In this document: positions 1 through 64,000 of the stretch, piece after piece
Layout: each line of letters starts with the position of its first letter
Numbering within the stretch: position 1 is the first letter of the stretch
Assembly: GCA_041736275.1 (NCBI GenBank)
Contig: JBGSUC010000031.1
Span: 17,682 to 81,681 of the forward strand
Length of the DNA stretch: 64,000 nucleotides
Origin: Prolixibacteraceae bacterium
GTDB lineage: Bacteria > Bacteroidota > Bacteroidia > Bacteroidales > Prolixibacteraceae
Reading direction: 5' to 3'
Notes under the pieces: generated by a model
Told to the model about the DNA's origin: nothing
The model's database searches: none
The model's input: only the letters and a program-made list of their open reading frames with translations
Made by a program: the position numbers and the translations under genes

Positions 1-138
1 ATAATTGGAAAAGCAATCGCTGAAAAAGCTATAGCTGCTGGTATCTCAGCTGTTGTATTTGATCGTAATGGTTATTTATATCACGGAAGAGTTAAACAAT
101 TAGCTGATGCTGCCCGTGAAGGCGGCCTTAAATTTTAA
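1..138 (+). CDS. rplR: 50S ribosomal protein L18, C-terminal fragment (gene begins upstream of the window)
   Basis: Frame 1 from base 1 reads [45 protein letters not shown], the conserved L18 C-terminus. It lies directly upstream of rpsE, as in spc operons. Confidence 0.9.
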
Positions 139-143
139 TAGTT

Positions 144-659
144 ATGACAGGAGATATCAGAAAAGTAAAAACCAGTGATTTGGAACTGAAAGACCGGTTG
201 GTAGCTATTAACCGTGTTACAAAAGTAACCAAAGGAGGTAGAACATTTAGCTTCTCAGCGATAGTTGTAGTTGGTAACGAAGATGGTGTCGTAGGCTGGG
301 GCCTTGGTAAAGCCAGTGAAGTTACTACTGCAATTTCAAAAGGTGTTGATGCTGCGAAAAAGAACCTGATTAAGGTTCCGATTCATAACGGCACAATTCC
401 TCACGAACAGGAAGCCAAATTTGGCGGAGCTCGCGTATTTCTAAAACCTGCCTCTTCTGGTACCGGGGTAAAAGCTGGTGGTGCTATGCGCTCAGTGTTG
501 GAAAGTGTTGGCGTTCATAATATCCTTGCTAAATCAAAAGGATCTTCGAACCCTCACAATCTTGTAAAAGCGACTATGAGTGCTCTTCTCGAATTACGTG
601 ATGCACATACTGTTGCTGAACACCGTGGTGTTACATTGGATAAAGTATTTAATGGATAA
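144..659 (+). CDS. rpsE: 30S ribosomal protein S5
   Basis: 171-aa ORF with the S5 core [30 protein letters not shown]; spc operon position. Confidence 0.97.
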
Positions 660-665
660 GGAGTT

Positions 666-845
666 ATGGCTAAGATAAAAATTACACAAGTAAGAAGTCA
701 GATCGGTTCTGATAAAAGGCAAAAAGCTACACTTATTGCTTTGGGAATCAAAAAACTTAACCGTTCAGTGATACACGAAGGAACTCCACAAATTATGGGG
801 ATGGTCAAGAAATTGCAACATCTCGTAATTGTTGAAGAAGTTTAA
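666..845 (+). CDS. rpmD: 50S ribosomal protein L30
   Basis: 59-aa ORF below the track cutoff: MAKIKITQVRSQIGSDKRQKATLIALGIKKLNRSVIHEGTPQIMGMVKKLQHLVIVEEV. It lies between rpsE and rplO. Confidence 0.9.
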   Translation: MAKIKITQVRSQIGSDKRQKATLIALGIKKLNRSVIHEGTPQIMGMVKKLQHLVIVEEV

Positions 846-865
846 ACTTATTAAGATCAAGAAAT

Positions 866-1312
866 ATGGATTTAAGTAATCTTAAACCTGCCGAAGGTTC
901 AACAAAGAGCGTAAAGCGAATTGGCCGAGGTCAGGGTTCAGGTCATGGAGGCACTTCCACAAGAGGACATAAAGGTGCCAAATCAAGATCAGGCTATAAA
1001 AGCCGCCGTGGTTTTGAAGGTGGTCAGATGCCGTTGCAACGTGTTGTACCTAAATTTGGCTTTAAAAACATTAACAGAAAAGAATTTAAAGCAATCAATC
1101 TTGATGTTATTCAGGAATTGGCTGAATCTTTAAATCTGACAAGTGTGGATGTTGATACTTTAGTTGAAGCTGGTATGGCTTCCAAAAGGGATAAAGTAAA
1201 GATCTTGGGAGATGGTGTATTAAACCTTAAATTGGAAGTTAAAGCTCATGCTTTTTCAAAAAGAGCTAAAGAGACCATTGAGAAACTAGAAGGTACCACC
1301 GAAATACTTTAA
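866..1312 (+). CDS. rplO: 50S ribosomal protein L15
   Basis: 148-aa ORF with a Gly/Arg-rich N-terminus (RIGRGQGSGHGGTSTRGHKG) typical of L15; it precedes secY. Confidence 0.96.
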   Translation: MDLSNLKPAEGSTKSVKRIGRGQGSGHGGTSTRGHKGAKSRSGYKSRRGFEGGQMPLQRVVPKFGFKNINRKEFKAINLDVIQELAESLNLTSVDVDTLVEAGMASKRDKVKILGDGVLNLKLEVKAHAFSKRAKETIEKLEGTTEIL

Positions 1313-1317
1313 CCCTA

Positions 1318-2661
1318 ATGAAAAAATTTATTGAAACCCTAAAGAATATTTATAAGATAGAAGACTTGCGGTCCCGGTTGGGGATTACCTTGTTCTTACT
1401 TTTAATTTATCGTTTAGGTTCGTTTGTTTCTTTACCCGGAGTTGATCCATCACAGCTGACTCAACTTCAAAATCAAACATCTGGGGGGTTGCTCGGATTG
1501 TTGGATATGTTCTCAGGAGGAGCTTTCTCTAAAGCATCAATTTTTGCTTTAGGGATTATGCCGTACATTTCAGCTTCCATTGTAATTCAGTTAATGGGTA
1601 TTGCGGTACCTTATTTTCAACGATTACAAAAAGAAGGTGAATCAGGACGTCGGAAAATTAATCAGTTAACGCGTTATCTGACAGTTCTCATCCTGATCTT
1701 CCAGGCACCTGCTTATTTAGTAAATCTTCATGCCCAATTACCAGAAACTGCTTTTGCAATTACCGGAACTTTATTTACTGTTTCATCGACCATCATTTTA
1801 ACTGCTGGTTCGATGTTCGTAATGTGGCTCGGTGAACGTATTACAGATAAAGGAATTGGAAATGGTATTTCGCTGATCATCATGATTGGAATTATTGCGC
1901 GCTTACCTCATTCTGTCGTTGCTGAATTTATTTCACGTATCGAACAGCAAGGTGGTGGTATGGTAATGTTCCTACTAGAGTTTGTTGTTCTTATCGTTGT
2001 ATTCATGGGTGCAATTTTGCTGGTTCAGGGAACCCGCAAAATACCAGTGCAATACGCTAAACGAATTGTAGGTAACAAGCAATATGGTGGTGTACGTCAG
2101 TATATTCCATTGAAAGTGAATGCTGCAGGAGTTATGCCTATTATTTTTGCTCAGGCAATCATGTTTATTCCAATAAGTCTTGCTGGTTTTGCTAAATCAG
2201 ATAGTTTGAGCGGTTTTGCGGCTGCTTTCTCTAATCATACAGGCTTTTGGTATAATCTTACTCAATTTTTGCTGGTAATTTTATTTACATATTTCTATAC
2301 GGCAATAACTGTAAACCCATTGCAAATGGCAGAGGATATGAAGAAAAACGGTGGTTTTATTCCTGGGGTTAAACCGGGAAAGAAGACTGTTGAATTTCTT
2401 GATACTGTTATGTCGAGAATCACTCTTCCCGGATCTGTTTTTTTGGGAATCATTACGATTCTTCCGGCATTTGCAATGATGGCAGGAATTAATCAGCAGT
2501 TCGCCTATTTCTTTGGCGGTACATCACTGTTAATCCTTGTTGGTGTTGTTTTAGATACCTTACAGCAAATTGAGAGTCACCTTTTAATGCGTCACTATGA
2601 TGGTTTGATGAAATCAGGCCGAATCAAAGGACGCACGGGAAGTGGAGCGTCTGGGTACTAA
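1318..2661 (+). CDS. secY: preprotein translocase subunit SecY
   Basis: 447-aa polytopic membrane ORF with SecY motifs (FALGIMPYISASIVIQL, GERITDKGIGNGISLII); operon position. Confidence 0.97.
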   Translation: MKKFIETLKNIYKIEDLRSRLGITLFLLLIYRLGSFVSLPGVDPSQLTQLQNQTSGGLLGLLDMFSGGAFSKASIFALGIMPYISASIVIQLMGIAVPYFQRLQKEGESGRRKINQLTRYLTVLILIFQAPAYLVNLHAQLPETAFAITGTLFTVSSTIILTAGSMFVMWLGERITDKGIGNGISLIIMIGIIARLPHSVVAEFISRIEQQGGGMVMFLLEFVVLIVVFMGAILLVQGTRKIPVQYAKRIVGNKQYGGVRQYIPLKVNAAGVMPIIFAQAIMFIPISLAGFAKSDSLSGFAAAFSNHTGFWYNLTQFLLVILFTYFYTAITVNPLQMAEDMKKNGGFIPGVKPGKKTVEFLDTVMSRITLPGSVFLGIITILPAFAMMAGINQQFAYFFGGTSLLILVGVVLDTLQQIESHLLMRHYDGLMKSGRIKGRTGSGASGY

Positions 2662-2753
2662 TTGCTAATTAGACATTTAATGTCTTGGATTGGTGAAAGT
2701 TCTAAACTTGTTAAATTTAATTCATAAATAGCGAGTAAGTCCGGTAATTCTTG

Positions 2754-2761
2754 TAATTTTG
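2754..2761 (+). promoter_or_regulatory. candidate Bacteroidota -7 promoter box (TAATTTTG) inside the secY-infA spacer
   Basis: Match to the TAnnTTTG -7 consensus, about 100 nt upstream of the infA ATG. Confidence 0.35.
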
Positions 2762-2863
2762 CCGGATTTATAAGCGGAATATTAAATAATCTTCCGTACC
2801 GGTGTTTGAATTTGATCTTATTGAATTATAAACACCAAATTACTAGATAATTAGAGTATATTT

Positions 2864-3085
2864 ATGGCAAAACAGTCTTCAATAGAACAAGACGGAACAA
2901 TCATTGAATCATTATCGAATGCAATGTTCAGGGTTGAATTGGAAAATGGGCATATTATAACTGCACATATTTCCGGGAAAATGAGGATGCATTACATCAA
3001 GATTTTACCTGGAGATAAAGTGAAAGTTGAAATGTCGCCATACGACCTGACAAAAGGAAGAATTTCTTTTAGATACAAAAACTAA
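2864..3085 (+). CDS. infA: translation initiation factor IF-1
   Basis: 73-aa ORF with an S1-like fold sequence ([57 protein letters not shown]). Confidence 0.97.
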
Positions 3086-3096
3086 AGCACAAAATA

Positions 3097-3213
3097 ATGA
3101 AAGTAAGAGCATCCATTAAAAAACGTAGTGCCGACTGTAAAATTGTTCGCAGAAAAGGCCGTTTGTACGTGATTAACAAAAAGAATCCTAAGTACAAACA
3201 ACGTCAGGGATAA
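3097..3213 (+). CDS. rpmJ: 50S ribosomal protein L36
   Basis: 38-aa ORF absent from the track: [38 protein letters not shown]; it lies between infA and rpsM. Confidence 0.92.
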
Positions 3214-3240
3214 TTATTAACTTTGTAAAAATTTTATTTT

Positions 3241-3618
3241 ATGGCTCGTATAAGTGGTGTTGACATCCCTAATAATAAAAGAGGCGAGATAGCATTAACC
3301 TATATTTACGGTATTGGTCGCAATCTTTCTGTTACCCTCCTCGAAAAAGCCGGCGTTGACAAAAACATCAAAGTTCAGGATTGGACTGATGATCATCTGG
3401 CTGCTATTCGTGCAGCTATCAGTGGAAGCATCAAAGTTGAAGGCGAATTACGTTCTGAAACACAGATGAATATTAAACGATTGATGGATATCGGTTGTTA
3501 CCGGGGAATTCGTCATCGTGTAGGCTTACCTGTTCGTGGACAAAGCACTAAAAATAATGCACGTACACGTAAAGGAAAGAGAAAAACTGTTGCTAATAAG
3601 AAAAAAGCCACTAAATAA
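3241..3618 (+). CDS. rpsM: 30S ribosomal protein S13
   Basis: 125-aa ORF starting [10 protein letters not shown], with [16 protein letters not shown]. Confidence 0.97.
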
Positions 3619-3632
3619 TTGATATTTGAATT

Positions 3633-4022
3633 ATGGCAAAAAAGACTGGTTCTACAAAAAAGCGAGTTGTTATCGTTGAAGCAATCGGACAGGCACACAT
3701 TCACTCTTCATTTAATAATATCATTGTGTCGTTGACCAATGGAAATGGAGAAGTTATTTCGTGGTCGTCTGCCGGTAAAAAAGGATTTAGAGGTTCAAAA
3801 AAGAATACTCCCTATGCTGCACAGGTAGCTTCTGAAGAATGTGCCAAGGTTGCATATGATCTCGGACTTAGAAAAGTAAAAGTATACGTTAAAGGTCCAG
3901 GAAATGGTCGTGAATCTGCTATTCGTGCTATCAGCAGCGTTGGCATTCAGGTAAGTGAAATCGTTGATGTTACCCCACTTCCACACAATGGATGTCGTCC
4001 TGCAAAAAGGAGACGTGTTTAA
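3633..4022 (+). CDS. rpsK: 30S ribosomal protein S11
   Basis: 129-aa ORF with [22 protein letters not shown] and [16 protein letters not shown]. Confidence 0.97.
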
Positions 4023-4042
4023 TCTAATTAATTAAGACAGTA

Positions 4043-4651
4043 ATGGCAAGATATAGAGGACCAAAATCCAGAATCGCCCGAAAATTTGGTGAAGCAATTT
4101 TCGGACCTGATAAAGTACTTGAAAAGAAGAATTATCCACCAGGTGTTCACGGTTTAGCTAGCCGCAGACGTAAAAAATCTGAGTACGGTACACAGCTGAA
4201 AGAGAAACAGAAAGCAAAATACATGTATGGTGTTTTGGAAAAACAATTTTCTAATTTGTTTAAAAAAGCATCTGCCTCTAAAGGGGTAACTGGTGAAGTT
4301 CTGTTACAAATGCTCGAAGCACGTTTGGATAATGTTGTATTTCGTTTAGGAATTGCTCCTACACGTGCTGCAGCTCGTCAATTAGTTTCTCACAAACATA
4401 TCAATGTTAACGGTGAAGTATTAAATATTCCATCTTATCAGGTTAGACCTGGCGACGTTGTTGGTGTGCGTGAAAAATCAAGATCACTTGAAGCAATTAC
4501 TGCTTCACTGAACTCGCGTCGTTCTACTAAATTTGCATGGTTGGAATGGGATAGTTCTGAATTGGCTGGTAAGTTTTTAACCCGTCCGGAAAGAACAGAA
4601 ATTCCTGAAAACATTAAAGAACAACTTATTGTAGAGTTGTATTCTAAATAA
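4043..4651 (+). CDS. rpsD: 30S ribosomal protein S4
   Basis: 202-aa ORF starting [16 protein letters not shown], with an S4 RNA-binding domain ([26 protein letters not shown]). Confidence 0.97.
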
Positions 4652-4667
4652 TCAATTACTCAGTATT

Positions 4668-5660
4668 ATGGCAATATTAGCGTTCCAGAAACCAGACAAA
4701 GTTATAATGGTTGAAACCGATGAGAAGTACGGTAAATTTGAATTCCGTCCATTGGAACCAGGTTATGGTATTACAATAGGTAATGCCTTACGAAGGATTC
4801 TGTTATCCTCTTTGGAAGGTTATGCAATCACAACTGTCAAGATTGATAAAGTTGACCATGAATTTGCAACAGTTAAAGGAGTGATGGAAGACGTTACCGA
4901 AATCATCCTGAACCTTAAGCAAATCAGGTTTAAACGTGAAGTCGAAGATTTTGACAGTGAAAAGGTTTCAATTTCAATTACCGGACAGGATACATTTACT
5001 GCCGGAGATATTAATAAATTTATGACCGGCTTCCGTGTTTTAAATCCAGAGTTAATTATCTGCCGGATGGAACCTGAAGTTAAATTGCAGATGGATCTTA
5101 CCATCAACAAAGGTCGCGGATATGTTCCAAGCGGTGAAAATAAGCCGGTCGATGCTGAGTTTGGAGTTATTCCAATCGATTCAATTTTCACGCCTATTAA
5201 GAACGTGAGATATGCTATCGAAAATTATCGTGTTGAGCAAAAAACTGACTATGAAAAGTTAGTCTTTGAAATCACAACCGATGGTTCAATTCATCCTAAA
5301 GATGCACTTAAGGAAGCTGCTAAGATTCTGATTTATCATTTCATGTTATTCTCTGATGAAAAAATAACCATTGATTCGGATGAGAAATTTGCGAATGAAG
5401 AGTTCGATGAGGAAGTTCTTCATATGCGCCAACTTCTGAAAACGAAATTGGTAGATATGGATCTTTCTGTTCGTGCATTGAATTGCCTTAAGGCTGCCGA
5501 TGTTGAAACTTTGGGTGAGCTGGTTACTTATAACCGGAATGATTTGCTCAAATTTCGCAATTTCGGTAAGAAGTCGCTCACTGAACTTGATGACTTGTTA
5601 GTGAGTTTGAATTTGACGTTTGGGATGGATATCAGTAAATATAAACTTGATAAGGAATAA
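4668..5660 (+). CDS. rpoA: DNA-directed RNA polymerase subunit alpha
   Basis: 330-aa ORF with an N-terminal domain ([28 protein letters not shown]) and a C-terminal domain ([21 protein letters not shown]). Confidence 0.97.
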
Positions 5661-5666
5661 GTAAAA

Positions 5667-6209
5667 ATGAGACATAGTAAAAAATTCAACCATTTAGGTA
5701 GAACCAGCGCTCATAGGAAAGCAATGTTGTCCAATATGGCCAATTCATTGATTTTTCACAAACGTATTACAACGACCGTAGCTAAAGCAAAGGCCTTAAG
5801 AATATATGTTGAGCCACTTATTACCAAGGCGAAAGATGATTCAACTCATTCACGCAGGGTAGTATTTGAATACCTAAAGAGCAAAACCGCAGTGGCGATG
5901 TTGTTTAGAGATGTTGCTGAAAAAGTGGCTGATCGTCCGGGAGGTTATACAAGAATTCTTAAAACAGGAACCAGACTTGGAGATAATGCAGAAATGTGTA
6001 TTGTCGAGTTGGTTGACTACAACGAAAGCATGTTGGCTGCTAAGGAAACAAAAGCAAAACCAAGTCGTGCACGTCGTAGTAAGAAAAAAGCTGATGCTCC
6101 TAAAGTAACTGGTAATGTTGCTCCTGAAGTTATCGCTCCAGAAGTTATTGTTGCCCCAGAAGCAGAAGTTGCTCCGGAAGAAAAGGCTGAAGAGAAATCA
6201 GAAGAATAA
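5667..6209 (+). CDS. rplQ: 50S ribosomal protein L17, with a low-complexity acidic APEV-repeat C-terminal tail
   Basis: 180-aa ORF starting [21 protein letters not shown]. It is the last gene of the alpha operon. Tail: [30 protein letters not shown]. Confidence 0.95.
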
Positions 6210-6224
6210 AGAAATAATACTCAT

Positions 6225-6258
6225 AAAAAAAGGCTGATGAATAATCAGCCTTTTTTTT
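6225..6258. terminator. bidirectional intrinsic terminator between rplQ and the convergent response-regulator gene
   Basis: 8-bp stem AGGCTGAT/ATCAGCCT (6231-6238 / 6244-6251) with a 5-nt loop, an A-run before and T8 after. Confidence 0.85.
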
Positions 6259-6326
6259 GCCCTTTTTTGAATTGCAATAATTAGATGCTTTGGGATTCTA
6301 TCTTGTGTATTTACACAATTTGCCTC

Positions 6327-6707
6327 TTACAGCATTCGTTGTTTTTGATGGAGTTGAAAGTCAATCGACTTTAATAATTCATCAATATCAATTGGTTTAA
6401 TTAAATAATCATCTCCTCCATTTTTCAGGCAGCGATTTCTTTCATGTTCAAAATCGTTGGTTGTAACAAAAATGATTGGAATGTGCTTGTTGCTGAAATT
6501 TAAGGACTCTCGTATAAGTAGCGTAGCGTCAGCTCCATCCATCACAGGCATTGATAAATCCATTAATACAACATCAAAATGCTGCGAATCTAATATTTTG
6601 ACTGCTTCAAGTCCATTATTTGCTGTGTCTATTTCATAATACTTTTTTAATGAGTAGTATAAAAATTTCTGATTGATAGGATTATCGTCAACAATTAATA
6701 GTTTCAC
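6327..6707 (-). CDS. stand-alone response regulator (receiver domain only, CheY-like)
   Basis: 126-aa ORF starting MKLLIVDDNPINQ, with the phospho-acceptor context VVLMDLSMPVMDG and a KP motif (LIKPID); no output domain. Confidence 0.9.
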   Translation of the reverse strand: MKLLIVDDNPINQKFLYYSLKKYYEIDTANNGLEAVKILDSQHFDVVLMDLSMPVMDGADATLLIRESLNFSNKHIPIIFVTTNDFEHERNRCLKNGGDDYLIKPIDIDELLKSIDFQLHQKQRML

Positions 6708-6774
6708 GTTGCTAATTTAGAAGGGTATACTTTCTTATTCCATAAAACTACTTAATTTGGTCGGTAAAAAGCAC

Positions 6775-6782
6775 TATTTTTG
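6775..6782 (+). promoter_or_regulatory. candidate -7 promoter box (TATTTTTG) for ettA
   Basis: TAnnTTTG match 69 nt upstream of the ATG at 6851. Confidence 0.4.
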
Positions 6783-6850
6783 ATAACTCAAATCTAGTTT
6801 TGGATAGGTGAAAGGACGTGTTTGATTTAAATTTTCTAAAAAGTATAAAT

Positions 6851-8539
6851 ATGAGTGACGATAAAAAAATAATTTTCTCCATGTATCGGGTAAATAAAAC
6901 CTACCCGCCCCAAAAGCAAGTTTTGAAGGATATATCCTTGTCTTTCTTTCTTGGTGCCAAAATTGGTATTATTGGATTGAATGGTTCAGGAAAATCTACA
7001 TTGCTTAAAATCATTGCCGGTATCGAAAGTTCTTACCAGGGAGAAGTGGTTTTTTCTCCTGGATATACTGTCGGTTATCTTGAGCAAGATCCTCGTTTGG
7101 ACGAAACGAAGACTGTAAAAGAGATTGTTCAGGAAGGCGTTCAGGAAATTGTTGATGTACTGAAAGCTTATGAAGATATCAATTTGAAATTTGGAGATCC
7201 AGATGTTTATGAAAATGCGGATCTAATGGATAAAATGATTGCAGAGCAAGCTGTCCTTTCTGATCGAATTGAACATTTAGATGCATGGAATCTGGATACC
7301 AAACTCGAACGTGCAATGGATGCACTTCAGTGTCCTCCTGACGATCAGCTGGTGGGTGAGCTTTCCGGAGGAGAACGTCGCAGAGTGGCGCTTTGCCGCT
7401 TGTTACTGAAATCGCCTGATGTTCTTTTACTTGATGAACCTACAAACCATTTGGATGCAGAATCTGTCCAATGGCTTGAAATGCATCTTCAGCAGTACAA
7501 AGGAACAGTGATTTGTATTACTCATGACCGTTATTTCCTTGATAATGTTGCCGGCTGGATTCTTGAACTCGATCGTGGCGAAGGTATTCCCTGGAAAGGA
7601 AATTATTCATCGTGGCTCGAACAAAAATCAAAACGTATGGAACAGGAGGAAAAGGTTGTTTCCAAAAGACGCAAATCTCTCGAACAAGAGCTCGAATGGA
7701 TACGAATGGCTCCAAAAGCACGTCAGGCTAAGTCGAAAGCTCGACTTAGTGCATACGATCGATTGATTAATGAAGATGTAAAACAGAAGGAAGAAAAGCT
7801 CGAAATATTTATACCCAATGGACCTCGTTTAGGCGAACGTGTTATCTCGGCAGAAGAAGTTTCAAAGGGTTACGGAGATCGCATTTTGTTTGAAGACCTT
7901 AATTTTGTTTTGCCTCCCAATGGTATCGTGGGAGTAATTGGTCCAAACGGTGCCGGTAAAACTACACTTTTCCGCTTGATTATGAAGCTGGAGCATGCAG
8001 ATAAAGGAACTTTCGATGTGGGAGAAACAGTGAAAATTGCTTATGTCGATCAAACTCACAAGGCAATAGATCCGGAGAAGACTGTTTTCCAGGTAATTAC
8101 CGGAGGTAGCGATTTGATTTCCGTTGGAGGCAAGCAACTAAATGCCCGGGCTTATGTTTCCAGATTCAATTTTGGAGGTGCCGATCAGGAAAAGAAATGC
8201 GGATACCTTTCCGGAGGTGAAAAAAACAGGTTGCACCTTGCTTTGGCGCTAAAAGAAGAAGGAAATGTGCTTCTGCTCGATGAACCAACCAATGATATTG
8301 ACATCAATACTTTACGTGCGCTTGAAGAAGGATTGGATAATTTTGCAGGTTGTGCAGTGGTAATTTCACATGATCGCTGGTTTCTCGACCGAATTGCGAC
8401 CCATATTCTTGCTTTTGAAGGTGATTCCAAGGTCGTTTTCTTTGAGGGTGGTTTTACTGATTACGAAGAAAACAGGAAGAAGCGCATGGGCGATGCAGGT
8501 CCGCAACGAATTAAATATAAAAAATTGGTAAAAGACTAA
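6851..8539 (+). CDS. ettA: ABC-F ATPase, energy-dependent translational throttle protein EttA
   Basis: Two ABC cassettes (GLNGSGKST, LSGGERRRVAL; GPNGAGKTT, LSGGEKNRLHL). N-terminus IIFSMYRVNKTYPPQKQVLKDISLSFFLGAKIGIIGLNG is typical of EttA. The ATG at 6851 is preferred over the track's GTG at 6818. Confidence 0.9.
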   Translation: MSDDKKIIFSMYRVNKTYPPQKQVLKDISLSFFLGAKIGIIGLNGSGKSTLLKIIAGIESSYQGEVVFSPGYTVGYLEQDPRLDETKTVKEIVQEGVQEIVDVLKAYEDINLKFGDPDVYENADLMDKMIAEQAVLSDRIEHLDAWNLDTKLERAMDALQCPPDDQLVGELSGGERRRVALCRLLLKSPDVLLLDEPTNHLDAESVQWLEMHLQQYKGTVICITHDRYFLDNVAGWILELDRGEGIPWKGNYSSWLEQKSKRMEQEEKVVSKRRKSLEQELEWIRMAPKARQAKSKARLSAYDRLINEDVKQKEEKLEIFIPNGPRLGERVISAEEVSKGYGDRILFEDLNFVLPPNGIVGVIGPNGAGKTTLFRLIMKLEHADKGTFDVGETVKIAYVDQTHKAIDPEKTVFQVITGGSDLISVGGKQLNARAYVSRFNFGGADQEKKCGYLSGGEKNRLHLALALKEEGNVLLLDEPTNDIDINTLRALEEGLDNFAGCAVVISHDRWFLDRIATHILAFEGDSKVVFFEGGFTDYEENRKKRMGDAGPQRIKYKKLVKD

Positions 8540-8569
8540 ACATCTAATTTTGTTTTGTTGTTTTAGAAA

Positions 8570-8605
8570 GGACTGAAGTACATAAAACTTCAGTCTTTTT
8601 GTTTT
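8570..8605 (+). terminator. intrinsic terminator after ettA
   Basis: Stem GGACTGAAGT/ACTTCAGTCT (8570-8579 / 8587-8596) followed by a T-run. Confidence 0.8.
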
Positions 8606-8653
8606 AGAGTATAGTATCTGTTTCCTTTTTTAATTTGAAAAGTCATCTTAATT

Positions 8654-9130
8654 ATGCAAAAAGTTGTATCACAAAAAATACTTGAAGAACTCTCAAATAA
8701 TGCTTTAAAGTCTCCACGAAAAAGATTAAATCTTAATTTTCATGAAGATTTAGCTGATCCGATTAACAGGATGCTAAATGCTTTTGAGCCTGGGACCTAC
8801 ATTCAGCCGCATAAACATGAAAATCCGGATAAACGTGAAGTTTTTATCGTGATAAGAGGTAGTCTGGTGGTTGTCTTTTTCGATAATTCGGGGAATCCGG
8901 AAGAATTTATCTTACTTGATCGCAGAAAGGGTGATTTTGCTGTTGAAATTCCTCCTGGTATTTGGCATACGATTATTGCGCTTGAGTCTGGGTCTGTTGT
9001 CTATGAAGTAAAAGATGGTCCGTATTTGCCTATGAATGATAAGAATTTTGCCCAATGGGCGCCGAAAGAGAGTGAAGAGAAATGCGAACAATATTTGAAA
9101 AAGCTGACAGATCAATATTATAAACGATAA
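8654..9130 (+). CDS. WbuC-family cupin-fold metalloprotein
   Basis: 158-aa ORF; SPRKRLNLNFH, YIQPHKHENPDKREVFIVIRG, WHT and KDGPY match my recollection of the WbuC cupin family. Confidence 0.7.
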   Translation: MQKVVSQKILEELSNNALKSPRKRLNLNFHEDLADPINRMLNAFEPGTYIQPHKHENPDKREVFIVIRGSLVVVFFDNSGNPEEFILLDRRKGDFAVEIPPGIWHTIIALESGSVVYEVKDGPYLPMNDKNFAQWAPKESEEKCEQYLKKLTDQYYKR

Positions 9131-9166
9131 AAAGAGTATCGGTTGCAGGTTTATCCTGAATTTGCT

Positions 9167-9174
9167 TAATTTTG
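9167..9174 (+). promoter_or_regulatory. candidate -7 promoter box (TAATTTTG) for hisS
   Basis: TAnnTTTG match 25 nt upstream of the hisS ATG. Confidence 0.45.
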
Positions 9175-9198
9175 CAGCCTTTAGGATAAATTATAAAC

Positions 9199-10563
9199 AT
9201 GGCACAGAAACCCTCAATTCCAAAAGGAACACGCGATTTTTCTCCGGCTGAAATGACCAACCGGAACTATATTTTCGATACCATCAAAAGTATTTTTCGT
9301 TTATACGGATTTCAACCTATTGAAACTCCGGCAATGGAAAACCTGTCGACCCTGATGGGCAAATATGGAGAAGAAGGTGATAAGCTGCTGTTTAAAATTT
9401 TGAACTCGGGTGATTTTGCGGGTAACCTTACTGACCAGGAATTACTTGAGAAAAATAGTATCCGTCTGACGAACCGGATATCAGAAAAAGGTTTGCGATA
9501 CGACCTGACCGTGCCTTTCGCACGTTTTGTGGTGCAATATCGCAATGACATTTCATTTCCGTTTAAACGCTACCAAATTCAGCCCGTTTGGCGTGCTGAC
9601 AGGCCTCAGAAAGGTCGTTACCGTGAGTTTTATCAATGTGATGTAGACATTGTTGGCAGTGAGTCGCTTCTTAACGAGATGGAATTGGTTCAGATTGTAA
9701 ATCAGGTTTTTACCAAACTTAAAATCAATACAATAGTTAAAATCAATAATCGTAAAATTCTTGCAGGAATTGCTGAAGTAATCGGTGAAAAAGACCGTAT
9801 TGTTGACATTACTGTTGCCATAGATAAACTGGATAAAATTGGCCTGGAAAAAGTAAATGATGAATTGCTTGAAAAGGGTATTCCACAAATTGCTGTTGAT
9901 AAACTTCAGCCTATTCTGCATTTGTCGGGTCAGGTTTCCGAAAAATTGAATCAGTTGGACTCGGCCATTGGTCAATCGGAAATTGGAGCAAAAGGTATTG
10001 CTGAAGTAAGAACTTTATTTGCTTACCTGGATACATTGGAACTCAGTACGGAGGTCGAACTGGATTTGACGCTAGCACGAGGATTGAATTATTATACAGG
10101 AGCCATCTTTGAAGTAAAAGCTAAAGATGTAGCTATGGGCAGTATTTGCGGGGGCGGCCGTTATGACGACCTGACTGGAATCTTTGGTATGCCAAATGTT
10201 TCTGGTGTTGGTATTTCTTTTGGCGCCGACCGTATTTACGATGTTCTCACCCAATTGGAGTTGTTTCCGGCGGCAACAGCCGATTCAACGAAATTGATGT
10301 TTGTGAACTTCGGTTTGGCCGAAGAAGCTTTTTGTTTGCCACTGCTTGCTTCAGTTAGAAAGGCTGGAATTAATGCTGAAATTTTTCCGGATAAAAGTAA
10401 AATGGCCAAACAGATGACCTGGGCAAACAACAAGAAAATACCGTTTGTAGCTATTGTTGGTGAAAACGAAATGCTCCAGGGAAAAATAAACCTTAAAAAT
10501 ATGCTTTCAGGAGAACAACAGTTAGTAGATGCGCAGGAACTGATAAAAATCCTTTCAGCGTAA
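9199..10563 (+). CDS. hisS: histidine--tRNA ligase
   Basis: 454-aa ORF with class II aaRS motifs ([51 protein letters not shown]). Confidence 0.95.
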
Positions 10564-10806
10564 AAATATTTTGAGTTATTTCCAGAAAAATTAAGGAAAT
10601 GACTCTTTCCAAAAAAGAACATCGTTTATCAAAAATCATAGGGGGCGACATCCGTTGTCCTTGAAGTTTACTTTCCAAAAAGTTGTGTGTCAAATTCTAT
10701 CTTACTTCTTAATTGGTGGATTTGATTTCTTATTCGTTATTTCATGTTCGATATTCAATATTGAAAATTGAATATTGTGTTTCCAAAACTTTCAAATTTA
10801 CACTTT

Positions 10807-12306
10807 ATGGAAAGAGAAATTCATTATATATCCCCCAAAAAATTAACTTATCCGATTATTGAGCAGATTCTGGAACATCGAAAACTGCTTGTTCTGTCGG
10901 AAGAATCGATTGCATTAATACAGAAAAGTAAAGCTTATCTTGATCGCAAAATTAACGAAACTGATGGTCCTTTGTATGGAATAAATACCGGGTTCGGTGC
11001 TTTATGCAATATCGAAGTATCGAAGGATGACCTGAGTAAACTTCAGGAAAATCTGGTTATATCACATGCCTGTAACCTCGGACCTGAAATTCCTTCTGAT
11101 GTTGTCAGATTGATGTTATTACTCAAGGCTCATGCTCTTGCACGCGGAAACTCTGCAGTACAATTAATTACAGTTCAGCGGATTCTTGATCTGTACAACA
11201 ACGATATTTTGTCAATTGTATGCGAACAAGGTTCACTTGGTGCGAGTGGAGATTTGGCTCCTTTGGGTAAACTTTTTCTTCCGTTACTTGGGTTGGGTGA
11301 AGTTTATCATCACGGAATCCTGAAACAGGCTTCTGATGTACTGAAGGAAATGGGCTGGGAGCCCATTTGTTTACAGGCCAAAGAAGGTTTGGCTCTGCTA
11401 AACGGAACTCAGTTTATGAGTGCTCATGCGGTATTTACTTTGCTCAAAGCTTTCCGATTATTGGATTATGCAGATATCATCGGAGCGTTATCACTTGATA
11501 GTTTTGATGGTTTGATTGAGCCGTTTATGAAACAGGTTCAGGAAATAAGACCACATTCAGGACAAATAAAAACAGCCGCCAACTTCAGAAAATTACTCAA
11601 TGGAAGTGAACTAATCAGTCGTAAAAAAGCACATGTTCAGGATCCATACTCGTTTCGCTGTATTCCGCAGGTTCATGGGGCGGTGAGAGATGCTGTAAGC
11701 TATATTGCAGGAGTGGTAGAAGTCGAAATCAATTCAGTAACTGATAATCCAACTGTTTTTCCGGATGATGATTTGATTATTTCGGGTGGTAATTTTCATG
11801 GAGAACCATTGGCCTTGTCGCTTGATTTTTTAGCTATTTCGCTTTCCGAAATCGGAAGTATTTCGGAACGTCGTACTTACCGGTTAATTTCCGGAGATCG
11901 CAATCTTCCGGAGTTCCTGGTTGCTAACCCAGGTTTAAATTCCGGATTTATGATTCCGCAATATGCTGCTGCATCTATTGTTAGTCAGAATAAACAATTG
12001 AGTACGCCGGCGTCAGTCGATTCAATTCCATCGTCGAATGAGCAGGAAGATCATGTAAGTATGGGTGGTAATGCGGCAACAAAAGCACTGAAGGTAGCCC
12101 AAAACATTTATAGTATTCTGGCAATAGAACTTTACAATGCAGCACAGGCGATGGAGTTTAGGCGTCCGGCAAAAACTTCGGGTTTTTTGGAAAAGTTCTG
12201 GGCAGACTATAGAAAGCAGGTTTCATTTGTCGGTGAAGACACCCTGATGTATGTAGGAATTAATAAAACGATAGAATTTCTGGAAAAGGGCAAATATATT
12301 ATTTAA
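10807..12306 (+). CDS. hutH: histidine ammonia-lyase (MIO-dependent HAL/PAL family)
   Basis: MIO-forming triad in GSLGASGDLAPL; the SH pair in LVISHACNLG is the HAL-type selectivity signature. The ATG at 10807 is preferred over the TTG at 10768. No hutU/hutI is adjacent. Confidence 0.85.
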   Translation: MEREIHYISPKKLTYPIIEQILEHRKLLVLSEESIALIQKSKAYLDRKINETDGPLYGINTGFGALCNIEVSKDDLSKLQENLVISHACNLGPEIPSDVVRLMLLLKAHALARGNSAVQLITVQRILDLYNNDILSIVCEQGSLGASGDLAPLGKLFLPLLGLGEVYHHGILKQASDVLKEMGWEPICLQAKEGLALLNGTQFMSAHAVFTLLKAFRLLDYADIIGALSLDSFDGLIEPFMKQVQEIRPHSGQIKTAANFRKLLNGSELISRKKAHVQDPYSFRCIPQVHGAVRDAVSYIAGVVEVEINSVTDNPTVFPDDDLIISGGNFHGEPLALSLDFLAISLSEIGSISERRTYRLISGDRNLPEFLVANPGLNSGFMIPQYAAASIVSQNKQLSTPASVDSIPSSNEQEDHVSMGGNAATKALKVAQNIYSILAIELYNAAQAMEFRRPAKTSGFLEKFWADYRKQVSFVGEDTLMYVGINKTIEFLEKGKYII

Positions 12307-12331
12307 AAAAAGCCGGGTTAACCGGCTTTTC
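12305..12331. terminator. bidirectional terminator between convergent hutH and the periplasmic-protein gene
   Basis: AAAAAAAGCCGG-GTTAA-CCGGCTTTT hairpin with A-run and T-run flanks. Confidence 0.75.
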
Positions 12332-12336
12332 AATTT

Positions 12337-12795
12337 TTAATTCCCTTTTTGTCCCCTTCTGTATTCCCTGATTAAGTGGTATCTGAACTCATTTTCAGTT
12401 CGGTACATCATCAGTACTTTTTTCTTTGGCAATATTTTGAGAAATTGTTTATTGTATTCTTTTAGTAATTGGGCCTCTTTTTCAAAAGAACCAATGTAAT
12501 TGCTTGTCATTTTTTCGATTTCAGATTCCGTGAGATTAGCAAGTTTTTCATCTGGCATGCGTTCAAATTCATGGATTTGTCTTTGAATATCAAATCTTTT
12601 TTTCTCAAATTCGTTGTATACAGGCCAAAATTCCTGAGCTTCAGCTGGTGTTAAATCAAGTTTACTTGTGAAAAAAGAAATTTTTTCGGTTTTTATCTTT
12701 TCAAACATTTCCGGACTTGGTCCTTTTCGTTCCTGAGCAATTAATGTTGCAAAAGAAAAAATGGACAACAAACTTATTATAATTATCTTTTTCAT
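12337..12795 (-). CDS. secreted helical protein, third gene of the ECF sigma module (Spy/CpxP-like by composition only)
   Basis: Signal peptide MKKIIIISLLSIFSFATLIAQ, then a Lys/Glu/Gln-rich helical sequence. The start is set at the internal Met (12795). It lies downstream of the sigma/anti-sigma pair on the same strand. Confidence 0.5.
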   Translation of the reverse strand: MKKIIIISLLSIFSFATLIAQERKGPSPEMFEKIKTEKISFFTSKLDLTPAEAQEFWPVYNEFEKKRFDIQRQIHEFERMPDEKLANLTESEIEKMTSNYIGSFEKEAQLLKEYNKQFLKILPKKKVLMMYRTENEFRYHLIREYRRGQKGN

Positions 12796-12901
12796 GTGAC
12801 TGTATTTTGATTCTATGATTGACATGTATAACTGCCTTACGATGATTTGTGTTTCATACTTTAGTCTAAGTATATTTTATTCAGGCTAGATCCATGATTC
12901 G

Positions 12902-13363
12902 TTAATTTTGAATTGCGGAATAAATTTCAACATCATTCATCCCGGAAGATAAATAGGCAAGAACTTCATCCTGACTGATTTCAGCTGTCGTGTTGGTTTC
13001 ATCACCAAAGAGGGTATTTACCAAAGAGTTTTCATCGATTAATGAGAAGCTCATAGAATAGGCCTCAAAAGTATCGGAAATTGCACTTTCAGTCGGTATT
13101 ATTTGAGCCGTTGGTTTTAATAAGAACGTATTAATTGGGTAGTAAACAAGTAAATAAACCATGGCAAAACTTGCAGCTAATCCTAACGCAGGTTTTAAGA
13201 ACTGCAACATTTTTGCAGAAGTCGTTTTTGTTTTTGCCCTATGCTCTATTCCTCCCATAATTCTGTCCTCGAGTGAATCGAAGTAGGAATCTGGTGTTTT
13301 AAACGGATTAACATTTTTCCGTTTCATGAAATCGGGTTCTATATTTTCTTCTTCGTACATCAT
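12902..13363 (-). CDS. putative membrane-anchored anti-sigma factor
   Basis: 153-aa ORF with one central TM segment (LKPALGLAASFAMVYLLVYYPI), immediately downstream of the ECF sigma gene. The function is assigned from context only. Confidence 0.45.
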   Translation of the reverse strand: MMYEEENIEPDFMKRKNVNPFKTPDSYFDSLEDRIMGGIEHRAKTKTTSAKMLQFLKPALGLAASFAMVYLLVYYPINTFLLKPTAQIIPTESAISDTFEAYSMSFSLIDENSLVNTLFGDETNTTAEISQDEVLAYLSSGMNDVEIYSAIQN

Positions 13364-13479
13364 CTTAAATTCTGTGGGTTTGACATCACTAAATTCAAAT
13401 AGTTTAATTTCAGGACTTATTATTTTAAAAATGACTGTTGTTGTATCATCATATCCTTATGGAATATACAAAGCTCAGG

Positions 13480-14040
13480 TTAAGGATCAATTCTTGTTTC
13501 GTGCGATTTAACAAACTCTTCTACTTTTTTTACTGCATGATGGTATGATGCTTTTAAAGCACCAACTGATGTGTCAAGAATTTTAGACATATCCTCGTAT
13601 TTAATCTCGTCAAAATATTTCATATTAAATACAAGTCGCTGTTTATCGGGTAATTGAGCGATAGCTTTTTGTAAAATTAATTGCCATTCATCGCCATCGA
13701 AATAAGTATCACTTTCCAGATTATTTACCAGGTAATCGTTTTCATCATTAAGGCTCGACATCATCCTTCTTTTTCGCTGATTCAGGAATGTTAATGATTC
13801 ATTGGTGGCAATCCGGTAGAGCCAGGTAAATAATCCCGATTCAGCCCTGAAGGAATCGATACCATTCCAGATTTTTATAAATGTATTCTGAAGAACATCA
13901 TCAGTATCATCATGGTTCAGAAGAATTTTCCGGATATGCCAGTACAACCTTTCCTTGTATTTGGAAATCAGATGCCTGAAAGCAAGTTCCTTTGTTGTAG
14001 GGTCTTTCAGGCTATCTAAAATTTGCTGGTCATTGGTCAT
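13480..14040 (-). CDS. RNA polymerase ECF-type sigma-70 family factor
   Basis: 186-aa ORF. Region 2 (DDTDDVLQNTFIKIWNGIDSFRAESGLFTWLYRIATNESL) and region 4 (LPDKQRLVFNMKYFDEIKYEDMSKILDTSVGALKASYHHAVKKV). Confidence 0.9.
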   Translation of the reverse strand: MTNDQQILDSLKDPTTKELAFRHLISKYKERLYWHIRKILLNHDDTDDVLQNTFIKIWNGIDSFRAESGLFTWLYRIATNESLTFLNQRKRRMMSSLNDENDYLVNNLESDTYFDGDEWQLILQKAIAQLPDKQRLVFNMKYFDEIKYEDMSKILDTSVGALKASYHHAVKKVEEFVKSHETRIDP

Positions 14041-14149
14041 GCTTGAGTCGATTGTTAGTAATCTGACAGTTCTTTCGGTAAAAGGTTTAATTCCTCAGAT
14101 GATCAGGCTGATCTTTGTTGATTTTTTCGTTCTCACTTTTCCTGTTCTT

Positions 14150-14899
14150 TTACTCAATCCTGAAATTCAATCCTTCCATTTTCAGCTTTTCATATACTTT
14201 AATGTCGAACTGATATAATTTGGCGGCACGATGAGCAACGTTTTGCTGTTTTTCTCCGGAATCGATGAGTAATTTCATTTTTGCCAGTTTTTTTCTGAAG
14301 TTTCTGGTATCCATTTTTTTGTTGAGAATTACTTCGTACAAGGATTGTATTTCTGTTAAGGTAAATTTCTCGGGCAAAAGATGAAACCCGATTGGGTGAT
14401 ACATTACCTCCTGTCTCAATTTATTGAGCGCCTGAGCTATAATTTTATCATGATCAAAACAAAGTGCCGGCAATTCGTTTAGGTTAAACCATTGTAGAGA
14501 TTTGGCCAGTTGAGATTTTTTCATGTCATAATATTCCGGATTAATCAATGCATAATAGCCAATGGTGATAACACGGGTGTATGGAACCCGGTCCAATGAC
14601 CCAAAAGCATTTATTTGCTGAAGATAGACGTTGTTTAGTCCAGTTACCTGAAATAGAAGTTTTTTAGCAAAGTTATCCAAATCCTCTTCCTCAGGCACAT
14701 GTCCTCCGAATAAGTTCCAATACATATCGCTTGTTAAAACCGGATGTTTTTCATAGATCAACTTGATTTGATCCGAACTGGCTTGTTCCGGGAGAAGTCT
14801 TTTAAGTACTTCTTTATCAATTTGATTAAGTAATACGCGAAGTCCGGACTTGTCGAACCCGAAAATAACGCAATCAACAGAAACTGAATTTAATATCAT
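14150..14899 (-). CDS. NrtR-like transcriptional regulator (Nudix-fold domain plus C-terminal winged helix)
   Basis: Start at MILNSVSVDCVIFGF (14899). The Nudix-like region GGHVPEEEDLDNFAKKLLFQVTGL lacks the REUXEE catalytic glutamates. The C-terminal part (TLTEIQSLYEVILNKKMDTRNFRKKL) resembles the NrtR/AraR wHTH. Confidence 0.6.
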   Translation of the reverse strand: MILNSVSVDCVIFGFDKSGLRVLLNQIDKEVLKRLLPEQASSDQIKLIYEKHPVLTSDMYWNLFGGHVPEEEDLDNFAKKLLFQVTGLNNVYLQQINAFGSLDRVPYTRVITIGYYALINPEYYDMKKSQLAKSLQWFNLNELPALCFDHDKIIAQALNKLRQEVMYHPIGFHLLPEKFTLTEIQSLYEVILNKKMDTRNFRKKLAKMKLLIDSGEKQQNVAHRAAKLYQFDIKVYEKLKMEGLNFRIE

Positions 14900-15102
14900 A
14901 GTAAATTGGTTTGTATGCAAAAGTAATAAACCGTAAATTAATCTTTCTGTTTGTATTGATAATAATTGGGAAAACCTTGGAATTCCTTTTCCCATTGAAA
15001 AATCAGAAAGTATTGATTGTTAAGTTTTCTGTTTCAAAGGGCTGCAATGTACTCTAAATATTAAGTATGAAATTTAATTGCTTCATAGTTTGCCGAATCG
15101 AT

Positions 15103-15110
15103 TATCTTTG
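15103..15110 (+). promoter_or_regulatory. candidate -7 promoter box (TATCTTTG) for ychF
   Basis: TAnnTTTG match 30 nt upstream of the ATG. Confidence 0.45.
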
Positions 15111-15139
15111 CACCGAAAATTCAAAAAAAATAAGAACGC

Positions 15140-16240
15140 ATGGCTTTACAGTGTGGGATCGTAGGATTACCAAATGTCGGAAAATCGACTCTTTTTAATT
15201 GCTTATCGAATGCAAAAGCACAGTCAGCAAACTTTCCGTTTTGCACCATTGAACCCAATTTGGGAGTGATTACTGTTCCTGATGAACGCTTAAATGTGTT
15301 GGCTGATTTGGTCCATCCACAGCGCGTTGTACCAACAACTGTGGAGATTGTTGATATTGCAGGCTTGGTTCGCGGAGCAAGCAAGGGAGAGGGGCTTGGT
15401 AATAAATTTCTGGGAAATATTCGGGAAACAGATGCAATTATTCATGTGTTGCGTTGTTTCGAAAACGAAAACATTACCCATGTTGATTCAACTATTGATC
15501 CGGTACGTGATAAGGAAACAATCGATATCGAATTGCAACTTAAAGACTTGGAAACTGTTGAAAGTCGGATTGCCAAAGTTGAGAAACAAGCAAAAACAGG
15601 CAATGATCCGGAAGCAAAACGGATGTTGAAACTATTGTTGATGTTTAAAGAGGCATTGAACGAGGGGAAATCTGCAAGAGCGGTTGAGATTGATGAAGCG
15701 GATCAGAAGCTTGCGAAAGATTTTCAGTTACTTACGAACAAACCAATTCTTTATGTTTGTAACGTTGATGAAGCTGCGGTTATTTCAGGCAATAAATTTG
15801 TTGACGCGGTTAAGGAAGCTATCAAAGATGAAAATTCAGAAATGTTGATGATTGCCGCTGCAACTGAAGCTGATATTGCGGAGTTGGAAAGTTACGAAGA
15901 GCGTCAGATGTTTTTGGAAGACCTTGGATTAGATGAGTCAGGTGTAAATAAACTTATTAAAAGTGCTTACCGGCAGTTACAACTTGAAACTTATTTCACT
16001 GTAGGAGTAAAAGAGGTTAGGGCATGGACTTATAAACGTGGGTTTAAAGCACCTCAGGCAGCTGGTGTAATTCATACCGATTTTGAAAAGGGTTTTATTC
16101 GTGCCGAGGTTATTAAATATGCCGATTTTATTTCTCTTGGATCGGAACAGGCATGTAAAGAGGCTGGTAAAATGGGTGTTGAAGGGAAAGAATATGTGGT
16201 TCAGGATGGTGATATTATGCATTTTCGATTTAACGTATAG
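15140..16240 (+). CDS. ychF: redox-regulated ATPase YchF (Obg-family P-loop NTPase)
   Basis: 366-aa ORF with MALQCGIVGLPNVGKSTLFN, EIVDIAGLVRGASKGEGLGN, and a C-terminal TGS-like domain IHTDFEKGFIRAEV. Confidence 0.95.
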   Translation: MALQCGIVGLPNVGKSTLFNCLSNAKAQSANFPFCTIEPNLGVITVPDERLNVLADLVHPQRVVPTTVEIVDIAGLVRGASKGEGLGNKFLGNIRETDAIIHVLRCFENENITHVDSTIDPVRDKETIDIELQLKDLETVESRIAKVEKQAKTGNDPEAKRMLKLLLMFKEALNEGKSARAVEIDEADQKLAKDFQLLTNKPILYVCNVDEAAVISGNKFVDAVKEAIKDENSEMLMIAAATEADIAELESYEERQMFLEDLGLDESGVNKLIKSAYRQLQLETYFTVGVKEVRAWTYKRGFKAPQAAGVIHTDFEKGFIRAEVIKYADFISLGSEQACKEAGKMGVEGKEYVVQDGDIMHFRFNV

Positions 16241-16263
16241 CCAATTTTGATGAAAAATACTCA

Positions 16264-16291
16264 AAGGCAGTCTATTTTGACTGCCTTTTTT
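16264..16291 (+). terminator. intrinsic terminator after ychF
   Basis: Stem AAGGCAGTC/GACTGCCTT (16264-16272 / 16279-16287) followed by a T-run. Confidence 0.85.
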
Positions 16292-16560
16292 CATTAAAAA
16301 CAGATTTGTTAATAAATTTTTGGAATGTATGTTGTTCAGGACAACTCGTCATATTTTTGTTTATTGTTGCTTTATTGTTAGGGGTATTATCTTTATAATC
16401 ATGTTTTTTATTGAAGAATGGTCTTAAAAAAAGGAGTTGTTTTATGATTTTGTATTTTTATTTACGCAGTAATTATGTTTTGTTACGACTCATTTGACAT
16501 TAAAAGTGTTGTAAAAAGAGAAAAATGTCAATAATTCTTTCAAAATATAATCAAAATGAA

Positions 16561-16568
16561 TATTTTTG
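16561..16568 (+). promoter_or_regulatory. candidate -7 promoter box (TATTTTTG) for asnB
   Basis: TAnnTTTG match 47 nt upstream of the ATG. Confidence 0.4.
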
Positions 16569-16614
16569 AGCACTTGTTAGTTTTGTTAGGATTATATTTT
16601 AAACAAATAGTATT

Positions 16615-18288
16615 ATGTGTGGATTTGTAGGAGTATTCGATTTGAAGGAGCAGGCTAAGGATTTGCGTCCTCAGGTTTTAAAGATGTCGAAGAAAATTCG
16701 GCATCGTGGTCCGGACTGGTCTGGCATTTTCTCGTGTGATAATGCAATTCTTGCCCATGAGCGGTTGTCCATTGTTGATCCTGAATCAGGGGGGCAGCCA
16801 TTGTACAGTAAAGATGGTAAATTGGTTTTGGCCGTAAATGGTGAAATATATAATCACATGGAAATCCGAAACCGGATTGGTGATTCATACGAGTTTTTGA
16901 CTCATTCTGATTGTGAAGTAATTTTGGCCTTGTATCGTGAAAAAGGGGTCGACTTTCTGGAAGATCTGAATGGTATTTTTGCATTCGCATTGTATGATTC
17001 AGAAAAAGATGTTTATCTGATTGCCCGTGACCATATTGGAATTATTCCATTGTATCAGGGATGGGATAAATCAGGAAACTATTATGTGGCTTCTGAATTA
17101 AAGTCGCTTGAAGGCCATTGCAATAAAATCGAAGAATTTTTGCCGGGAAAATATTTGTACAGCGCCGATGGTGAAGTAAAAACATGGTACGAGCGCGAAT
17201 GGACATCTTACGATGCAGTTAAGGATAATGGTTTTGATATAGATGTTCTTCGTAAAGCTCTCGAAGATGCAGTCCATCGTCAGTTAATGTCGGATGTCCC
17301 TTATGGTGTTTTACTTTCGGGAGGATTGGATTCTTCTGTTATTTCGGCAATAGCCAAAAAATATGCAGCATACCGTGTTGAATCTAAAAATTCAGAAAAA
17401 GCATACTGGCCTCAGTTGCATTCTTTTGCTGTTGGTTTGATTGGTTCTCCGGATTTAGCTGCGGCTCAAATAGTTGCCGATCATATTGGAACAGTTCATC
17501 ACGAAATCCATTTTACAGTTCAGGAAGGCTTGGATGCCATTCGCGATGTAATTTATCACCTTGAGACGTACGATGTAACAACAGTTCGTGCATCTACCCC
17601 CATGTATTTATTGTCGCGGGTAATTAAGTCAATGGGAGTTAAGATGGTTCTTTCGGGCGAAGGCGCCGACGAAATATTTGGAGGATATCTGTATTTCCAT
17701 AAAGCACCCAATGCTCAGGCATTCCACGAAGAAACTGTTCGTAAGTTGGGTAAATTACATTTATACGATTGCTTACGTGCCAACAAATCACTGGCAGCCT
17801 GGGGTGTCGAAGGCCGTGTTCCATTCCTCGATAAAGAATTTTTGGATGTTGCCATGCGGATTAATCCGGAAGAAAAAATGGCAAAGAATGGAAGAATGGA
17901 GAAATGGGTGATACGTAAAGCGTTTGAAGATTATTTACCTAAAAGTGTTGTTTGGCGTCAAAAAGAACAGTTCTCTGATGGTGTTGGCTATAACTGGATT
18001 GATTCTTTGAAAGCGATGGTTGCTGAAAAAGTAACTGACGAACAAATGAAAACTTCAACCTTCAGATTCCCTATAAATACTCCAATGTCGAAAGAAGAGT
18101 ATTTCTATCGTTCAATTTTTACTGAACATTTTCCGTCTGATTCGGCTGCTAGCTGTGTTCCTTCTGTACCTTCAATTGCGTGCAGTACTCCTATTGCATT
18201 GGAATGGGATGCCAGTTTTAAAAATAATGCAGACCCGTCAGGCCGATCAGTTGGTAGCGTTCATTTAGAAGCATATAATACCAAATAA
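16615..18288 (+). CDS. asnB: asparagine synthase (glutamine-hydrolysing)
   Basis: 557-aa ORF with the N-terminal nucleophile MCGFVG and the PP-loop SGGLDSS. Confidence 0.95.
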   Translation: MCGFVGVFDLKEQAKDLRPQVLKMSKKIRHRGPDWSGIFSCDNAILAHERLSIVDPESGGQPLYSKDGKLVLAVNGEIYNHMEIRNRIGDSYEFLTHSDCEVILALYREKGVDFLEDLNGIFAFALYDSEKDVYLIARDHIGIIPLYQGWDKSGNYYVASELKSLEGHCNKIEEFLPGKYLYSADGEVKTWYEREWTSYDAVKDNGFDIDVLRKALEDAVHRQLMSDVPYGVLLSGGLDSSVISAIAKKYAAYRVESKNSEKAYWPQLHSFAVGLIGSPDLAAAQIVADHIGTVHHEIHFTVQEGLDAIRDVIYHLETYDVTTVRASTPMYLLSRVIKSMGVKMVLSGEGADEIFGGYLYFHKAPNAQAFHEETVRKLGKLHLYDCLRANKSLAAWGVEGRVPFLDKEFLDVAMRINPEEKMAKNGRMEKWVIRKAFEDYLPKSVVWRQKEQFSDGVGYNWIDSLKAMVAEKVTDEQMKTSTFRFPINTPMSKEEYFYRSIFTEHFPSDSAASCVPSVPSIACSTPIALEWDASFKNNADPSGRSVGSVHLEAYNTK

Positions 18289-18340
18289 TATATTATTTAA
18301 AGTTTCAAAATAAATTTTCTCACAATTTGTTAGAAACTAA

Positions 18341-18370
18341 AGAGCCGGGCTTTATCTCCCGGTTTTTTTT
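18341..18370 (+). terminator. intrinsic terminator after asnB
   Basis: Short CCGGG/CCCGG stem followed by T8. Confidence 0.55.
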
Positions 18371-18451
18371 ATTGTAAAAACCGATGTGCTTCAATTAAAT
18401 TCTATTATTTTGTACAAGTATGAAATACGTATCAATTTTAATCAATTTGTC

Positions 18452-19543
18452 ATGAAGAAAATATTGTTGATTGCTCTAATATTTGGAGGTTTAGCTTGTA
18501 CAAAAACTCCATCTTACCAAGTGAATGTTAAGCTTAAAAATGCTGAAGGTAAAGCATATTTAACTCAAAAAATCAGGGGTGGATGGGCGAAACTTGATTC
18601 AGCTGTACTTGTGAATGGAGAATGTATATTTAAAGGTGCAGTGAAAAATCCGGAAGCCTTTTATTTAAGTGTTGGTGCAGAGGGAGAGAAGCTACCGTTT
18701 TTTATTGAAAATAAAGCAATTTTAATTACTGGTTCAGTTGATTCGCTAACTGCGGCAAAAGTGACAGGATCTTCAGTTCATGATGAATATCAGGTTGTTA
18801 AAGACAAGATAGATCAACTGGACAAACAGGGGACTGCACTCTATAATGAGTCCAAAGAATCCGGGAAATTTGGAGATAATAATAAATCAGACAGCTTAAT
18901 GGTATTGTCAGATTATATCTTCAATAGTATTGACGATCTGCAAAAGGAATTTGTTAAAGCGAATCCGGCTTCATACGTTTCTCCATACTTTCTCAGCAAA
19001 GTATACTACGAGATGGAAGGTGACGTTTTAAACGATTATTTATCCGGATTGGATGCTAAACTTGATTCGGTGCCTGCCATAATATCATTAAAGAACCGTG
19101 TTTCTAAGTTGATGTTGGTTGCTGTAGGTCAGACCGCTCCGGATTTTACGTTAAATGATGTTGATGGAAATCCGGTACAACTTAGCGATGTATATTCAAA
19201 AAATGAATATACACTAATCGATTTCTGGGCATCCTGGTGTGGCCCTTGCCGACGTGAAAACCCAAACGTAGTTGATGTTTTTAAACGTTATAATTCAAAA
19301 GGATTTAGCGTATTGGGTGTTTCTCTCGATAAGGACAAGGAGAAATGGGAAAAAGCTATTGCTGACGATCAGCTTACTTGGACTCATGTTTCGGACTTGA
19401 TGGGATGGAAAAATGAAGCTGCTGCATTGTATTCAGTAAATTCGATTCCAGCTAATCTGTTGGTTGATAAAACTGGTAAAATTATAGGTCGCAATCTTCG
19501 CGAAGCAAAACTTCGTGATGCAATTGCAGATTTGTTGAAGTAG
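18452..19543 (+). CDS. TlpA/ResA-like thiol-disulfide oxidoreductase lipoprotein (thioredoxin fold)
   Basis: Lipoprotein signal MKKILLIALIFGGLAC (start moved to 18452); C-terminal thioredoxin domain with DFWASWCGPCRRENP. Confidence 0.85.
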   Translation: MKKILLIALIFGGLACTKTPSYQVNVKLKNAEGKAYLTQKIRGGWAKLDSAVLVNGECIFKGAVKNPEAFYLSVGAEGEKLPFFIENKAILITGSVDSLTAAKVTGSSVHDEYQVVKDKIDQLDKQGTALYNESKESGKFGDNNKSDSLMVLSDYIFNSIDDLQKEFVKANPASYVSPYFLSKVYYEMEGDVLNDYLSGLDAKLDSVPAIISLKNRVSKLMLVAVGQTAPDFTLNDVDGNPVQLSDVYSKNEYTLIDFWASWCGPCRRENPNVVDVFKRYNSKGFSVLGVSLDKDKEKWEKAIADDQLTWTHVSDLMGWKNEAAALYSVNSIPANLLVDKTGKIIGRNLREAKLRDAIADLLK

Positions 19544-19583
19544 TTAAATTATATTCTTTAACTACAAGATTTTTAAAGATATT

Positions 19584-19622
19584 AGTGTCTGGAGCTTTGA
19601 GTAGCTTTAGGCACTTTTTTGT
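19584..19622 (+). terminator. intrinsic terminator after the TlpA-like gene
   Basis: 13-bp stem AGTGTCTGGAGCT/AGCTTTAGGCACT (three G-U pairs) followed by T6. Confidence 0.7.
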
Positions 19623-19907
19623 TAATGGCGTTAAGCCATGGAATAATTAACATTTGCATGTCTGAATTATTATTATCAGTTATTTAATTGATATTAATTG
19701 CTTATACCAACATGTTTATAGCTTATGTTCAGGTAGTCCGAAGTTTACCCAACTTTTAATAATCCGAATTCATTTCTGTTAAAGGTCGATTAAACGTCTG
19801 AGGAAACATCTGCTGTGGACTAAAATTATTTTGGTTTTTCAAGTTTTCTGTTCTGCGTCCTTTGTCTGTTCTTTTTTTATCTTCGTGCTTCATTTTACAA
19901 AAGATTT

Positions 19908-20819
19908 ATGGCGCAATATTTTGGTGAGATTGCTGCTTTGCTTACAGCCTTTTTTTGGATGATTACCAGTTTGTCATTCGAATCGGCAGGGAAAAAAGTG
20001 GGCTCATTATCGGTTAATTTAATTCGATTGGTACTAGCCTTTTTTATCTACGGAGTTGTCAATTATTTCCGTATAGGTATGATTCTGCCATTTGATGCAG
20101 GACTTGAGCGATGGGGATGGATGGCTTTATCTGGTCTTGTTGGATTTGTTATAGGCGACTTGCTCCTTTTTCAATCGTTTGTTGTAGTTGGTGCCCGGAT
20201 TGCGATGCTGATCATGGCTTTAACGCCTCCGATCACAGCTTTTGTCAGTTGGATAATGCTAGGAGAAGTACTTAGTCTGATGAACTGGGTAGGAATGATT
20301 GTTACTCTGACAGGTATTTCTATTGTTATCCTGAAACGTGAAAAGAATGAAGATATTTCGATTAAGAAACGAAAGATAAGCACAAACTACAGCGTCAAGG
20401 GAATTTTGCTGGCTTTTGGTGGTGCAGTTGGTCAGGGAGTTGGTCTGGTTCTAAGTAAAAAGGGAATGGGTGATTACGATGCATTCGCAGCATCCCATAT
20501 CCGTGTTATTACCGGGATGATTGGTTTTGCGATCATTATTTTTTTCACAAAGCGATATGGAAATGTATGGAAAGCTATAACGCATAAATCAGCTATGAAA
20601 AGAATTATTTTGGGTTCAGTTTTTGGCCCTTTTCTTGGCGTATCATTTTCTCTGCTGGCTATCCAGAATACTCAGGCAGGTATTGCTGCCACCATCATGT
20701 CTATTGTACCAGTTCTTATAATTCCCCCTGCGATATTTCTATTTCACGAAAAAGTGAACTGGAAAGAAATAATTGGTGCATTGATAACTGTTGGAGGAGT
20801 TGCTGTTTTCTTTTTATAA
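19908..20819 (+). CDS. DMT superfamily (EamA-like) transporter
   Basis: 303-aa ORF with about 10 TM segments in two EamA-like halves. Confidence 0.8.
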   Translation: MAQYFGEIAALLTAFFWMITSLSFESAGKKVGSLSVNLIRLVLAFFIYGVVNYFRIGMILPFDAGLERWGWMALSGLVGFVIGDLLLFQSFVVVGARIAMLIMALTPPITAFVSWIMLGEVLSLMNWVGMIVTLTGISIVILKREKNEDISIKKRKISTNYSVKGILLAFGGAVGQGVGLVLSKKGMGDYDAFAASHIRVITGMIGFAIIIFFTKRYGNVWKAITHKSAMKRIILGSVFGPFLGVSFSLLAIQNTQAGIAATIMSIVPVLIIPPAIFLFHEKVNWKEIIGALITVGGVAVFFL

Positions 20820-20850
20820 ATTGCATCAAAAAAATCAAAAATAATATTCT

Positions 20851-21144
20851 ATGAATCCCAAAGTGAAATCGATATTGGCACATTTAACTCCACTTGGCTG
20901 GATTGTTGCTTTTATTTTAAACAGTATCAAAAAGGATTTGCTGACTACATTTTATTTAAGACAATCTCTTGGACTGTATATCTGCTTTTTTATATCCGGC
21001 TTTATTCCTGATTATTATATTATTGTTTGGGGCTTATTTTTTGTATTCTGGGTCTTTAGTTTTGTGGGAGCAGTAAAGGCGATGGAAAATTTAATTCCAT
21101 TTATAGGAACGTATTTTCAGAAATGGTTTGAAAAAATAGTCTGA
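20851..21144 (+). CDS. small integral membrane protein (DUF4870-like by topology)
   Basis: 97-aa ORF with 3 predicted TM segments; its stop overlaps the next start (TGATG). Confidence 0.5.
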   Translation: MNPKVKSILAHLTPLGWIVAFILNSIKKDLLTTFYLRQSLGLYICFFISGFIPDYYIIVWGLFFVFWVFSFVGAVKAMENLIPFIGTYFQKWFEKIV

Positions 21145-21554
21145 TGATAAATTATGGTAGTTGGGTGAAAAAGCCGGTCATCTATATTTTATCAGGTATA
21201 ATTTGCATGATTCTCGTAATCTGGATTGCAAGAACAGCTTGGTTTTATGTGTGTTATTTCCCTGTCATCTTTTTTGCATTTTATTTGTCTGTTTTATCTA
21301 ATCCTGAAAAACATGTAGTCCTTCCTTCTAAAAAGATTCGGATGTTTAGTTTTATTACGGGTATGGTTATCAGTGAACTCATATTCGCTATGATACTGGT
21401 TTTACGAAATGAAATAACATTCAATATGCAAATCTCCGCATCTGATTGGACGGTGCTTGCTATTGAGCTGATTTTGTGTGTTTTTGTATTTGTATTTTTC
21501 TTTGGGCTGTCTATAGCCATCAGATTCTTTCTTCCTAAAAAATTAACGCTTTAA
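21144..21554 (+). CDS. hypothetical integral membrane protein
   Basis: 136-aa ORF with 4 hydrophobic segments, translationally coupled to the previous ORF. Confidence 0.45.
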   Translation: MINYGSWVKKPVIYILSGIICMILVIWIARTAWFYVCYFPVIFFAFYLSVLSNPEKHVVLPSKKIRMFSFITGMVISELIFAMILVLRNEITFNMQISASDWTVLAIELILCVFVFVFFFGLSIAIRFFLPKKLTL

Positions 21555-21577
21555 TTCTTTGTTCTGTTATGCAATAA

Positions 21578-22456
21578 CTACTGTTTGGTCTTCAACGGAT
21601 TTTCAGATTCATAGAAGAATTGTCTCTGCAAAGCTGGTACTATTTCATCTTTTTTGACAGCCTGAATCATTTTCACCAGTTGATCGACTGTAGAGTTAAT
21701 TAGCAATTCTCCGGCTTCGGCATTGGCCTTTGTACCATCACCTCCGTAATGATTCGGATATTTTGCATACCACCAGATTCCGGTATAAACGTTTGGCAGA
21801 TTTTTTAAACGATCCTGATCAATTCCTGATTGCTGACCGGTACGATCAAGATGAACCAAATCGGGCTTGATCGTTTTTATCACAGAAGATTCTTCATTTC
21901 CGGCATGGGCATTATATGGATCGTGCTGCGTCAATTCTTCAGCTTTTTTTACAACTTCCGGATCATCTGACGGCTGAAACCAATACAAACTGTATGATCG
22001 CCGTTCGGATAATTGTGCCATTCCGAAGAAGTTTAGAAAGGCATTATTCCCACCATGGCCATTTACAATGATTATTTTGTCGAAGCCGTTTCGCGCGAGC
22101 TCGTTGAGCGTTTCCTGAAGCATTTTCCAGATCAATTCCGGGCTGTAAGCAATAGTTCCGGGCTGATGTCTGGCTTCATTTATCTGGCTGAAATAGTACC
22201 AGGGAAAAACTACCGTATATTCTTTTTCGGCAGCGCGCAATGCATATTCACGGGCAGTGTAAAGATCAGTTCCCAAAGGCAGATGAGGTCCATGTTTTTC
22301 GAAAACACCGATAGGAAGGATGCAGGTTTTGGACGATTTTTCGACTGCCTTCAAGTAATCTGGTGCTGTTAATTCTTCAAGCCTGAATGGAATTTGTTGT
22401 GCATTAATCGATAAAAAAGCGATTAATAAAGCGGTAATACAAATTAGGTTTTTCAT
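21578..22456 (-). CDS. creatininase-family amidohydrolase, secreted
   Basis: Signal peptide; LPIGVFEKHGPHLPLGTDL and IIIVNGHGGN match creatininase-family metal-binding motifs. Confidence 0.8.
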   Translation of the reverse strand: MKNLICITALLIAFLSINAQQIPFRLEELTAPDYLKAVEKSSKTCILPIGVFEKHGPHLPLGTDLYTAREYALRAAEKEYTVVFPWYYFSQINEARHQPGTIAYSPELIWKMLQETLNELARNGFDKIIIVNGHGGNNAFLNFFGMAQLSERRSYSLYWFQPSDDPEVVKKAEELTQHDPYNAHAGNEESSVIKTIKPDLVHLDRTGQQSGIDQDRLKNLPNVYTGIWWYAKYPNHYGGDGTKANAEAGELLINSTVDQLVKMIQAVKKDEIVPALQRQFFYESENPLKTKQ

Positions 22457-22554
22457 TTTGACAGGTTAAGGTTGATCGCATTAAATTTAGTCAAAAGTGA
22501 AATAATATACCTGATTTTTACAATTTTAATCTTATAAGACGAAGCAAATAAAAA

Positions 22555-23375
22555 CTATTGAATAATTAGTTTTGAGCTAACCGCCTTGTTCCCATTAGTT
22601 ATTAAGCGGATCAGGTATACACCAGAAGCGAAACCTGAAACATCAATTCTTGTTGAAAAGGCTGAAACTCTTTCTTTATTTACAATGCATGTGCCGGAAT
22701 TGTTGTAGAATTTAATATTATTTATCTCTGAAGAAGATTCAATAAAGACCTTATCCTGTGCCGGATTGGGGAAGGTGCGGTAATTGAAAGCAGTTTCAAA
22801 TCGATCTGCTGATGTAATATTTGATTTACCCAACATGTGCCCATTGAGCCAGGTCAGTCGTGTTTGTATCCAGTTTTTGAATTTTGTCACCTGTCCGGTA
22901 TAAGTTTCAGGATAACCTCGACCATTTGAGTTCTTGGGGCATAATGTCCCATTTTCCTGAATAACTCAAATGCAAGAACATTACGCATAAAAGTTTTGTC
23001 GTTATAATTAGCAAGCAGTATCCAATCGTTTTCCTCAGGCATGCCCAATAGCGAAACATTGAGATTTTCCCCTCTGGCATCACGAGTTTCAAATCCATAA
23101 GGTTTTTGGGGAAGAGAGGCCGAATAAGCGCATCTAATTTCAATCCCGACATTTCCGGTGTAAATGTTTCCCGGATCGGATGATTGGTTTACTTTGCCGG
23201 ATCCGTTGGATATAACCTTCATGGTCGCAGTAATTTTGGAAGCATTAATTATTGACTTTCCGCTTGTATTTACAACAATCAAAGGTAGATTAGTCGAAGT
23301 CAATCCGGAAATCTGACCAAATACTTTGACAACAAATAAAATAAAAGAAATGGTTAGTAAAATTCGAAAGGTCAT
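22555..23375 (-). pseudogene. CotH-family secreted protein with a T9SS sorting domain, internally deleted and frameshifted
   Basis: ORF 22887-23375 encodes a signal peptide plus the CotH N-terminal region (NLPLIVVNTSG, IEIRCAYSASLPQKPYGFETRD, NVSLLGMPEENDWILLANYNDKTFMRNVLAFELFRKMGHYAPR), then stops. ORF 22555-22890, in another frame, encodes only the CotH tail (FKNWIQTRLTWLNGHM) plus a Por-type C-terminal domain (FPNPAQDKVFIE, GVYLIRL). The kinase-like core is missing. Confidence 0.7.
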
Positions 23376-23434
23376 TTGAAGTTAGGTGTGTGTGATGCCT
23401 GGTTTAGTTTTTTTTTTGATTAAAGTATCTATTT

Positions 23435-24943
23435 TTAGTTTAATCCTTTTAACTTTTTATTGAGTGAATTGATATACATTTCTTTGGAAAAAGGTTGGAA
23501 TTTATGACTGTCAGCAATTTTTCTAAAACCAATCTGAGCAGATTTTAAGGTTTTCGCAGCAATTGTGATTCCCTGCATGTCAGCCAAAACATAACTAAGC
23601 AAAGTTTCGTTTGCATCGCCTAATGGCAACAGATTAGCAATGTCTTCTTCTGCAATAATATCAGGAGTTAAGCCATCAATAAAATCAGTAACTCCTGCAG
23701 AGTTGGCATACTTCACAATAATTGGCTGCATCGCATAGCTATTATTTGGATTTACATTTCCATTAGCATCCCAATCCATTATGGTAGTCGAGCCAACGTA
23801 TTTCCCTACAGTATTAATACCAACAAGTTTTACATTCATATAAGGTCTCAATCCGTTGATCAGCAATTCGCTTGCAGAAGCTGTATTGTCAGATACAATA
23901 ATATAAATTTTTTGAAGATTCAACGTATTAATTGGAGTTGCAGCTTCTGTATCTGTTGCATCAATGGTCGAAACAAAATTGTTGTTTAGAGTTGACTCTC
24001 CGTATTGCTGAACAAAATAGTCTTGTAGCAGAGCGTTATATTGTGCCTTTGCAAATATTTTGGTTTTGTCAGTTCCATAAAGCATACTTGCTAAATAGAT
24101 ACTGCTTTGTACCGATCCGCCACCATTGTATCTCAAATCCAGCACCATCTGATCAATATTAGCATCTTTAAATTTTTTGATAACATTGTTTAATTCAATG
24201 TCGAAATCAGAATTGAATCCATTGTATACCAAATAGCCAATTTTCTGACTGTTATTCATGAAAATGGTATCCTTAAGTATTGGATTTTCCTGCATCTCAA
24301 TTGCTGTCATTGTCATTGTTTTATCCAGTGCAGAAATGGTATGGTCCGTAATTGTGGCAAATCCGATGGTATATGTTTCGGTTGCAAAAAGCAATGTTTG
24401 GTAGTTGGAAACAGTTAGCTGCTGGTCATTGATTTTCACAAAAATATCGCCGCGCTTAAGTCCTGCCTTTTCTGCCGGAGAGTTTTTATATACGTAACGT
24501 ACAAATCCAAAAAGATTATCTGAATCTCCAATTCGGCCAAGCATGAAATCGTAACCCATTGTTTTTGATATCCCACTAATCCAATCATCAATTGTCTTTG
24601 AATCATCAACCATAAACGACCATTTGTCAACAACCTCGTATTGATATAAGAGGCTGGTGAAAAGGGCTTGAGGGTCGGTGAATTGATTTAGAAAGATGTT
24701 TAAATTGTCTGAATTATTGTATTTCGTATCAGATAGATTAGCAACCTGACTGGTCCACAAATAATAATCATGCAATCCGCTCCAGATAAAGGTATTCACT
24801 TCGTTCGAGGAGGGAACACTCGATGCTCTTGAAGGACTAACGGTTTGTTGTCTAATTATCTCGTCATCTTTTTGGCATCCTGCAACTAAAAATACTGATA
24901 GCGCTGAAAACAGGACGATGTTCTTATAAAATAATGTTTTCAT
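23435..24943 (-). CDS. S41-family (tail-specific / C-terminal processing) peptidase lipoprotein
   Basis: Lipoprotein signal ending LVAGC; PDZ-like region (GLKRGDIFVKINDQQL); S41 core DLRYNGGGSV and NTASASELLING. Confidence 0.85.
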   Translation of the reverse strand: MKTLFYKNIVLFSALSVFLVAGCQKDDEIIRQQTVSPSRASSVPSSNEVNTFIWSGLHDYYLWTSQVANLSDTKYNNSDNLNIFLNQFTDPQALFTSLLYQYEVVDKWSFMVDDSKTIDDWISGISKTMGYDFMLGRIGDSDNLFGFVRYVYKNSPAEKAGLKRGDIFVKINDQQLTVSNYQTLLFATETYTIGFATITDHTISALDKTMTMTAIEMQENPILKDTIFMNNSQKIGYLVYNGFNSDFDIELNNVIKKFKDANIDQMVLDLRYNGGGSVQSSIYLASMLYGTDKTKIFAKAQYNALLQDYFVQQYGESTLNNNFVSTIDATDTEAATPINTLNLQKIYIIVSDNTASASELLINGLRPYMNVKLVGINTVGKYVGSTTIMDWDANGNVNPNNSYAMQPIIVKYANSAGVTDFIDGLTPDIIAEEDIANLLPLGDANETLLSYVLADMQGITIAAKTLKSAQIGFRKIADSHKFQPFSKEMYINSLNKKLKGLN

Positions 24944-24985
24944 GATAATTGCAATGCTTAAGTGAAACCAAGAATGTATTTCGTG

Positions 24986-26263
24986 TCAAATTAAAAAATA
25001 GATAATTGATATTAACAAACCAGCAGCAAGAAGTACGACAAAATTTAGAATTAAATTTTTGCGGATACCCTTGCTGCATAAAGTTGTTGAATAGATCATT
25101 TTTAAAAGGTTGTTGCTATTGGTGGCATTTATTATCGCCAGTACGATAGTCATTTGTCCGATACCGGTTTTTTGCTGAAGCAGATTCAACAGAAACGGAT
25201 CAATATCAGTCACTCCAACTACAAAAGCTAAACTGGTAATCCCGGTACTTCCATATTTCTTCAAAACGAAATCGGTAATCAGGGCAAAAACAACAAATAA
25301 AACTCCAAAAATAACAGCGGTTCTTAATTCCAATGGATTTTTACCTGAAGTCAGATTGTTTTCAGGCACTACTGAAGTATTGTTTTTAAGATTCACTGAA
25401 CCAAACCTCGAAAGAAGAAAGCTGGTAAGAAAAAGGATAACAAAAGGGATTAACAGGCCCAACGCAACCTGTTGATTAAAAATGAAGGCAAGGACAAGAA
25501 TTCGTATGTACATCATACCATTTGCAATCATGATTGCTGATACGGTTTGTGTTCCCGAGATTCCTGCTTTCTCTTTTCGAGCCAGAATAACCGTGGTAGC
25601 TGTACTACTATATATGCCACCCAAAAGACCGGTTAAAATGATTCCTGAATCAGGGAAGACGAATTTTTTCAGCAAATAACTACTGTATGAAATGCCGGAA
25701 ACAACTACAACAGCCAACCATAAATGATAAGGCGAAACAGGTATATGCGATGAGATGTTTTCTTCAGGAAGAAGGGGTAAAACAATACCGGCAAATGCAA
25801 TAAACTTTGCCAGTGTAATAAACTCTTCTTCGGATGCCTTTTTGGATAAGCTTATGAAATGATTTTTAAGTTCGGTAACCATCATTAGAGCTACAATAAA
25901 TGATAATACCAGCCAAATAGGTTGGGTAAAAACCATTATTGGAATGCAGTATGTTAACAGAGCCAGAATAGTGCTGGTTAAACCATATTTTCCGTTTTGA
26001 GCTATTTTGTGATGGTATTGAATGCCGAGAAAGGAACCAATTAAAAGAAACCCGATTAGAAAGGGGATGTAATTAACTGAATCGGCAATGAAAAGTACAT
26101 ACGCCAGTAACCCGATAAATGTGAAGGTACGGTCTGTCCCAAACAACAAGTCTTCATTCTCGTTAATGTGATGTCGTCTTTGTTCCAGCCCAATTAATAA
26201 CGAAAATGTGAGTACCAAGATAAATTTGATAAATCCTTCAGGTATATAGTTCAGGAATTCCAT
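24986..26263 (-). CDS. MgtC/SapB-family plus DUF4010-type membrane protein
   Basis: 425-aa polytopic ORF; N-terminal LLIGLEQRRHH...FGTDRTFTFIGLLA resembles the MgtC family. Confidence 0.6.
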   Translation of the reverse strand: MEFLNYIPEGFIKFILVLTFSLLIGLEQRRHHINENEDLLFGTDRTFTFIGLLAYVLFIADSVNYIPFLIGFLLIGSFLGIQYHHKIAQNGKYGLTSTILALLTYCIPIMVFTQPIWLVLSFIVALMMVTELKNHFISLSKKASEEEFITLAKFIAFAGIVLPLLPEENISSHIPVSPYHLWLAVVVVSGISYSSYLLKKFVFPDSGIILTGLLGGIYSSTATTVILARKEKAGISGTQTVSAIMIANGMMYIRILVLAFIFNQQVALGLLIPFVILFLTSFLLSRFGSVNLKNNTSVVPENNLTSGKNPLELRTAVIFGVLFVVFALITDFVLKKYGSTGITSLAFVVGVTDIDPFLLNLLQQKTGIGQMTIVLAIINATNSNNLLKMIYSTTLCSKGIRKNLILNFVVLLAAGLLISIIYFLI

Positions 26264-26470
26264 TTTGGGTTATTTGTTCACAGACAAGAAATTATCTCAA
26301 TTATTGCAAATTAAGCGAATAAATTGGTGATCGCTTATTATTTCCGGTTCTCTTTTTCTCTTTTTAAAATTTGAACGTCAAAATGTACGCTATTATTTTC
26401 TTTAGTTCGCTAAACTATGAATTAAAGCCAATTTAGTGGGCTGATTCTTTGAAAATGCCAAACTATCTGT

Positions 26471-26478
26471 TACTTTTG
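26471..26478 (+). promoter_or_regulatory. -7 promoter box (TACTTTTG) for tRNA-Lys
   Basis: TAnnTTTG ends 10 nt before the first tRNA nucleotide. Confidence 0.6.
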
Positions 26479-26487
26479 TCGCCGATT

Positions 26488-26560
<73 letters not shown>

Positions 26561-26572
26561 CATTGACAATAA

Positions 26573-26608
26573 AACACTTACGCATTAATTTGTGTAGGTG
26601 TTTTTTTT
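26573..26608 (+). terminator. intrinsic terminator after tRNA-Lys
   Basis: Stem ACACTTAC/GTAGGTGT followed by T8. Confidence 0.7.
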
Positions 26609-26633
26609 GCCTGGTATTTAGACAAATTGGCAA

Positions 26634-26672
26634 TAAAAAAAGAGGTTGGAACTTACGAACCAACCTCTTTTC
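26634..26672 (-). terminator. intrinsic terminator after rplS (minus strand)
   Basis: Stem GAGGTTGG/CCAACCTC (26642-26649 / 26661-26668), with A7 on the + strand (a U-run on the minus transcript). Confidence 0.8.
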
Positions 26673-26691
26673 AGAAAGAAAATTATTTTTC

Positions 26692-27042
26692 TTATACACG
26701 TTTTTCTTTGATACGGGCCTTTTTGCCTGTAAGTTCGCGTAAATAATAAAGTTTTGCTCTGCGAACAATACCTTTTTTATTCACTTCAATCTGGTCGATA
26801 AAAGGTGAAAAAAGAGGAAAAATTCTTTCAACACCAATACTACCTGACATTTTGCGAACAGTAAAAGTTTTTGTTACGCCAGTTCCTTTTACCTGTATTA
26901 CAACGCCACGATAATTCTGGATACGTTCTTTGTTACCCTCACGGATTTTGTAATGAACGGTAATGGTATCACCTGCTTTAAATTGCGGTTGTTCTTTGGT
27001 CTCAACGGCAAAAGCGTTTTCTGCTACTTGAATTAAATCCAT
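26692..27042 (-). CDS. rplS: 50S ribosomal protein L19
   Basis: 116-aa ORF with [29 protein letters not shown] and RRAKLYYLR. Confidence 0.96.
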
Positions 27043-27107
27043 TTTTTTATGTTTTTAGTGGCAATATTACATCAACTCAATGAGTAAGAGATTGCTGAAA
27101 TGTGGCG

Positions 27108-27115
27108 CAAAAGTA
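27108..27115 (-). promoter_or_regulatory. candidate -7 promoter box (TACTTTTG on the minus strand) for rplS
   Basis: The + strand CAAAAGTA is the reverse complement of TAnnTTTG; it lies 66 nt upstream of the start. Confidence 0.4.
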
Positions 27116-27173
27116 ATAAAATTATTCAATTTGCCACTTGTATTTGGTATAAATTATTTTGTTCCTCCGAAAA

Positions 27174-28868
27174 TTAATGGGTTGGAGCACCAGTCATCTT
27201 GAAGTGATCTCCGGTTTCATCAACTATAACTTTTTTCCACCAATCCGGATACCCCGGTTGATCAGGACCTGGAGGCATTCCGGTTTCTGTTCGCTCGAAA
27301 ACACCATCTTTTTCTTTCTTAATGTTTCCATCGATAAATTTCACAAACAGAAACTGAGATAATTTTTTCCATTCGCTGGTCATTCCGTTTGCCAGATTGA
27401 CAGAATAGTCAGTTAGGAATTGAAGTGTCTCTTTTTTCTTACCTGCATTCCATAGGTTCTGAGCAGCCAGATCGACACTTGGCGTGTAAGCAACAAACTT
27501 GTCTTCCAGATTTTTCTGAACTTTTAAAACATCCGGAATCATGGCATCATAACGGAGGTAGGTGAAATTCGAAACTACATTGAAAGTCCAAAAAGCGGAT
27601 GTTTCAGAGAAAGTAAGCATATCGCCGTTGCCAACTTTAAAACATTCAGGAATTTCGGTTATTCCGCAATACATTGGCACGTAGCAGGTGCTGTATGTAT
27701 CATCAACACCAAACCATAATATTCCACCAATCGGATTTGGCAACCACGAACGCGACTGAGACACAAAAGAAAATCCGGTTTGCTGAGTCGAAATGGCTCT
27801 TTCATTCACATAATTTGCTGAATCGACTTTAAAAGTAAGTGGTCGCCAGCGATATGGGAGCTTAAATGGACCTGCACCAATGTCTTTGGTCATATCCATG
27901 GCGGTACCTTCAAAATGGTCACGCATCATTCCCATTACATCCTGAACACTGAGTTTGTTGTCTGGTTTTACCCACAACGGCATTCTGTTGGAAGGAAAAT
28001 TGTTTTCACCATCATGTTTTACATTACCCAGCACATATTCTTCATAAGGTTTCATACCCGAATATACCTTGTTAAATCCTGCAAATACGCGGGCATCGCT
28101 AAAACGGGCTCCGCTAAAATCAACCGGTGCATATACATCAGAAAAACTGAAATCTTTATTTTTTCCATCAAACCATCCTTTTTCGCGGGCAAATGAAATC
28201 ACATCTTTTGCAAAAAGACAATTTGCTTCATCATTCATCGGGAAAGTCGTGATACGTGCCTGATTGGCATGACCACAAATATATCCGTCCGGAACTCGCT
28301 GAGCTACCCAAACAGCACCTTTTTCACCTTCTCCTTTCCCAATCATTTCCATAATCCAAACTTCATTCGGATCGGAAATCGAAAACGATTCGCCTTCACT
28401 GGCGTATCCATATTTCTCAACAAGGTCTGTCATAATTTCGATGGCTTCGCGGGCAGTTTTAGCGCGTTGAAGTGCTACGTAAATAAGACTGCCATAATCC
28501 ATTATTGCACCCGATTGTGTATAAAGGTTTTCGCGGCCACCATAAGTGGTTTCACCTATAGAAACCTGAAACTCATTCATATTCCCAATTACACTGTTTG
28601 TGTGCAGAGGTTGAGGTATGCGGCCTAAAAACTTGCCCGTATCCCACTCGTAAATATCGCGTAATGTTCCTTCAGGATAGTCTTGCGCAGGCTGATAGTA
28701 CAATTCACCGTATAAGGTATGCGAATCAGCAGCATAAGTTATCATGGTCGATCCATCAATCGATGCGCCTTTGGTTATTAAAAAATTGGTACATGCATAC
28801 GAAACCTGCATGCCCAATGCAACTGTCAAAAGTGATAGTGCTATTAAACGTTGAACTTTTTTAATCAT
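27174..28868 (-). CDS. C69-family dipeptidase, secreted
   Basis: Signal peptide, then the Ntn nucleophile context YACTNFLITKGASIDGSTMITYAADSH; 564 aa. Confidence 0.85.
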   Translation of the reverse strand: MIKKVQRLIALSLLTVALGMQVSYACTNFLITKGASIDGSTMITYAADSHTLYGELYYQPAQDYPEGTLRDIYEWDTGKFLGRIPQPLHTNSVIGNMNEFQVSIGETTYGGRENLYTQSGAIMDYGSLIYVALQRAKTAREAIEIMTDLVEKYGYASEGESFSISDPNEVWIMEMIGKGEGEKGAVWVAQRVPDGYICGHANQARITTFPMNDEANCLFAKDVISFAREKGWFDGKNKDFSFSDVYAPVDFSGARFSDARVFAGFNKVYSGMKPYEEYVLGNVKHDGENNFPSNRMPLWVKPDNKLSVQDVMGMMRDHFEGTAMDMTKDIGAGPFKLPYRWRPLTFKVDSANYVNERAISTQQTGFSFVSQSRSWLPNPIGGILWFGVDDTYSTCYVPMYCGITEIPECFKVGNGDMLTFSETSAFWTFNVVSNFTYLRYDAMIPDVLKVQKNLEDKFVAYTPSVDLAAQNLWNAGKKKETLQFLTDYSVNLANGMTSEWKKLSQFLFVKFIDGNIKKEKDGVFERTETGMPPGPDQPGYPDWWKKVIVDETGDHFKMTGAPTH

Positions 28869-29043
28869 GATTATTATTTAATTTGAAAGTATTCGTGGCA
28901 CAAATATAATTATTATCAGGATTTAAAATTTTTAGTCCTGATTTTAAGCAGATAAAGAAGCCTGAATTAGAGCAAACGAACCATGAGAAAGCTCAGGTCT
29001 GGGTAATTTGTATTGTTAAGGTTGAAAGTTAATGTAATTTCGA

Positions 29044-29421
29044 TCAACGTTTCCCGACTGAAATGGCCAGAAAAATCCAGCCTGCAACAAGTGATATCCC
29101 TCCAATTGGGGTGATTGCCCCCAATATTTTAATTCCTGACAAGGCAAGAGCATATAAACTTCCGGAGAAAATAATGATTCCGGCAGTGATTAAAATACCT
29201 GACCAGCGAAGCCATTTCGAATCGAGCTGATAAGAAATTAAGCCAACAAGAATAAGCCCAAGTGCATTGTAGAACTGATACTCAACACCTGTTTTGTAAA
29301 CCATCATCATCTCGGGTGAAAGTTGTGTTTTAAGAGCGTGTGCTCCAAAAGCTCCAAGCAGAACTCCCAAAGCCATAAATATTGAACCTGCCAGAAGTAT
29401 CTTTTTATTTTTCATGTTCAT
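29044..29421 (-). CDS. DUF423 (YgdD/TMEM256) membrane protein
   Basis: 125-aa ORF with 4 TM segments and LGAFGAHALK. Confidence 0.8.
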   Translation of the reverse strand: MNMKNKKILLAGSIFMALGVLLGAFGAHALKTQLSPEMMMVYKTGVEYQFYNALGLILVGLISYQLDSKWLRWSGILITAGIIIFSGSLYALALSGIKILGAITPIGGISLVAGWIFLAISVGKR

Positions 29422-29469
29422 GTTTTTCTGAAGTCAATAACAATATTTTGGCGATGTAGTTTTTATAAA

Positions 29470-29505
29470 CAAAAAATCCCGATGGAATTTCCGGCGGGAT
29501 TTTTC
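29470..29505 (-). terminator. intrinsic terminator after the DUF1015 gene
   Basis: ATCCCG...CGGGAT stem with A6 and T5 flanks. Confidence 0.65.
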
Positions 29506-29539
29506 TTGAATTTGTATTTTTGCGATTAAACCTGAGGCA

Positions 29540-30790
29540 TTAATCCAGTTTGTGAATCACCAATCCTGATCTCAGTTTGGGCTCGAACCATGTTGTTTTT
29601 GGTGGCATAATGTTTCCTGAATCAGCAATATTAATCAACTGCTGCATCGAAACCGGGAAAAGAGCAAAAGCTACTTTCATACTGCCGTTATCGACACGTT
29701 TTTTAAGCTCACCCAATCCTCTTATTCCTCCAACAAAATCAATGCGGGTGGATGTCCGTAAATCGGCAATTCCCAAAATTTGGTCGAGAACCAGATTCGA
29801 CAAAATAGTCACATCCAATACACCAATCGGATCATTGTCGTTAAAAGTACCTGGTTTGGCATTTAGTTTATACCAGTTTCCGCCGATGTACATACTGAAT
29901 TCATGCAGTCTGGCAGGTTTGTAGATTTCGGTGCCAACAAGTTCAACGTCAAAGCTTTGATTCAATTTGTTTAGTAATTCAACTTCAGTTAAACCATTTA
30001 AGTCTTTTACTGTACGGTTATAATCAATAATTTGTAGCTGGTTATCCGGAAAATGAACAGCCATAAAGAAATTGTATTCTTCATGGCCGGTATGATTTGT
30101 ATTCTGATTTTGTTTTTCAAGACCAATGCGGGCTGCTGCAGCTGTACGGTGGTGTCCGTCGGCTACGTATGTCGCAGGAACTTTGGCGGCAAAAAGTTGC
30201 TCTATTTTCTGATTTACTGCAGCATCGTTTATTGTCCAAAAATGGTGACCAAATCCGTCTTCAGCAACAAAATCATAATCGGCTTTCTGATTTTTAACAA
30301 TAGATTCAACAATTGCATCAATTTCTGGAACAGCACAATACGAAAAGAAAACAGGTTCGATATTGGCATTCAGGTACCGGGTAAGAATCATGCGGTCTTC
30401 TTCCTTGTCCGGACGGGTGAGTTCGTGCTTTTTGATGATTCCCCGATTATAATCTTCGCAAGAAGCAGCGCCAACAATTCCGTATTGAGTGCGGCCATTC
30501 ATGGTTTGCGCATAAATGTAATATTTTGCTTCTTCGTCCTGAATCAGCCAGTCTTGCTTTTGGAAATTCCGGAAATTCTCAACTGATTTTTCATACACTT
30601 CTTCCGAATGTATATCTGTTCCTTCGGGACAGTCAATCTCGGCACGTGTAATGTGTAGCAACGAACATGCTTTTCCTTCAGCCATTTGAGCTGCTTCAGT
30701 ACTGTTCATTACATCGTATGGTAAACAGGCCAGGTCGCTGGCAATCGCCTGAGGCGGACGAAGTCCTTTAAAAGGTTTTACAATAGCCAT
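29540..30790 (-). CDS. DUF1015 family protein
   Basis: 416-aa ORF starting MAIVKPFKGLRPP, with LPYDVM and YVADGHHR, which match my recollection of DUF1015. Confidence 0.75.
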   Translation of the reverse strand: MAIVKPFKGLRPPQAIASDLACLPYDVMNSTEAAQMAEGKACSLLHITRAEIDCPEGTDIHSEEVYEKSVENFRNFQKQDWLIQDEEAKYYIYAQTMNGRTQYGIVGAASCEDYNRGIIKKHELTRPDKEEDRMILTRYLNANIEPVFFSYCAVPEIDAIVESIVKNQKADYDFVAEDGFGHHFWTINDAAVNQKIEQLFAAKVPATYVADGHHRTAAAARIGLEKQNQNTNHTGHEEYNFFMAVHFPDNQLQIIDYNRTVKDLNGLTEVELLNKLNQSFDVELVGTEIYKPARLHEFSMYIGGNWYKLNAKPGTFNDNDPIGVLDVTILSNLVLDQILGIADLRTSTRIDFVGGIRGLGELKKRVDNGSMKVAFALFPVSMQQLINIADSGNIMPPKTTWFEPKLRSGLVIHKLD

Positions 30791-31043
30791 AAATCTGTAT
30801 TTTTTCTAATTTAGAATTCTGCGGCCAATTTACGGGTACTATTCGGAAATACGCTCTTGCAGCAAGTTAATTTTCCGACAATAATACCTTTTCTTAATAC
30901 TTTTTTAGCGGTTTCTATATTATTAACCAATTCTGAAAATACACTGACAATATGTTTTTGTACGTTACCACAACAAGTCATAGTATCAATCCGAATTTTG
31001 TGTTCACTAATGCTACTTGAAAATTAAATTCAGGAAGAATTGA

Positions 31044-31616
31044 TTATTCGATTTCGATGTTATACTTCCCCAGAAGCCCTATTATTCCTGCATAAGAAAA
31101 TTTTGCTTTTTTTATTCTGTTCGTCTCCGGGTCCATCGAATAATTTTTGGCTGTCCGGAAATCCGCTTTTTCCAGATTGGTCCGGTGAAAAACAGTTTGA
31201 AGCAGGTCGCAATGATGGAAGTCTGACAGGGACAAATCAGTTCCCGAGAAGTCCACCTCCTTAAGCGAGCAATCAGTGAATTTTGTTTTTTTCATTTTTT
31301 TCTCCGCAAACACCGAATAATCGAGAACACATTTTTGAAAGTTGACTGAAAATAGAAAATCGGAGCAGGCAGCAAAGCTCATCCCTATCAGTTTACACCC
31401 AATGAAGTGAACATCTTTCATTCCGGTGCCGGATAATCGCGCATTGGAAAAATTGCAATTTTCGAACCTGCAATTCACGAAATCGCTTTCTGATAAATCG
31501 GAATCTGAGAAATTACAATTTTTAAAAGTCGAGGTTTCAAATTCAGTTTGAACAAGTTTTTGCCCGGAATAATCAATGTTTGTAAAGGTTTGTTCCTCAA
31601 TCCACTTCAATATCAT
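31044..31616 (-). CDS. pentapeptide-repeat protein
   Basis: 190-aa ORF made of contiguous A(D/N)LXX-type repeats (NCNFSDSDLSESDFVNCRFENCNFSNARLSGTGM). Confidence 0.85.
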   Translation of the reverse strand: MILKWIEEQTFTNIDYSGQKLVQTEFETSTFKNCNFSDSDLSESDFVNCRFENCNFSNARLSGTGMKDVHFIGCKLIGMSFAACSDFLFSVNFQKCVLDYSVFAEKKMKKTKFTDCSLKEVDFSGTDLSLSDFHHCDLLQTVFHRTNLEKADFRTAKNYSMDPETNRIKKAKFSYAGIIGLLGKYNIEIE

Positions 31617-31629
31617 TCTTGTTTTTTTT

Positions 31630-32550
31630 TTATCTGTTTACCCGGAAGGTTTGATCGCCTTTTTCAAAAAATGCTACAATTTGTTCTGCTGCGGCAACTC
31701 CTGCATTTGTATTGGCTTCATTTGTCTGGGCTCCCAGCTTTTTGGGTGTAAAGAAAAATCTTCCCTTGAACTGTTCCTGAAACGTGTTTTTGCAATCCGG
31801 TTCAATGTCTGATAGATATTTAATTGTTGGGTTTTCTGTCATTATCCGGACCAAATCATCTTCATTTATCACCTCTTTCCTGGCGGTATTCACAATGATA
31901 GAATCATTTTTCAGAAACTTCATCACTTCATAACTTACCGATTTAATATGTTCGCCTCGTGCCGGAACATGGATCGAAATAATGTCGGAAGCAGCATATA
32001 ATTCTTCAAGCGAATGAGCCAGTTCAAGTCCTTCTGAAACCGCCTGAGCCTTACTGTATCTGGTATATACCAGAGCACGCATACCGAATGCTTTAGCTAT
32101 ACGCTTGACATTGCGGGCTACATAACCATATCCATGCAGACCTATTGTTCGTCCACGCAATTCTCCACCTGATTTTCCGGAGAAAAACTCCCGCATACCA
32201 TACAATGCTAATCCAATGGCCAGTTCGGCAACTGCGTTTGCATTTTGTCCGGGAGTATTCATCACACAAACATTCTTTTCATTGGCTGCTTTTACATCTA
32301 CATTATCGTATCCGGCACCTGCGCGAACCACAATCTCAAGCACTTTGGCTGCTTCAATAACTTCACGATCAATAATATCACTTCTAATAATTATTGCATG
32401 AACATCCTTGACAGCCTCCAGAAGTTCTGACTTTTCAGTGTATTCTTCCAGAGTGACTATTTCATAACCGGCTTCTGCAAATATTCCGGCAATTTGTTCG
32501 GCTGCCATTCTGGCAAATGGTTTTTCTGTGGCAATTAATACTCTTTTCAT
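31630..32550 (-). CDS. serA: D-3-phosphoglycerate dehydrogenase (short D-2-hydroxyacid dehydrogenase type)
   Basis: 306-aa ORF with a GLHGYGYVARNV Rossmann motif, directly downstream of serC. Confidence 0.8.
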   Translation of the reverse strand: MKRVLIATEKPFARMAAEQIAGIFAEAGYEIVTLEEYTEKSELLEAVKDVHAIIIRSDIIDREVIEAAKVLEIVVRAGAGYDNVDVKAANEKNVCVMNTPGQNANAVAELAIGLALYGMREFFSGKSGGELRGRTIGLHGYGYVARNVKRIAKAFGMRALVYTRYSKAQAVSEGLELAHSLEELYAASDIISIHVPARGEHIKSVSYEVMKFLKNDSIIVNTARKEVINEDDLVRIMTENPTIKYLSDIEPDCKNTFQEQFKGRFFFTPKKLGAQTNEANTNAGVAAAEQIVAFFEKGDQTFRVNR

Positions 32551-32612
32551 AGTTAGTTTTCCCCTTTTAAAAAGAAAAGCAGAACCCCCATTCTGCTTTT
32601 CTCCTGATTGTT

Positions 32613-33689
32613 CTATTTAAGCTTTGTTTTTTCAAATGCTTTCATTGCATCAACTAAGGCAATCACACTTTCTTTCGGAAGCGCATTATAAGTTGAGGCA
32701 CGATATCCGCCTACAGAACGATGACCTTCCAGTCCCAACATTCCCAATGATTTGGCATAGGTGAGGAATTCAGGTTCCCATTCTTTGTATTCGTCATTCA
32801 TCACAAAACAAATATTCATTAACGAACGATCGTTTACATCCGGAACATTGCCTTTGAATAGTTTATTGCGATCGATTTCGTCGTAAAGAATTCCTGCTTT
32901 TTCGATGTTCATTTTTTCCATCATTTTTACACCACCCAATTGTTTAAGCCATTTCAAGGTTTGAAGTGCAGCAAAAACCGGAACTACCGGAGGAGTGTTG
33001 AACATTGATTCGTTGGTGATATGCGTACGGTAATCCAACATCGTAGGAATTTTACGGCTTACTTTACCCAGTACATCTTCTTTTACAATAACAAAAGTAA
33101 CACCGGCCGGAGCAAGGTTTTTCTGGGCTCCGCCATAAATAATTGCATATTTCGAAACATCGAGCGGACGGCTAAAAATATCGGATGACATATCAGCAAC
33201 CAATGGAACTTTACAATCGATATCCTGATGAATTTCTGTTCCGTAAATGGTATTATTGGTTGTAATATGGAAATAATCAACATCTTCAGGAATAGTATAG
33301 CCTTTTGGAATATAGTTGTAAGTGCTTGCTTTTGAAGAAGCTACTTCTATAACTTCACCAAAGAACTTCGCTTCTTTTTGAGCTTTATCGGCCCAGGTTC
33401 CTGTGTTTAAATAAGCAGCCTTTTTCTCCAATAAATTGTAAGGAGCCATCATGAATTGCGAGCTGGCACCACCGCCTAAAAATAGTACATGGTAACCTGC
33501 AGGAATGTCAAGCAATTCCTTGAAAAGTTGCTGAGCTTCATTGCTTACAGCAACAAATTCTTTGCTACGGTGCGAGACTTCCATAAGGGAAAGGCCTGTT
33601 CCTGCAAAATCAATTAAAGCATCTGCTGTGTTTTTAATGGTGTATTGCGGCAAGATTGAGGGACCCGCATAAAAATTATGCTTCTTCAT
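32613..33689 (-). CDS. serC: phosphoserine aminotransferase
   Basis: 358-aa ORF starting [15 protein letters not shown], with the PLP-Lys context [14 protein letters not shown]. Confidence 0.93.
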
Positions 33690-33891
33690 TGTGAATTTAT
33701 TTATGGGTTAATAACTATTTACAATTAGGTTAATTGCAAATAATAGCTCAAAATAAACGATTATTTACAAATGGTTTTCTGAGATAAATCAGACTTAATT
33801 TTGCTATAACAAGTTATAAAACATTCAACTATTTTACATCAATATATTTTGAAAAAAACAGAGGCACTTATATAATTTTCACTGACTTATT

Positions 33892-34620
33892 TTAGCCAAG
33901 GGAATCGGTTAATTTATCATTCTGAAATATGGGTACAACCTTTGTCTGGTCGGCGGTCAGACAATATTCGATGCAATCGTCCAATCCTTTTGATGCCAAT
34001 CTTTCTTTTTGTGCTGCTTTTTGAATGTATCCGTTCAAATCTGATTTTGCCAGGCTCCATAAATCCAGCGATGCTGTTGCGGCATCACAAATGGTTTCGA
34101 ATTTGCCCGAATTCAGTAACTTTTCGGCCAGTGCTCCTGCAAAAACGGTATCCTCCAGGCTAAAACGATCTTTCCAGGATGCACAGAAAATTAATACAGG
34201 CGAATTTTTATGAATGAGCCATTCAGCTAACGAAGAGATGTTCAGGAATGATCCGATTACGACTGCTTTTGAATGACTTGCCATGTGAATGCAGCGTGTT
34301 CCGTTGGTGGTAGAATAAACGATTTCCTTTCCGGATACGATTTCAGGAGTAAAATTAAAAGGCGAATTTCCAAAATCTGCAAAATCGAGTACATAACCAT
34401 CACGTTCAGAAGCAACCATAAAGCCTTTTTGTTTCATTTCTCTGGCTTCTTCTACAGTTGCTACGGGGATGATACTTTTTACTCCGTTATGTATGGCCGC
34501 ACAAATTGATGAAGTTGCACGTAAAATATCAACAATAACCACCATGTTTTCGTCATCAGCGTGTTTATCATAGATTGCGGGTGATAAGCAAACTTCTAGT
34601 CGTTTTTTTTTGTTTTCCAT
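33892..34620 (-). CDS. 2-phosphosulfolactate phosphatase (ComB) family protein
   Basis: Start at MENKKKRLEV (34620); VDILRATSSI and FGNSPF motifs. Confidence 0.75.
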   Translation of the reverse strand: MENKKKRLEVCLSPAIYDKHADDENMVVIVDILRATSSICAAIHNGVKSIIPVATVEEAREMKQKGFMVASERDGYVLDFADFGNSPFNFTPEIVSGKEIVYSTTNGTRCIHMASHSKAVVIGSFLNISSLAEWLIHKNSPVLIFCASWKDRFSLEDTVFAGALAEKLLNSGKFETICDAATASLDLWSLAKSDLNGYIQKAAQKERLASKGLDDCIEYCLTADQTKVVPIFQNDKLTDSLG

Positions 34621-34796
34621 TTTCAGGTATAAGTCGCAAAGATAAAGAAAGTACCCAAGCAAAGCCTAAATAAGTTGATAGAAAGCAGCATTTAATCTAA
34701 ATGTAAAATACTGTATTGAAAGGAACAATTGTTAGAAGATTAGTGACATAAGTAGCATCAAATTTCATTTTGAGTTAGCAGGGTGGGAGTGTGCAC

Positions 34797-34830
34797 AAAA
34801 AAAAAGTCTGGCAGCATGCACTGTCAGACT
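34797..34830 (-). terminator. intrinsic terminator after gcvT
   Basis: Stem GTCTGACAG/CTGCCAGAC on the minus strand (one mismatch) followed by a U9 run. Confidence 0.7.
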
Positions 34831-34852
34831 TCAGGAAAATTTATTTTGAAAA

Positions 34853-35941
34853 TTATGCCGGATTAATAAACGGCAACTTAACAATTTTTGCTTTAAGCAT
34901 TTTATTACGAACTTTCAGGTATACTTCGGTTCCGATGGCAGAATAGGCAGTATGCACATAACCCATTCCAATACCTTTATTCAGCACCGGAGACATAGTT
35001 CCGGAAGTAACACGACCAATTATATTGCCGTTATGATCGGTAAGTTCGTAATCGTGACGGGGAATTCCACGGTCAATCATTTCAAATCCGCGAAGTTTAC
35101 GCTCTACACCTTCCTGCTTTTGCATTAAAAGGAAGTCTTTGTCGATAAAAGTATGACCATTAAATTTGGTTATCCAACCCAGGCCAGATTCAATGGGAGA
35201 TGTGGTGTCGTCAATATCATTTCCGTATAAACAGAATCCCATTTCGAGCCGAAGGGTGTCGCGGGCTGCTAAACCAATTGGTTTAATGCCAAATTCTTCG
35301 CCGGCTTCAAAAATCTTGTTCCACATTTGTTCGGCTATTTCATTCCTGAAATAAAGTTCAAAACCTCCCGATCCGGTATATCCTGTTGCTGAGATGATTA
35401 CATCGTCAAACCCTCCAATAATTCCTGTGACGAAGGTGTAATATTTAATTTCCGATAAGTTGATATCAGTCAATTTTTGAAGAGTTTTTTCGGCTTTTGG
35501 TCCCTGAATAGCCAATTGGCTGATTGCAGGTGAAGCATTCTCCAGAATGGCATTATTTGTATTCTGTGAAACAATCCAGTTCCAGTCTTTTTCAATGTTG
35601 GAAGCATTTACCACCAGCAAATATTTCTCCTGCGAATAATAATAAACCAACAGGTCGTCAACAATTCCGCCTTTCCCGTTAGGGAAGCATGAATATTGTG
35701 CCTGACCTAAGGTTAACTTGGAAACATCGTTTGAGGTAACACGCTGAACCAGTTCCTGTGCATTTGGTCCCTTTACCCAAAACTCACCCATGTGCGACAC
35801 ATCGAATACTCCGACCGATTCGCGGACAGTCATGTGCTCGTCCATAATTCCGGAATACTCAATTGGCATTTCGAATCCGGCAAACTCTACCATTTTGGCG
35901 CCTAGCCGTTTATGGACCTGATTAAAGGCTGTAAATTGCAT
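34853..35941 (-). CDS. gcvT: glycine cleavage system aminomethyltransferase T
   Basis: 362-aa ORF with [22 protein letters not shown] and GYTGSGGFE. Confidence 0.95.
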
Positions 35942-35966
35942 AAATATATTTTCAGTTTTTATGAAG

Positions 35967-35974
35967 CAAAAGTA
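35967..35974 (-). promoter_or_regulatory. candidate -7 promoter box (TACTTTTG on the minus strand) for gcvT
   Basis: The + strand CAAAAGTA lies 26 nt upstream of the start. Confidence 0.45.
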
Positions 35975-36157
35975 GAATATTAACTATGTATAAAGCATGA
36001 AAAAAATCATTTGCCAAAGGTATTAGTTTTTAGCTTCATTGTTATTAGAATTTGCAATCTGCAACTTTCAATATACAATTATGGTAACAAGAGGTAGTTT
36101 TGAATGAAAATTTTCCGTATTATTGTGTTATTACAAACGATTTCAAAAAAAACATCA

Positions 36158-36508
36158 ATGGCACAATCCCGCTACACCAATTTGGATTACCTGAAGGAAA
36201 TTACAGGCGGAGAATCCGAAATTATGAAAGAATTTATCCAGATGTTTTTTGATCAGTTACCCGAATTCAGAGATGGTTTAACTGGTTACTTAGCAGAAAA
36301 AAAATGGAAAGAACTTGGTGAATTGGCACACAAGGCTAAATCATCGGTGATGACTTTCGGGATGAATGACCTGGGAGTTCGCCTAAAAGAATTACAGATA
36401 AAAACGCAGAAACTGGAAGATATCGAAAGCTATCCGCTTTATGTTGAAGAGTTTTTAACAATTATGACCAAAGCCGAAGAAGAATTAAAGGAAGACATGA
36501 AAGAATAA
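36158..36508 (+). CDS. stand-alone Hpt (histidine phosphotransfer) domain protein
   Basis: Start at MAQSRYTNLDYL; the phospho-His context is ELAHKAKSSVMTFG. Confidence 0.8.
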   Translation: MAQSRYTNLDYLKEITGGESEIMKEFIQMFFDQLPEFRDGLTGYLAEKKWKELGELAHKAKSSVMTFGMNDLGVRLKELQIKTQKLEDIESYPLYVEEFLTIMTKAEEELKEDMKE

Positions 36509-36532
36509 CTCATATTTGAGAAATAGGAATTT

Positions 36533-36568
36533 AAACCCATAAGATCTTCAGAGACTTATGGGTTTTTT
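36533..36568 (+). terminator. intrinsic terminator after the Hpt gene
   Basis: 10-bp stem AACCCATAAG/CTTATGGGTT followed by a T-run. Confidence 0.85.
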
Positions 36569-36708
36569 ATTTAGATTGATGTTGCAGTTCGCAACTTCTT
36601 TTTTGTGCAAGGAATGCCCATAAAATCACATATTCAGTAACTATTTGAAACATTTCGGTTAACTTAACGCGCTGAAATATAACCGACCAAACTAAGAACG
36701 AACAAGCC

Positions 36709-39147
36709 ATGCGATCACATTTTTTATATATTGTAATGCTTTTTCTGGCATTTCCTGCCGCATCACAACCAACCCAATTGGTTTCTCCTGAAAGAATCAA
36801 TCCTGAATTATTAGCAAATCACTGGAAAGCACAGTGGATCACTCATCCAACGGAATCGGCACTCGACTATGGAGTTTTCCATTTCCGAAAAAGCTTTTTC
36901 CTCGAATCTGTTCCGAAGGAGTTTATTATTCATGTTTCGGCCGATAACCGATATCGTTTGTTTGTTAACGGAAAAGCTGTTTGTTTTGGACCGGCACGGG
37001 GAGATTTGGCTCATTGGTATTACGAAAGCATAGATATTGCCCACTACCTTAATCCGGGGAAAAACCTGCTGGCTGCTTTGGTTTGGAACTTTGGTGAAGA
37101 TAAGCCCTGGGCTCAATTTTCGCATCAAACAGCACTGATTGTTCAGGGTGATTCGGCTGTAGAAGAAGTCGTTAACACGGATGCCACCTGGAAAGTAATT
37201 TGCGATAAGGCATATCAGTCTGCATCTTCGGATGCCAAGGAAACTCTTGGGCAATTTATAGTGGTAGGCGCCTGTGACAGAGTAGATGCTGCAAAATACC
37301 CGTGGGGATGGGAGACAGTAATTTATAACGATAACGATTGGAGCAAGGCAAAAACGATTGATGTAGGACATCCGCGAGGAGTTGGAACCGATATTAACTG
37401 GGTGCTGACCCCAAGACGAATTCCGCAGATGGAAATAAAAGAACAACGGTTTTCAGAAGTCAGGCGGGCTTCAACTGCTACCACAAGTTCAGTGACCGGA
37501 GTAACGAATATCGTTCCAGATGGTTTTCTTCAGGGAAAAGCGAAATGGACTGTTCCTGCCAACCAAAAGATTATTGTTTTATTCGATCAGGGAAATCTTA
37601 CTACAGGATATCCAGAGTTGCGGGTTTCGAAAGGAAAAGGAAGCAGGATTAAACTGATATATGCCGAAGCTATGTTTGATGAGCAAGGCAATAAAGGAAA
37701 TAGAAATGAGATAGGTGGGAAAAAGATTAAAGGCTATGCTGATATTTTTATTCCTGATGGTGGAACAAGCCGCTTATTTCGTCCGCTTTGGTTCCGAACA
37801 TGGAAATATATTCAGCTAGAAATTGAGACCAGGGAAGAAGCTTTGGTTTTGGATAATTTTCAGAGTGAATTTACTGCTTACCCTTTGAAAGAAAATGCAG
37901 TTTTTGAGGCTGATCAGAGCGATTTAAAACAAATATGGGACACTGGCTGGTGGACTGCCCGGCTCTGTGCCAACGAAACGTATTACGATTGTCCTTATTA
38001 CGAACAACTTCAATATGTAGGAGATACGCGTATTCAGGCTTTAATCTCAATGTATGTTTCGGGAGATGATCGTTTGGTGCGTAATGCCTTGATGACTTTT
38101 AATGAATCGCGCTTTTACGAAGGCCTAACCCGTAGTCGCTACCCATCGGCTAGTCCGCAGGTTATTCCACCTTTTTCGCTTTATTGGGTCGATATGGTTC
38201 ACGATTACTGGACGTTACGCGATGATCCGGAATTTATTCAACAATTTCTCCCGGGAATAGATCAGGTTTTAAGTTGGTTTATAAACCGGATTGATCCAAA
38301 AACCGGACTTTTGGGTAAAGTGGAATACTGGAATTTTGTGGACTGGGCCGACGAATGGCCATGGATTAACAAGTATCGCATAGGAGGCGTTCCGAAAGGC
38401 GGACGTAACGAAGGTCAATCATCAATTCTGACTATGCAACTGGCTTATGCGGTGCAACGAGCAGCTGAATTGAATGATTTTTTTAATCAACCAATTCAGG
38501 CACAAAAATACAAGCAACTGGCACAAAGTCTTACCAAATCCGTTTCTCAAAATTGTTGGGATGAAAACAAAAAATACCTGGCAGATACGCCGGAAAAGAC
38601 AGAATTCAGTATGCATGCCCAAATATTTGGGGTACTTTCGAATACCATACCTGAAAATGAACAAAAAGCGATGATAGAGCGGATTGTGAATGATCAAACA
38701 TTGTCTCAACCAACATTGTATTTTCGTTTTTATCTGACTCAGGCACTGAAAAAAACAGGCCTTGCAGATCAGTATTTAAATACTCTGCGTCCATGGAAAG
38801 AAATGCTGAAAAATGGCTTGACCACTTTTGCCGAGAAACAGGATCCTACCCGGTCGGATTGTCATGCGTGGAGCGCAAGTCCAAATTACGACTTTCTGGC
38901 TACCGTTGCCGGAATTCGTCCGGCTTCTCCCGGATTTAAAACCATCCGCATGGAACCGGCTTTTGGTGAACTGAAATATATTAAAGGGCAGATGCCGCAT
39001 CCTTCAGGAATGATTATTTTTGATTTGAAAAGAACAGGAATGGAAGGTATTAAAGGTGAAATAACTTTACCTGAAGGTCTGGCGGGGACATTTAGCTGGA
39101 AAGGAAAAACTGTTCAACTGAAAGGAAAAACTGCGATTGATTTATAG
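36709..39147 (+). CDS. secreted alpha-L-rhamnosidase-related glycoside hydrolase (GH78-like six-hairpin)
   Basis: 812-aa ORF with a signal peptide. NETYYDCPYYEQLQYVGDTRIQAL and SDCHAWSASP resemble the bacterial rhamnosidase catalytic domain. Confidence 0.6.
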   Translation: MRSHFLYIVMLFLAFPAASQPTQLVSPERINPELLANHWKAQWITHPTESALDYGVFHFRKSFFLESVPKEFIIHVSADNRYRLFVNGKAVCFGPARGDLAHWYYESIDIAHYLNPGKNLLAALVWNFGEDKPWAQFSHQTALIVQGDSAVEEVVNTDATWKVICDKAYQSASSDAKETLGQFIVVGACDRVDAAKYPWGWETVIYNDNDWSKAKTIDVGHPRGVGTDINWVLTPRRIPQMEIKEQRFSEVRRASTATTSSVTGVTNIVPDGFLQGKAKWTVPANQKIIVLFDQGNLTTGYPELRVSKGKGSRIKLIYAEAMFDEQGNKGNRNEIGGKKIKGYADIFIPDGGTSRLFRPLWFRTWKYIQLEIETREEALVLDNFQSEFTAYPLKENAVFEADQSDLKQIWDTGWWTARLCANETYYDCPYYEQLQYVGDTRIQALISMYVSGDDRLVRNALMTFNESRFYEGLTRSRYPSASPQVIPPFSLYWVDMVHDYWTLRDDPEFIQQFLPGIDQVLSWFINRIDPKTGLLGKVEYWNFVDWADEWPWINKYRIGGVPKGGRNEGQSSILTMQLAYAVQRAAELNDFFNQPIQAQKYKQLAQSLTKSVSQNCWDENKKYLADTPEKTEFSMHAQIFGVLSNTIPENEQKAMIERIVNDQTLSQPTLYFRFYLTQALKKTGLADQYLNTLRPWKEMLKNGLTTFAEKQDPTRSDCHAWSASPNYDFLATVAGIRPASPGFKTIRMEPAFGELKYIKGQMPHPSGMIIFDLKRTGMEGIKGEITLPEGLAGTFSWKGKTVQLKGKTAIDL

Positions 39148-39169
39148 ATTTGTTAAACCAGAAAATCGT

Positions 39170-39292
39170 GCTGACTCAAAAGTAATTGAACCTGTAATCC
39201 TGAACTTGTTTAAGGATCTCAATGTAATGTATTTCAGATCCCGAAATAAATTCGGGATGACCAGATATACAAGTTATGACTTTTGAGTCAGC
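39170..39292. repeat. nested palindromic intergenic element between convergent GH genes
   Basis: Perfect 14-bp inverted repeat GCTGACTCAAAAGT (39170-39183) / ACTTTTGAGTCAGC (39279-39292). It encloses two inverted, related 30-nt units of about 70% identity (39191-39220 and 39235-39264). The second unit forms ATCCCGAA-ATAAA-TTCGGGAT. Confidence 0.7.
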
Positions 39293-39312
39293 CTCAGGAA
39301 TAACTTTAAATT

Positions 39313-40650
39313 TTATTCAATGATTTTCCCATTGACAACCACATTTTTTAGTGTCAGTCCTTCGATGATCGATTTATTTAGCTCTCCGTTTTCAGTCGTA
39401 ATTTTAAGATTTTCGAAGGTGAAGTTTTTCAGTTTGTCGTATTCCGAAACATCTATATCTGCAAAGATCTGACATGTCAGTTCAATATTACGGAATACCA
39501 CATGATCGGACGCTGACAGGGGAGGAGTTTCGCGTCCCTGCAAATCGAAGAACTGGATCCATGGTTTGGCAAAAAGTAAGCGATCGGCTTTCCCAGTGAT
39601 GTTTTCAACCAGAATGTATTCGTAAAGTTGTGGGGTGTCGGGTCGGTTTTTTAACCACAAAACACGTGAAGGACCGTCAACCGTGCAGTTGCGTACAATG
39701 ATGTTACGGTTATGAATAGACTCACTTCCGCATGTCACAGCCGAGTGGCAAAATCCAAAGGTACAGTTCTGAATGATGATATTCATGTTAGGCCCATTGG
39801 TCGAATCTTTGTCAGCCCATGGGCCTTTACCGCCTTTCAGGGCAATGGCATCGTCGTTTACTTCCATGTAACAGTCGTTAACCAGCACATTTGAACATAC
39901 ATCAATATCGATAGCATCGGTGCTGGGTGCTTTTACCGGAGCGACAGGCGAAAAAATATGCAGACCGAGCAGTTTCACGTTGGAACATTTGTACAAGTGT
40001 GTAGTCCAGAACCCGGAGTTATGCAGTTTGACGTCCTGCAACTGTACGTTTTTGCTGTTTTGAATGAAAATGAGCCTTGGACGAGAAACTTCGAGGTTGG
40101 TGCACTTCGGGTTTTCGGCTCTGCGCTGCCAAAAGGCTTCCCAGTATTTTAGTCCGTTACCGTCAATGGTTCCTTTGCCGGTGATGGTAAATCCGTCAAC
40201 ACCATACGCATTTACTACAGCAGGGAAATAATCGATGCTTCGCCCTTCCATGCGGGAGGGCATGATTGGAAAGTTGGCAATATCATCAGAGCCAAGCAGC
40301 ATGCCGCCTTTGTTCACATGCAGGTGAGTCCCAGGCTTAAAAAACAGGGCGCCGGTTAAAAACTTTCCTTCAGGAATGATTACGACTCCACCTCCATCGC
40401 TGGCTGCTTTATCAATGGCTTTCTGTATGGATTCAGTATTCAGTGTCTGACCATCGCCTACAGCCCCGAAATCGGTGACAACTAATTGAGTGCCTAGCGT
40501 GTCGGAATTAATTTTTGCTGTATCGGCAAACCATACCGGAATTTCTGTTCCGTCAGGAAAATATTCAACCGTTTTTGTTTCGGGAGTTTTGCACGATATA
40601 AATTGTAAGGTAATGGCAAACATTACGAGTAAAAAGGAGATATTCTTCAT
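39313..40650 (-). CDS. glycoside hydrolase family 28 (polygalacturonase/rhamnogalacturonase-like, parallel beta-helix)
   Basis: Lipoprotein-like signal MKNISFLLVMFAITLQFISC (start moved to 40650); NDDAIALKGG and GSESIHN repeats are typical of GH28. Confidence 0.75.
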   Translation of the reverse strand: MKNISFLLVMFAITLQFISCKTPETKTVEYFPDGTEIPVWFADTAKINSDTLGTQLVVTDFGAVGDGQTLNTESIQKAIDKAASDGGGVVIIPEGKFLTGALFFKPGTHLHVNKGGMLLGSDDIANFPIMPSRMEGRSIDYFPAVVNAYGVDGFTITGKGTIDGNGLKYWEAFWQRRAENPKCTNLEVSRPRLIFIQNSKNVQLQDVKLHNSGFWTTHLYKCSNVKLLGLHIFSPVAPVKAPSTDAIDIDVCSNVLVNDCYMEVNDDAIALKGGKGPWADKDSTNGPNMNIIIQNCTFGFCHSAVTCGSESIHNRNIIVRNCTVDGPSRVLWLKNRPDTPQLYEYILVENITGKADRLLFAKPWIQFFDLQGRETPPLSASDHVVFRNIELTCQIFADIDVSEYDKLKNFTFENLKITTENGELNKSIIEGLTLKNVVVNGKIIE

Positions 40651-41096
40651 GCTTTTGGAAATTTTAACAGTCTTCGGCAAAAATAAGCTTTTAAGGGGCA
40701 CTAAACAAGCTATTTCGAAGCTGCAAGACAAACATGTGGGTAAGTTACAATATCAGAATAGTTAAATGTTTTGGTCTTCGTCATTCAGCTGCATGCTTTA
40801 TTAATAACATTTTATCGTAGTGAATGTCTTATGTCAACTTCGGGAATTTTATTTTTTTTTGCAGGCTAAAATATGGTTAAAGTCATTTATATTTTAATAT
40901 TTGTATTGAATGATAATTTCGAAGTTTTTACGAAACTGATTGATATGTTGCAATGTTTTTTAAGTTAAGACCATGTGTAGACTCATTTTCAACCTTACCA
41001 AAAGTTCGTTTATCGGTAAAAACAGGTCACTCGTACCATTTTATTTTTCATGAATGAAACATTGGTTATAAATTCACGCATCAAAACCCAAAAATC

Positions 41097-41633
41097 ATGA
41101 ACCCAAAAATCAATATTCGTAAAGAAACTTCCTCTGATTACAACCGTGTATTTGAACTTACCCGAAAAGCTTTTGAATCCCTCGAAATCAGTGACCACAA
41201 TGAAGGTAAGCTTGTCGACAAACTTAGAAAAGCACCAACTTTTATCGATGAGCTATCGCTGGTGGCCGAACAGGAAGGACAGATAGTTGGTCACATTTTA
41301 TTTACCCCGGTTATAATCGACAATGGAACGCAACGATATCATTCGCTTATTTTGGCGCCGGTTTCGGTTCTTCCGGAATTTCAGAAAATGGGAATTGGCG
41401 GGCAATTAATTCGTGCCGGACATCAAAAAGCTATTGAACTTGGATTTCACTCTGCTATCTTGCTGGGTCATCCTGAATATTATCCTCGTTTTGGCTACAA
41501 ACCAGCTTCTTCTTGGGGAATTAAATCGCCAATTCCATTGCCTTCCGATGATGTTTTTATGGCCGTCGAACTCATTAAAGGTGCCTTAAACAAGGTCTCT
41601 GGAATGGTTGTTTTTCCTCCGGAATTTGAATAA
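41097..41633 (+). CDS. GNAT-family N-acetyltransferase
   Basis: 178-aa ORF with the acetyl-CoA motif QKMGIGGQLIRAG and a YhbS-like C-terminus GHPEYYPRFGY. Confidence 0.85.
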   Translation: MNPKINIRKETSSDYNRVFELTRKAFESLEISDHNEGKLVDKLRKAPTFIDELSLVAEQEGQIVGHILFTPVIIDNGTQRYHSLILAPVSVLPEFQKMGIGGQLIRAGHQKAIELGFHSAILLGHPEYYPRFGYKPASSWGIKSPIPLPSDDVFMAVELIKGALNKVSGMVVFPPEFE

Positions 41634-41655
41634 AAATCTGTTAAGCCTCTGTGTT

Positions 41656-41680
41656 CTCTGTGGTAAAAAAAACCACAGAG
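41656..41680 (+). repeat. CTCTGTGG / CCACAGAG hairpin with an A-rich loop (no U-tract)
   Basis: 8-bp perfect stem at 41656-41663 / 41673-41680. Related CACAGAG/CACTGAG words recur just downstream. Confidence 0.5.
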
Positions 41681-41733
41681 TTAACTGAGTAATAAATAGA
41701 GTTCCACTGAGAAATAATAGAAAAACAGAAAAA

Positions 41734-43236
41734 ATGCAAAAACAGAAAAAAGCAGTAATTATCGGAGCCGGAGTGGGCGGATTAGCCACAGCCAACTTTC
41801 TGGCGAAGAATGGCTATGCTGTCGAAATCTACGAGAAGAATGCTAATCCCGGTGGCCGATGCGGACAAATAATTCAGGAAGGACACCGATTTGATCTGGG
41901 CGCCACCATTTTGCTGATGCCTTCGCTATACCGAAAAGTTTTATCGGAGCTGGGCGTCGATCTGGACAAAGATCTGGAAACAACATCCCTTGAACCGGTT
42001 TATAAACTTTTTTTCAGCGACGGAAGCGATTTCGCTTTTACCCGTGATCCCGAACGAATGAAAGCTCAACTTGAGAGTATCGAAAAAGGAAGTTTTCCGA
42101 AATATCAGGAATATGTGAAAGAAGGGTATGAATATTTCAACCTTTCGATGAATGGTCTGCTAGGCAAAAATTTCGATCATTTGTTTCAGTTCGTGAATTT
42201 CAAAAGCATGATGTTGCTTTTGAAACTGAAGACCTATTTATACCATACCGATTATATTAAACGATTTTTTGCCGATTCGAAGCTACAGATGGCATTTACG
42301 TTTCAGAACATTTACGTGGGACAAAATCCATACAAGGCTCCGGCATTTTTCTCGATGCTACCCGGTGCCGAAATTGCCGAAGGTGCTTTATTTGCGAAAG
42401 GTGGAATGTACCGGATTGTTGAAAAATTACTCGAACTTGCAAAACAAAATCAGGTTGAGATTCACTATAAAAAACCAGTTGAAAAAATTCTGGTAAATGG
42501 TAAAAAGACTGATGGTATTTTACTGGAAGACGGCACCATTATTCATGCTGATCTGGTTATTGCCAACGCTGATTTGCCATACGTTTACGATAAATTATTA
42601 CGAGATAAACCTAAAACAAAGTCGCTCAGGAAGAAAAAATATTCCTGTTCTGCTATTGTTTTTCACTGGGGACTCGATAAAGTTTATCCGGAGTTAGACC
42701 ATCACAGTGTTTTCCTGAACGATCCTTATAAGTCGGGTTTAGAAAAAATTTTCAATGAAAAATCACTTTCCGAAAATCCGAGTTTTTACGTACATGCACC
42801 TGTTCGCTCTGATAAGTCAGCGGCTCCGGAAAATCAGGATACCATTTCGGTGGTAGTTCCTGCAGCACATTTGGATGAAAAGTATGATCAGGACTGGAAA
42901 AAGCTAAAACAAACTGCCCGCGATGGTGTCATTCGTCGACTTGAAGAAGCTGGGTTGTACGACATTGAAGAACACATCAAATTTGAAATCTGCTATCTGC
43001 CAAAAACATGGGAAAGCACCTGCAATGTGACGCGGGGTTCTGTTTTTGGAAGTTTGTCACATTCAATATTTCAAATGGGCTATTTTAGGCCACACAACCA
43101 ACACAAAAAATACCGAAATTTGTATTTTGCAGGTGGAAGTACACATCCCGGAAACGGAGTTCCATTGGTTCTTCTGGGAGCCAAACTCACGAGCGAACGC
43201 ATTTTAAAAGACGCAAAGAACCTGAATTTCAACTAA
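41734..43236 (+). CDS. crtI: phytoene desaturase-family FAD oxidoreductase
   Basis: 500-aa ORF with the dinucleotide fold VIIGAGVGGLATA and the C-terminal YFAGGSTHPGNGVP typical of CrtI. Confidence 0.85.
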   Translation: MQKQKKAVIIGAGVGGLATANFLAKNGYAVEIYEKNANPGGRCGQIIQEGHRFDLGATILLMPSLYRKVLSELGVDLDKDLETTSLEPVYKLFFSDGSDFAFTRDPERMKAQLESIEKGSFPKYQEYVKEGYEYFNLSMNGLLGKNFDHLFQFVNFKSMMLLLKLKTYLYHTDYIKRFFADSKLQMAFTFQNIYVGQNPYKAPAFFSMLPGAEIAEGALFAKGGMYRIVEKLLELAKQNQVEIHYKKPVEKILVNGKKTDGILLEDGTIIHADLVIANADLPYVYDKLLRDKPKTKSLRKKKYSCSAIVFHWGLDKVYPELDHHSVFLNDPYKSGLEKIFNEKSLSENPSFYVHAPVRSDKSAAPENQDTISVVVPAAHLDEKYDQDWKKLKQTARDGVIRRLEEAGLYDIEEHIKFEICYLPKTWESTCNVTRGSVFGSLSHSIFQMGYFRPHNQHKKYRNLYFAGGSTHPGNGVPLVLLGAKLTSERILKDAKNLNFN

Positions 43237-43237
43237 C

Positions 43238-44185
43238 ATGGAAACTGCTATTCAAACCCAAACCGACCTGTATCTCAATATTTTCGAATCCATCGATTTC
43301 GAAAAAATCATCGATCATCCGAATATTCTGATCGCCGCCCATTTTTGGGACAAGGAACGCTATCAGGCAGCAAAAAACTGCTACAAGTTTATGCGTGCCA
43401 TCGACGATTTGATCGATAACTACAAATCAGAGCATATCACCATAGCTCCTGAAAATCAGGCGCAGTTTGAAGCCGATGTTTACCGTTGGATTAATACGAT
43501 TGCCGAAGCTTCTCAGGATATTCCATCACATCTTGAATTGGTTGAAACCATACAACGATTCAGTATTCCGTTCTGGCCGCTCGAAGCCTTTGCAAAATCG
43601 ATGATTTACGATATTTACAATGATGGATTTCCGACTTTGAAAGGTTTTATCGATTATGCAGGTGGCGCATCAGTAGCTCCGGCTTCAATTTTTGTTCATT
43701 TGTGTGGTTTGACAAGACAAAACGGCCAGTATGTGCCTCCTGTTTTCGATGTAAAACGCGTTGCGACTCCCTGTGCCATTTTTAGTTATCTGGTGCATAT
43801 TATTCGCGATTTTCAGAAAGATCACCTTAATAACCTGAATTATTTTCCGGATGATTTGATTGCTAAATACGGCATGAATCGCCAGCAATTACTTTTTATG
43901 GGCAAAGGAGGACAAATTACCGATGGTTTCCGGAACTTGATTGGCGAATTGTATGAAGTGGCAGACGTTTATCGTTTGCATACGTACGAAATGATTCGGG
44001 AAATCAAACCTTTTATTGAACCACGCGGACAGCTGAGCCTGGAAATTATTTTTGCACTTTATCTGATGGTTTTTGAGCGTATCGACATTGAAAACGGAAC
44101 CTTCACCGCTAAAGAATTAAATCCTACTCCGGAAGAAATTAAGGAGCGCGTTTGGCAGGTGATTGAACGGTTCGAAGCGGAATAG
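43238..44185 (+). CDS. crtB: phytoene/squalene synthase-family prenyltransferase
   Basis: 315-aa ORF with two Asp-rich regions (FMRAIDDLIDN, HIIRDFQKD). Its ATG lies 1 nt after the crtI stop. Confidence 0.75.
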   Translation: METAIQTQTDLYLNIFESIDFEKIIDHPNILIAAHFWDKERYQAAKNCYKFMRAIDDLIDNYKSEHITIAPENQAQFEADVYRWINTIAEASQDIPSHLELVETIQRFSIPFWPLEAFAKSMIYDIYNDGFPTLKGFIDYAGGASVAPASIFVHLCGLTRQNGQYVPPVFDVKRVATPCAIFSYLVHIIRDFQKDHLNNLNYFPDDLIAKYGMNRQQLLFMGKGGQITDGFRNLIGELYEVADVYRLHTYEMIREIKPFIEPRGQLSLEIIFALYLMVFERIDIENGTFTAKELNPTPEEIKERVWQVIERFEAE

Positions 44186-44238
44186 GTGTCCACACATAAT
44201 TGCGTTTCGGATTTGACGTCTAATTAATAATTCATCAT

Positions 44239-46152
44239 ATGGTCTCAAATAAAATGAACCCGGTTGCTGATTATAATCATCCAAATGCATTTTCAGAACT
44301 GGAAAGCGCAATACAGATTGCTCTGGAGACTTATTCCAATGTTCACAGGGGAAGCGGACATTTCTCGATGGTTACCACACATTTATTCGAGCAAGCCCGG
44401 AAAATTGTGTTGGAATATCTTGGACTTAAGGAAAGTCAAAACACAGTTATTTTTTCCAGTTCCAGAAGTACAGAAATCCTCAAAGGACAATTTCCGAAGA
44501 ATTCTTATCAAATAGTATCGAGTAGGGAAATTGGTCTAAGTTTAGGAATCTGCGCCTTTGCCGTCAGCAGAAAAGCTTTGTCCAGAGTAGCTCCTTTGCA
44601 CACCGGTGGCGGTACAGCCAGATTAATCGCTAAAGATTGGGTTGTTTGGGCCAAATCAAACGAAAAATTTGAAGCAGGTACACCTGCTATCATTAACGTC
44701 ATCGCGTTTGCTAAGGCACTGCGCATAATTCAGCATTCAGGGAAAGACATTTTTCTGAATCCAGCTGTGGAGAAACTGACTGCTTCTGAATTACTTTACC
44801 ACGATGAATTAGAGAAACTCTCCAGACGAGAATTATTGATTGAATTCAGGAAAACCCTGATCGGCCAAGACATTTCAGTACCAACGACTAAAGGAATTCG
44901 TCCGTTTATTAACCTTGATAACAGTGCCAGCACTCCGACATTCTATTCGATATGGAATGCTTTTCGCCGGACATTGCAACAACCAGAGCAAATAAAGCAG
45001 GAAGTTATTCATGAAGTTAAGTCTATTTGTGCCGGAATACTGGGGGCTCCAGGGACGGACTACGAAGTAATCTTTACTTCTAATACTACAGAAGCCATAA
45101 ATCTTGCTGCAGAAAGTTTGAGACTGGAATTAGAGATGGACTCTGAACCTGTTATACTCAACACACTTCTTGAACATTCTTCGAACGATTTACCCTGGCG
45201 CATGATTCCCGGGAGTTCAGTGGTCCGGCTGTCGGTAAATGATGAAGGTTTTGTGGATTTGAACGAAATGGAAAACATTCTGAGCGAATATAACCAGAAG
45301 AACCTGCATGGGAAGAAGCGAATCAAAGTTGTAGCTGTAAGCGGCGCATCGAATGTTCTTGGAGTTTGCAACAACCTGACAGAAATTAGCCGAATTGTTC
45401 ATCAGTATGGGGCGCGGTTATTGGTCGATGCAGCTCAATTGGTTGCCCACCGGAAGATTGATATGGAAGGTTTTGGAATTGACTATCTGGCTTTTTCAGC
45501 GCATAAAGTTTACGCACCATTTGGCTGTGGAGCGCTGGTTGTAAGGAAAGGAATTCTTCAATTCAATTCAGCCGAACTTGAACTAATCCGGTCTTCAGGA
45601 GAAGAAAACGCCGGAGGAATTGCGGCTTTGGGAAAGGCACTGGTTCTCCTGCAACGTATAGGAATGGACCTGATCGAGGAAGATGAACTGGCCCTGACAA
45701 GTCGTGTTTTGCAAGGGATGACACAAATACCAGATTTGGAGATATATGGAATAAAAGATCCGGATTCAAATGAATTTACAAATAAAACTGGTGTGATTCC
45801 TTTCGCGTTAAAAAACAAAATGGCTACTCAGGTAGGTAAAGAACTGGCTTTATATGGTGGAATTGGAGTACGAACGGGTTGCCATTGCGCACATATCACG
45901 GTCAAACATATTCTTCATGTTGGACCTGGTCTTGAGAAGTTTCAAAAGCTAATCGTGACTTTATTTCCCAAATTATCACTTCCCGGGGTGGTAAGGGTAA
46001 GTTTGGGCATTGAAAACAGCGAAGCGGATGTTGACCGATTGATTCAAGTGCTGGGTACAATTGCCGATAAATCCCAAAGTCCATCAAAGAAGGAAGTCCG
46101 GCAGCAGGTAAACGATTTTGTCCGGTCTGTGGCTGAAAGAGTGTATAGCTAA
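44239..46152 (+). CDS. two-module class V (SufS/NifS-like) PLP-fold protein
   Basis: The C-terminal module has TSNTTEAINL, the PLP-Lys context AFSAHKVYAPFGCGAL and the active-site Cys context VRTGCHCAH. The N-terminal ~175 aa carry NVHRGSGHFS, FSSSRSTEIL and HTGGGTARL...KFEAGTPAI, but SSRE replaces SGHK. Confidence 0.7.
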   Translation: MVSNKMNPVADYNHPNAFSELESAIQIALETYSNVHRGSGHFSMVTTHLFEQARKIVLEYLGLKESQNTVIFSSSRSTEILKGQFPKNSYQIVSSREIGLSLGICAFAVSRKALSRVAPLHTGGGTARLIAKDWVVWAKSNEKFEAGTPAIINVIAFAKALRIIQHSGKDIFLNPAVEKLTASELLYHDELEKLSRRELLIEFRKTLIGQDISVPTTKGIRPFINLDNSASTPTFYSIWNAFRRTLQQPEQIKQEVIHEVKSICAGILGAPGTDYEVIFTSNTTEAINLAAESLRLELEMDSEPVILNTLLEHSSNDLPWRMIPGSSVVRLSVNDEGFVDLNEMENILSEYNQKNLHGKKRIKVVAVSGASNVLGVCNNLTEISRIVHQYGARLLVDAAQLVAHRKIDMEGFGIDYLAFSAHKVYAPFGCGALVVRKGILQFNSAELELIRSSGEENAGGIAALGKALVLLQRIGMDLIEEDELALTSRVLQGMTQIPDLEIYGIKDPDSNEFTNKTGVIPFALKNKMATQVGKELALYGGIGVRTGCHCAHITVKHILHVGPGLEKFQKLIVTLFPKLSLPGVVRVSLGIENSEADVDRLIQVLGTIADKSQSPSKKEVRQQVNDFVRSVAERVYS

Positions 46153-46159
46153 CTTATTT

Positions 46160-46204
46160 AAAGAGAGCATTGGACAGATGATCAGACGGCTTGAAGCGGA
46201 GTAA
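46160..46204 (+). pseudogene. 45-nt relic of a crtB-like 3' end
   Basis: Ungapped 32/45 nt identity to 44141-44185. It translates to KESIGQMIRRLEAE*, against crtB KERVWQVIERFEAE*. Confidence 0.6.
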
Positions 46205-46231
46205 ACCCGATTTACTTCTGCAGGTTCATAG

Positions 46232-46263
46232 TCAGGGTTTCACTCCAAAGAGAAGCCCTGATT
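46232..46263 (+). repeat. intergenic hairpin repeat, copy 1
   Basis: TCAGGGTTTC-ACTCCAAAGA-GAAGCCCTGATT, downstream of the SufS-like gene. Confidence 0.7.
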
Positions 46264-46451
46264 CTTTATTAAGAAAACTTAACAGGCAGATTTAAACAAA
46301 ACTCGTTTTTAGAGGTTTCTGGAAATAAAGTGTTCCGGTAAACATTAAAATTAAATTACGATGAAATGAGCCATGAGAGAAAACCTCATATACAAAGAGA
46401 TGATTATGGTGGCGGGTTCCATGTGGCAAAAAATAAACAAATTATAAACAC

Positions 46452-47195
46452 ATGAAAAAACTTCTAATTCTTTCGGTTTGTATGGCACTTATTCAATCAA
46501 TTTCAGCACAATCACTGAAGACTGTGAAATATGCGGATGGTACTCAGGAACTAAATGGACTGGTTACCTCCAATGCATGTAAAAACCTGCCCGGTGTATT
46601 AATTCTTCCGGCCTGGATGGGAATCGACGATGAAGCTAAAACAGCGGCACTTCAGCTCGAAAAAGAAGGTTACATTGTCTTTGTTGCTGATATCTACGGA
46701 AAAGGAAATATTCCGACCGATTTCGGCAGTGCAGCTAAAATTGCAACCCAGTTTAAAACTGATTATAAATTGTACCAGAAACGCATTTCACTGGCCTTGG
46801 AACAACTGAAAGCTGCAGGGGCGCAGAGCAGCAAAATAGCGGTCATTGGCTATTGTTTTGGCGGAACGGGTGCACTGGAAACCGCGCGTGCCGGGTTTGA
46901 CGTTAATGGAGTTGTTTCCATTCACGGTGGCCTTGGGAAAGCTTCAGACCGACAAAACGAACCGATTAAAACCAAAGTTCTGGTTGAAAATCCGGCTGAA
47001 GATAAAGGCGTAACGAAAGAGATTTACGACCAACTGGTTCAGGAAATGAAAGATGGAAACGCCGACTGGCAAATTATTACCTACGCCAATTGCGGACATA
47101 CATTTACCAATCCCACTTCAAAGGAGTACAACGAAGTAATGGCCAAACGGGCATGGAACCATACCCTTTTGTTTTTGGGAGAAATACTGAAATAA
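46452..47195 (+). CDS. dienelactone hydrolase-family protein, secreted
   Basis: Signal peptide; nucleophile context IGYCFGG; C-terminal H in YANCGHTF. Confidence 0.8.
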   Translation: MKKLLILSVCMALIQSISAQSLKTVKYADGTQELNGLVTSNACKNLPGVLILPAWMGIDDEAKTAALQLEKEGYIVFVADIYGKGNIPTDFGSAAKIATQFKTDYKLYQKRISLALEQLKAAGAQSSKIAVIGYCFGGTGALETARAGFDVNGVVSIHGGLGKASDRQNEPIKTKVLVENPAEDKGVTKEIYDQLVQEMKDGNADWQIITYANCGHTFTNPTSKEYNEVMAKRAWNHTLLFLGEILK

Positions 47196-47233
47196 TTTGC
47201 CTAAAATGTGTCAGGTAAATGAAAACATAGATA

Positions 47234-48178
47234 ATGAAAAGGATAAAAATTAATAACACTGATTTGGAAGTTGCTCCGATTAATTTAGGAGGAAATGTTT
47301 TTGGGTGGACGCTTGACGAAAAGCAATCGTTCCAAATTCTGGATGCTTTTGCCGATGCCGGATTCAATTTTATTGATACCGCTAATACATATTCGTGGTG
47401 GGTGAATGGCGTTGGCGGACAGTCGGAAACCATTATCGGGAACTGGATGAAATCCCGGGGAAACCGCGACAAAATGGTGATTGCAACTAAAGTGGGTTCG
47501 CAAACCAAAGATCATCCGGTTGACATCAGCAAAAAGCAGATCCTGAAATGTGTTGACGAGTCGCTCCAACGTCTTCAAATTGAATGCATTGATTTATACT
47601 ATACGCATTTCGACGACGAAAAAACACCCGTTGAGGAAACGATGTCGGCTTACGACGAAATAGTTAAGGCTGGGAAAGTGCGTTATATAGCTGCCTCCAA
47701 TTTATTGCCGTCTCGTCTGGTCGAATCGTTTGAAGTTTCTGAAAGGAATGGTTTTTCGAAATATGTGGCTTTGCAACCGCACTACAATTTGGTTGAACGC
47801 ACTAACTACGAAACCAACTATTTGCCTTTGGCCGAAAAATACGGGCTGAGCGTTTTCCCTTACTGGTCGCTGGCAGCAGGTTTCCTGACCGGCAAATACC
47901 GTACTGAAGAGGATTTGGGAAAAAGTGTTCGTGGAGCCGGTGTAAAAAAGTATTTGAATGAAAAGGGATTTGGTGTACTGGCTGCTTTGGATCAGGTGGC
48001 CAAAAAGCACAATACCAAACAAGCAACTGTTGCATTGGCGTGGTTAATAGTGCAGCCGCACATTGGCGCTCCCATTGTAAGCGCAACCAGTCGAAGCCAG
48101 TTGCAAACTTTGTTCGATGCCCCTAACCTGAAGCTTGATGCAGATGATTTAGCGCTGCTGGATAAAAAGAGTATGTAA
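47234..48178 (+). CDS. aldo/keto reductase
   Basis: 314-aa ORF with FIDTANTY, LQIECIDLYYTH and IAASN motifs. Confidence 0.9.
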   Translation: MKRIKINNTDLEVAPINLGGNVFGWTLDEKQSFQILDAFADAGFNFIDTANTYSWWVNGVGGQSETIIGNWMKSRGNRDKMVIATKVGSQTKDHPVDISKKQILKCVDESLQRLQIECIDLYYTHFDDEKTPVEETMSAYDEIVKAGKVRYIAASNLLPSRLVESFEVSERNGFSKYVALQPHYNLVERTNYETNYLPLAEKYGLSVFPYWSLAAGFLTGKYRTEEDLGKSVRGAGVKKYLNEKGFGVLAALDQVAKKHNTKQATVALAWLIVQPHIGAPIVSATSRSQLQTLFDAPNLKLDADDLALLDKKSM

Positions 48179-48199
48179 AGATTTGCTATTGCTTTTAAT

Positions 48200-48262
48200 T
48201 CAGGGTTTCACTCAAAGTGAGGCCCTGATTTGTTTTAGCCATATATAACCCAACTGTTTATA
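48200..48262 (+). repeat. intergenic hairpin repeat, copy 2 (best copy)
   Basis: CAGGGTTTCAC-TCAAA-GTGAGGCCCTG, an 11-bp stem with two G-U pairs, plus a tail sharing CCATATA.TAACC with copy 3. Confidence 0.75.
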
Positions 48263-48440
48263 AGTTGATGATTTCATGAAAACTCTTTTCTGAAATCAAA
48301 GTATTTCGGGGGAGAGTTTTTATATTTAGCAGAAATATATGGTTTTGCGAAGATCATTCCTGTATATGATTAAGCGCAACTCACATCATAATTTTCAGCA
48401 GTTTCGGTTGCACCTCTTTTGTTTTTTCGAAATATATTAA

Positions 48441-49292
48441 ATGAATTGCCATATGCAGAATATAGAATTGATGAATTTATACTGGACAACTGCAGGAGTA
48501 TTTCCAGGTCAAGGTGAAATAAGTCGGTTTGATTTTAAGGAAAGGGTACAAGTTTCGGCTAAAGCAGGTTTTAAAGGTATTGGAATTTGGCATACTGACC
48601 TTGAGCATATACTTCAGCATAGAACACTTCAGGAAATGAAAAGTATTCTTGATGACAACGGTATGAAACAGCTCGAGCTGGAGTTTATCACTGACTGGTT
48701 TCTTGATGGCGCAAGGAAGGCAGAGTCAGATAGCCGCAGGAAAAGACTGTTTGAAGCTTCTGAAATTCTTCATGCCAAACATGTAAAAGTAGGCGACTTT
48801 TACAACTCCGCTTGTCCGATGCCCAAAATTGTTGAGTCCTTTGCTGCATTGTGTACAGAAGCAGAGAAATACGGGGCGACCATCGGTTTTGAAATTATGG
48901 GTTGCGCTATGATCGACAATATCAAAGACGCGGTAGCTATGGTCGAAGCATCGGGAGTGCATAACGGAGGTTTGATCATCGATATATATCAGGTAGCCAA
49001 TCTTGGTATAACTAATGAGGAAATAAGAAGCATTCCCTTGAAATATTTGACCAATGTCGAATTGAACGACGGAACGCTACCCGGAAGTCCAAATCATGAT
49101 CCCTCCAACAGAAATTTTTGTGGAGAAGGTGAATATGATATCAAAGGTTTTATCAATTGCGTGATTAATATGGGATACACTGGTCCGTGGGGTGTAGAAG
49201 TTATTTCAGAAAAACTGGCCTTGTTGTCCTTAAAAGAGATGAGTACAAAAGCATACAACACTTCCATGACTGAATTTGACGAACTATTTTAG
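48441..49292 (+). CDS. sugar phosphate isomerase/epimerase family (xylose isomerase-like TIM barrel)
   Basis: 283-aa ORF whose overall pattern (GFKGIGIWHTDLE, GFEIMG, NVELNDG) resembles the AP-endonuclease-2/XI-like TIM barrel. The start could be an internal Met. Confidence 0.6.
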   Translation: MNCHMQNIELMNLYWTTAGVFPGQGEISRFDFKERVQVSAKAGFKGIGIWHTDLEHILQHRTLQEMKSILDDNGMKQLELEFITDWFLDGARKAESDSRRKRLFEASEILHAKHVKVGDFYNSACPMPKIVESFAALCTEAEKYGATIGFEIMGCAMIDNIKDAVAMVEASGVHNGGLIIDIYQVANLGITNEEIRSIPLKYLTNVELNDGTLPGSPNHDPSNRNFCGEGEYDIKGFINCVINMGYTGPWGVEVISEKLALLSLKEMSTKAYNTSMTEFDELF

Positions 49293-49303
49293 CGATACAG
49301 TAG

Positions 49304-49365
49304 TCATGGTTTCACTCGAAGTAAAGTCCTGATTGATTATAACCATATAATAACCAGTTATTTGC
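49304..49365 (+). repeat. intergenic hairpin repeat, copy 3 (degenerate)
   Basis: TCATGGTTTCAC-TCGAA-GTAAAGTCCTGATT plus a tail alignable to copy 2. Confidence 0.65.
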
Positions 49366-49394
49366 ATTGTTAATAATTTTATATTTATAGAAAT

Positions 49395-50372
49395 ATGAAC
49401 ATTATGAAAGCAATTATCCACACCCAATATGGTCCACCGGAAGTACTTCAACTTGCCGAAATACCAAAACCAACTCCTAAGGATAATGAAGTTCTGATAA
49501 AAGTACGTGCTACAACGGTAAATCGCACTGATTGCGGGTTCCGGAGTGCTGAGTATTTTATCTCCCGATTTTTTAGCGGATTATTTAGGCCCAAAAACCA
49601 GATATTGGGAAATGAGTTTGCCGGAGAAATTGTCGAGGTTGGTAAAGATGTTAAGTCTTTTCAAGTTGGTGATAAGGTGTTTGGGTACAATGAAAAAACG
49701 TTTGGCGCACATGCCGAATATATGGTCATGGCTGAAGATGGCCCAATTGCTACGATGCCGGTGAATACAACTTTTGAAGAAGCCGCGCCAATTCTGGAAG
49801 GTGGACATTATGCATTGTGCGATATCCGGGCAGCAAAAGTCGGGAAAGGTCAGAAAGTATTGGTGAACGGAGCAAGTGGAGGCATTGGTTCTGCGGCTGT
49901 GCAACTATGCAAATATTTTGATGCTGAAGTAACTGCTGTTTGTGCAACTAAAAATCTCGAACTGGTTAATTCTCTGGGAGCAAGTCGGGTGATCGATTAT
50001 ACACAAGAAGACTTTACCAGAATTGGAGAAAAATTCGATTTTATATTCGATGCCGTGGGCAAAAGCTCATTTGGAAAATGCAAACCGCTGCTTAAAAAGT
50101 ACGGAATCTATATTTCTACGGAACTTGGTTCCGGAGGCCAAAACCCTTTTCTGGCATTGATTACTCCACTTTTGGGTGGTAAAAAATTATTATTCCCGAT
50201 TCCAACAATAAGTAAAGAAGATGTGATCTTTTTAAAGGAATTGGTCGAAGCCGGACAGTACAAACCGGTGATTGACCGAACATATACTTTGGATCAGATC
50301 GTTGAGGCAACCAGATATGTTGAAACCGGTCAGAAAACCGGGAATGTGGTGATTACCGTCAGCCACGAATGA
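49395..50372 (+). CDS. NAD(P)-dependent medium-chain dehydrogenase/reductase (quinone oxidoreductase-like)
   Basis: 325-aa ORF with a GroES-like N-terminus and the Rossmann motif VNGASGGIGSAAVQL. Confidence 0.8.
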   Translation: MNIMKAIIHTQYGPPEVLQLAEIPKPTPKDNEVLIKVRATTVNRTDCGFRSAEYFISRFFSGLFRPKNQILGNEFAGEIVEVGKDVKSFQVGDKVFGYNEKTFGAHAEYMVMAEDGPIATMPVNTTFEEAAPILEGGHYALCDIRAAKVGKGQKVLVNGASGGIGSAAVQLCKYFDAEVTAVCATKNLELVNSLGASRVIDYTQEDFTRIGEKFDFIFDAVGKSSFGKCKPLLKKYGIYISTELGSGGQNPFLALITPLLGGKKLLFPIPTISKEDVIFLKELVEAGQYKPVIDRTYTLDQIVEATRYVETGQKTGNVVITVSHE

Positions 50373-50421
50373 TTTGTGAAGAATCCTGTGTAAATTGCTG
50401 ACAGTTTTTTAATGTCAATTT

Positions 50422-51264
50422 ATGAATGAAATAGTCTACCTCAACGGGAAATTTAAGTCGAAAAATGAAGCTTTGATCTCACCCGATGATCGCGGTTTTA
50501 ATTTTGCCGACGGCATTTACGAAGTGATTAAATATTACGGCGGGAAGCCTTTCCGGTATGCCGATCACATGGAGCGGCTACGGCGAAGTCTGCACGAAAT
50601 CCGTATCGATCTGGAAGATTTCAATCAATTCGAAACCGTTTTTCAAACGCTTCTGGAACAAAACGGGTTATCAGATCAGGATTCAGGTATCTATTTGCAG
50701 ATTTCACGCGGAAGTCACACCCGAATCCATCAATTTCCCGAAAACATAAAGCCAACGGTTTACGCTACTGCTTTTCCTTTTTCCTCGAAGCGGGATCAGC
50801 TCGAAAACGGAGTTAAGGTTATCACTACCGAAGATATTCGCTGGCTGCGTTGCGACATCAAATCGATTTCGCTGTTGCCCAACGTGATTGCCGCCGAAAA
50901 AGCCCATGAACAGGATGCCGTTGAAGCTATTTTTATTCGTAATGGAATTGTCACCGAAGGCTCTCATTCTAGTTTCATGGCCGTGAAAGGCGGTGTTGTT
51001 TATACCCATCCTGATTCGAACCTGATTTTGCCGGGAATCACTAAAATTGTGATCCGTGAAATATGTAAAGCCAATAACATCAAACTTGTTGAGGAAGGAA
51101 TTCTGGCTTCGGAACTGGTCAGTATGGAAGAAATGATGATTATTGGCACCGGAAGCGAAGTTACTCCAGTTGTGCAACTGGATGAAAGTCTTGTTGGAAA
51201 TGGTAAACCCGGACCGGTTACCGTTTTCATTCAGAAGAAATTCTTTGAACAAATACCCCGATAA
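50422..51264 (+). CDS. class IV aminotransferase, D-amino-acid transaminase-like
   Basis: 280-aa ORF with SPDDRGFNFADGIYEVIKYY, the K in CDIKSISLLPN, and ITEGSHSS. Confidence 0.7.
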   Translation: MNEIVYLNGKFKSKNEALISPDDRGFNFADGIYEVIKYYGGKPFRYADHMERLRRSLHEIRIDLEDFNQFETVFQTLLEQNGLSDQDSGIYLQISRGSHTRIHQFPENIKPTVYATAFPFSSKRDQLENGVKVITTEDIRWLRCDIKSISLLPNVIAAEKAHEQDAVEAIFIRNGIVTEGSHSSFMAVKGGVVYTHPDSNLILPGITKIVIREICKANNIKLVEEGILASELVSMEEMMIIGTGSEVTPVVQLDESLVGNGKPGPVTVFIQKKFFEQIPR

Positions 51265-51312
51265 AATGAAGTCATTGAAGACCATTGAATGACAACCAAT
51301 AACTAAAGCAAA

Positions 51313-51666
51313 ATGAGTCCAAATATTCCATTTCAGGCTATCGATTGGTCAAACATACCAAAAACAGAGCATAAAGGTGAAACTGGCACTGCATATTGGC
51401 AGACGGTTCAGTTGCCCGGACTGAGGATTCGAATCGTTGAATACACTGCTGGTTATCTGGCCGATCACTGGTGCCGGAAAGGCCACATTGTACATTGTCT
51501 CGAAGGTGAGTTTGTAAGCGAATCAGCTGATGGAAATCATTCGGTTATGGCAACAGGAATGACTTACGTTGTAACTGACGAACTAAGTTCGCACCGATCG
51601 GCAACCAAAAGCGGGGTGAAATTGTTGATAATTGACGGTGATTTTCTGAAATTTCAGGAAGAATAA
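51313..51666 (+). CDS. small cupin-fold protein (DHCW-motif cupin-like)
   Basis: 117-aa ORF with LADHWCRKGHIVHCLEGE. Confidence 0.55.
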   Translation: MSPNIPFQAIDWSNIPKTEHKGETGTAYWQTVQLPGLRIRIVEYTAGYLADHWCRKGHIVHCLEGEFVSESADGNHSVMATGMTYVVTDELSSHRSATKSGVKLLIIDGDFLKFQEE

Positions 51667-51675
51667 AACTAATTT

Positions 51676-52563
51676 ATGCATGATACAAAAGATTTGCCGG
51701 GAAGATTACAGGAAGCATACTCAGAAGCAAACCTGAACAAAATTGCACGAAACCTGATCAGACTTTACAAGGATAAAGAGTTTGAAAAGCTGAATATTAT
51801 CTCGGGGATGATATCGGAATGGGTTGAGATTGTGATTGAGCAGGATGGAAAAGGGTTTTCAAAAATCATTACACTTTATCATCCCGATCGTGGCGATTAT
51901 TACCGAAATCAGATCGCTACAATTACAAAAATGCAGGATGAGCATGGACTAAACCAATTTGGTCACATCTTTGTGATTCAGGACATTGAAGAAATTGCCG
52001 CCAACATCGACAGCTATGAAGATATCGACTACCATCCGGAATATGAATGGGATGTAAAAGATTCAGGCTTCAGCTATTTTCAGGATAAAAAGAAAAAACC
52101 ACGCGCTAAACCGAAGGAAGCTTCATCGGCAGGATACTCGTTTTACGATGCGGTGAAAATAAGACAGTATGGTGACGTTGCTATTGATTTTCCGACCTAT
52201 TACCTCGAAGACATGGATGAGTTTGAACTTTCGGAATCAGACATTGACGATTTGGACGGGATTGAATATTGTCTCCATACCGTGATTCTTGATTTGTCTT
52301 TTAATCTGATTTTTGACATTTCGCCTCTTGCAAATTTGAGCATGCTGAAGGAACTCAATTTATCGAACAACAGAATTGAAGATATTGAAGACATAAGCAA
52401 CCTTCAACAGCTGAAAAGCATTGATTTATCGAACAATTTAATCAGGGATATTTCTCCCTTATTCGAAATTGAAACACTTGAATTTGCTGACCTGACCGGA
52501 AATAAAATACCTGCAGAACAGATCAACGAGTTAAAGGAACTTGGAGTTACAGTCGAATTCTGA
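51676..52563 (+). CDS. leucine-rich-repeat protein with an N-terminal HPD-motif (J-domain-like) region
   Basis: The C-terminus has four or five 22-residue LRRs (LKELNLSNNRIEDIEDISNLQQLKSIDLSNNLIRDISPL). The N-terminus contains ITLYHPDRGDYY. Confidence 0.6.
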   Translation: MHDTKDLPGRLQEAYSEANLNKIARNLIRLYKDKEFEKLNIISGMISEWVEIVIEQDGKGFSKIITLYHPDRGDYYRNQIATITKMQDEHGLNQFGHIFVIQDIEEIAANIDSYEDIDYHPEYEWDVKDSGFSYFQDKKKKPRAKPKEASSAGYSFYDAVKIRQYGDVAIDFPTYYLEDMDEFELSESDIDDLDGIEYCLHTVILDLSFNLIFDISPLANLSMLKELNLSNNRIEDIEDISNLQQLKSIDLSNNLIRDISPLFEIETLEFADLTGNKIPAEQINELKELGVTVEF

Positions 52564-52579
52564 GATTTATTCTTTCCGC

Positions 52580-53947
52580 TTATTTGCCATGATGATCAAC
52601 CAGTATGTTCAGCTTCTTCCAGTGATTTACAAGTATAAATACAACAACGATAGCAGATAAAGTGTCGGAAATTGGCATCGATATCCAAATGCCATGAAGT
52701 CCAAAATAATTTGGAAGAATGAATAAAAGAGGAATGAGTATGATTACCTGTCGAAGCAAAGTCAGTACAACAGCGATTTTTGCTTTCCCCATCGATTGAA
52801 AAAAGTTACCGGCAACCACCTGGAAACCGACAAAAGGCAAAGCCATCAGGCCCAGCTGGAGACCTTCTTTCCCAATACTTAACAGACCTTCATCCGATGA
52901 ATTAAAAAGTTTAACAATCGATTCAGGAAGAGCTTCGACCATGATAAACGCAAAAATGGCGATTGCTGTGGCCGAAATCATGGCTATTTTCAGCGTTTCT
53001 TTTACGCGGTTAAACGATTTTGCACCGTAATTAAAACTGATAATGGGTTGGGAAGCCATGTTGATGGCAACAATTGCCATGATAATCATAGTTGCCACGC
53101 TATTTACAATTCCCATTGCACCAACTGCTAAATCGCCTCCGAAAGCAATGAGTTTGGTATTGAGTAATCCCTGAACAAAACTATTCGCGATCTGCATAAA
53201 GAAAGGTGCCATACCAATTGCGACAATTTCAAGCAGAATCTTGTAATCGAACCTGATATTTTCAGGTTTAAGTTTAACTACCGATTTCGAACTTCGGAAA
53301 TGAAGCAAAACCCAAATGCACAATACGATCATCGAAATTACAGTTGCATAGGCAGCGCCTTTTACGCCCATTCCAAATCCAAAAATAAGGATCGGATCGA
53401 GAACCAGATTTGTCCCGGCACTTATTAACATCGAAGACATTGCTATTTTTGCATTTCCTTCAGCTCTTATAATGTTGTTGAGCGAGAATCCAACTACCTG
53501 AAAAACAGTCCCGGCCAAAATTATATTCAGGTAATCGTTGGCATAGGCAATCGTTTCGGCGGTTGCTCCAAAAGATCGTAACAATGGGCCTTTAATCGAA
53601 AAACCAATAGCTGTAATCAGCACCGAAACAAGTAACATGAGCATAAAGCTACTTCCAAGTACCTTTTCTGCCTTGTTCATATCGCGTTTACCCAGATTAA
53701 TCGAGATTATAACTCCGGAACCTATGCCGATTAGCATGCCGAATCCCATCACAATCAGCATTACAGGGAAAATAACAGAGATGCCGCTTAATGCCATTGA
53801 ACCAACACCTTGACCGATAAAGATGCGGTCGATAATGTTGTAAAGTGCATTTACAAATACTCCGATAAATGCCGGAATAAAAAACTTAAGCATTAATCGT
53901 GAAATATTGAGTTCGGCCAGATCTCTGGTATTTTTATTCATATACAA
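52580..53947 (-). CDS. MATE-family efflux transporter
   Basis: 455-aa ORF with 12 TM segments and an N-terminal PAFIGVFVNALYNIIDRIFIGQGVG pattern. Confidence 0.88.
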   Translation of the reverse strand: MYMNKNTRDLAELNISRLMLKFFIPAFIGVFVNALYNIIDRIFIGQGVGSMALSGISVIFPVMLIVMGFGMLIGIGSGVIISINLGKRDMNKAEKVLGSSFMLMLLVSVLITAIGFSIKGPLLRSFGATAETIAYANDYLNIILAGTVFQVVGFSLNNIIRAEGNAKIAMSSMLISAGTNLVLDPILIFGFGMGVKGAAYATVISMIVLCIWVLLHFRSSKSVVKLKPENIRFDYKILLEIVAIGMAPFFMQIANSFVQGLLNTKLIAFGGDLAVGAMGIVNSVATMIIMAIVAINMASQPIISFNYGAKSFNRVKETLKIAMISATAIAIFAFIMVEALPESIVKLFNSSDEGLLSIGKEGLQLGLMALPFVGFQVVAGNFFQSMGKAKIAVVLTLLRQVIILIPLLFILPNYFGLHGIWISMPISDTLSAIVVVFILVNHWKKLNILVDHHGK

Positions 53948-54098
53948 CTACTTTAAAGGATGCCAAAGATAGAAATTTGATGAGATTTCATCGCCGGAAT
54001 CTGTTTTGTCAGGGTACACGTAACAATTCTTTTTTTTTTATAAATACTTCAATTTAACAACCATTGCAGAGAAAAGGCACATCGTAACTTCAATTTAT

Positions 54099-54106
54099 TA
54101 ATTTTG
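54099..54106 (+). promoter_or_regulatory. candidate -7 promoter box (TAATTTTG)
   Basis: TAnnTTTG lies 24 nt upstream of the 54130 ATG. Confidence 0.45.
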
Positions 54107-54129
54107 CAGAAAATTAGAATAATTATCAG

Positions 54130-54657
54130 ATGACGAGCGAATTTACACAAAACGAAAATAAGAATATTTTAAGGGGTCTGGAATCAGCCGATTCTCTCAA
54201 AATTATTGAGACACTTGAAGAGTTGCGCATTTCAGGAAAAGTATCAGACATTCCGGTTTTGATTGAACTGCTGCATGGGAGTCAAAACCCGGAAATTAAG
54301 TCGAAGATCTGCGGCTTATTTGCCAATTTAAAGGAGAGCGATGCCATTCCTTTAATTATTGAAGCAATTCAAAATCAGAAGTATGAGCCGGAATTAAAAG
54401 AGCTGGTTTCGTGCTGTTGGGAAAATGGTCTTGATTACAGCAATTATTTGACACTGTTTGTCGATTTACTTATTGATAGCGATTTCCTGGTGGCTTTCGA
54501 AGCATATACTGTTATCCTGAATATGATATCTACAATTGATCCGGCAAAAATTGATGCTGAAGTAGACAAATTGGAAAAGGCAATGCATTTGGCAAGCGAT
54601 CAAAAGAAAGAACTGATATTGGAGGTGATTGATTTTTTACCTTCAATCCGTAGTTAA
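54130..54657 (+). CDS. HEAT-like repeat protein, function unknown
   Basis: 175-aa ORF with repeated helical units (IPVLIELLHGSQNPEIKSKI / AIPLIIEAIQN). Confidence 0.5.
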   Translation: MTSEFTQNENKNILRGLESADSLKIIETLEELRISGKVSDIPVLIELLHGSQNPEIKSKICGLFANLKESDAIPLIIEAIQNQKYEPELKELVSCCWENGLDYSNYLTLFVDLLIDSDFLVAFEAYTVILNMISTIDPAKIDAEVDKLEKAMHLASDQKKELILEVIDFLPSIRS

Positions 54658-54737
54658 AAAGAAGATAAGGGAAAGAGTAACCTAAGAAGAGCAAACTGAA
54701 TTGATCCGTTTGCTCTTCTTCACAGGTATTGTACCGT

Positions 54738-55721
54738 TTATTTTCCCGAAAAATATTTCATAAACTGTGCTCTTTCATAGGTCATCGGGTCAGGAATGTT
54801 TTTATAAGACAATCTTCCCCTGAAATCATCTATTGTTTTAAAATTCCACTTCTTCATAAACCTGATCAGATCGTCGGTCATACCGGCAATAGCCTGGGCA
54901 CCGTTAATGTATACCGAAGAACAGATCTGTGTTGCCTGAGCTCCCGCCAACAACTGTTTGATTACTGCTTCTCCATCGTGGATGCCAGTACTTGCGGCTA
55001 TTTCAACTTTAGGTAATTGCGATGAGATTAGTCCAATCCACCTCAATGAGCGACGAATGTCGGCAGGCGAACTAAACACTTCGGAGGCAGTTATTTCCAG
55101 TTTTTCAATGTTAATGTCGGGTTCATAAAACCGGTTGAACAAAACCAGTCCGTCAGCTCCGTTGGCAACTAGCTTGTCGGCCATAGCAACCAGATTGGTA
55201 TAATAGAACCCGATTTTTACCGAAATCGGTATTTTTACATTCTTTTTTACTTTCGATATAATCTGTAAATATTGCTGTTCTATTTCTTCAGATGTTTTAT
55301 TCCGGTCGGTTGGAACAAAAAACAGGTTAAGTTCCAATGCATCAGCACCGGCATTTTCGAAATCTTTGGCAAAAACAATCCATTCAGAGGCCGACATGCA
55401 GTTAATGCTGGCAATAATCGGAATTTCGGTTTCTTTTTTTGCCTCACTCAGCAAATTCAGGTGATGCGTAATCGAATTATTCCGGGTGTAATTCCAAATG
55501 TAGTCTTCCTCCTCAGGATATAAATTCTTGGGGTCGCGGTTTATCAGGTTACTCACTTCATTATTGATTTGTTCCTCAAAAATAGATTTCAGAACAACAG
55601 CTCCTGCACCGGCCTTTTCAAGGTCTTTTATTTTTTCAACCGAGTTTGACAGACCCGAACTGGCTATAATAATTGGGTTCTTCAGTTTTAATCCCAGGTA
55701 TTTGGTTTCCAGATTTGGCAT
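54738..55721 (-). CDS. dihydroorotate dehydrogenase-like flavoprotein (class 1 DHOD/DHPD-like TIM barrel)
   Basis: 327-aa ORF with LKNPIIIASSG, VVLKSIF and ASINC. Confidence 0.7.
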   Translation of the reverse strand: MPNLETKYLGLKLKNPIIIASSGLSNSVEKIKDLEKAGAGAVVLKSIFEEQINNEVSNLINRDPKNLYPEEEDYIWNYTRNNSITHHLNLLSEAKKETEIPIIASINCMSASEWIVFAKDFENAGADALELNLFFVPTDRNKTSEEIEQQYLQIISKVKKNVKIPISVKIGFYYTNLVAMADKLVANGADGLVLFNRFYEPDINIEKLEITASEVFSSPADIRRSLRWIGLISSQLPKVEIAASTGIHDGEAVIKQLLAGAQATQICSSVYINGAQAIAGMTDDLIRFMKKWNFKTIDDFRGRLSYKNIPDPMTYERAQFMKYFSGK

Positions 55722-55819
55722 GTTTTATATGTTTTAGAGTTTGTTTAAGTTTCTGTAATTGTAAAATGTATTCAGTTTTGATGATATTCAAATTTGTTCT
55801 ATAACACTGAACAGCTTTA

Positions 55820-56500
55820 TTAGGTTGTAAAATTGATATTTCGTTCACCAAAAATTGTGCTTCCTATTCTAACCATGGTACTGCCTTCTTCAATTGCGAT
55901 ACGGTAATCGCCCGACATACCCATCGACAACTCCTTAAATTCAGGATTATCAGCGAAAAAAGTCGTTTTCAGCTTGTCAAAATAAGTTTTCAAACAAGCG
56001 AATTCTTTCCTGATCTGAACTTCATTGTCAGTATAAGTTGCCATTCCCATTACTCCTGAAATCCGAATGTTTTCAAGGGTCTTAAATACTTCCGAATTTA
56101 AGATTTCCTCAGCCTCATTCAGCGAAAAACCAAATTTACTTTCTTCCTCGGCAATATGAAACTGAAGCAGACAAGGAATGATTCGATTTACCTTTTTTGC
56201 TTCTGAATTGATTGTTTTGAGAAGCTTGAAAGAATCAATACCATGAATTAAATGAACAAACGGGGCAATGAATTTGACTTTGTTTGTTTGCATGTGACCA
56301 ATAAAATGCCATTCAATGTCTTTCGGAAGCGCTTCATATTTTCTACTCAATTCCTGGACTTTATTTTCACCAAAAGCCCTTTGACCAATATTATAGGCCT
56401 CCATCAGCAATTCTTCCGGCTTGGTTTTCGAAACAGCAACCAGCTTTATTCGCTCAGGTAAATTTAATTTGATCAGTTTTATATTTTCTGCTACGCTCAT
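55820..56500 (-). CDS. yggS: YggS-family pyridoxal-phosphate homeostasis protein
   Basis: 226-aa ORF with LVAVSKTKP (PLP Lys), FGENKVQE, WHFIGHMQTNKVK and LSMGMSGDY. Confidence 0.92.
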   Translation of the reverse strand: MSVAENIKLIKLNLPERIKLVAVSKTKPEELLMEAYNIGQRAFGENKVQELSRKYEALPKDIEWHFIGHMQTNKVKFIAPFVHLIHGIDSFKLLKTINSEAKKVNRIIPCLLQFHIAEEESKFGFSLNEAEEILNSEVFKTLENIRISGVMGMATYTDNEVQIRKEFACLKTYFDKLKTTFFADNPEFKELSMGMSGDYRIAIEEGSTMVRIGSTIFGERNINFTT

Positions 56501-56630
56501 GAATCAAAAATAATATACAAAAGTCGAAATCTCAGCCATATCTAAAAGCAATTTTGAAATTTTATTTTCTCCGGAAGTACAGTTTCCCAATCTTCTATTT
56601 CTATAATGCAGCCTCAGTACTTGCTTTTCA

Positions 56631-57629
56631 ATGTTTTCTCTATCTTTGAAAACCGATATGAGAGAGATACAGAGAGATACAGTTGAACGTATGAATGCAT
56701 TGGGGGCACAGGGCAAACCCTTTGCTTTTGTTATCGACTTCGATTTTGAAAAACCGCTGATTTTTGAACCGGAAAATACGGTTCAAATTCTCTGGAAAAC
56801 ACCGGATGCTTTCAATTTTTTAACTGAAACAAACGAGGGGAAGGAATTTTTCTGGAACATAAATCCGGTTGATTACGAGCGCTACCAAAAAGCATTCAAC
56901 AAAGTTCAGGACAGAATTCATGGCGGAGATACATATTTGCTAAACCTGACCATGCCTACCGAAGTTGAAACAAATCTCTCTACGGAAGAAATTTTTCGGT
57001 TAAGTGACGCACCCTACAAAATATGGCTAAAGAATCAGTTTGTTTGCTTTTCTCCTGAAATTTTTGTCCGCATTAACGAAGGCATTATTTCTTCTTTCCC
57101 GATGAAAGGAACCATTGATGCAACTGTTGAAAATGCGGAAAATATTCTTCTTAATGATGCTAAAGAAGTTGCGGAACATCATACGATTGTTGATTTAATC
57201 AGGAATGACCTGAGCATGGTAGCTACCGATGTTGAGGTTGATCGGCTGATGTACATTGACCGAATTTTTACCAATCGTGGAGAATTGCTGCAAATGAGTT
57301 CTCAAATTTCAGGAAAACTTCCGGTGAATTATCAGCAAAATATCGGATCAATTTTGGCAAAAATGCTTCCTGCCGGTTCAATTTGTGGTGCGCCAAAGGC
57401 TAAAACAGTCGAGATTATTCGAAATACTGAACATTATCAGCGCGGATATTATACCGGAATTTTTGGTTATTTCGATGGGAAAAATCTGGATAGTTGTGTT
57501 TTAATCCGATATTTGGAACAAGAAGGCAACCGGTTGATTTTTAAAAGTGGGGGAGGAATTACCTTTTTGAGCGATTGCCAGACCGAATACAACGAACTTA
57601 TTCAAAAAGTATATGTGCCAATTAGTTGA
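56631..57629 (+). CDS. pabB: aminodeoxychorismate synthase component I (short chorismate-binding type)
   Basis: Chorismate-binding motifs SPEIF, PMKGT, DLIRNDL, GSICGAPK and GGGIT. The true start may be the Met at 56658 or 56691. Confidence 0.8.
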   Translation: MFSLSLKTDMREIQRDTVERMNALGAQGKPFAFVIDFDFEKPLIFEPENTVQILWKTPDAFNFLTETNEGKEFFWNINPVDYERYQKAFNKVQDRIHGGDTYLLNLTMPTEVETNLSTEEIFRLSDAPYKIWLKNQFVCFSPEIFVRINEGIISSFPMKGTIDATVENAENILLNDAKEVAEHHTIVDLIRNDLSMVATDVEVDRLMYIDRIFTNRGELLQMSSQISGKLPVNYQQNIGSILAKMLPAGSICGAPKAKTVEIIRNTEHYQRGYYTGIFGYFDGKNLDSCVLIRYLEQEGNRLIFKSGGGITFLSDCQTEYNELIQKVYVPIS

Positions 57630-58212
57630 ATCATTAAAACTAAAAGATGGAGTACTTCAGAATTTGAGATACCATCAGGATCGGATCAATCGGTCAATGG
57701 AAGAACTATTTCCTGATGCCGGAATAATAGATTTGGATGAAGTAATTTCTATTCCTGAAAATTGCAAATCAGGCGTGTTTAAAGTTCGCGTTTTGTACAG
57801 GAATTCTCTTGAAAAAGTTGAAATCGAAGCATATACTTTTCGTACCATAAAAAGCCTGAAAGTTGTTCGTCACGAAAGTATCGATTATCATTTGAAATAT
57901 ACTGACCGTCAAATTCTGCAGCAATTGTTTGCTAAGCGCGGAGATTGCGATGACATTATCATCATCAAAAAAGGCATGGTGAATGATTCGTTTGCAGCAA
58001 ATCTTCTGTTTTTTGACGGACAAAAGTGGTTTACACCAACAACCTCACTCTTAAAAGGCACCAAACGACAGTTTTTACTGGATTCCGGAATCATCGCTGA
58101 AAGAGAAATCAAAGAAGAAGATATTGTCGGTTATCAGAAAGTTGGTTTGATTAATGCGTTAATTGACTTTGATGAAATGCCGGTCATTGCGATTGGGCAA
58201 ATTTTCTTTTGA
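57613..58212 (+). CDS. class IV aminotransferase-fold protein, aminodeoxychorismate lyase-like
   Basis: 199-aa ORF that overlaps the pabB end by 17 nt; the call is from context and fold only. Confidence 0.6.
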   Translation: MCQLVESLKLKDGVLQNLRYHQDRINRSMEELFPDAGIIDLDEVISIPENCKSGVFKVRVLYRNSLEKVEIEAYTFRTIKSLKVVRHESIDYHLKYTDRQILQQLFAKRGDCDDIIIIKKGMVNDSFAANLLFFDGQKWFTPTTSLLKGTKRQFLLDSGIIAEREIKEEDIVGYQKVGLINALIDFDEMPVIAIGQIFF

Positions 58213-58269
58213 AAGTATCAGATATCAGATAGGTATCAGGAAAAATAGAATGGAGACTAAATCTATTTT

Positions 58270-59031
58270 TCAAACCTCAACTATCAATCCGTCATAAGCA
58301 AGGAAAACATTCGCCGGAAGCTCAGTCTGAACATCATCATAAAAACCCATTTGGTGTGAGAGGTGGGTCAGATAAGCTTTTCCTGGTTTAACTTCTTCAA
58401 TTAATTCGAGTGCCTGGTTTAGATTGTAATGTGAAATGTGTTCTTCTTTTCGTAAGGCATTTATTACCAGAATTTCTAATCCGCGAAGTTTATCAATTTC
58501 TGCATCTTCCAACCTGTTTACATCTGTAACATAGGCAATCCGGCCAAATCGAAAACCAAAAACCGGTAATTTGTAATGGAATCCACGTATCGGAATTATT
58601 TCAATGTCTCCAACTTGGAACGGCTTATTTTCAATTAGATGCAGGTTCATTTGAGGAATTCCGGGATACTTGTAATTGGCAAATACATAGTCGAAAATGC
58701 GTCGAATAGCAATCTGCACGCGCTCCTCAGCATAAATATCAGTTGATTGTTTTTGAACCCAGTTGAATGCCCGGATGTCATCGAGTCCAAAAATGTGATC
58801 GACATGCTCATGAGTAAGCAAAATACCATTTAAATGCCGGACCTGATGTGTAAGCATTTGCTGCCTGAAGTCGGGGCCTGCATCAATTACCAGACACTGG
58901 TTTTCGGTTTCAATCATTACAGAAGCCCGTAATCGTTTGTCTTTTTGATTGTTAGATAGACATACCGGACATTGACATGCGACAACCGGTACTCCCTGAG
59001 ATGTTCCTGTTCCTAAGAATGTAAGTTTCAC
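58270..59031 (-). CDS. MBL-fold metallo-hydrolase
   Basis: 253-aa ORF with LTHEHVDH (the HxHxDH motif). Confidence 0.85.
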   Translation of the reverse strand: MKLTFLGTGTSQGVPVVACQCPVCLSNNQKDKRLRASVMIETENQCLVIDAGPDFRQQMLTHQVRHLNGILLTHEHVDHIFGLDDIRAFNWVQKQSTDIYAEERVQIAIRRIFDYVFANYKYPGIPQMNLHLIENKPFQVGDIEIIPIRGFHYKLPVFGFRFGRIAYVTDVNRLEDAEIDKLRGLEILVINALRKEEHISHYNLNQALELIEEVKPGKAYLTHLSHQMGFYDDVQTELPANVFLAYDGLIVEV

Positions 59032-59113
59032 TATTGTGATATTTGATCTACAAAAATAAGGATTGCCCTCTGCCTACCGAAGGTTTTTGACTATTTTTGA
59101 AAAAAAATTACAC

Positions 59114-59818
59114 ATGGCCAAACTTTATTTGATTCCGACAACTTTAGGAGACACCAGTATCGAGCGGGTTTTACCGCCCGATTTAACGGGATTGATTTCC
59201 TCCGTTTCAGTATTTATTGTCGAGAATATCCGCACAGCCCGCCGTTTTCTGAAAAAAGTAAATCCGGCTATCGTGATTGATGATCTTGTTTTTTTTGAAC
59301 TGAACCAGCACACTGAAAAAAAAGAAATCAGTCGTTTTTTGGAACCCATCTCAAAGGGATTTGATATTGGGATTATTTCAGAAGCAGGTTGTCCTGCTGT
59401 GGCCGACCCGGGTGCCGATGTGGTAAAGATAGCACACACTAAAAATATCCAGGTTGTGCCACTTGTCGGGCCATCTTCTATCCTGATGGCTTTGATGGCT
59501 TCAGGAATGAGCGGACAGAACTTTGCATTTAATGGCTATTTACCAATTAAAAACCCGGAAAAATCGCAGCAAATAAAAATGCTCGAAAAGCGGATGCAAA
59601 CTGAGGGACAAACCCAGATTTTTATAGAAGCACCCTATCGCAATGCCCAATTACTTGCTGAATTGCTGAAGAACTGCGACCCAGAAACCATGTTATGCAT
59701 TGCCGTTGATATTACGCTTGATACTGAATTCATACTCAGCAAACCAGTTTCGTACTGGAAAACCAATATTCCTGAAATACAAAAAAGACCTGCTATTTTT
59801 ATGGTCGGGAAGATTTGA
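59114..59818 (+). CDS. SAM-dependent methyltransferase, tetrapyrrole-methylase (RsmI-like) fold
   Basis: Start at MAKLYLIPTTLGD (the track's TTG at 59063 is rejected); ISEAGCPAVADPG and PLVGPSS motifs. Confidence 0.75.
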   Translation: MAKLYLIPTTLGDTSIERVLPPDLTGLISSVSVFIVENIRTARRFLKKVNPAIVIDDLVFFELNQHTEKKEISRFLEPISKGFDIGIISEAGCPAVADPGADVVKIAHTKNIQVVPLVGPSSILMALMASGMSGQNFAFNGYLPIKNPEKSQQIKMLEKRMQTEGQTQIFIEAPYRNAQLLAELLKNCDPETMLCIAVDITLDTEFILSKPVSYWKTNIPEIQKRPAIFMVGKI

Positions 59819-60124
59819 TTTAATAAAAGTTGTCCCGATCGAATTTTTTGAGAATAGTTTTGAAAACAATAAATTATCAGATTATCATGATTATTATTCA
59901 TCTAACATGAAGCTTGTGTCTTGATTTTTATATTTTTAAACCAGAAAAAGGGGATAATCTATTTTTTTAACCGTTCAATTTTCTTTTTAAGATCAGTTTA
60001 ATTGTTCGCAGGGGATTTTTCTGGTCTGGAGAAAGCCATTTTATTTTGCCAATCGGTGAAATATTGGCGAATTGTATTTAAATACTTGATTTATTATTTG
60101 GAAAAGGCATAGAGGAGGTGAAAT

Positions 60125-62836
60125 ATGAATGTTTTTCGTCAGGAAAGTCGGTTGGTTGAAGAAATCTTGGTAGTTGATGATATTTCTGCAAACCTTATTT
60201 TGTTATCCGATATGATAAGTTCAGAAGGATATTCTGTTCTTAATACAACTTCAGGAGAACAAGCATTTCAGATTGCGAAAGAAAACTTGCCATCAATAAT
60301 ACTGCTTGATATTAAAATGCCTGTTGTTGATGGCTTTGAAGTTTGCCGTCGCTTAAAAGCTGATTCGGTAACTTCGGGTATTCCCATTATTTTCGTTAGT
60401 GCTTTGGACGATCTTGAGGCGAAATTAAAGGGATTTGAGCTTGGAGGAGTTGATTTTATTACCAAACCATATCGAAAAGCTGAGGTTCTGATTAGGGTTA
60501 AGACACATATCCGGTTATCGCAGTTAATGTTTCAACAGAAACAGCATGCTAATGAACTGCTCGCTGTTAATAAGCAATTGAAGGAAGAGATTCGAAGAAG
60601 AGAGCAAGCAGATAATGCGCTCAAAAACAGCGAAGAACGATACAATGCTTTTGTGGATGCCAATGAAGATATGATTTTTTTGAAGGATGATCAGTTTCGA
60701 TATTTGGTAGTGAATGATGCGATGGCCGTTTTTTTTGGGAAAACAAAAGATGAAATGCTCAATAAAACAGATTCGGAACTTGCTGATGAAAAAATCATAT
60801 TCCCATGTGGCTCATCTGACCAGAGATTATTGGAATCAGATTCAGCTTTTATAATTGAAGAGCAATTAGGCGAACACTTTTGCGAAACAACAAAGTTCCC
60901 GGTAAAACTGAAAGGAAATAAAAAAGGAATCGGGGGAATTATACGCAATATTACCGAACAAAAGAAAATAGCCACAGAACTGAAAGAGAGCGAAGAAAAA
61001 TTCAGAAATCTGGCTGATTCCTCACCAGCTGCAATAGGTATTTATCAGGATGATTATTGGGTATATGTAAACAGGTCAACCGTGGAGATGAGTGGTTACT
61101 CTTTGGAAGAACTTTACCGGATGAGGTTCTGGGAAATCGTCTCCCCCGACTATCAGGAATTGATTTTGAAAAATGGTCAGGAAAGGCTCGCAGGTTCAAC
61201 GACACCAAAATCATATGAATTCCCGGTAAGAGTTAAAAGTGGTGCCTTGCGGTGGGCATATATGACTGGTAGTAGCATAACCTTTAAAGGTCGGCCTGCA
61301 GGAATAATTACTATTATTGATATTACCGAGAAAAAGAAGGCCGAGACAGATATTCTGGAGGAACGCGTATTATTACGAACATTGATTGATAACTTACCAG
61401 ATCCGGTCTATGTTAAAAATAGAAATGGGCGTAAAATGCTCTCAAATATTGCAGACATAAAAAATATGGGTGCAAAAAATGAAGCCGAAGTATTAGGGAA
61501 GTCTGATTTGGAACTTTTTAATTCAGAAATGGGTCACCGTGGGTACGAAGATGATATCATCTTGTTTGAAAGCGGAGAACCAGTGATCAACCGGGAGGAA
61601 ATATCTATTGATGAAAATGGTGTCAAGCGCTGGTTATTAACCTCGAAAATTCCTTTGTTTGATCAGGATGGAAACACAACAGGACTCGTTGGGATTGGTC
61701 ACGATATCACGGAAATCAAGAAAGCCAACGAAACCATCCAGAAACTTTCGCAAAGCATAGAACAAAGCCCATCATCCATTGTAATTACTGATCTTAACGG
61801 AGATATAGAATATGTGAATCCGAAGTTTACAGAGATTACAGGATATACTGCAGCTGAAGTAATTGGGAATAATCCACGAATCCTTAAATCAGGAGAAACG
61901 CCTGACGAATATTACAAAGACATTTGGGATACGATTTCAATGGGTGAGATTTGGCGGGGGGAATTTCATAACCGAAAAAAAAATGGCGAATTGTATTGGG
62001 AATGGGCCACAATGACTTCCATTAAAAATGAATCCGGAAAAATCACTAATTATATTGCAATTAAAGAAGATATAAGTCTCCGGAAGCAAATGGAAGCCGA
62101 TCTCATAATTGCCAAAAACAAAGCAGAGGAAAGTGATCGTTTAAAGTCTGCTTTTCTGGCAAATATGTCGCACGAAATTCGTACACCACTGAACAGCATC
62201 ATTGGCTTTTCTGAACTTTTATCTGATACGCATTTTGACATAGAACAGAAAGATGAGTTCATTCAACATATAATAGATAATGGAAACAGCCTGCTAACCA
62301 TCATAAGTGATATCATGGATTTTTCAAAGATGGAGGCAGGGCAAATTACCTTTCGGGAAAAAACGATTCCAATAAATAAATTCCTGAGTGGAATAAATGA
62401 GGAATATATTCATAAGTTTAAAAGTAAAGAACTAAACCTGATTTTTGAAATTCCAAATACTGATGAGGAGATTTTCCTTTATACAGACATCGACCGTCTC
62501 CGGCAAATTTTTAATAATTTAATTAGTAATGCACTTAAATTTACGTCAAAGGGAAGTGTAACTGTTGGATATGAGATCAAAGATGAAATGATACACTTTC
62601 ATGTGAGGGATACCGGAATTGGAATACCAGTTCAATATCACGATAGGATTTTCGTGCGTTTTAATCAAGTCGAATCATCGAATACGCGGATTTATGGAGG
62701 GAATGGTTTGGGTTTAGCCATCACACGAGCCTTGGTTGAAAAAATGGATGGAAAAATTTGGATTGAATCCGAACCGGAAAAGGGTTCAACCTTTAGCTTT
62801 ATGCTACCTGTTCAAAAAAAATATGTTGAAGGGTGA
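60125..62836 (+). CDS. hybrid sensor histidine kinase: N-terminal receiver, about four PAS domains, HisKA, HATPase
   Basis: 903-aa ORF. REC (ILVVDDISAN, ILLDIKMPVVDG, ITKP), repeated PAS/PAC blocks, H-box FLANMSHEIRTPLNSI and G-box GGNGLGLAI. It is preceded by AGGAGG at 60113-60118. Confidence 0.9.
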   Translation: MNVFRQESRLVEEILVVDDISANLILLSDMISSEGYSVLNTTSGEQAFQIAKENLPSIILLDIKMPVVDGFEVCRRLKADSVTSGIPIIFVSALDDLEAKLKGFELGGVDFITKPYRKAEVLIRVKTHIRLSQLMFQQKQHANELLAVNKQLKEEIRRREQADNALKNSEERYNAFVDANEDMIFLKDDQFRYLVVNDAMAVFFGKTKDEMLNKTDSELADEKIIFPCGSSDQRLLESDSAFIIEEQLGEHFCETTKFPVKLKGNKKGIGGIIRNITEQKKIATELKESEEKFRNLADSSPAAIGIYQDDYWVYVNRSTVEMSGYSLEELYRMRFWEIVSPDYQELILKNGQERLAGSTTPKSYEFPVRVKSGALRWAYMTGSSITFKGRPAGIITIIDITEKKKAETDILEERVLLRTLIDNLPDPVYVKNRNGRKMLSNIADIKNMGAKNEAEVLGKSDLELFNSEMGHRGYEDDIILFESGEPVINREEISIDENGVKRWLLTSKIPLFDQDGNTTGLVGIGHDITEIKKANETIQKLSQSIEQSPSSIVITDLNGDIEYVNPKFTEITGYTAAEVIGNNPRILKSGETPDEYYKDIWDTISMGEIWRGEFHNRKKNGELYWEWATMTSIKNESGKITNYIAIKEDISLRKQMEADLIIAKNKAEESDRLKSAFLANMSHEIRTPLNSIIGFSELLSDTHFDIEQKDEFIQHIIDNGNSLLTIISDIMDFSKMEAGQITFREKTIPINKFLSGINEEYIHKFKSKELNLIFEIPNTDEEIFLYTDIDRLRQIFNNLISNALKFTSKGSVTVGYEIKDEMIHFHVRDTGIGIPVQYHDRIFVRFNQVESSNTRIYGGNGLGLAITRALVEKMDGKIWIESEPEKGSTFSFMLPVQKKYVEG

Positions 62837-63066
62837 TTTTGAAAGCAAAGTATTTAATTCGTCAAGAAAAATACAATTACGTATTGAGCTTGCTGATTTG
62901 ATTCTTAAAAATTGAGATAAAAAAAGCTTTAACAGGATATAATTCATGTCTGTTTTCATAATAATATAGCAAAGGTATTTTTGTCATAAAAATGGCGAAA
63001 AAGAGATTTAATTACATAAATACAAAGGCTTCTCTTATAGTTTTTCATGAAAACAAACATTTTACT

Positions 63067-63099
63067 TTCAAATTAATTTTGGAAGTTCAAATTAATTTT
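63067..63099 (+). repeat. 14-bp perfect direct repeat TTCAAATTAATTTT x2 abutting the ilv promoter
   Basis: Copies at 63067-63080 and 63086-63099 (19-nt period); the second copy ends 1 nt before the -7 box. Confidence 0.6.
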
Positions 63100-63107
63100 T
63101 ACATTTG
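63100..63107 (+). promoter_or_regulatory. candidate -7 promoter box (TACATTTG) for the ilv leader
   Basis: TAnnTTTG lies 26 nt upstream of the first leader ATG. Confidence 0.5.
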
Positions 63108-63132
63108 CCCTTATTAATTGCAAACAACAACA

Positions 63133-63198
63133 ATGAAAAATATTAGCATTATATCTCTTGTCATTAGCAGCGTGGTGGTCGTCCTTCGTGCTGAGTGA
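63133..63198 (+). CDS. ilv leader peptide 1 (MKNISIISLVISSVVVVLRAE)
   Basis: 21-codon ORF with 11 Ile/Val/Leu codons including VVVV. Its stop overlaps the antiterminator arm. Confidence 0.65.
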   Translation: MKNISIISLVISSVVVVLRAE

Positions 63199-63261
63199 GA
63201 ATGGTATAGTGTGAGTTTAAAAACTTTAAAGCCATTCTCAGATACTAAGAATGGCTTTTTT
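63197..63261 (+). promoter_or_regulatory. attenuator 1: alternative antiterminator/terminator
   Basis: GAGAATGGT (63197-63205) or AGAATGGCT (63248-63256) can each pair with AGCCATTCTC (63230-63239). The terminator is followed by T5-6. Confidence 0.65.
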
Positions 63262-63278
63262 AATGAAAAAAAATCACT

Positions 63279-63338
63279 ATGAAATCTGCATGTTTTCTAC
63301 TGGTTCTCGTCATTGTCGTCGTCATTCTCATTGTTTAG
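63279..63338 (+). CDS. ilv leader peptide 2 (MKSACFLLVLVIVVVILIV)
   Basis: 19-codon ORF with 13 Ile/Val/Leu codons. Its stop abuts the second antiterminator arm. Confidence 0.65.
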   Translation: MKSACFLLVLVIVVVILIV

Positions 63339-63413
63339 AGAGGAAGGCTAGTTAGAATATGCATTTAAATGATATTTGAGCCTTTCTCTAATGAATGAGA
63401 AAGGCTTTTTTTT
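63339..63413 (+). promoter_or_regulatory. attenuator 2: alternative antiterminator/terminator
   Basis: AGAGGAAGGCT (63339-63349) or GAGAAAGGCT (63397-63406) can each pair with AGCCTTTCTC(T) (63379-63389). The terminator is followed by T8. Confidence 0.65.
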
Positions 63414-63441
63414 AAGAAAAAATAATTTCAGACAAAAAGGT

Positions 63442-64000
63442 ATGCAGAAACGATTAAGATCAGCTACTACGACCGAAGGTCGACGTATGGCTGGAGCAAG
63501 AAGCCTTTGGCGGGCTAATGGAATGAAAGAAGAACATTTTGGACGACCGGTGATTGCGATCGTCAATTCATTCACTCAGTTCGTCCCCGGACATGTTCAT
63601 CTCCATGATATTGGTCAATATATTAAAGGAATAATTGAAAAAGAAGGTTGTTTTGCAGCTGAATTTAATACTATAGCCATTGACGATGGAATTGCCATGG
63701 GGCACGACGGGATGTTGTATTCTCTGCCTTCACGCGATGTTATTGCGGATAGTGTCGAATACATGTGTAATGGTCACAAAGTTGACGCCATGGTTTGTAT
63801 TTCTAATTGCGATAAAATTACCCCTGGAATGATGATGGCAGCTATGCGCCTGAATATTCCAGCCATTTTTGTTTCAGGTGGCCCTATGGAAGCTGGAGAG
63901 ATTGATGGTAAAATGTATGATCTTGTTGACGCTATGGTAATGGCAGCCGATAATTCGGTTTCAGACGAACAAATTGCTAAAATTGAACGGGATGCTTGTC
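63442..64000 (+). CDS. ilvD: dihydroxy-acid dehydratase, N-terminal part (continues beyond the window)
   Basis: [60 protein letters not shown]. Confidence 0.95.

Follow-up and report, generated by a model that had tools for sequence, protein, structure and literature searches.

Two putative Ile/Leu/Val leader-peptide attenuators in series upstream of ilvD in a Prolixibacteraceae bacterium

How is the region in front of ilvD in a Prolixibacteraceae bacterium organized, and could it adjust expression of this gene to the supply of branched-chain amino acids? The question was raised by positions 63067-63441 of the window, the whole 64,000-nt stretch of DNA analysed here, in which the initial annotation had recognized a promoter box, two short ORFs rich in Ile, Leu and Val codons, the ilvD ATG and, after each ORF, three segments (A, B and C) able to pair alternatively. 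All coordinates and sequences of these elements agreed with the window (Table 1). Leader-peptide attenuation needs a ribosome close behind RNA polymerase; it was worked out in enterobacteria, and experiments on it mostly concern Proteobacteria, Actinobacteria and Firmicutes. RNA-based regulation in Bacteroidota is poorly charted. These bacteria initiate translation without Shine-Dalgarno pairing, and to our knowledge transcription-translation coupling has not been demonstrated in them.

We consider it likely, with a probability of roughly 0.8, that 63067-63441 comprises the promoter and 5' leader of an ilvD(-ilvB...) operon with two complete ribosome-mediated attenuators in series. The gene at 63442 matched dihydroxy-acid dehydratase in NCBIfam (E = 2.6e-100), and ilvB is the next gene after ilvD in the related loci L002 and L005. 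ilvD would be the first gene regulated by the leader. The core reading of two serial Ile/Leu/Val leader-peptide attenuators on one transcript before ilvD is supported as a model by ribosome-masked folding, shuffle controls, an orthologous tandem in locus L084 and family-wide covariation of both alternative helices. The ORFs, the hairpins, their mutually exclusive pairings, conservation and covariation were established by computation.

Table 1. Features of the region upstream of ilvD, with positions counted along the window.
Feature	Position	Strand	Sequence	Description
Direct repeats	63067-63080, 63086-63099	+	TTCAAATTAATTTT	two perfect 14-nt copies, period 19, across promoter
Bacteroidetes-type promoter	63078-63107	+		-33 TTTG 63078-63081, 18-nt spacer, -7 TAcaTTTG 63100-63107
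Promoter -7 box	63100-63107	+	TACATTTG	sequence checked
Leader ORF 1	63133-63198	+	MKNISIISLVISSVVVVLRAE (then stop)	11 of 21 residues I/L/V (4 Ile, 2 Leu, 5 Val)
Unit 1 segment 1	63146-63165	+		inside ORF1; pairs with 63186-63212 in minimum-free-energy structure of 63114-63262
Unit 1 segment A	63197-63205	+	GAGAATGGT	antiterminator 5' arm 63196-63205, from ORF1 UGA stop; pairs with 63230-63239
Unit 1 segment B	63230-63239	+	AGCCATTCTC	terminator 5' arm
Unit 1 segment C	63248-63256	+	AGAATGGCT	terminator 3' arm, then T's to 63261
Terminator 1	63228-63261	+		hairpin 63228-63258, -14.0 kcal/mol, then T6 run
Leader ORF 2	63279-63338	+	MKSACFLLVLVIVVVILIV (then stop)	13 of 19 residues I/L/V (4 Leu, 6 Val, 3 Ile)
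Unit 2 segment 1	63287-63315	+		inside ORF2; pairs with 63336-63363 in minimum-free-energy structure of 63263-63414
Unit 2 segment A	63339-63349	+	AGAGGAAGGCT	directly after UAG stop; antiterminator 5' arm, pairs with 63379-63389
Unit 2 segment B	63379-63389	+	AGCCTTTCTCT	terminator 5' arm
Unit 2 segment C	63397-63406	+	GAGAAAGGCT	terminator 3' arm, then T's to 63413
Terminator 2	63378-63413	+		hairpin 63378-63407, -17.5 kcal/mol, then T8
ilvD (dihydroxy-acid dehydratase), 5' part	63442-64000	+		ATG 63442; truncated by window end

Promoter and leader ORFs

Promoter calls were based on the -33/-7 motif of Bacteroidetes in place of the sigma-70 consensus, which is not expected to fit Bacteroidota and returned nothing relevant when scanned for. 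The motif identified upstream of the first leader would place the transcription start near 63112-63115. A TAnnTTTG box at most 80 nt upstream of the first leader was present in 75 of 82 distinct related loci versus 5% of random 80-nt windows. No such box occurred between units 1 and 2, either in the window or in L084, and the two units are therefore probably carried by one transcript. The arrangement that we call tandem, two full-length matches to the family model (see below) without a TAnnTTTG box between them, was thus found in the window.

The perfect 14-bp repeat at the promoter, for which a protein-mediated layer of control had been suggested, is present, while nothing was found in support of such a layer. 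Its first copy, extended by the next G, contains a second TAnnTTTG box (TAATTTTG, 63074-63081), and its 19-bp period is that of the -33/-7 spacing. Both features point to self-similarity of the promoter, and the repeat was not retained as a protein operator; promoter self-similarity or tandem promoters would account for it at least as well. The repeat is kept in L001-3 and L084 and partly in L006, and did not recur above chance elsewhere in the window.

The start codons of both leader ORFs lie in A-rich contexts lacking a Shine-Dalgarno sequence. Both leaders are enriched in uncommon codons for Val and Leu: ORF1 encodes Val by GTC and GTG, both uncommon in the two flanking genes, while ORF2 uses exclusively CTN for Leu and mostly GTC for Val. 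Taken together, 7 of their 11 Val codons are GTC, whereas the share of this codon in the flanking genes is 12%. ORF1 has the same frame, stop codon and I/L/V positions in L084, L001-3 and L081-83, with 7 of the 13 variable sites falling on third codon positions. The leader 2 orthologue in L084, MKSAYYLLVLVIIVVILIV, differs from that of the window by seven synonymous codon changes (stop-to-stop included) and three non-synonymous ones, all I/L/V codons being kept. Hence, both leaders retain frame, stop and I/L/V codons between these two loci despite many silent changes. An alternative-frame ORF overlapping leader 2 (63251-63355) was discarded, as it is not conserved in L084.

Short I/L/V-rich ORFs, defined by at least 50% I/L/V plus a run of at least four, that are followed within 130 nt by a T-run of at least 6 were searched on both strands of the 64-kb window, and only these two were found. 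Likewise, the terminator pattern typical of the family occurred in the window at these two sites only, besides the reverse-strand reading of the palindromic terminator 1. A terminator scan of 62500-64000 returned three sites versus 0.8 expected, two of which are terminators 1 and 2, and folding of 63120-63441 gave z = -3.9 relative to dinucleotide shuffles. The arrangement of ORFs and terminators is more than chance would produce.

Could the ORFs instead be tiny genes for hydrophobic membrane peptides with a separate function, toxins or regulators of a membrane protein for instance, with the hairpins simply as their terminators? With 19-21 strongly hydrophobic residues, the peptides would fit approximately one transmembrane helix, and in some attenuators both the leader peptide and the terminated transcript act in trans, as described for Sinorhizobium trpL (PMC7298713). 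Against this, the peptides diverge freely between lineages save for their I/L/V richness, the ORFs are specific to the ilvD 5' leader downstream of its promoter, and their stop codons form part of the helix competing with the terminator. In NCBIfam the peptides matched no protein family, the best hit being the enterobacterial ilv leader peptide NF007744 (11 bits versus a cut-off of 59, E = 0.23), and the exact peptides were absent from a collection of 15 billion proteins. We regard a membrane-peptide function as extremely unlikely and treat the ORFs as putative leader peptides of attenuators.

Predicted switching of the two units

Each unit holds two helices that compete for segment B. The A:B duplex of unit 1 has a predicted energy of -15.6 kcal/mol (z = -3.7), and the terminator stem is of a form designated type A, GCCATTCTC/GAGAATGGC; segment A corresponds to columns 17-25 of the family alignment, and the covariance model matched 63187-63266 with 62.4 bits. 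In unit 2 (A:B duplex -15.8 kcal/mol, z = -4.4; covariance model match 63330-63416, 60.2 bits) the stem is of type T, GCCTTTCTC/GAGAAAGGC, the form common to most of the family, and an outer helix, 63325-63332 with 63394-63401, also occupies part of segment C. Folding of the alternative structures confirmed that A:B and B:C exclude each other in both units. The three-segment layout initially proposed was correct with respect to A, B and C and incomplete in that a fourth segment, the 5' half of each ORF, is predicted to pair with A. Termination is accordingly expected even when a leader goes untranslated, as in trp.

To simulate translation, the ribosome was set at each codon in turn and the RNA 3' of it was folded, with footprints of 12 or 14 nt past the first base of the A-site codon. 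The terminator probability of unit 1 was 0.96 with the ribosome at codons 1-3 and again from codon 18 or 19 to the stop, and fell to 0.00-0.5 for stalls from codon 5 or 7 to codon 17. Unit 2 behaved similarly: the probability did not exceed 0.4 at codons 3-14 and was 0.98 once codon 17 or 18 had been reached, up to the stop. For Ile, Leu and Val codons in the middle of the ORFs it came to 0-0.3, compared with about 0.95 at the stop codon. In ribosome-free RNA the terminator probability was 0.95 for both units, as segment 1 sequesters A. When the terminators were kept fixed and the upstream sequence was shuffled, an antiterminator effect as strong as observed was reached in 1 of 200 shuffles for each unit. 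The ribosome-position geometry predicted for both window units was thus rarely reproduced by shuffled sequences. In the in-silico scan and these shuffles, the earlier proposal that a ribosome at the stop codon hides A and one stalled within the ORF frees it was borne out.

The codons predicted to be sensitive depend on the modelling assumptions, since both the footprint and pairing across the ribosome alter the outcome. With such pairing permitted, the set of sensitive codons differed, and termination in unit 1 was no longer blocked by a ribosome stalled on the VVVV run (codons 14-17). We judged pairing across the ribosome to be sterically implausible for short linkers, and the scan was rerun with the 3' RNA alone. 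The codons predicted to be sensitive are mainly those for Ile and Val in unit 1 (codons 6-17) and for Leu and Val in unit 2 (codons 7-14). A clean division into an Ile-sensing and a Leu-sensing unit was rejected, as each sensitive region contains at least one Ile, Leu and Val codon and the weighting alone differs.

These results suggest the following mechanism. The short ORF rich in Ile, Leu and Val codons would be translated while the RNA emerges. With charged tRNA-Ile, -Leu and -Val plentiful, the ribosome would reach the stop codon and, because this codon overlaps or abuts segment A, would cover A, permitting the B:C intrinsic terminator to form and transcription to end at the U-run (approximately at 63261 or 63413). 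A ribosome stalled on Ile, Leu or Val codons in the middle of the ORF would break the pairing of segment 1 with A and expose A; formation of A:B would then block the terminator, and RNA polymerase would read on. If the leader were not translated, pairing of segment 1 with A would again allow termination. As the units would lie on one transcript with no intervening promoter, the polymerase would have to escape both terminators, and the read-through probabilities of the two units should multiply in setting the expression of ilvD. Two serial units may thereby provide a lower basal level and a steeper response than one. Translation of the ORFs, stalling, termination, read-through, the multiplicative effect and the amino-acid response are thus predictions of the model.

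A conserved family of putative attenuators and its tandem form

A covariance model built from 82 units yielded exactly two matches in the window and matches in most Bacteroidia loci. The family is located upstream of ilvD in most of the Bacteroidales/Marinilabiliales loci examined. Of 80 genome loci, roughly half have an I/L/V-rich leader 145-210 nt before ilvD, as do most of 80 metagenome loci. Across the 82 distinct units the terminator helix was 97.9% paired, with double changes at 6 of 11 pairs, and the antiterminator helix 94.4%, with double changes at 5 of 9 pairs. None of 500 shuffles reached the observed percentage of pairing, number of cells with changes on both sides or covariation score, although these controls overstate significance because many of the aligned sequences are related. 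Slid registers of both helices all scored far lower. Covariation extends to all three segments: the 12 units with A at column 89 of segment B without exception have T at both partner columns, and among the 67 units with T at this column the partner in segment A is A in 48 and G in 7. In 57 of the 82 units segment A begins with the three bases of the leader stop codon, and the conserved segments form the triad UGAGAAAGG / GCCUUUCUC / GAGAAAGGC. Alignment of the ilvD upstream regions of relatives hence confirmed conservation of ORFs and hairpins and covariation of both helices.

An equilibrium folding switch was seen in the window and in L006, L013, L032, L061, L075 and others. It was weak in unit 2 of L084 (minimum terminator probability 0.53) and absent, with minimum terminator probabilities above 0.9, in many single-unit loci such as L001, L002, L005, L007 and L011, among others. 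Since the equilibrium test fails in many relatives whose terminators are very stable, z-scores of the A:B duplex and covariation counts were used for the family as a whole. For loci without an equilibrium switch, the case rests on conserved A:B complementarity and on an assumed co-transcriptional preference for the 5' helix. Pairing of segment 1 with A was predicted in both window units, is implied in L006 and in unit 1 of L084, and is absent in some relatives (L032).

For a plain hairpin, the stem sequences are unusually conserved across Bacteroidia families. This would be expected if an RNA-binding protein or a small molecule read the segments GAGAAAGG / CCUUUCUC / GAGAAAGG and selected the fold, the ORFs being incidental. 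The conservation is accounted for by a three-way constraint, as B must match both A and C while A holds the stop codon. Moreover, an I/L/V-rich ORF, otherwise free in sequence, always ends at or beside A, and the enriched amino acids are the exact products of the pathway. The RNA from the promoter to each terminator is almost fully occupied by ORF. Rfam 15 and NCBIfam contained no family matching the element. The most sensitive Rfam scan of 62800-63600 (E <= 10) gave sub-threshold noise, with Phe_leader as the best leader family (19 bits versus a gathering threshold of 55) and no match to a T-box, ppGpp or other riboswitch, nor did any protein-binding leader family match. Direct recognition by a protein or ligand is therefore very unlikely, and sensing through translation of the leader ORF is the reading we favour.

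The initial annotation had emphasized the Bacteroidota setting and the duplication in series. A putative attenuator is indeed found in this setting but is not specific to the window; the single-unit form is widespread in Bacteroidia, and the Bacteroidota aspect is thus a property of the family. The duplication was confirmed and has counterparts in other genomes. Within this widespread Bacteroidia family the doubled form is uncommon; tandems also occur in L084, L006, L032, an Ancylomarina/Labilibaculum group and a human-gut group. Cultivable carriers are Labilibaculum sp. K2S (L029) and Ancylomarina sp. DW003 (L045). L084, with an ilvD fragment 89% identical to that of the window, contains both units with near-identical peptides. 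In L006 a type-A unit precedes a type-T unit, as in the window, and the peptides have diverged.

Some of these loci would fit the view that one unit alone works, the other being a duplicate in the course of being lost or a leaky, non-regulatory terminator. The nearest relatives by ilvD, L001-3 and L081-83, manage with a single unit, the upstream unit of L032 resembles decay in its poor leader (32% I/L/V) and weak A:B match, and the switch of L084 unit 2 is weak at equilibrium. Both window units, on the other hand, have a strong predicted switch that is rare in shuffles, both leaders keep frame, stop and I/L/V codons between the window and L084, each unit scores about 60 bits with the family model, and tandems persist in several separate lineages. 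We consider a single functional unit unlikely and favour regulation by both.

In the nearest single-unit relatives, the single unit appears to derive from a deletion. As terminators 1 and 2 have near-identical 5' arms, recombination could delete, and perhaps regenerate, a unit. A doubtful but conceivable extension is that the tandem serves as an evolvable gain-and-logic device, combining amino-acid weighting by unit, recombinational switching between one and two stages and trans-acting terminated leader RNAs. If this were true, recombination between one- and two-stage states would have left its footprints in the form of the chimeric single units seen in L001-3 and L081-83, and abundant short terminated leader RNAs could act in trans, like the Sinorhizobium trp leader RNA.

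Relation to known systems and implications

The units resemble the leaders of enterobacterial ilvGMEDA (ilvL) and ilvBN (ivbL) in the high density of Ile, Leu and Val codons in the leader ORF. As in trp and ilv attenuators, four segments are predicted to pair as 1:2, 2:3 (antiterminator) and 3:4 (terminator plus U-run), and segment 2 would be covered once a ribosome has reached the stop codon. A response to several amino acids at once, known from enterobacterial ilv attenuators, is predicted here as well, and the operon likewise includes ilvD. In contrast to the enterobacterial leaders, to which neither sequence nor model homology was detected (see NF007744 above), the window has leaders of 19-21 instead of 32 aa, a Bacteroidetes -33/-7 promoter, starts lacking a Shine-Dalgarno sequence and two serial units rather than one.

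Candidate attenuators were reportedly described for Bacteroidetes/Chlorobi by Vitreschak et al. (FEMS Microbiol Lett 2004), which lay outside the coverage of our full-text literature search; within that coverage the Bacteroidia ilvD element, its triad and its tandem form were undescribed. The RNA named 'ilvD motif' in PMC8632094 is another one, restricted to Veillonella, and ilvD is not mentioned in the supplements of the B. thetaiotaomicron transcriptome paper. Leader-peptide attenuators are known from Corynebacterium ilvBNC (PMC10272879, PMC11857589), Staphylococcus aureus ilv-leu (PMC5794164) and ilv/leu genes of Actinobacteria (PMC1262725), and 'strong clues' for leader-peptide attenuation were reported in Flavobacterium psychrophilum (PMC9723704). 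The ilv/leu attenuators of Corynebacterium, Staphylococcus and Actinobacteria share principle and pathway with the units described here and appear to have arisen independently across phyla.

Serial cis-regulatory RNAs include the triple T-box leader of B. subtilis thrZ and tandem riboswitches. Tandem attenuators with two short ORFs sensing different signals, ATP and proline, were described in the Salmonella mgtCBR leader (PMC3641672). In common with these systems, the ilvD leader carries more than one complete sensor-plus-terminator unit, here two, to be passed in turn by the polymerase, from which lower leakiness and a sharper response are expected. Unlike the tRNA- or ligand-binding RNAs of thrZ and tandem riboswitches, its sensors are putative leader-peptide attenuators. 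Unlike mgtCBR, which is not concerned with amino-acid biosynthesis, its units belong to one family and have overlapping Ile/Leu/Val specificity.

As the mechanism itself is textbook, the finding extends known biology and is no surprise. Most work to date on the value of a second stage concerns tandem riboswitches and T-boxes. The serial form, which seems to have been lost repeatedly through deletions between the two terminators, provides a natural experiment on what a second attenuator stage does to the leakiness, steepness and amino-acid weighting of a leader-peptide switch. Since the family is absent from Rfam 15 and NCBIfam, its leaders are currently unannotated in genomes. It offers a concrete handle, easy to test, on branched-chain amino-acid control in gut Bacteroides, and the existence of a large conserved attenuator family in Bacteroidia argues for close transcription-translation coupling in this phylum.

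Two leader units in series upstream of ilvD

The ORF downstream of the leader region encodes a dihydroxy-acid dehydratase (ilvD; NF009103, E = 2.6e-100), followed in relatives by the gene of the acetolactate synthase large subunit. The initial annotation had placed two short Ile/Val/Leu-rich ORFs, each with segments A, B and C and a T-run, between a promoter box and the ilvD ATG. Reading of positions 62700-64000 and listing of all ORFs of at least 20 aa confirmed all these coordinates. Here, a unit comprises a leader ORF, segment A (the antiterminator 5' arm) and the terminator formed by arms B and C, with unit 2 lying nearer to ilvD.

Features of the ilvD leader region and the preceding gene
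Feature	Position	Strand	Details
PAS-domain sensor histidine kinase gene	60125-62836	+	903 aa
14-nt perfect direct repeat	63067-63080 and 63086-63099		19-nt period
Second TAnnTTTG box	63074-63081		TAATTTTG; repeat copy 1 plus next G
Promoter box	63100-63107		TAcaTTTG
Leader ORF 1	63133-63198		MKNISIISLVISSVVVVLRAE (stop)
Unit 1 long hairpin	63146-63212		predicted fold
Terminator 1 hairpin	63228-63258		-14.0 kcal/mol, then six U
T-run end, unit 1	63261
Leader ORF 2	63279-63338		MKSACFLLVLVIVVVILIV (stop)
Unit 2 long hairpin	63287-63315 with 63336-63363		predicted fold
Terminator 2 hairpin	63378-63407		-17.5 kcal/mol, then eight U
T-run end, unit 2	63413
ilvD start ATG	63442

A+T richness alone does not account for the leader pattern. 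Both hairpins were among the 3 sites returned by a terminator scan (0.8 expected), and region 63120-63441 folded 3.9 standard deviations better than its dinucleotide shuffles. Apart from these two, no short Ile/Leu/Val-rich ORF on either strand of the 64-kb window is followed by at least six T, and on the forward strand the terminator pattern GCC[A/T]TTCT...GA[A/T]GGC-T(n) occurs only at these two sites. A minus-strand terminator was also called at 63228-63258 because terminator 1 is nearly palindromic and carries A's on its 5' flank; the family model described below likewise gave weak reverse-strand matches at the terminators of several relatives. An alternative-frame ORF of 34 aa (63251-63355, forward strand; MAFLMKKNHYEICMFSTGSRHCRRHSHCLERKAS, rich in His, Cys and Arg), which begins within terminator 1 and overlaps leader 2, is probably spurious since it is not conserved in L084, the relative that carries both units.

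About 300 nt separate the end of the histidine kinase gene from the leader. Its product has a receiver-like region at the N-terminus, four matches to PAS domains and a histidine kinase core; the terminator scan predicted no terminator belonging to this gene, and no link to ilvD is evident. Of 82 distinct loci, 75 have a TAnnTTTG promoter box in the 80 nt preceding the first leader, versus 5% of random windows; in neither the window nor L084 does a promoter box separate the two units. The direct repeat had been suggested as a possible protein-mediated layer. The repeat itself is present, with a period equal to the -33/-7 promoter spacing, and it contains a second complete TAnnTTTG box, the TTTG of which is the -33 element of the box at 63100. 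Region 63067-63107 could represent a pair of staggered promoters, duplication of a promoter element, or a site for a protein. The close relatives L001-3 and L084 keep the repeat, L006 keeps it in part, and it does not recur above chance elsewhere in the window. Upstream of each leader start codon the sequence is A-rich, unstructured and devoid of a Shine-Dalgarno motif, a context that fits translation initiation in Bacteroidota.

Predicted folds and predicted effect of a translating ribosome

The free full-length RNA of each unit is predicted to fold into the terminator (probability 0.95 in each unit) and a long hairpin that joins the ORF's 5' half to segment A plus the spacer. Terminator 1 is the weaker and terminator 2 the stronger in hairpin energy and U count. 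The positions previously assigned to segments A, B and C stood, but the predicted layout is not one of three segments: because the ORF 5' half (segment 1) is also predicted to pair with segment A, each unit would comprise four classical segments.

To model translation, a ribosome was placed at every codon, with its footprint set to 12 or 14 nt past the first base of the A-site codon, and only RNA 3' of the ribosome was folded. In unit 1 the terminator probability was 0.96 with the ribosome at codons 1-3 or from codon 18 or 19 to the stop, and 0.00-0.5 for stalls from codon 5 or 7 to 17, with its minimum at L9, V10 and I11. In unit 2, stalls at codons 3-14 gave 0.4 or less, as against 0.98 with the ribosome anywhere from codon 17 or 18 to the stop; the read-through fold of this unit includes a second helix (63325-63332 with 63394-63401) occupying part of segment C. 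As had been suggested, the scan thus predicts mutually exclusive folds for both units, with A covered by a ribosome at the stop codon and free during an upstream stall. When the terminator was kept fixed and the upstream sequence dinucleotide-shuffled, 1 of 200 shuffles per unit matched the strength of the observed effect. Precisely which codons are sensitive is model-dependent: with pairing allowed across the ribosome, stalls at the VVVV run of unit 1 ceased to block the terminator, although pairing of RNA behind the ribosome with RNA ahead of it was judged sterically unlikely.

Under ample charged tRNA, the ribosome would reach the stop codon and cover segment A, and the terminator would form. 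Stalling on mid-ORF Ile, Leu or Val codons would open the segment 1:A pairing and leave A free to capture B before C is made, and the polymerase would read through. With units in series, the read-through probabilities of both would multiply, and ilvD transcription would be proportional to their product. Either unit could respond to any of the three amino acids, since Ile, Leu and Val codons each occur at least once in its sensitive stretch; the weighting of these codons is towards Ile and Val in unit 1 and Leu and Val in unit 2.

GTC makes up 7 of the 11 Val codons of the leaders versus 12% in the two neighbouring genes; GTC and GTG are favoured in both leaders and uncommon in these genes. The same applies to the CTN codons, which are the only Leu codons of the leaders (0 TTA, 0 TTG). 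Leader peptides are known for uncommon codons, and the bias could reflect tuning of sensitivity through rare tRNAs or pairing needs of the RNA.

Covariation and tandem units in the Bacteroidia leader family

The ilvD fragment of the window was used to fetch 80 species-genome and 80 metagenome loci, none identical to the window (best fragment identities 93-94%). An Ile/Leu/Val-rich ORF 18-29 codons long was present in about half of the genome loci and most of the metagenome loci; it precedes ilvD, usually by 145-210 nt and by more in some lineages. All loci with this ORF belong to Bacteroidales or Marinilabiliales, and the element was not found in Fibrobacter, Desulfobulbaceae, Spirochaetota or the other non-Bacteroidia loci retrieved. 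In nearly every such locus a terminator stem AGCCTTTCTC...GAGAAAGGCT follows the ORF. The best upstream partner of its 5' arm is almost always a segment starting at the leader stop (consensus UGAGAAAGG; median z versus shuffles -2.7, 65% of units below -2).

Across 82 distinct aligned units both alternative helices covary, as expected under the initial annotation. The terminator helix is paired in 97.9% of cells, with changes on both sides in 6 of 11 pairs, and the antiterminator helix in 94.4%, with such changes in 5 of 9 pairs. Neither helix was equalled by any of 500 column shuffles in percentage paired, in doubly changed cells or in covariation score, and all slid registers did far worse. 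A three-way covariation gives the comparison its clearest signal. The fourth base of the B arm is A in type-A units (GCCATTCTC), and in all 12 of these the matching positions of segments C and A are both T. In type-T units this base is T; 48 of these 67 units have A in segment A and 7 have G. In 57 of the 82 units, segment A opens with the three bases of the leader stop codon, and where this codon is UAA instead of UGA the partner bases in B and C are altered too. This triple constraint explains why the stem sequence is so conserved; a protein partner need not be invoked. Altogether, these data support a well conserved, uncatalogued ilvD leader family of Bacteroidia.

A covariance model built from the 82 units had exactly two matches in the 64-kb window, 63187-63266 (62.4 bits; type A) and 63330-63416 (60.2 bits; type T). 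The two units are collinear from ATG to T-run (z about 7 versus shuffles, a score to which shared family segments add) and are probably old duplicates. Both recur, with peptides MKNISIISLVINSVVVVLRAE and MKSAYYLLVLVIIVVILIV, in the metagenome contig L084, whose ilvD fragment is 89% identical to that of the window. Between its leader 2 and that of the window, 7 codons differ synonymously (stop to stop included) and 3 non-synonymously (C to Y, F to Y, V to I), and all Ile/Leu/Val codons are kept, in line with the conservation anticipated for such leaders. In leader 1, 7 of 13 variable sites among eight relatives are third codon positions, changes at original Ile/Leu/Val positions are swaps within these residues, and position 12 (Ser/Asn) is Ile or Val in single-unit loci. 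This pattern would be expected from selection for translation through Ile, Leu and Val codons.

The two-stage form is uncommon in the family. L006 carries a type-A followed by a type-T unit, like the window, with diverged peptides. In a Prolixibacteraceae MAG (L032, OY829943.1, 2630-2990) a second, weaker match upstream of the main unit, with a 28-aa leader (MKEMTAISKYYVIRVNRISVILLSQKAE) of only 32% Ile/Leu/Val and a poor antiterminator match, may be a decaying first unit. Further tandems occur in Ancylomarina and Labilibaculum (L027, L029, L045; about 420 to 60 nt upstream of ilvD), with different stems, longer leaders and the antiterminator arm about 20 nt within the ORF, and in a human-gut lineage (L134, L136, L138, L142, L143; about 330 to 40 nt upstream), with a poor U-run at the second terminator.

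The closest ilvD relatives (L001-3, L081-83) have one unit each (in L001 at 2845-3000), consisting of leader 1, a type-A segment A (GAGAATGG or GAGATTGG) and a type-T terminator (GCCTTTCTC) followed by unit-2 downstream sequence. This combination leads to one or two central A:B mismatches. In a rough neighbour-joining tree of the 186-residue ilvD fragment, the window and L084 branch among these single-unit loci. On the simplest reading of this short alignment, the tandem would be ancestral to this clade and would have been lost, possibly more than once, through deletion between the near-identical terminator 5' arms AGCCaTTCTC and AGCCtTTCTC.

Relation to known attenuators

The folding scan, the family covariation and the tandem in L084 support the proposed duplication of ribosome-mediated attenuation, that is, two leader-peptide attenuators in series ahead of ilvD, all functional steps of which we infer. 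The mechanism is the same as in the enterobacterial ilvGMEDA, ilvBN and trp attenuators. The leader is not a member of any curated family: an Rfam scan in evalue mode gave no family near threshold, and the enterobacterial IlvL model scored 11 bits against the leader peptides (cut-off 59). A full-text literature search returned no description of the Bacteroidia ilvD leader element, and earlier prediction of its single-unit form is possible; Vitreschak et al. (FEMS Microbiol Lett 2004) reportedly listed candidate attenuators in Bacteroidetes/Chlorobi. Serial arrangements are known for T-boxes and riboswitches. The transcriptome of Flavobacterium psychrophilum gave 'strong clues' of leader-peptide attenuation upstream of amino-acid operons (PMC9723704), that of B. 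thetaiotaomicron revealed leader-like small ORFs in long 5' UTRs, ilvD not being among them (PMC7366714), and the Salmonella mgtCBR leader has two ORFs in series (PMC3641672). Among the papers found by the search, none reports a serial pair of leader-peptide attenuators for amino acids.

The mechanism is textbook, while the family is uncatalogued and its serial form uncommon. Three points are of use and easy to test: the breadth of the family in Bacteroidia, its occurrence in a phylum that does not use Shine-Dalgarno initiation, and the tandem/single polymorphism, which constitutes a natural experiment.
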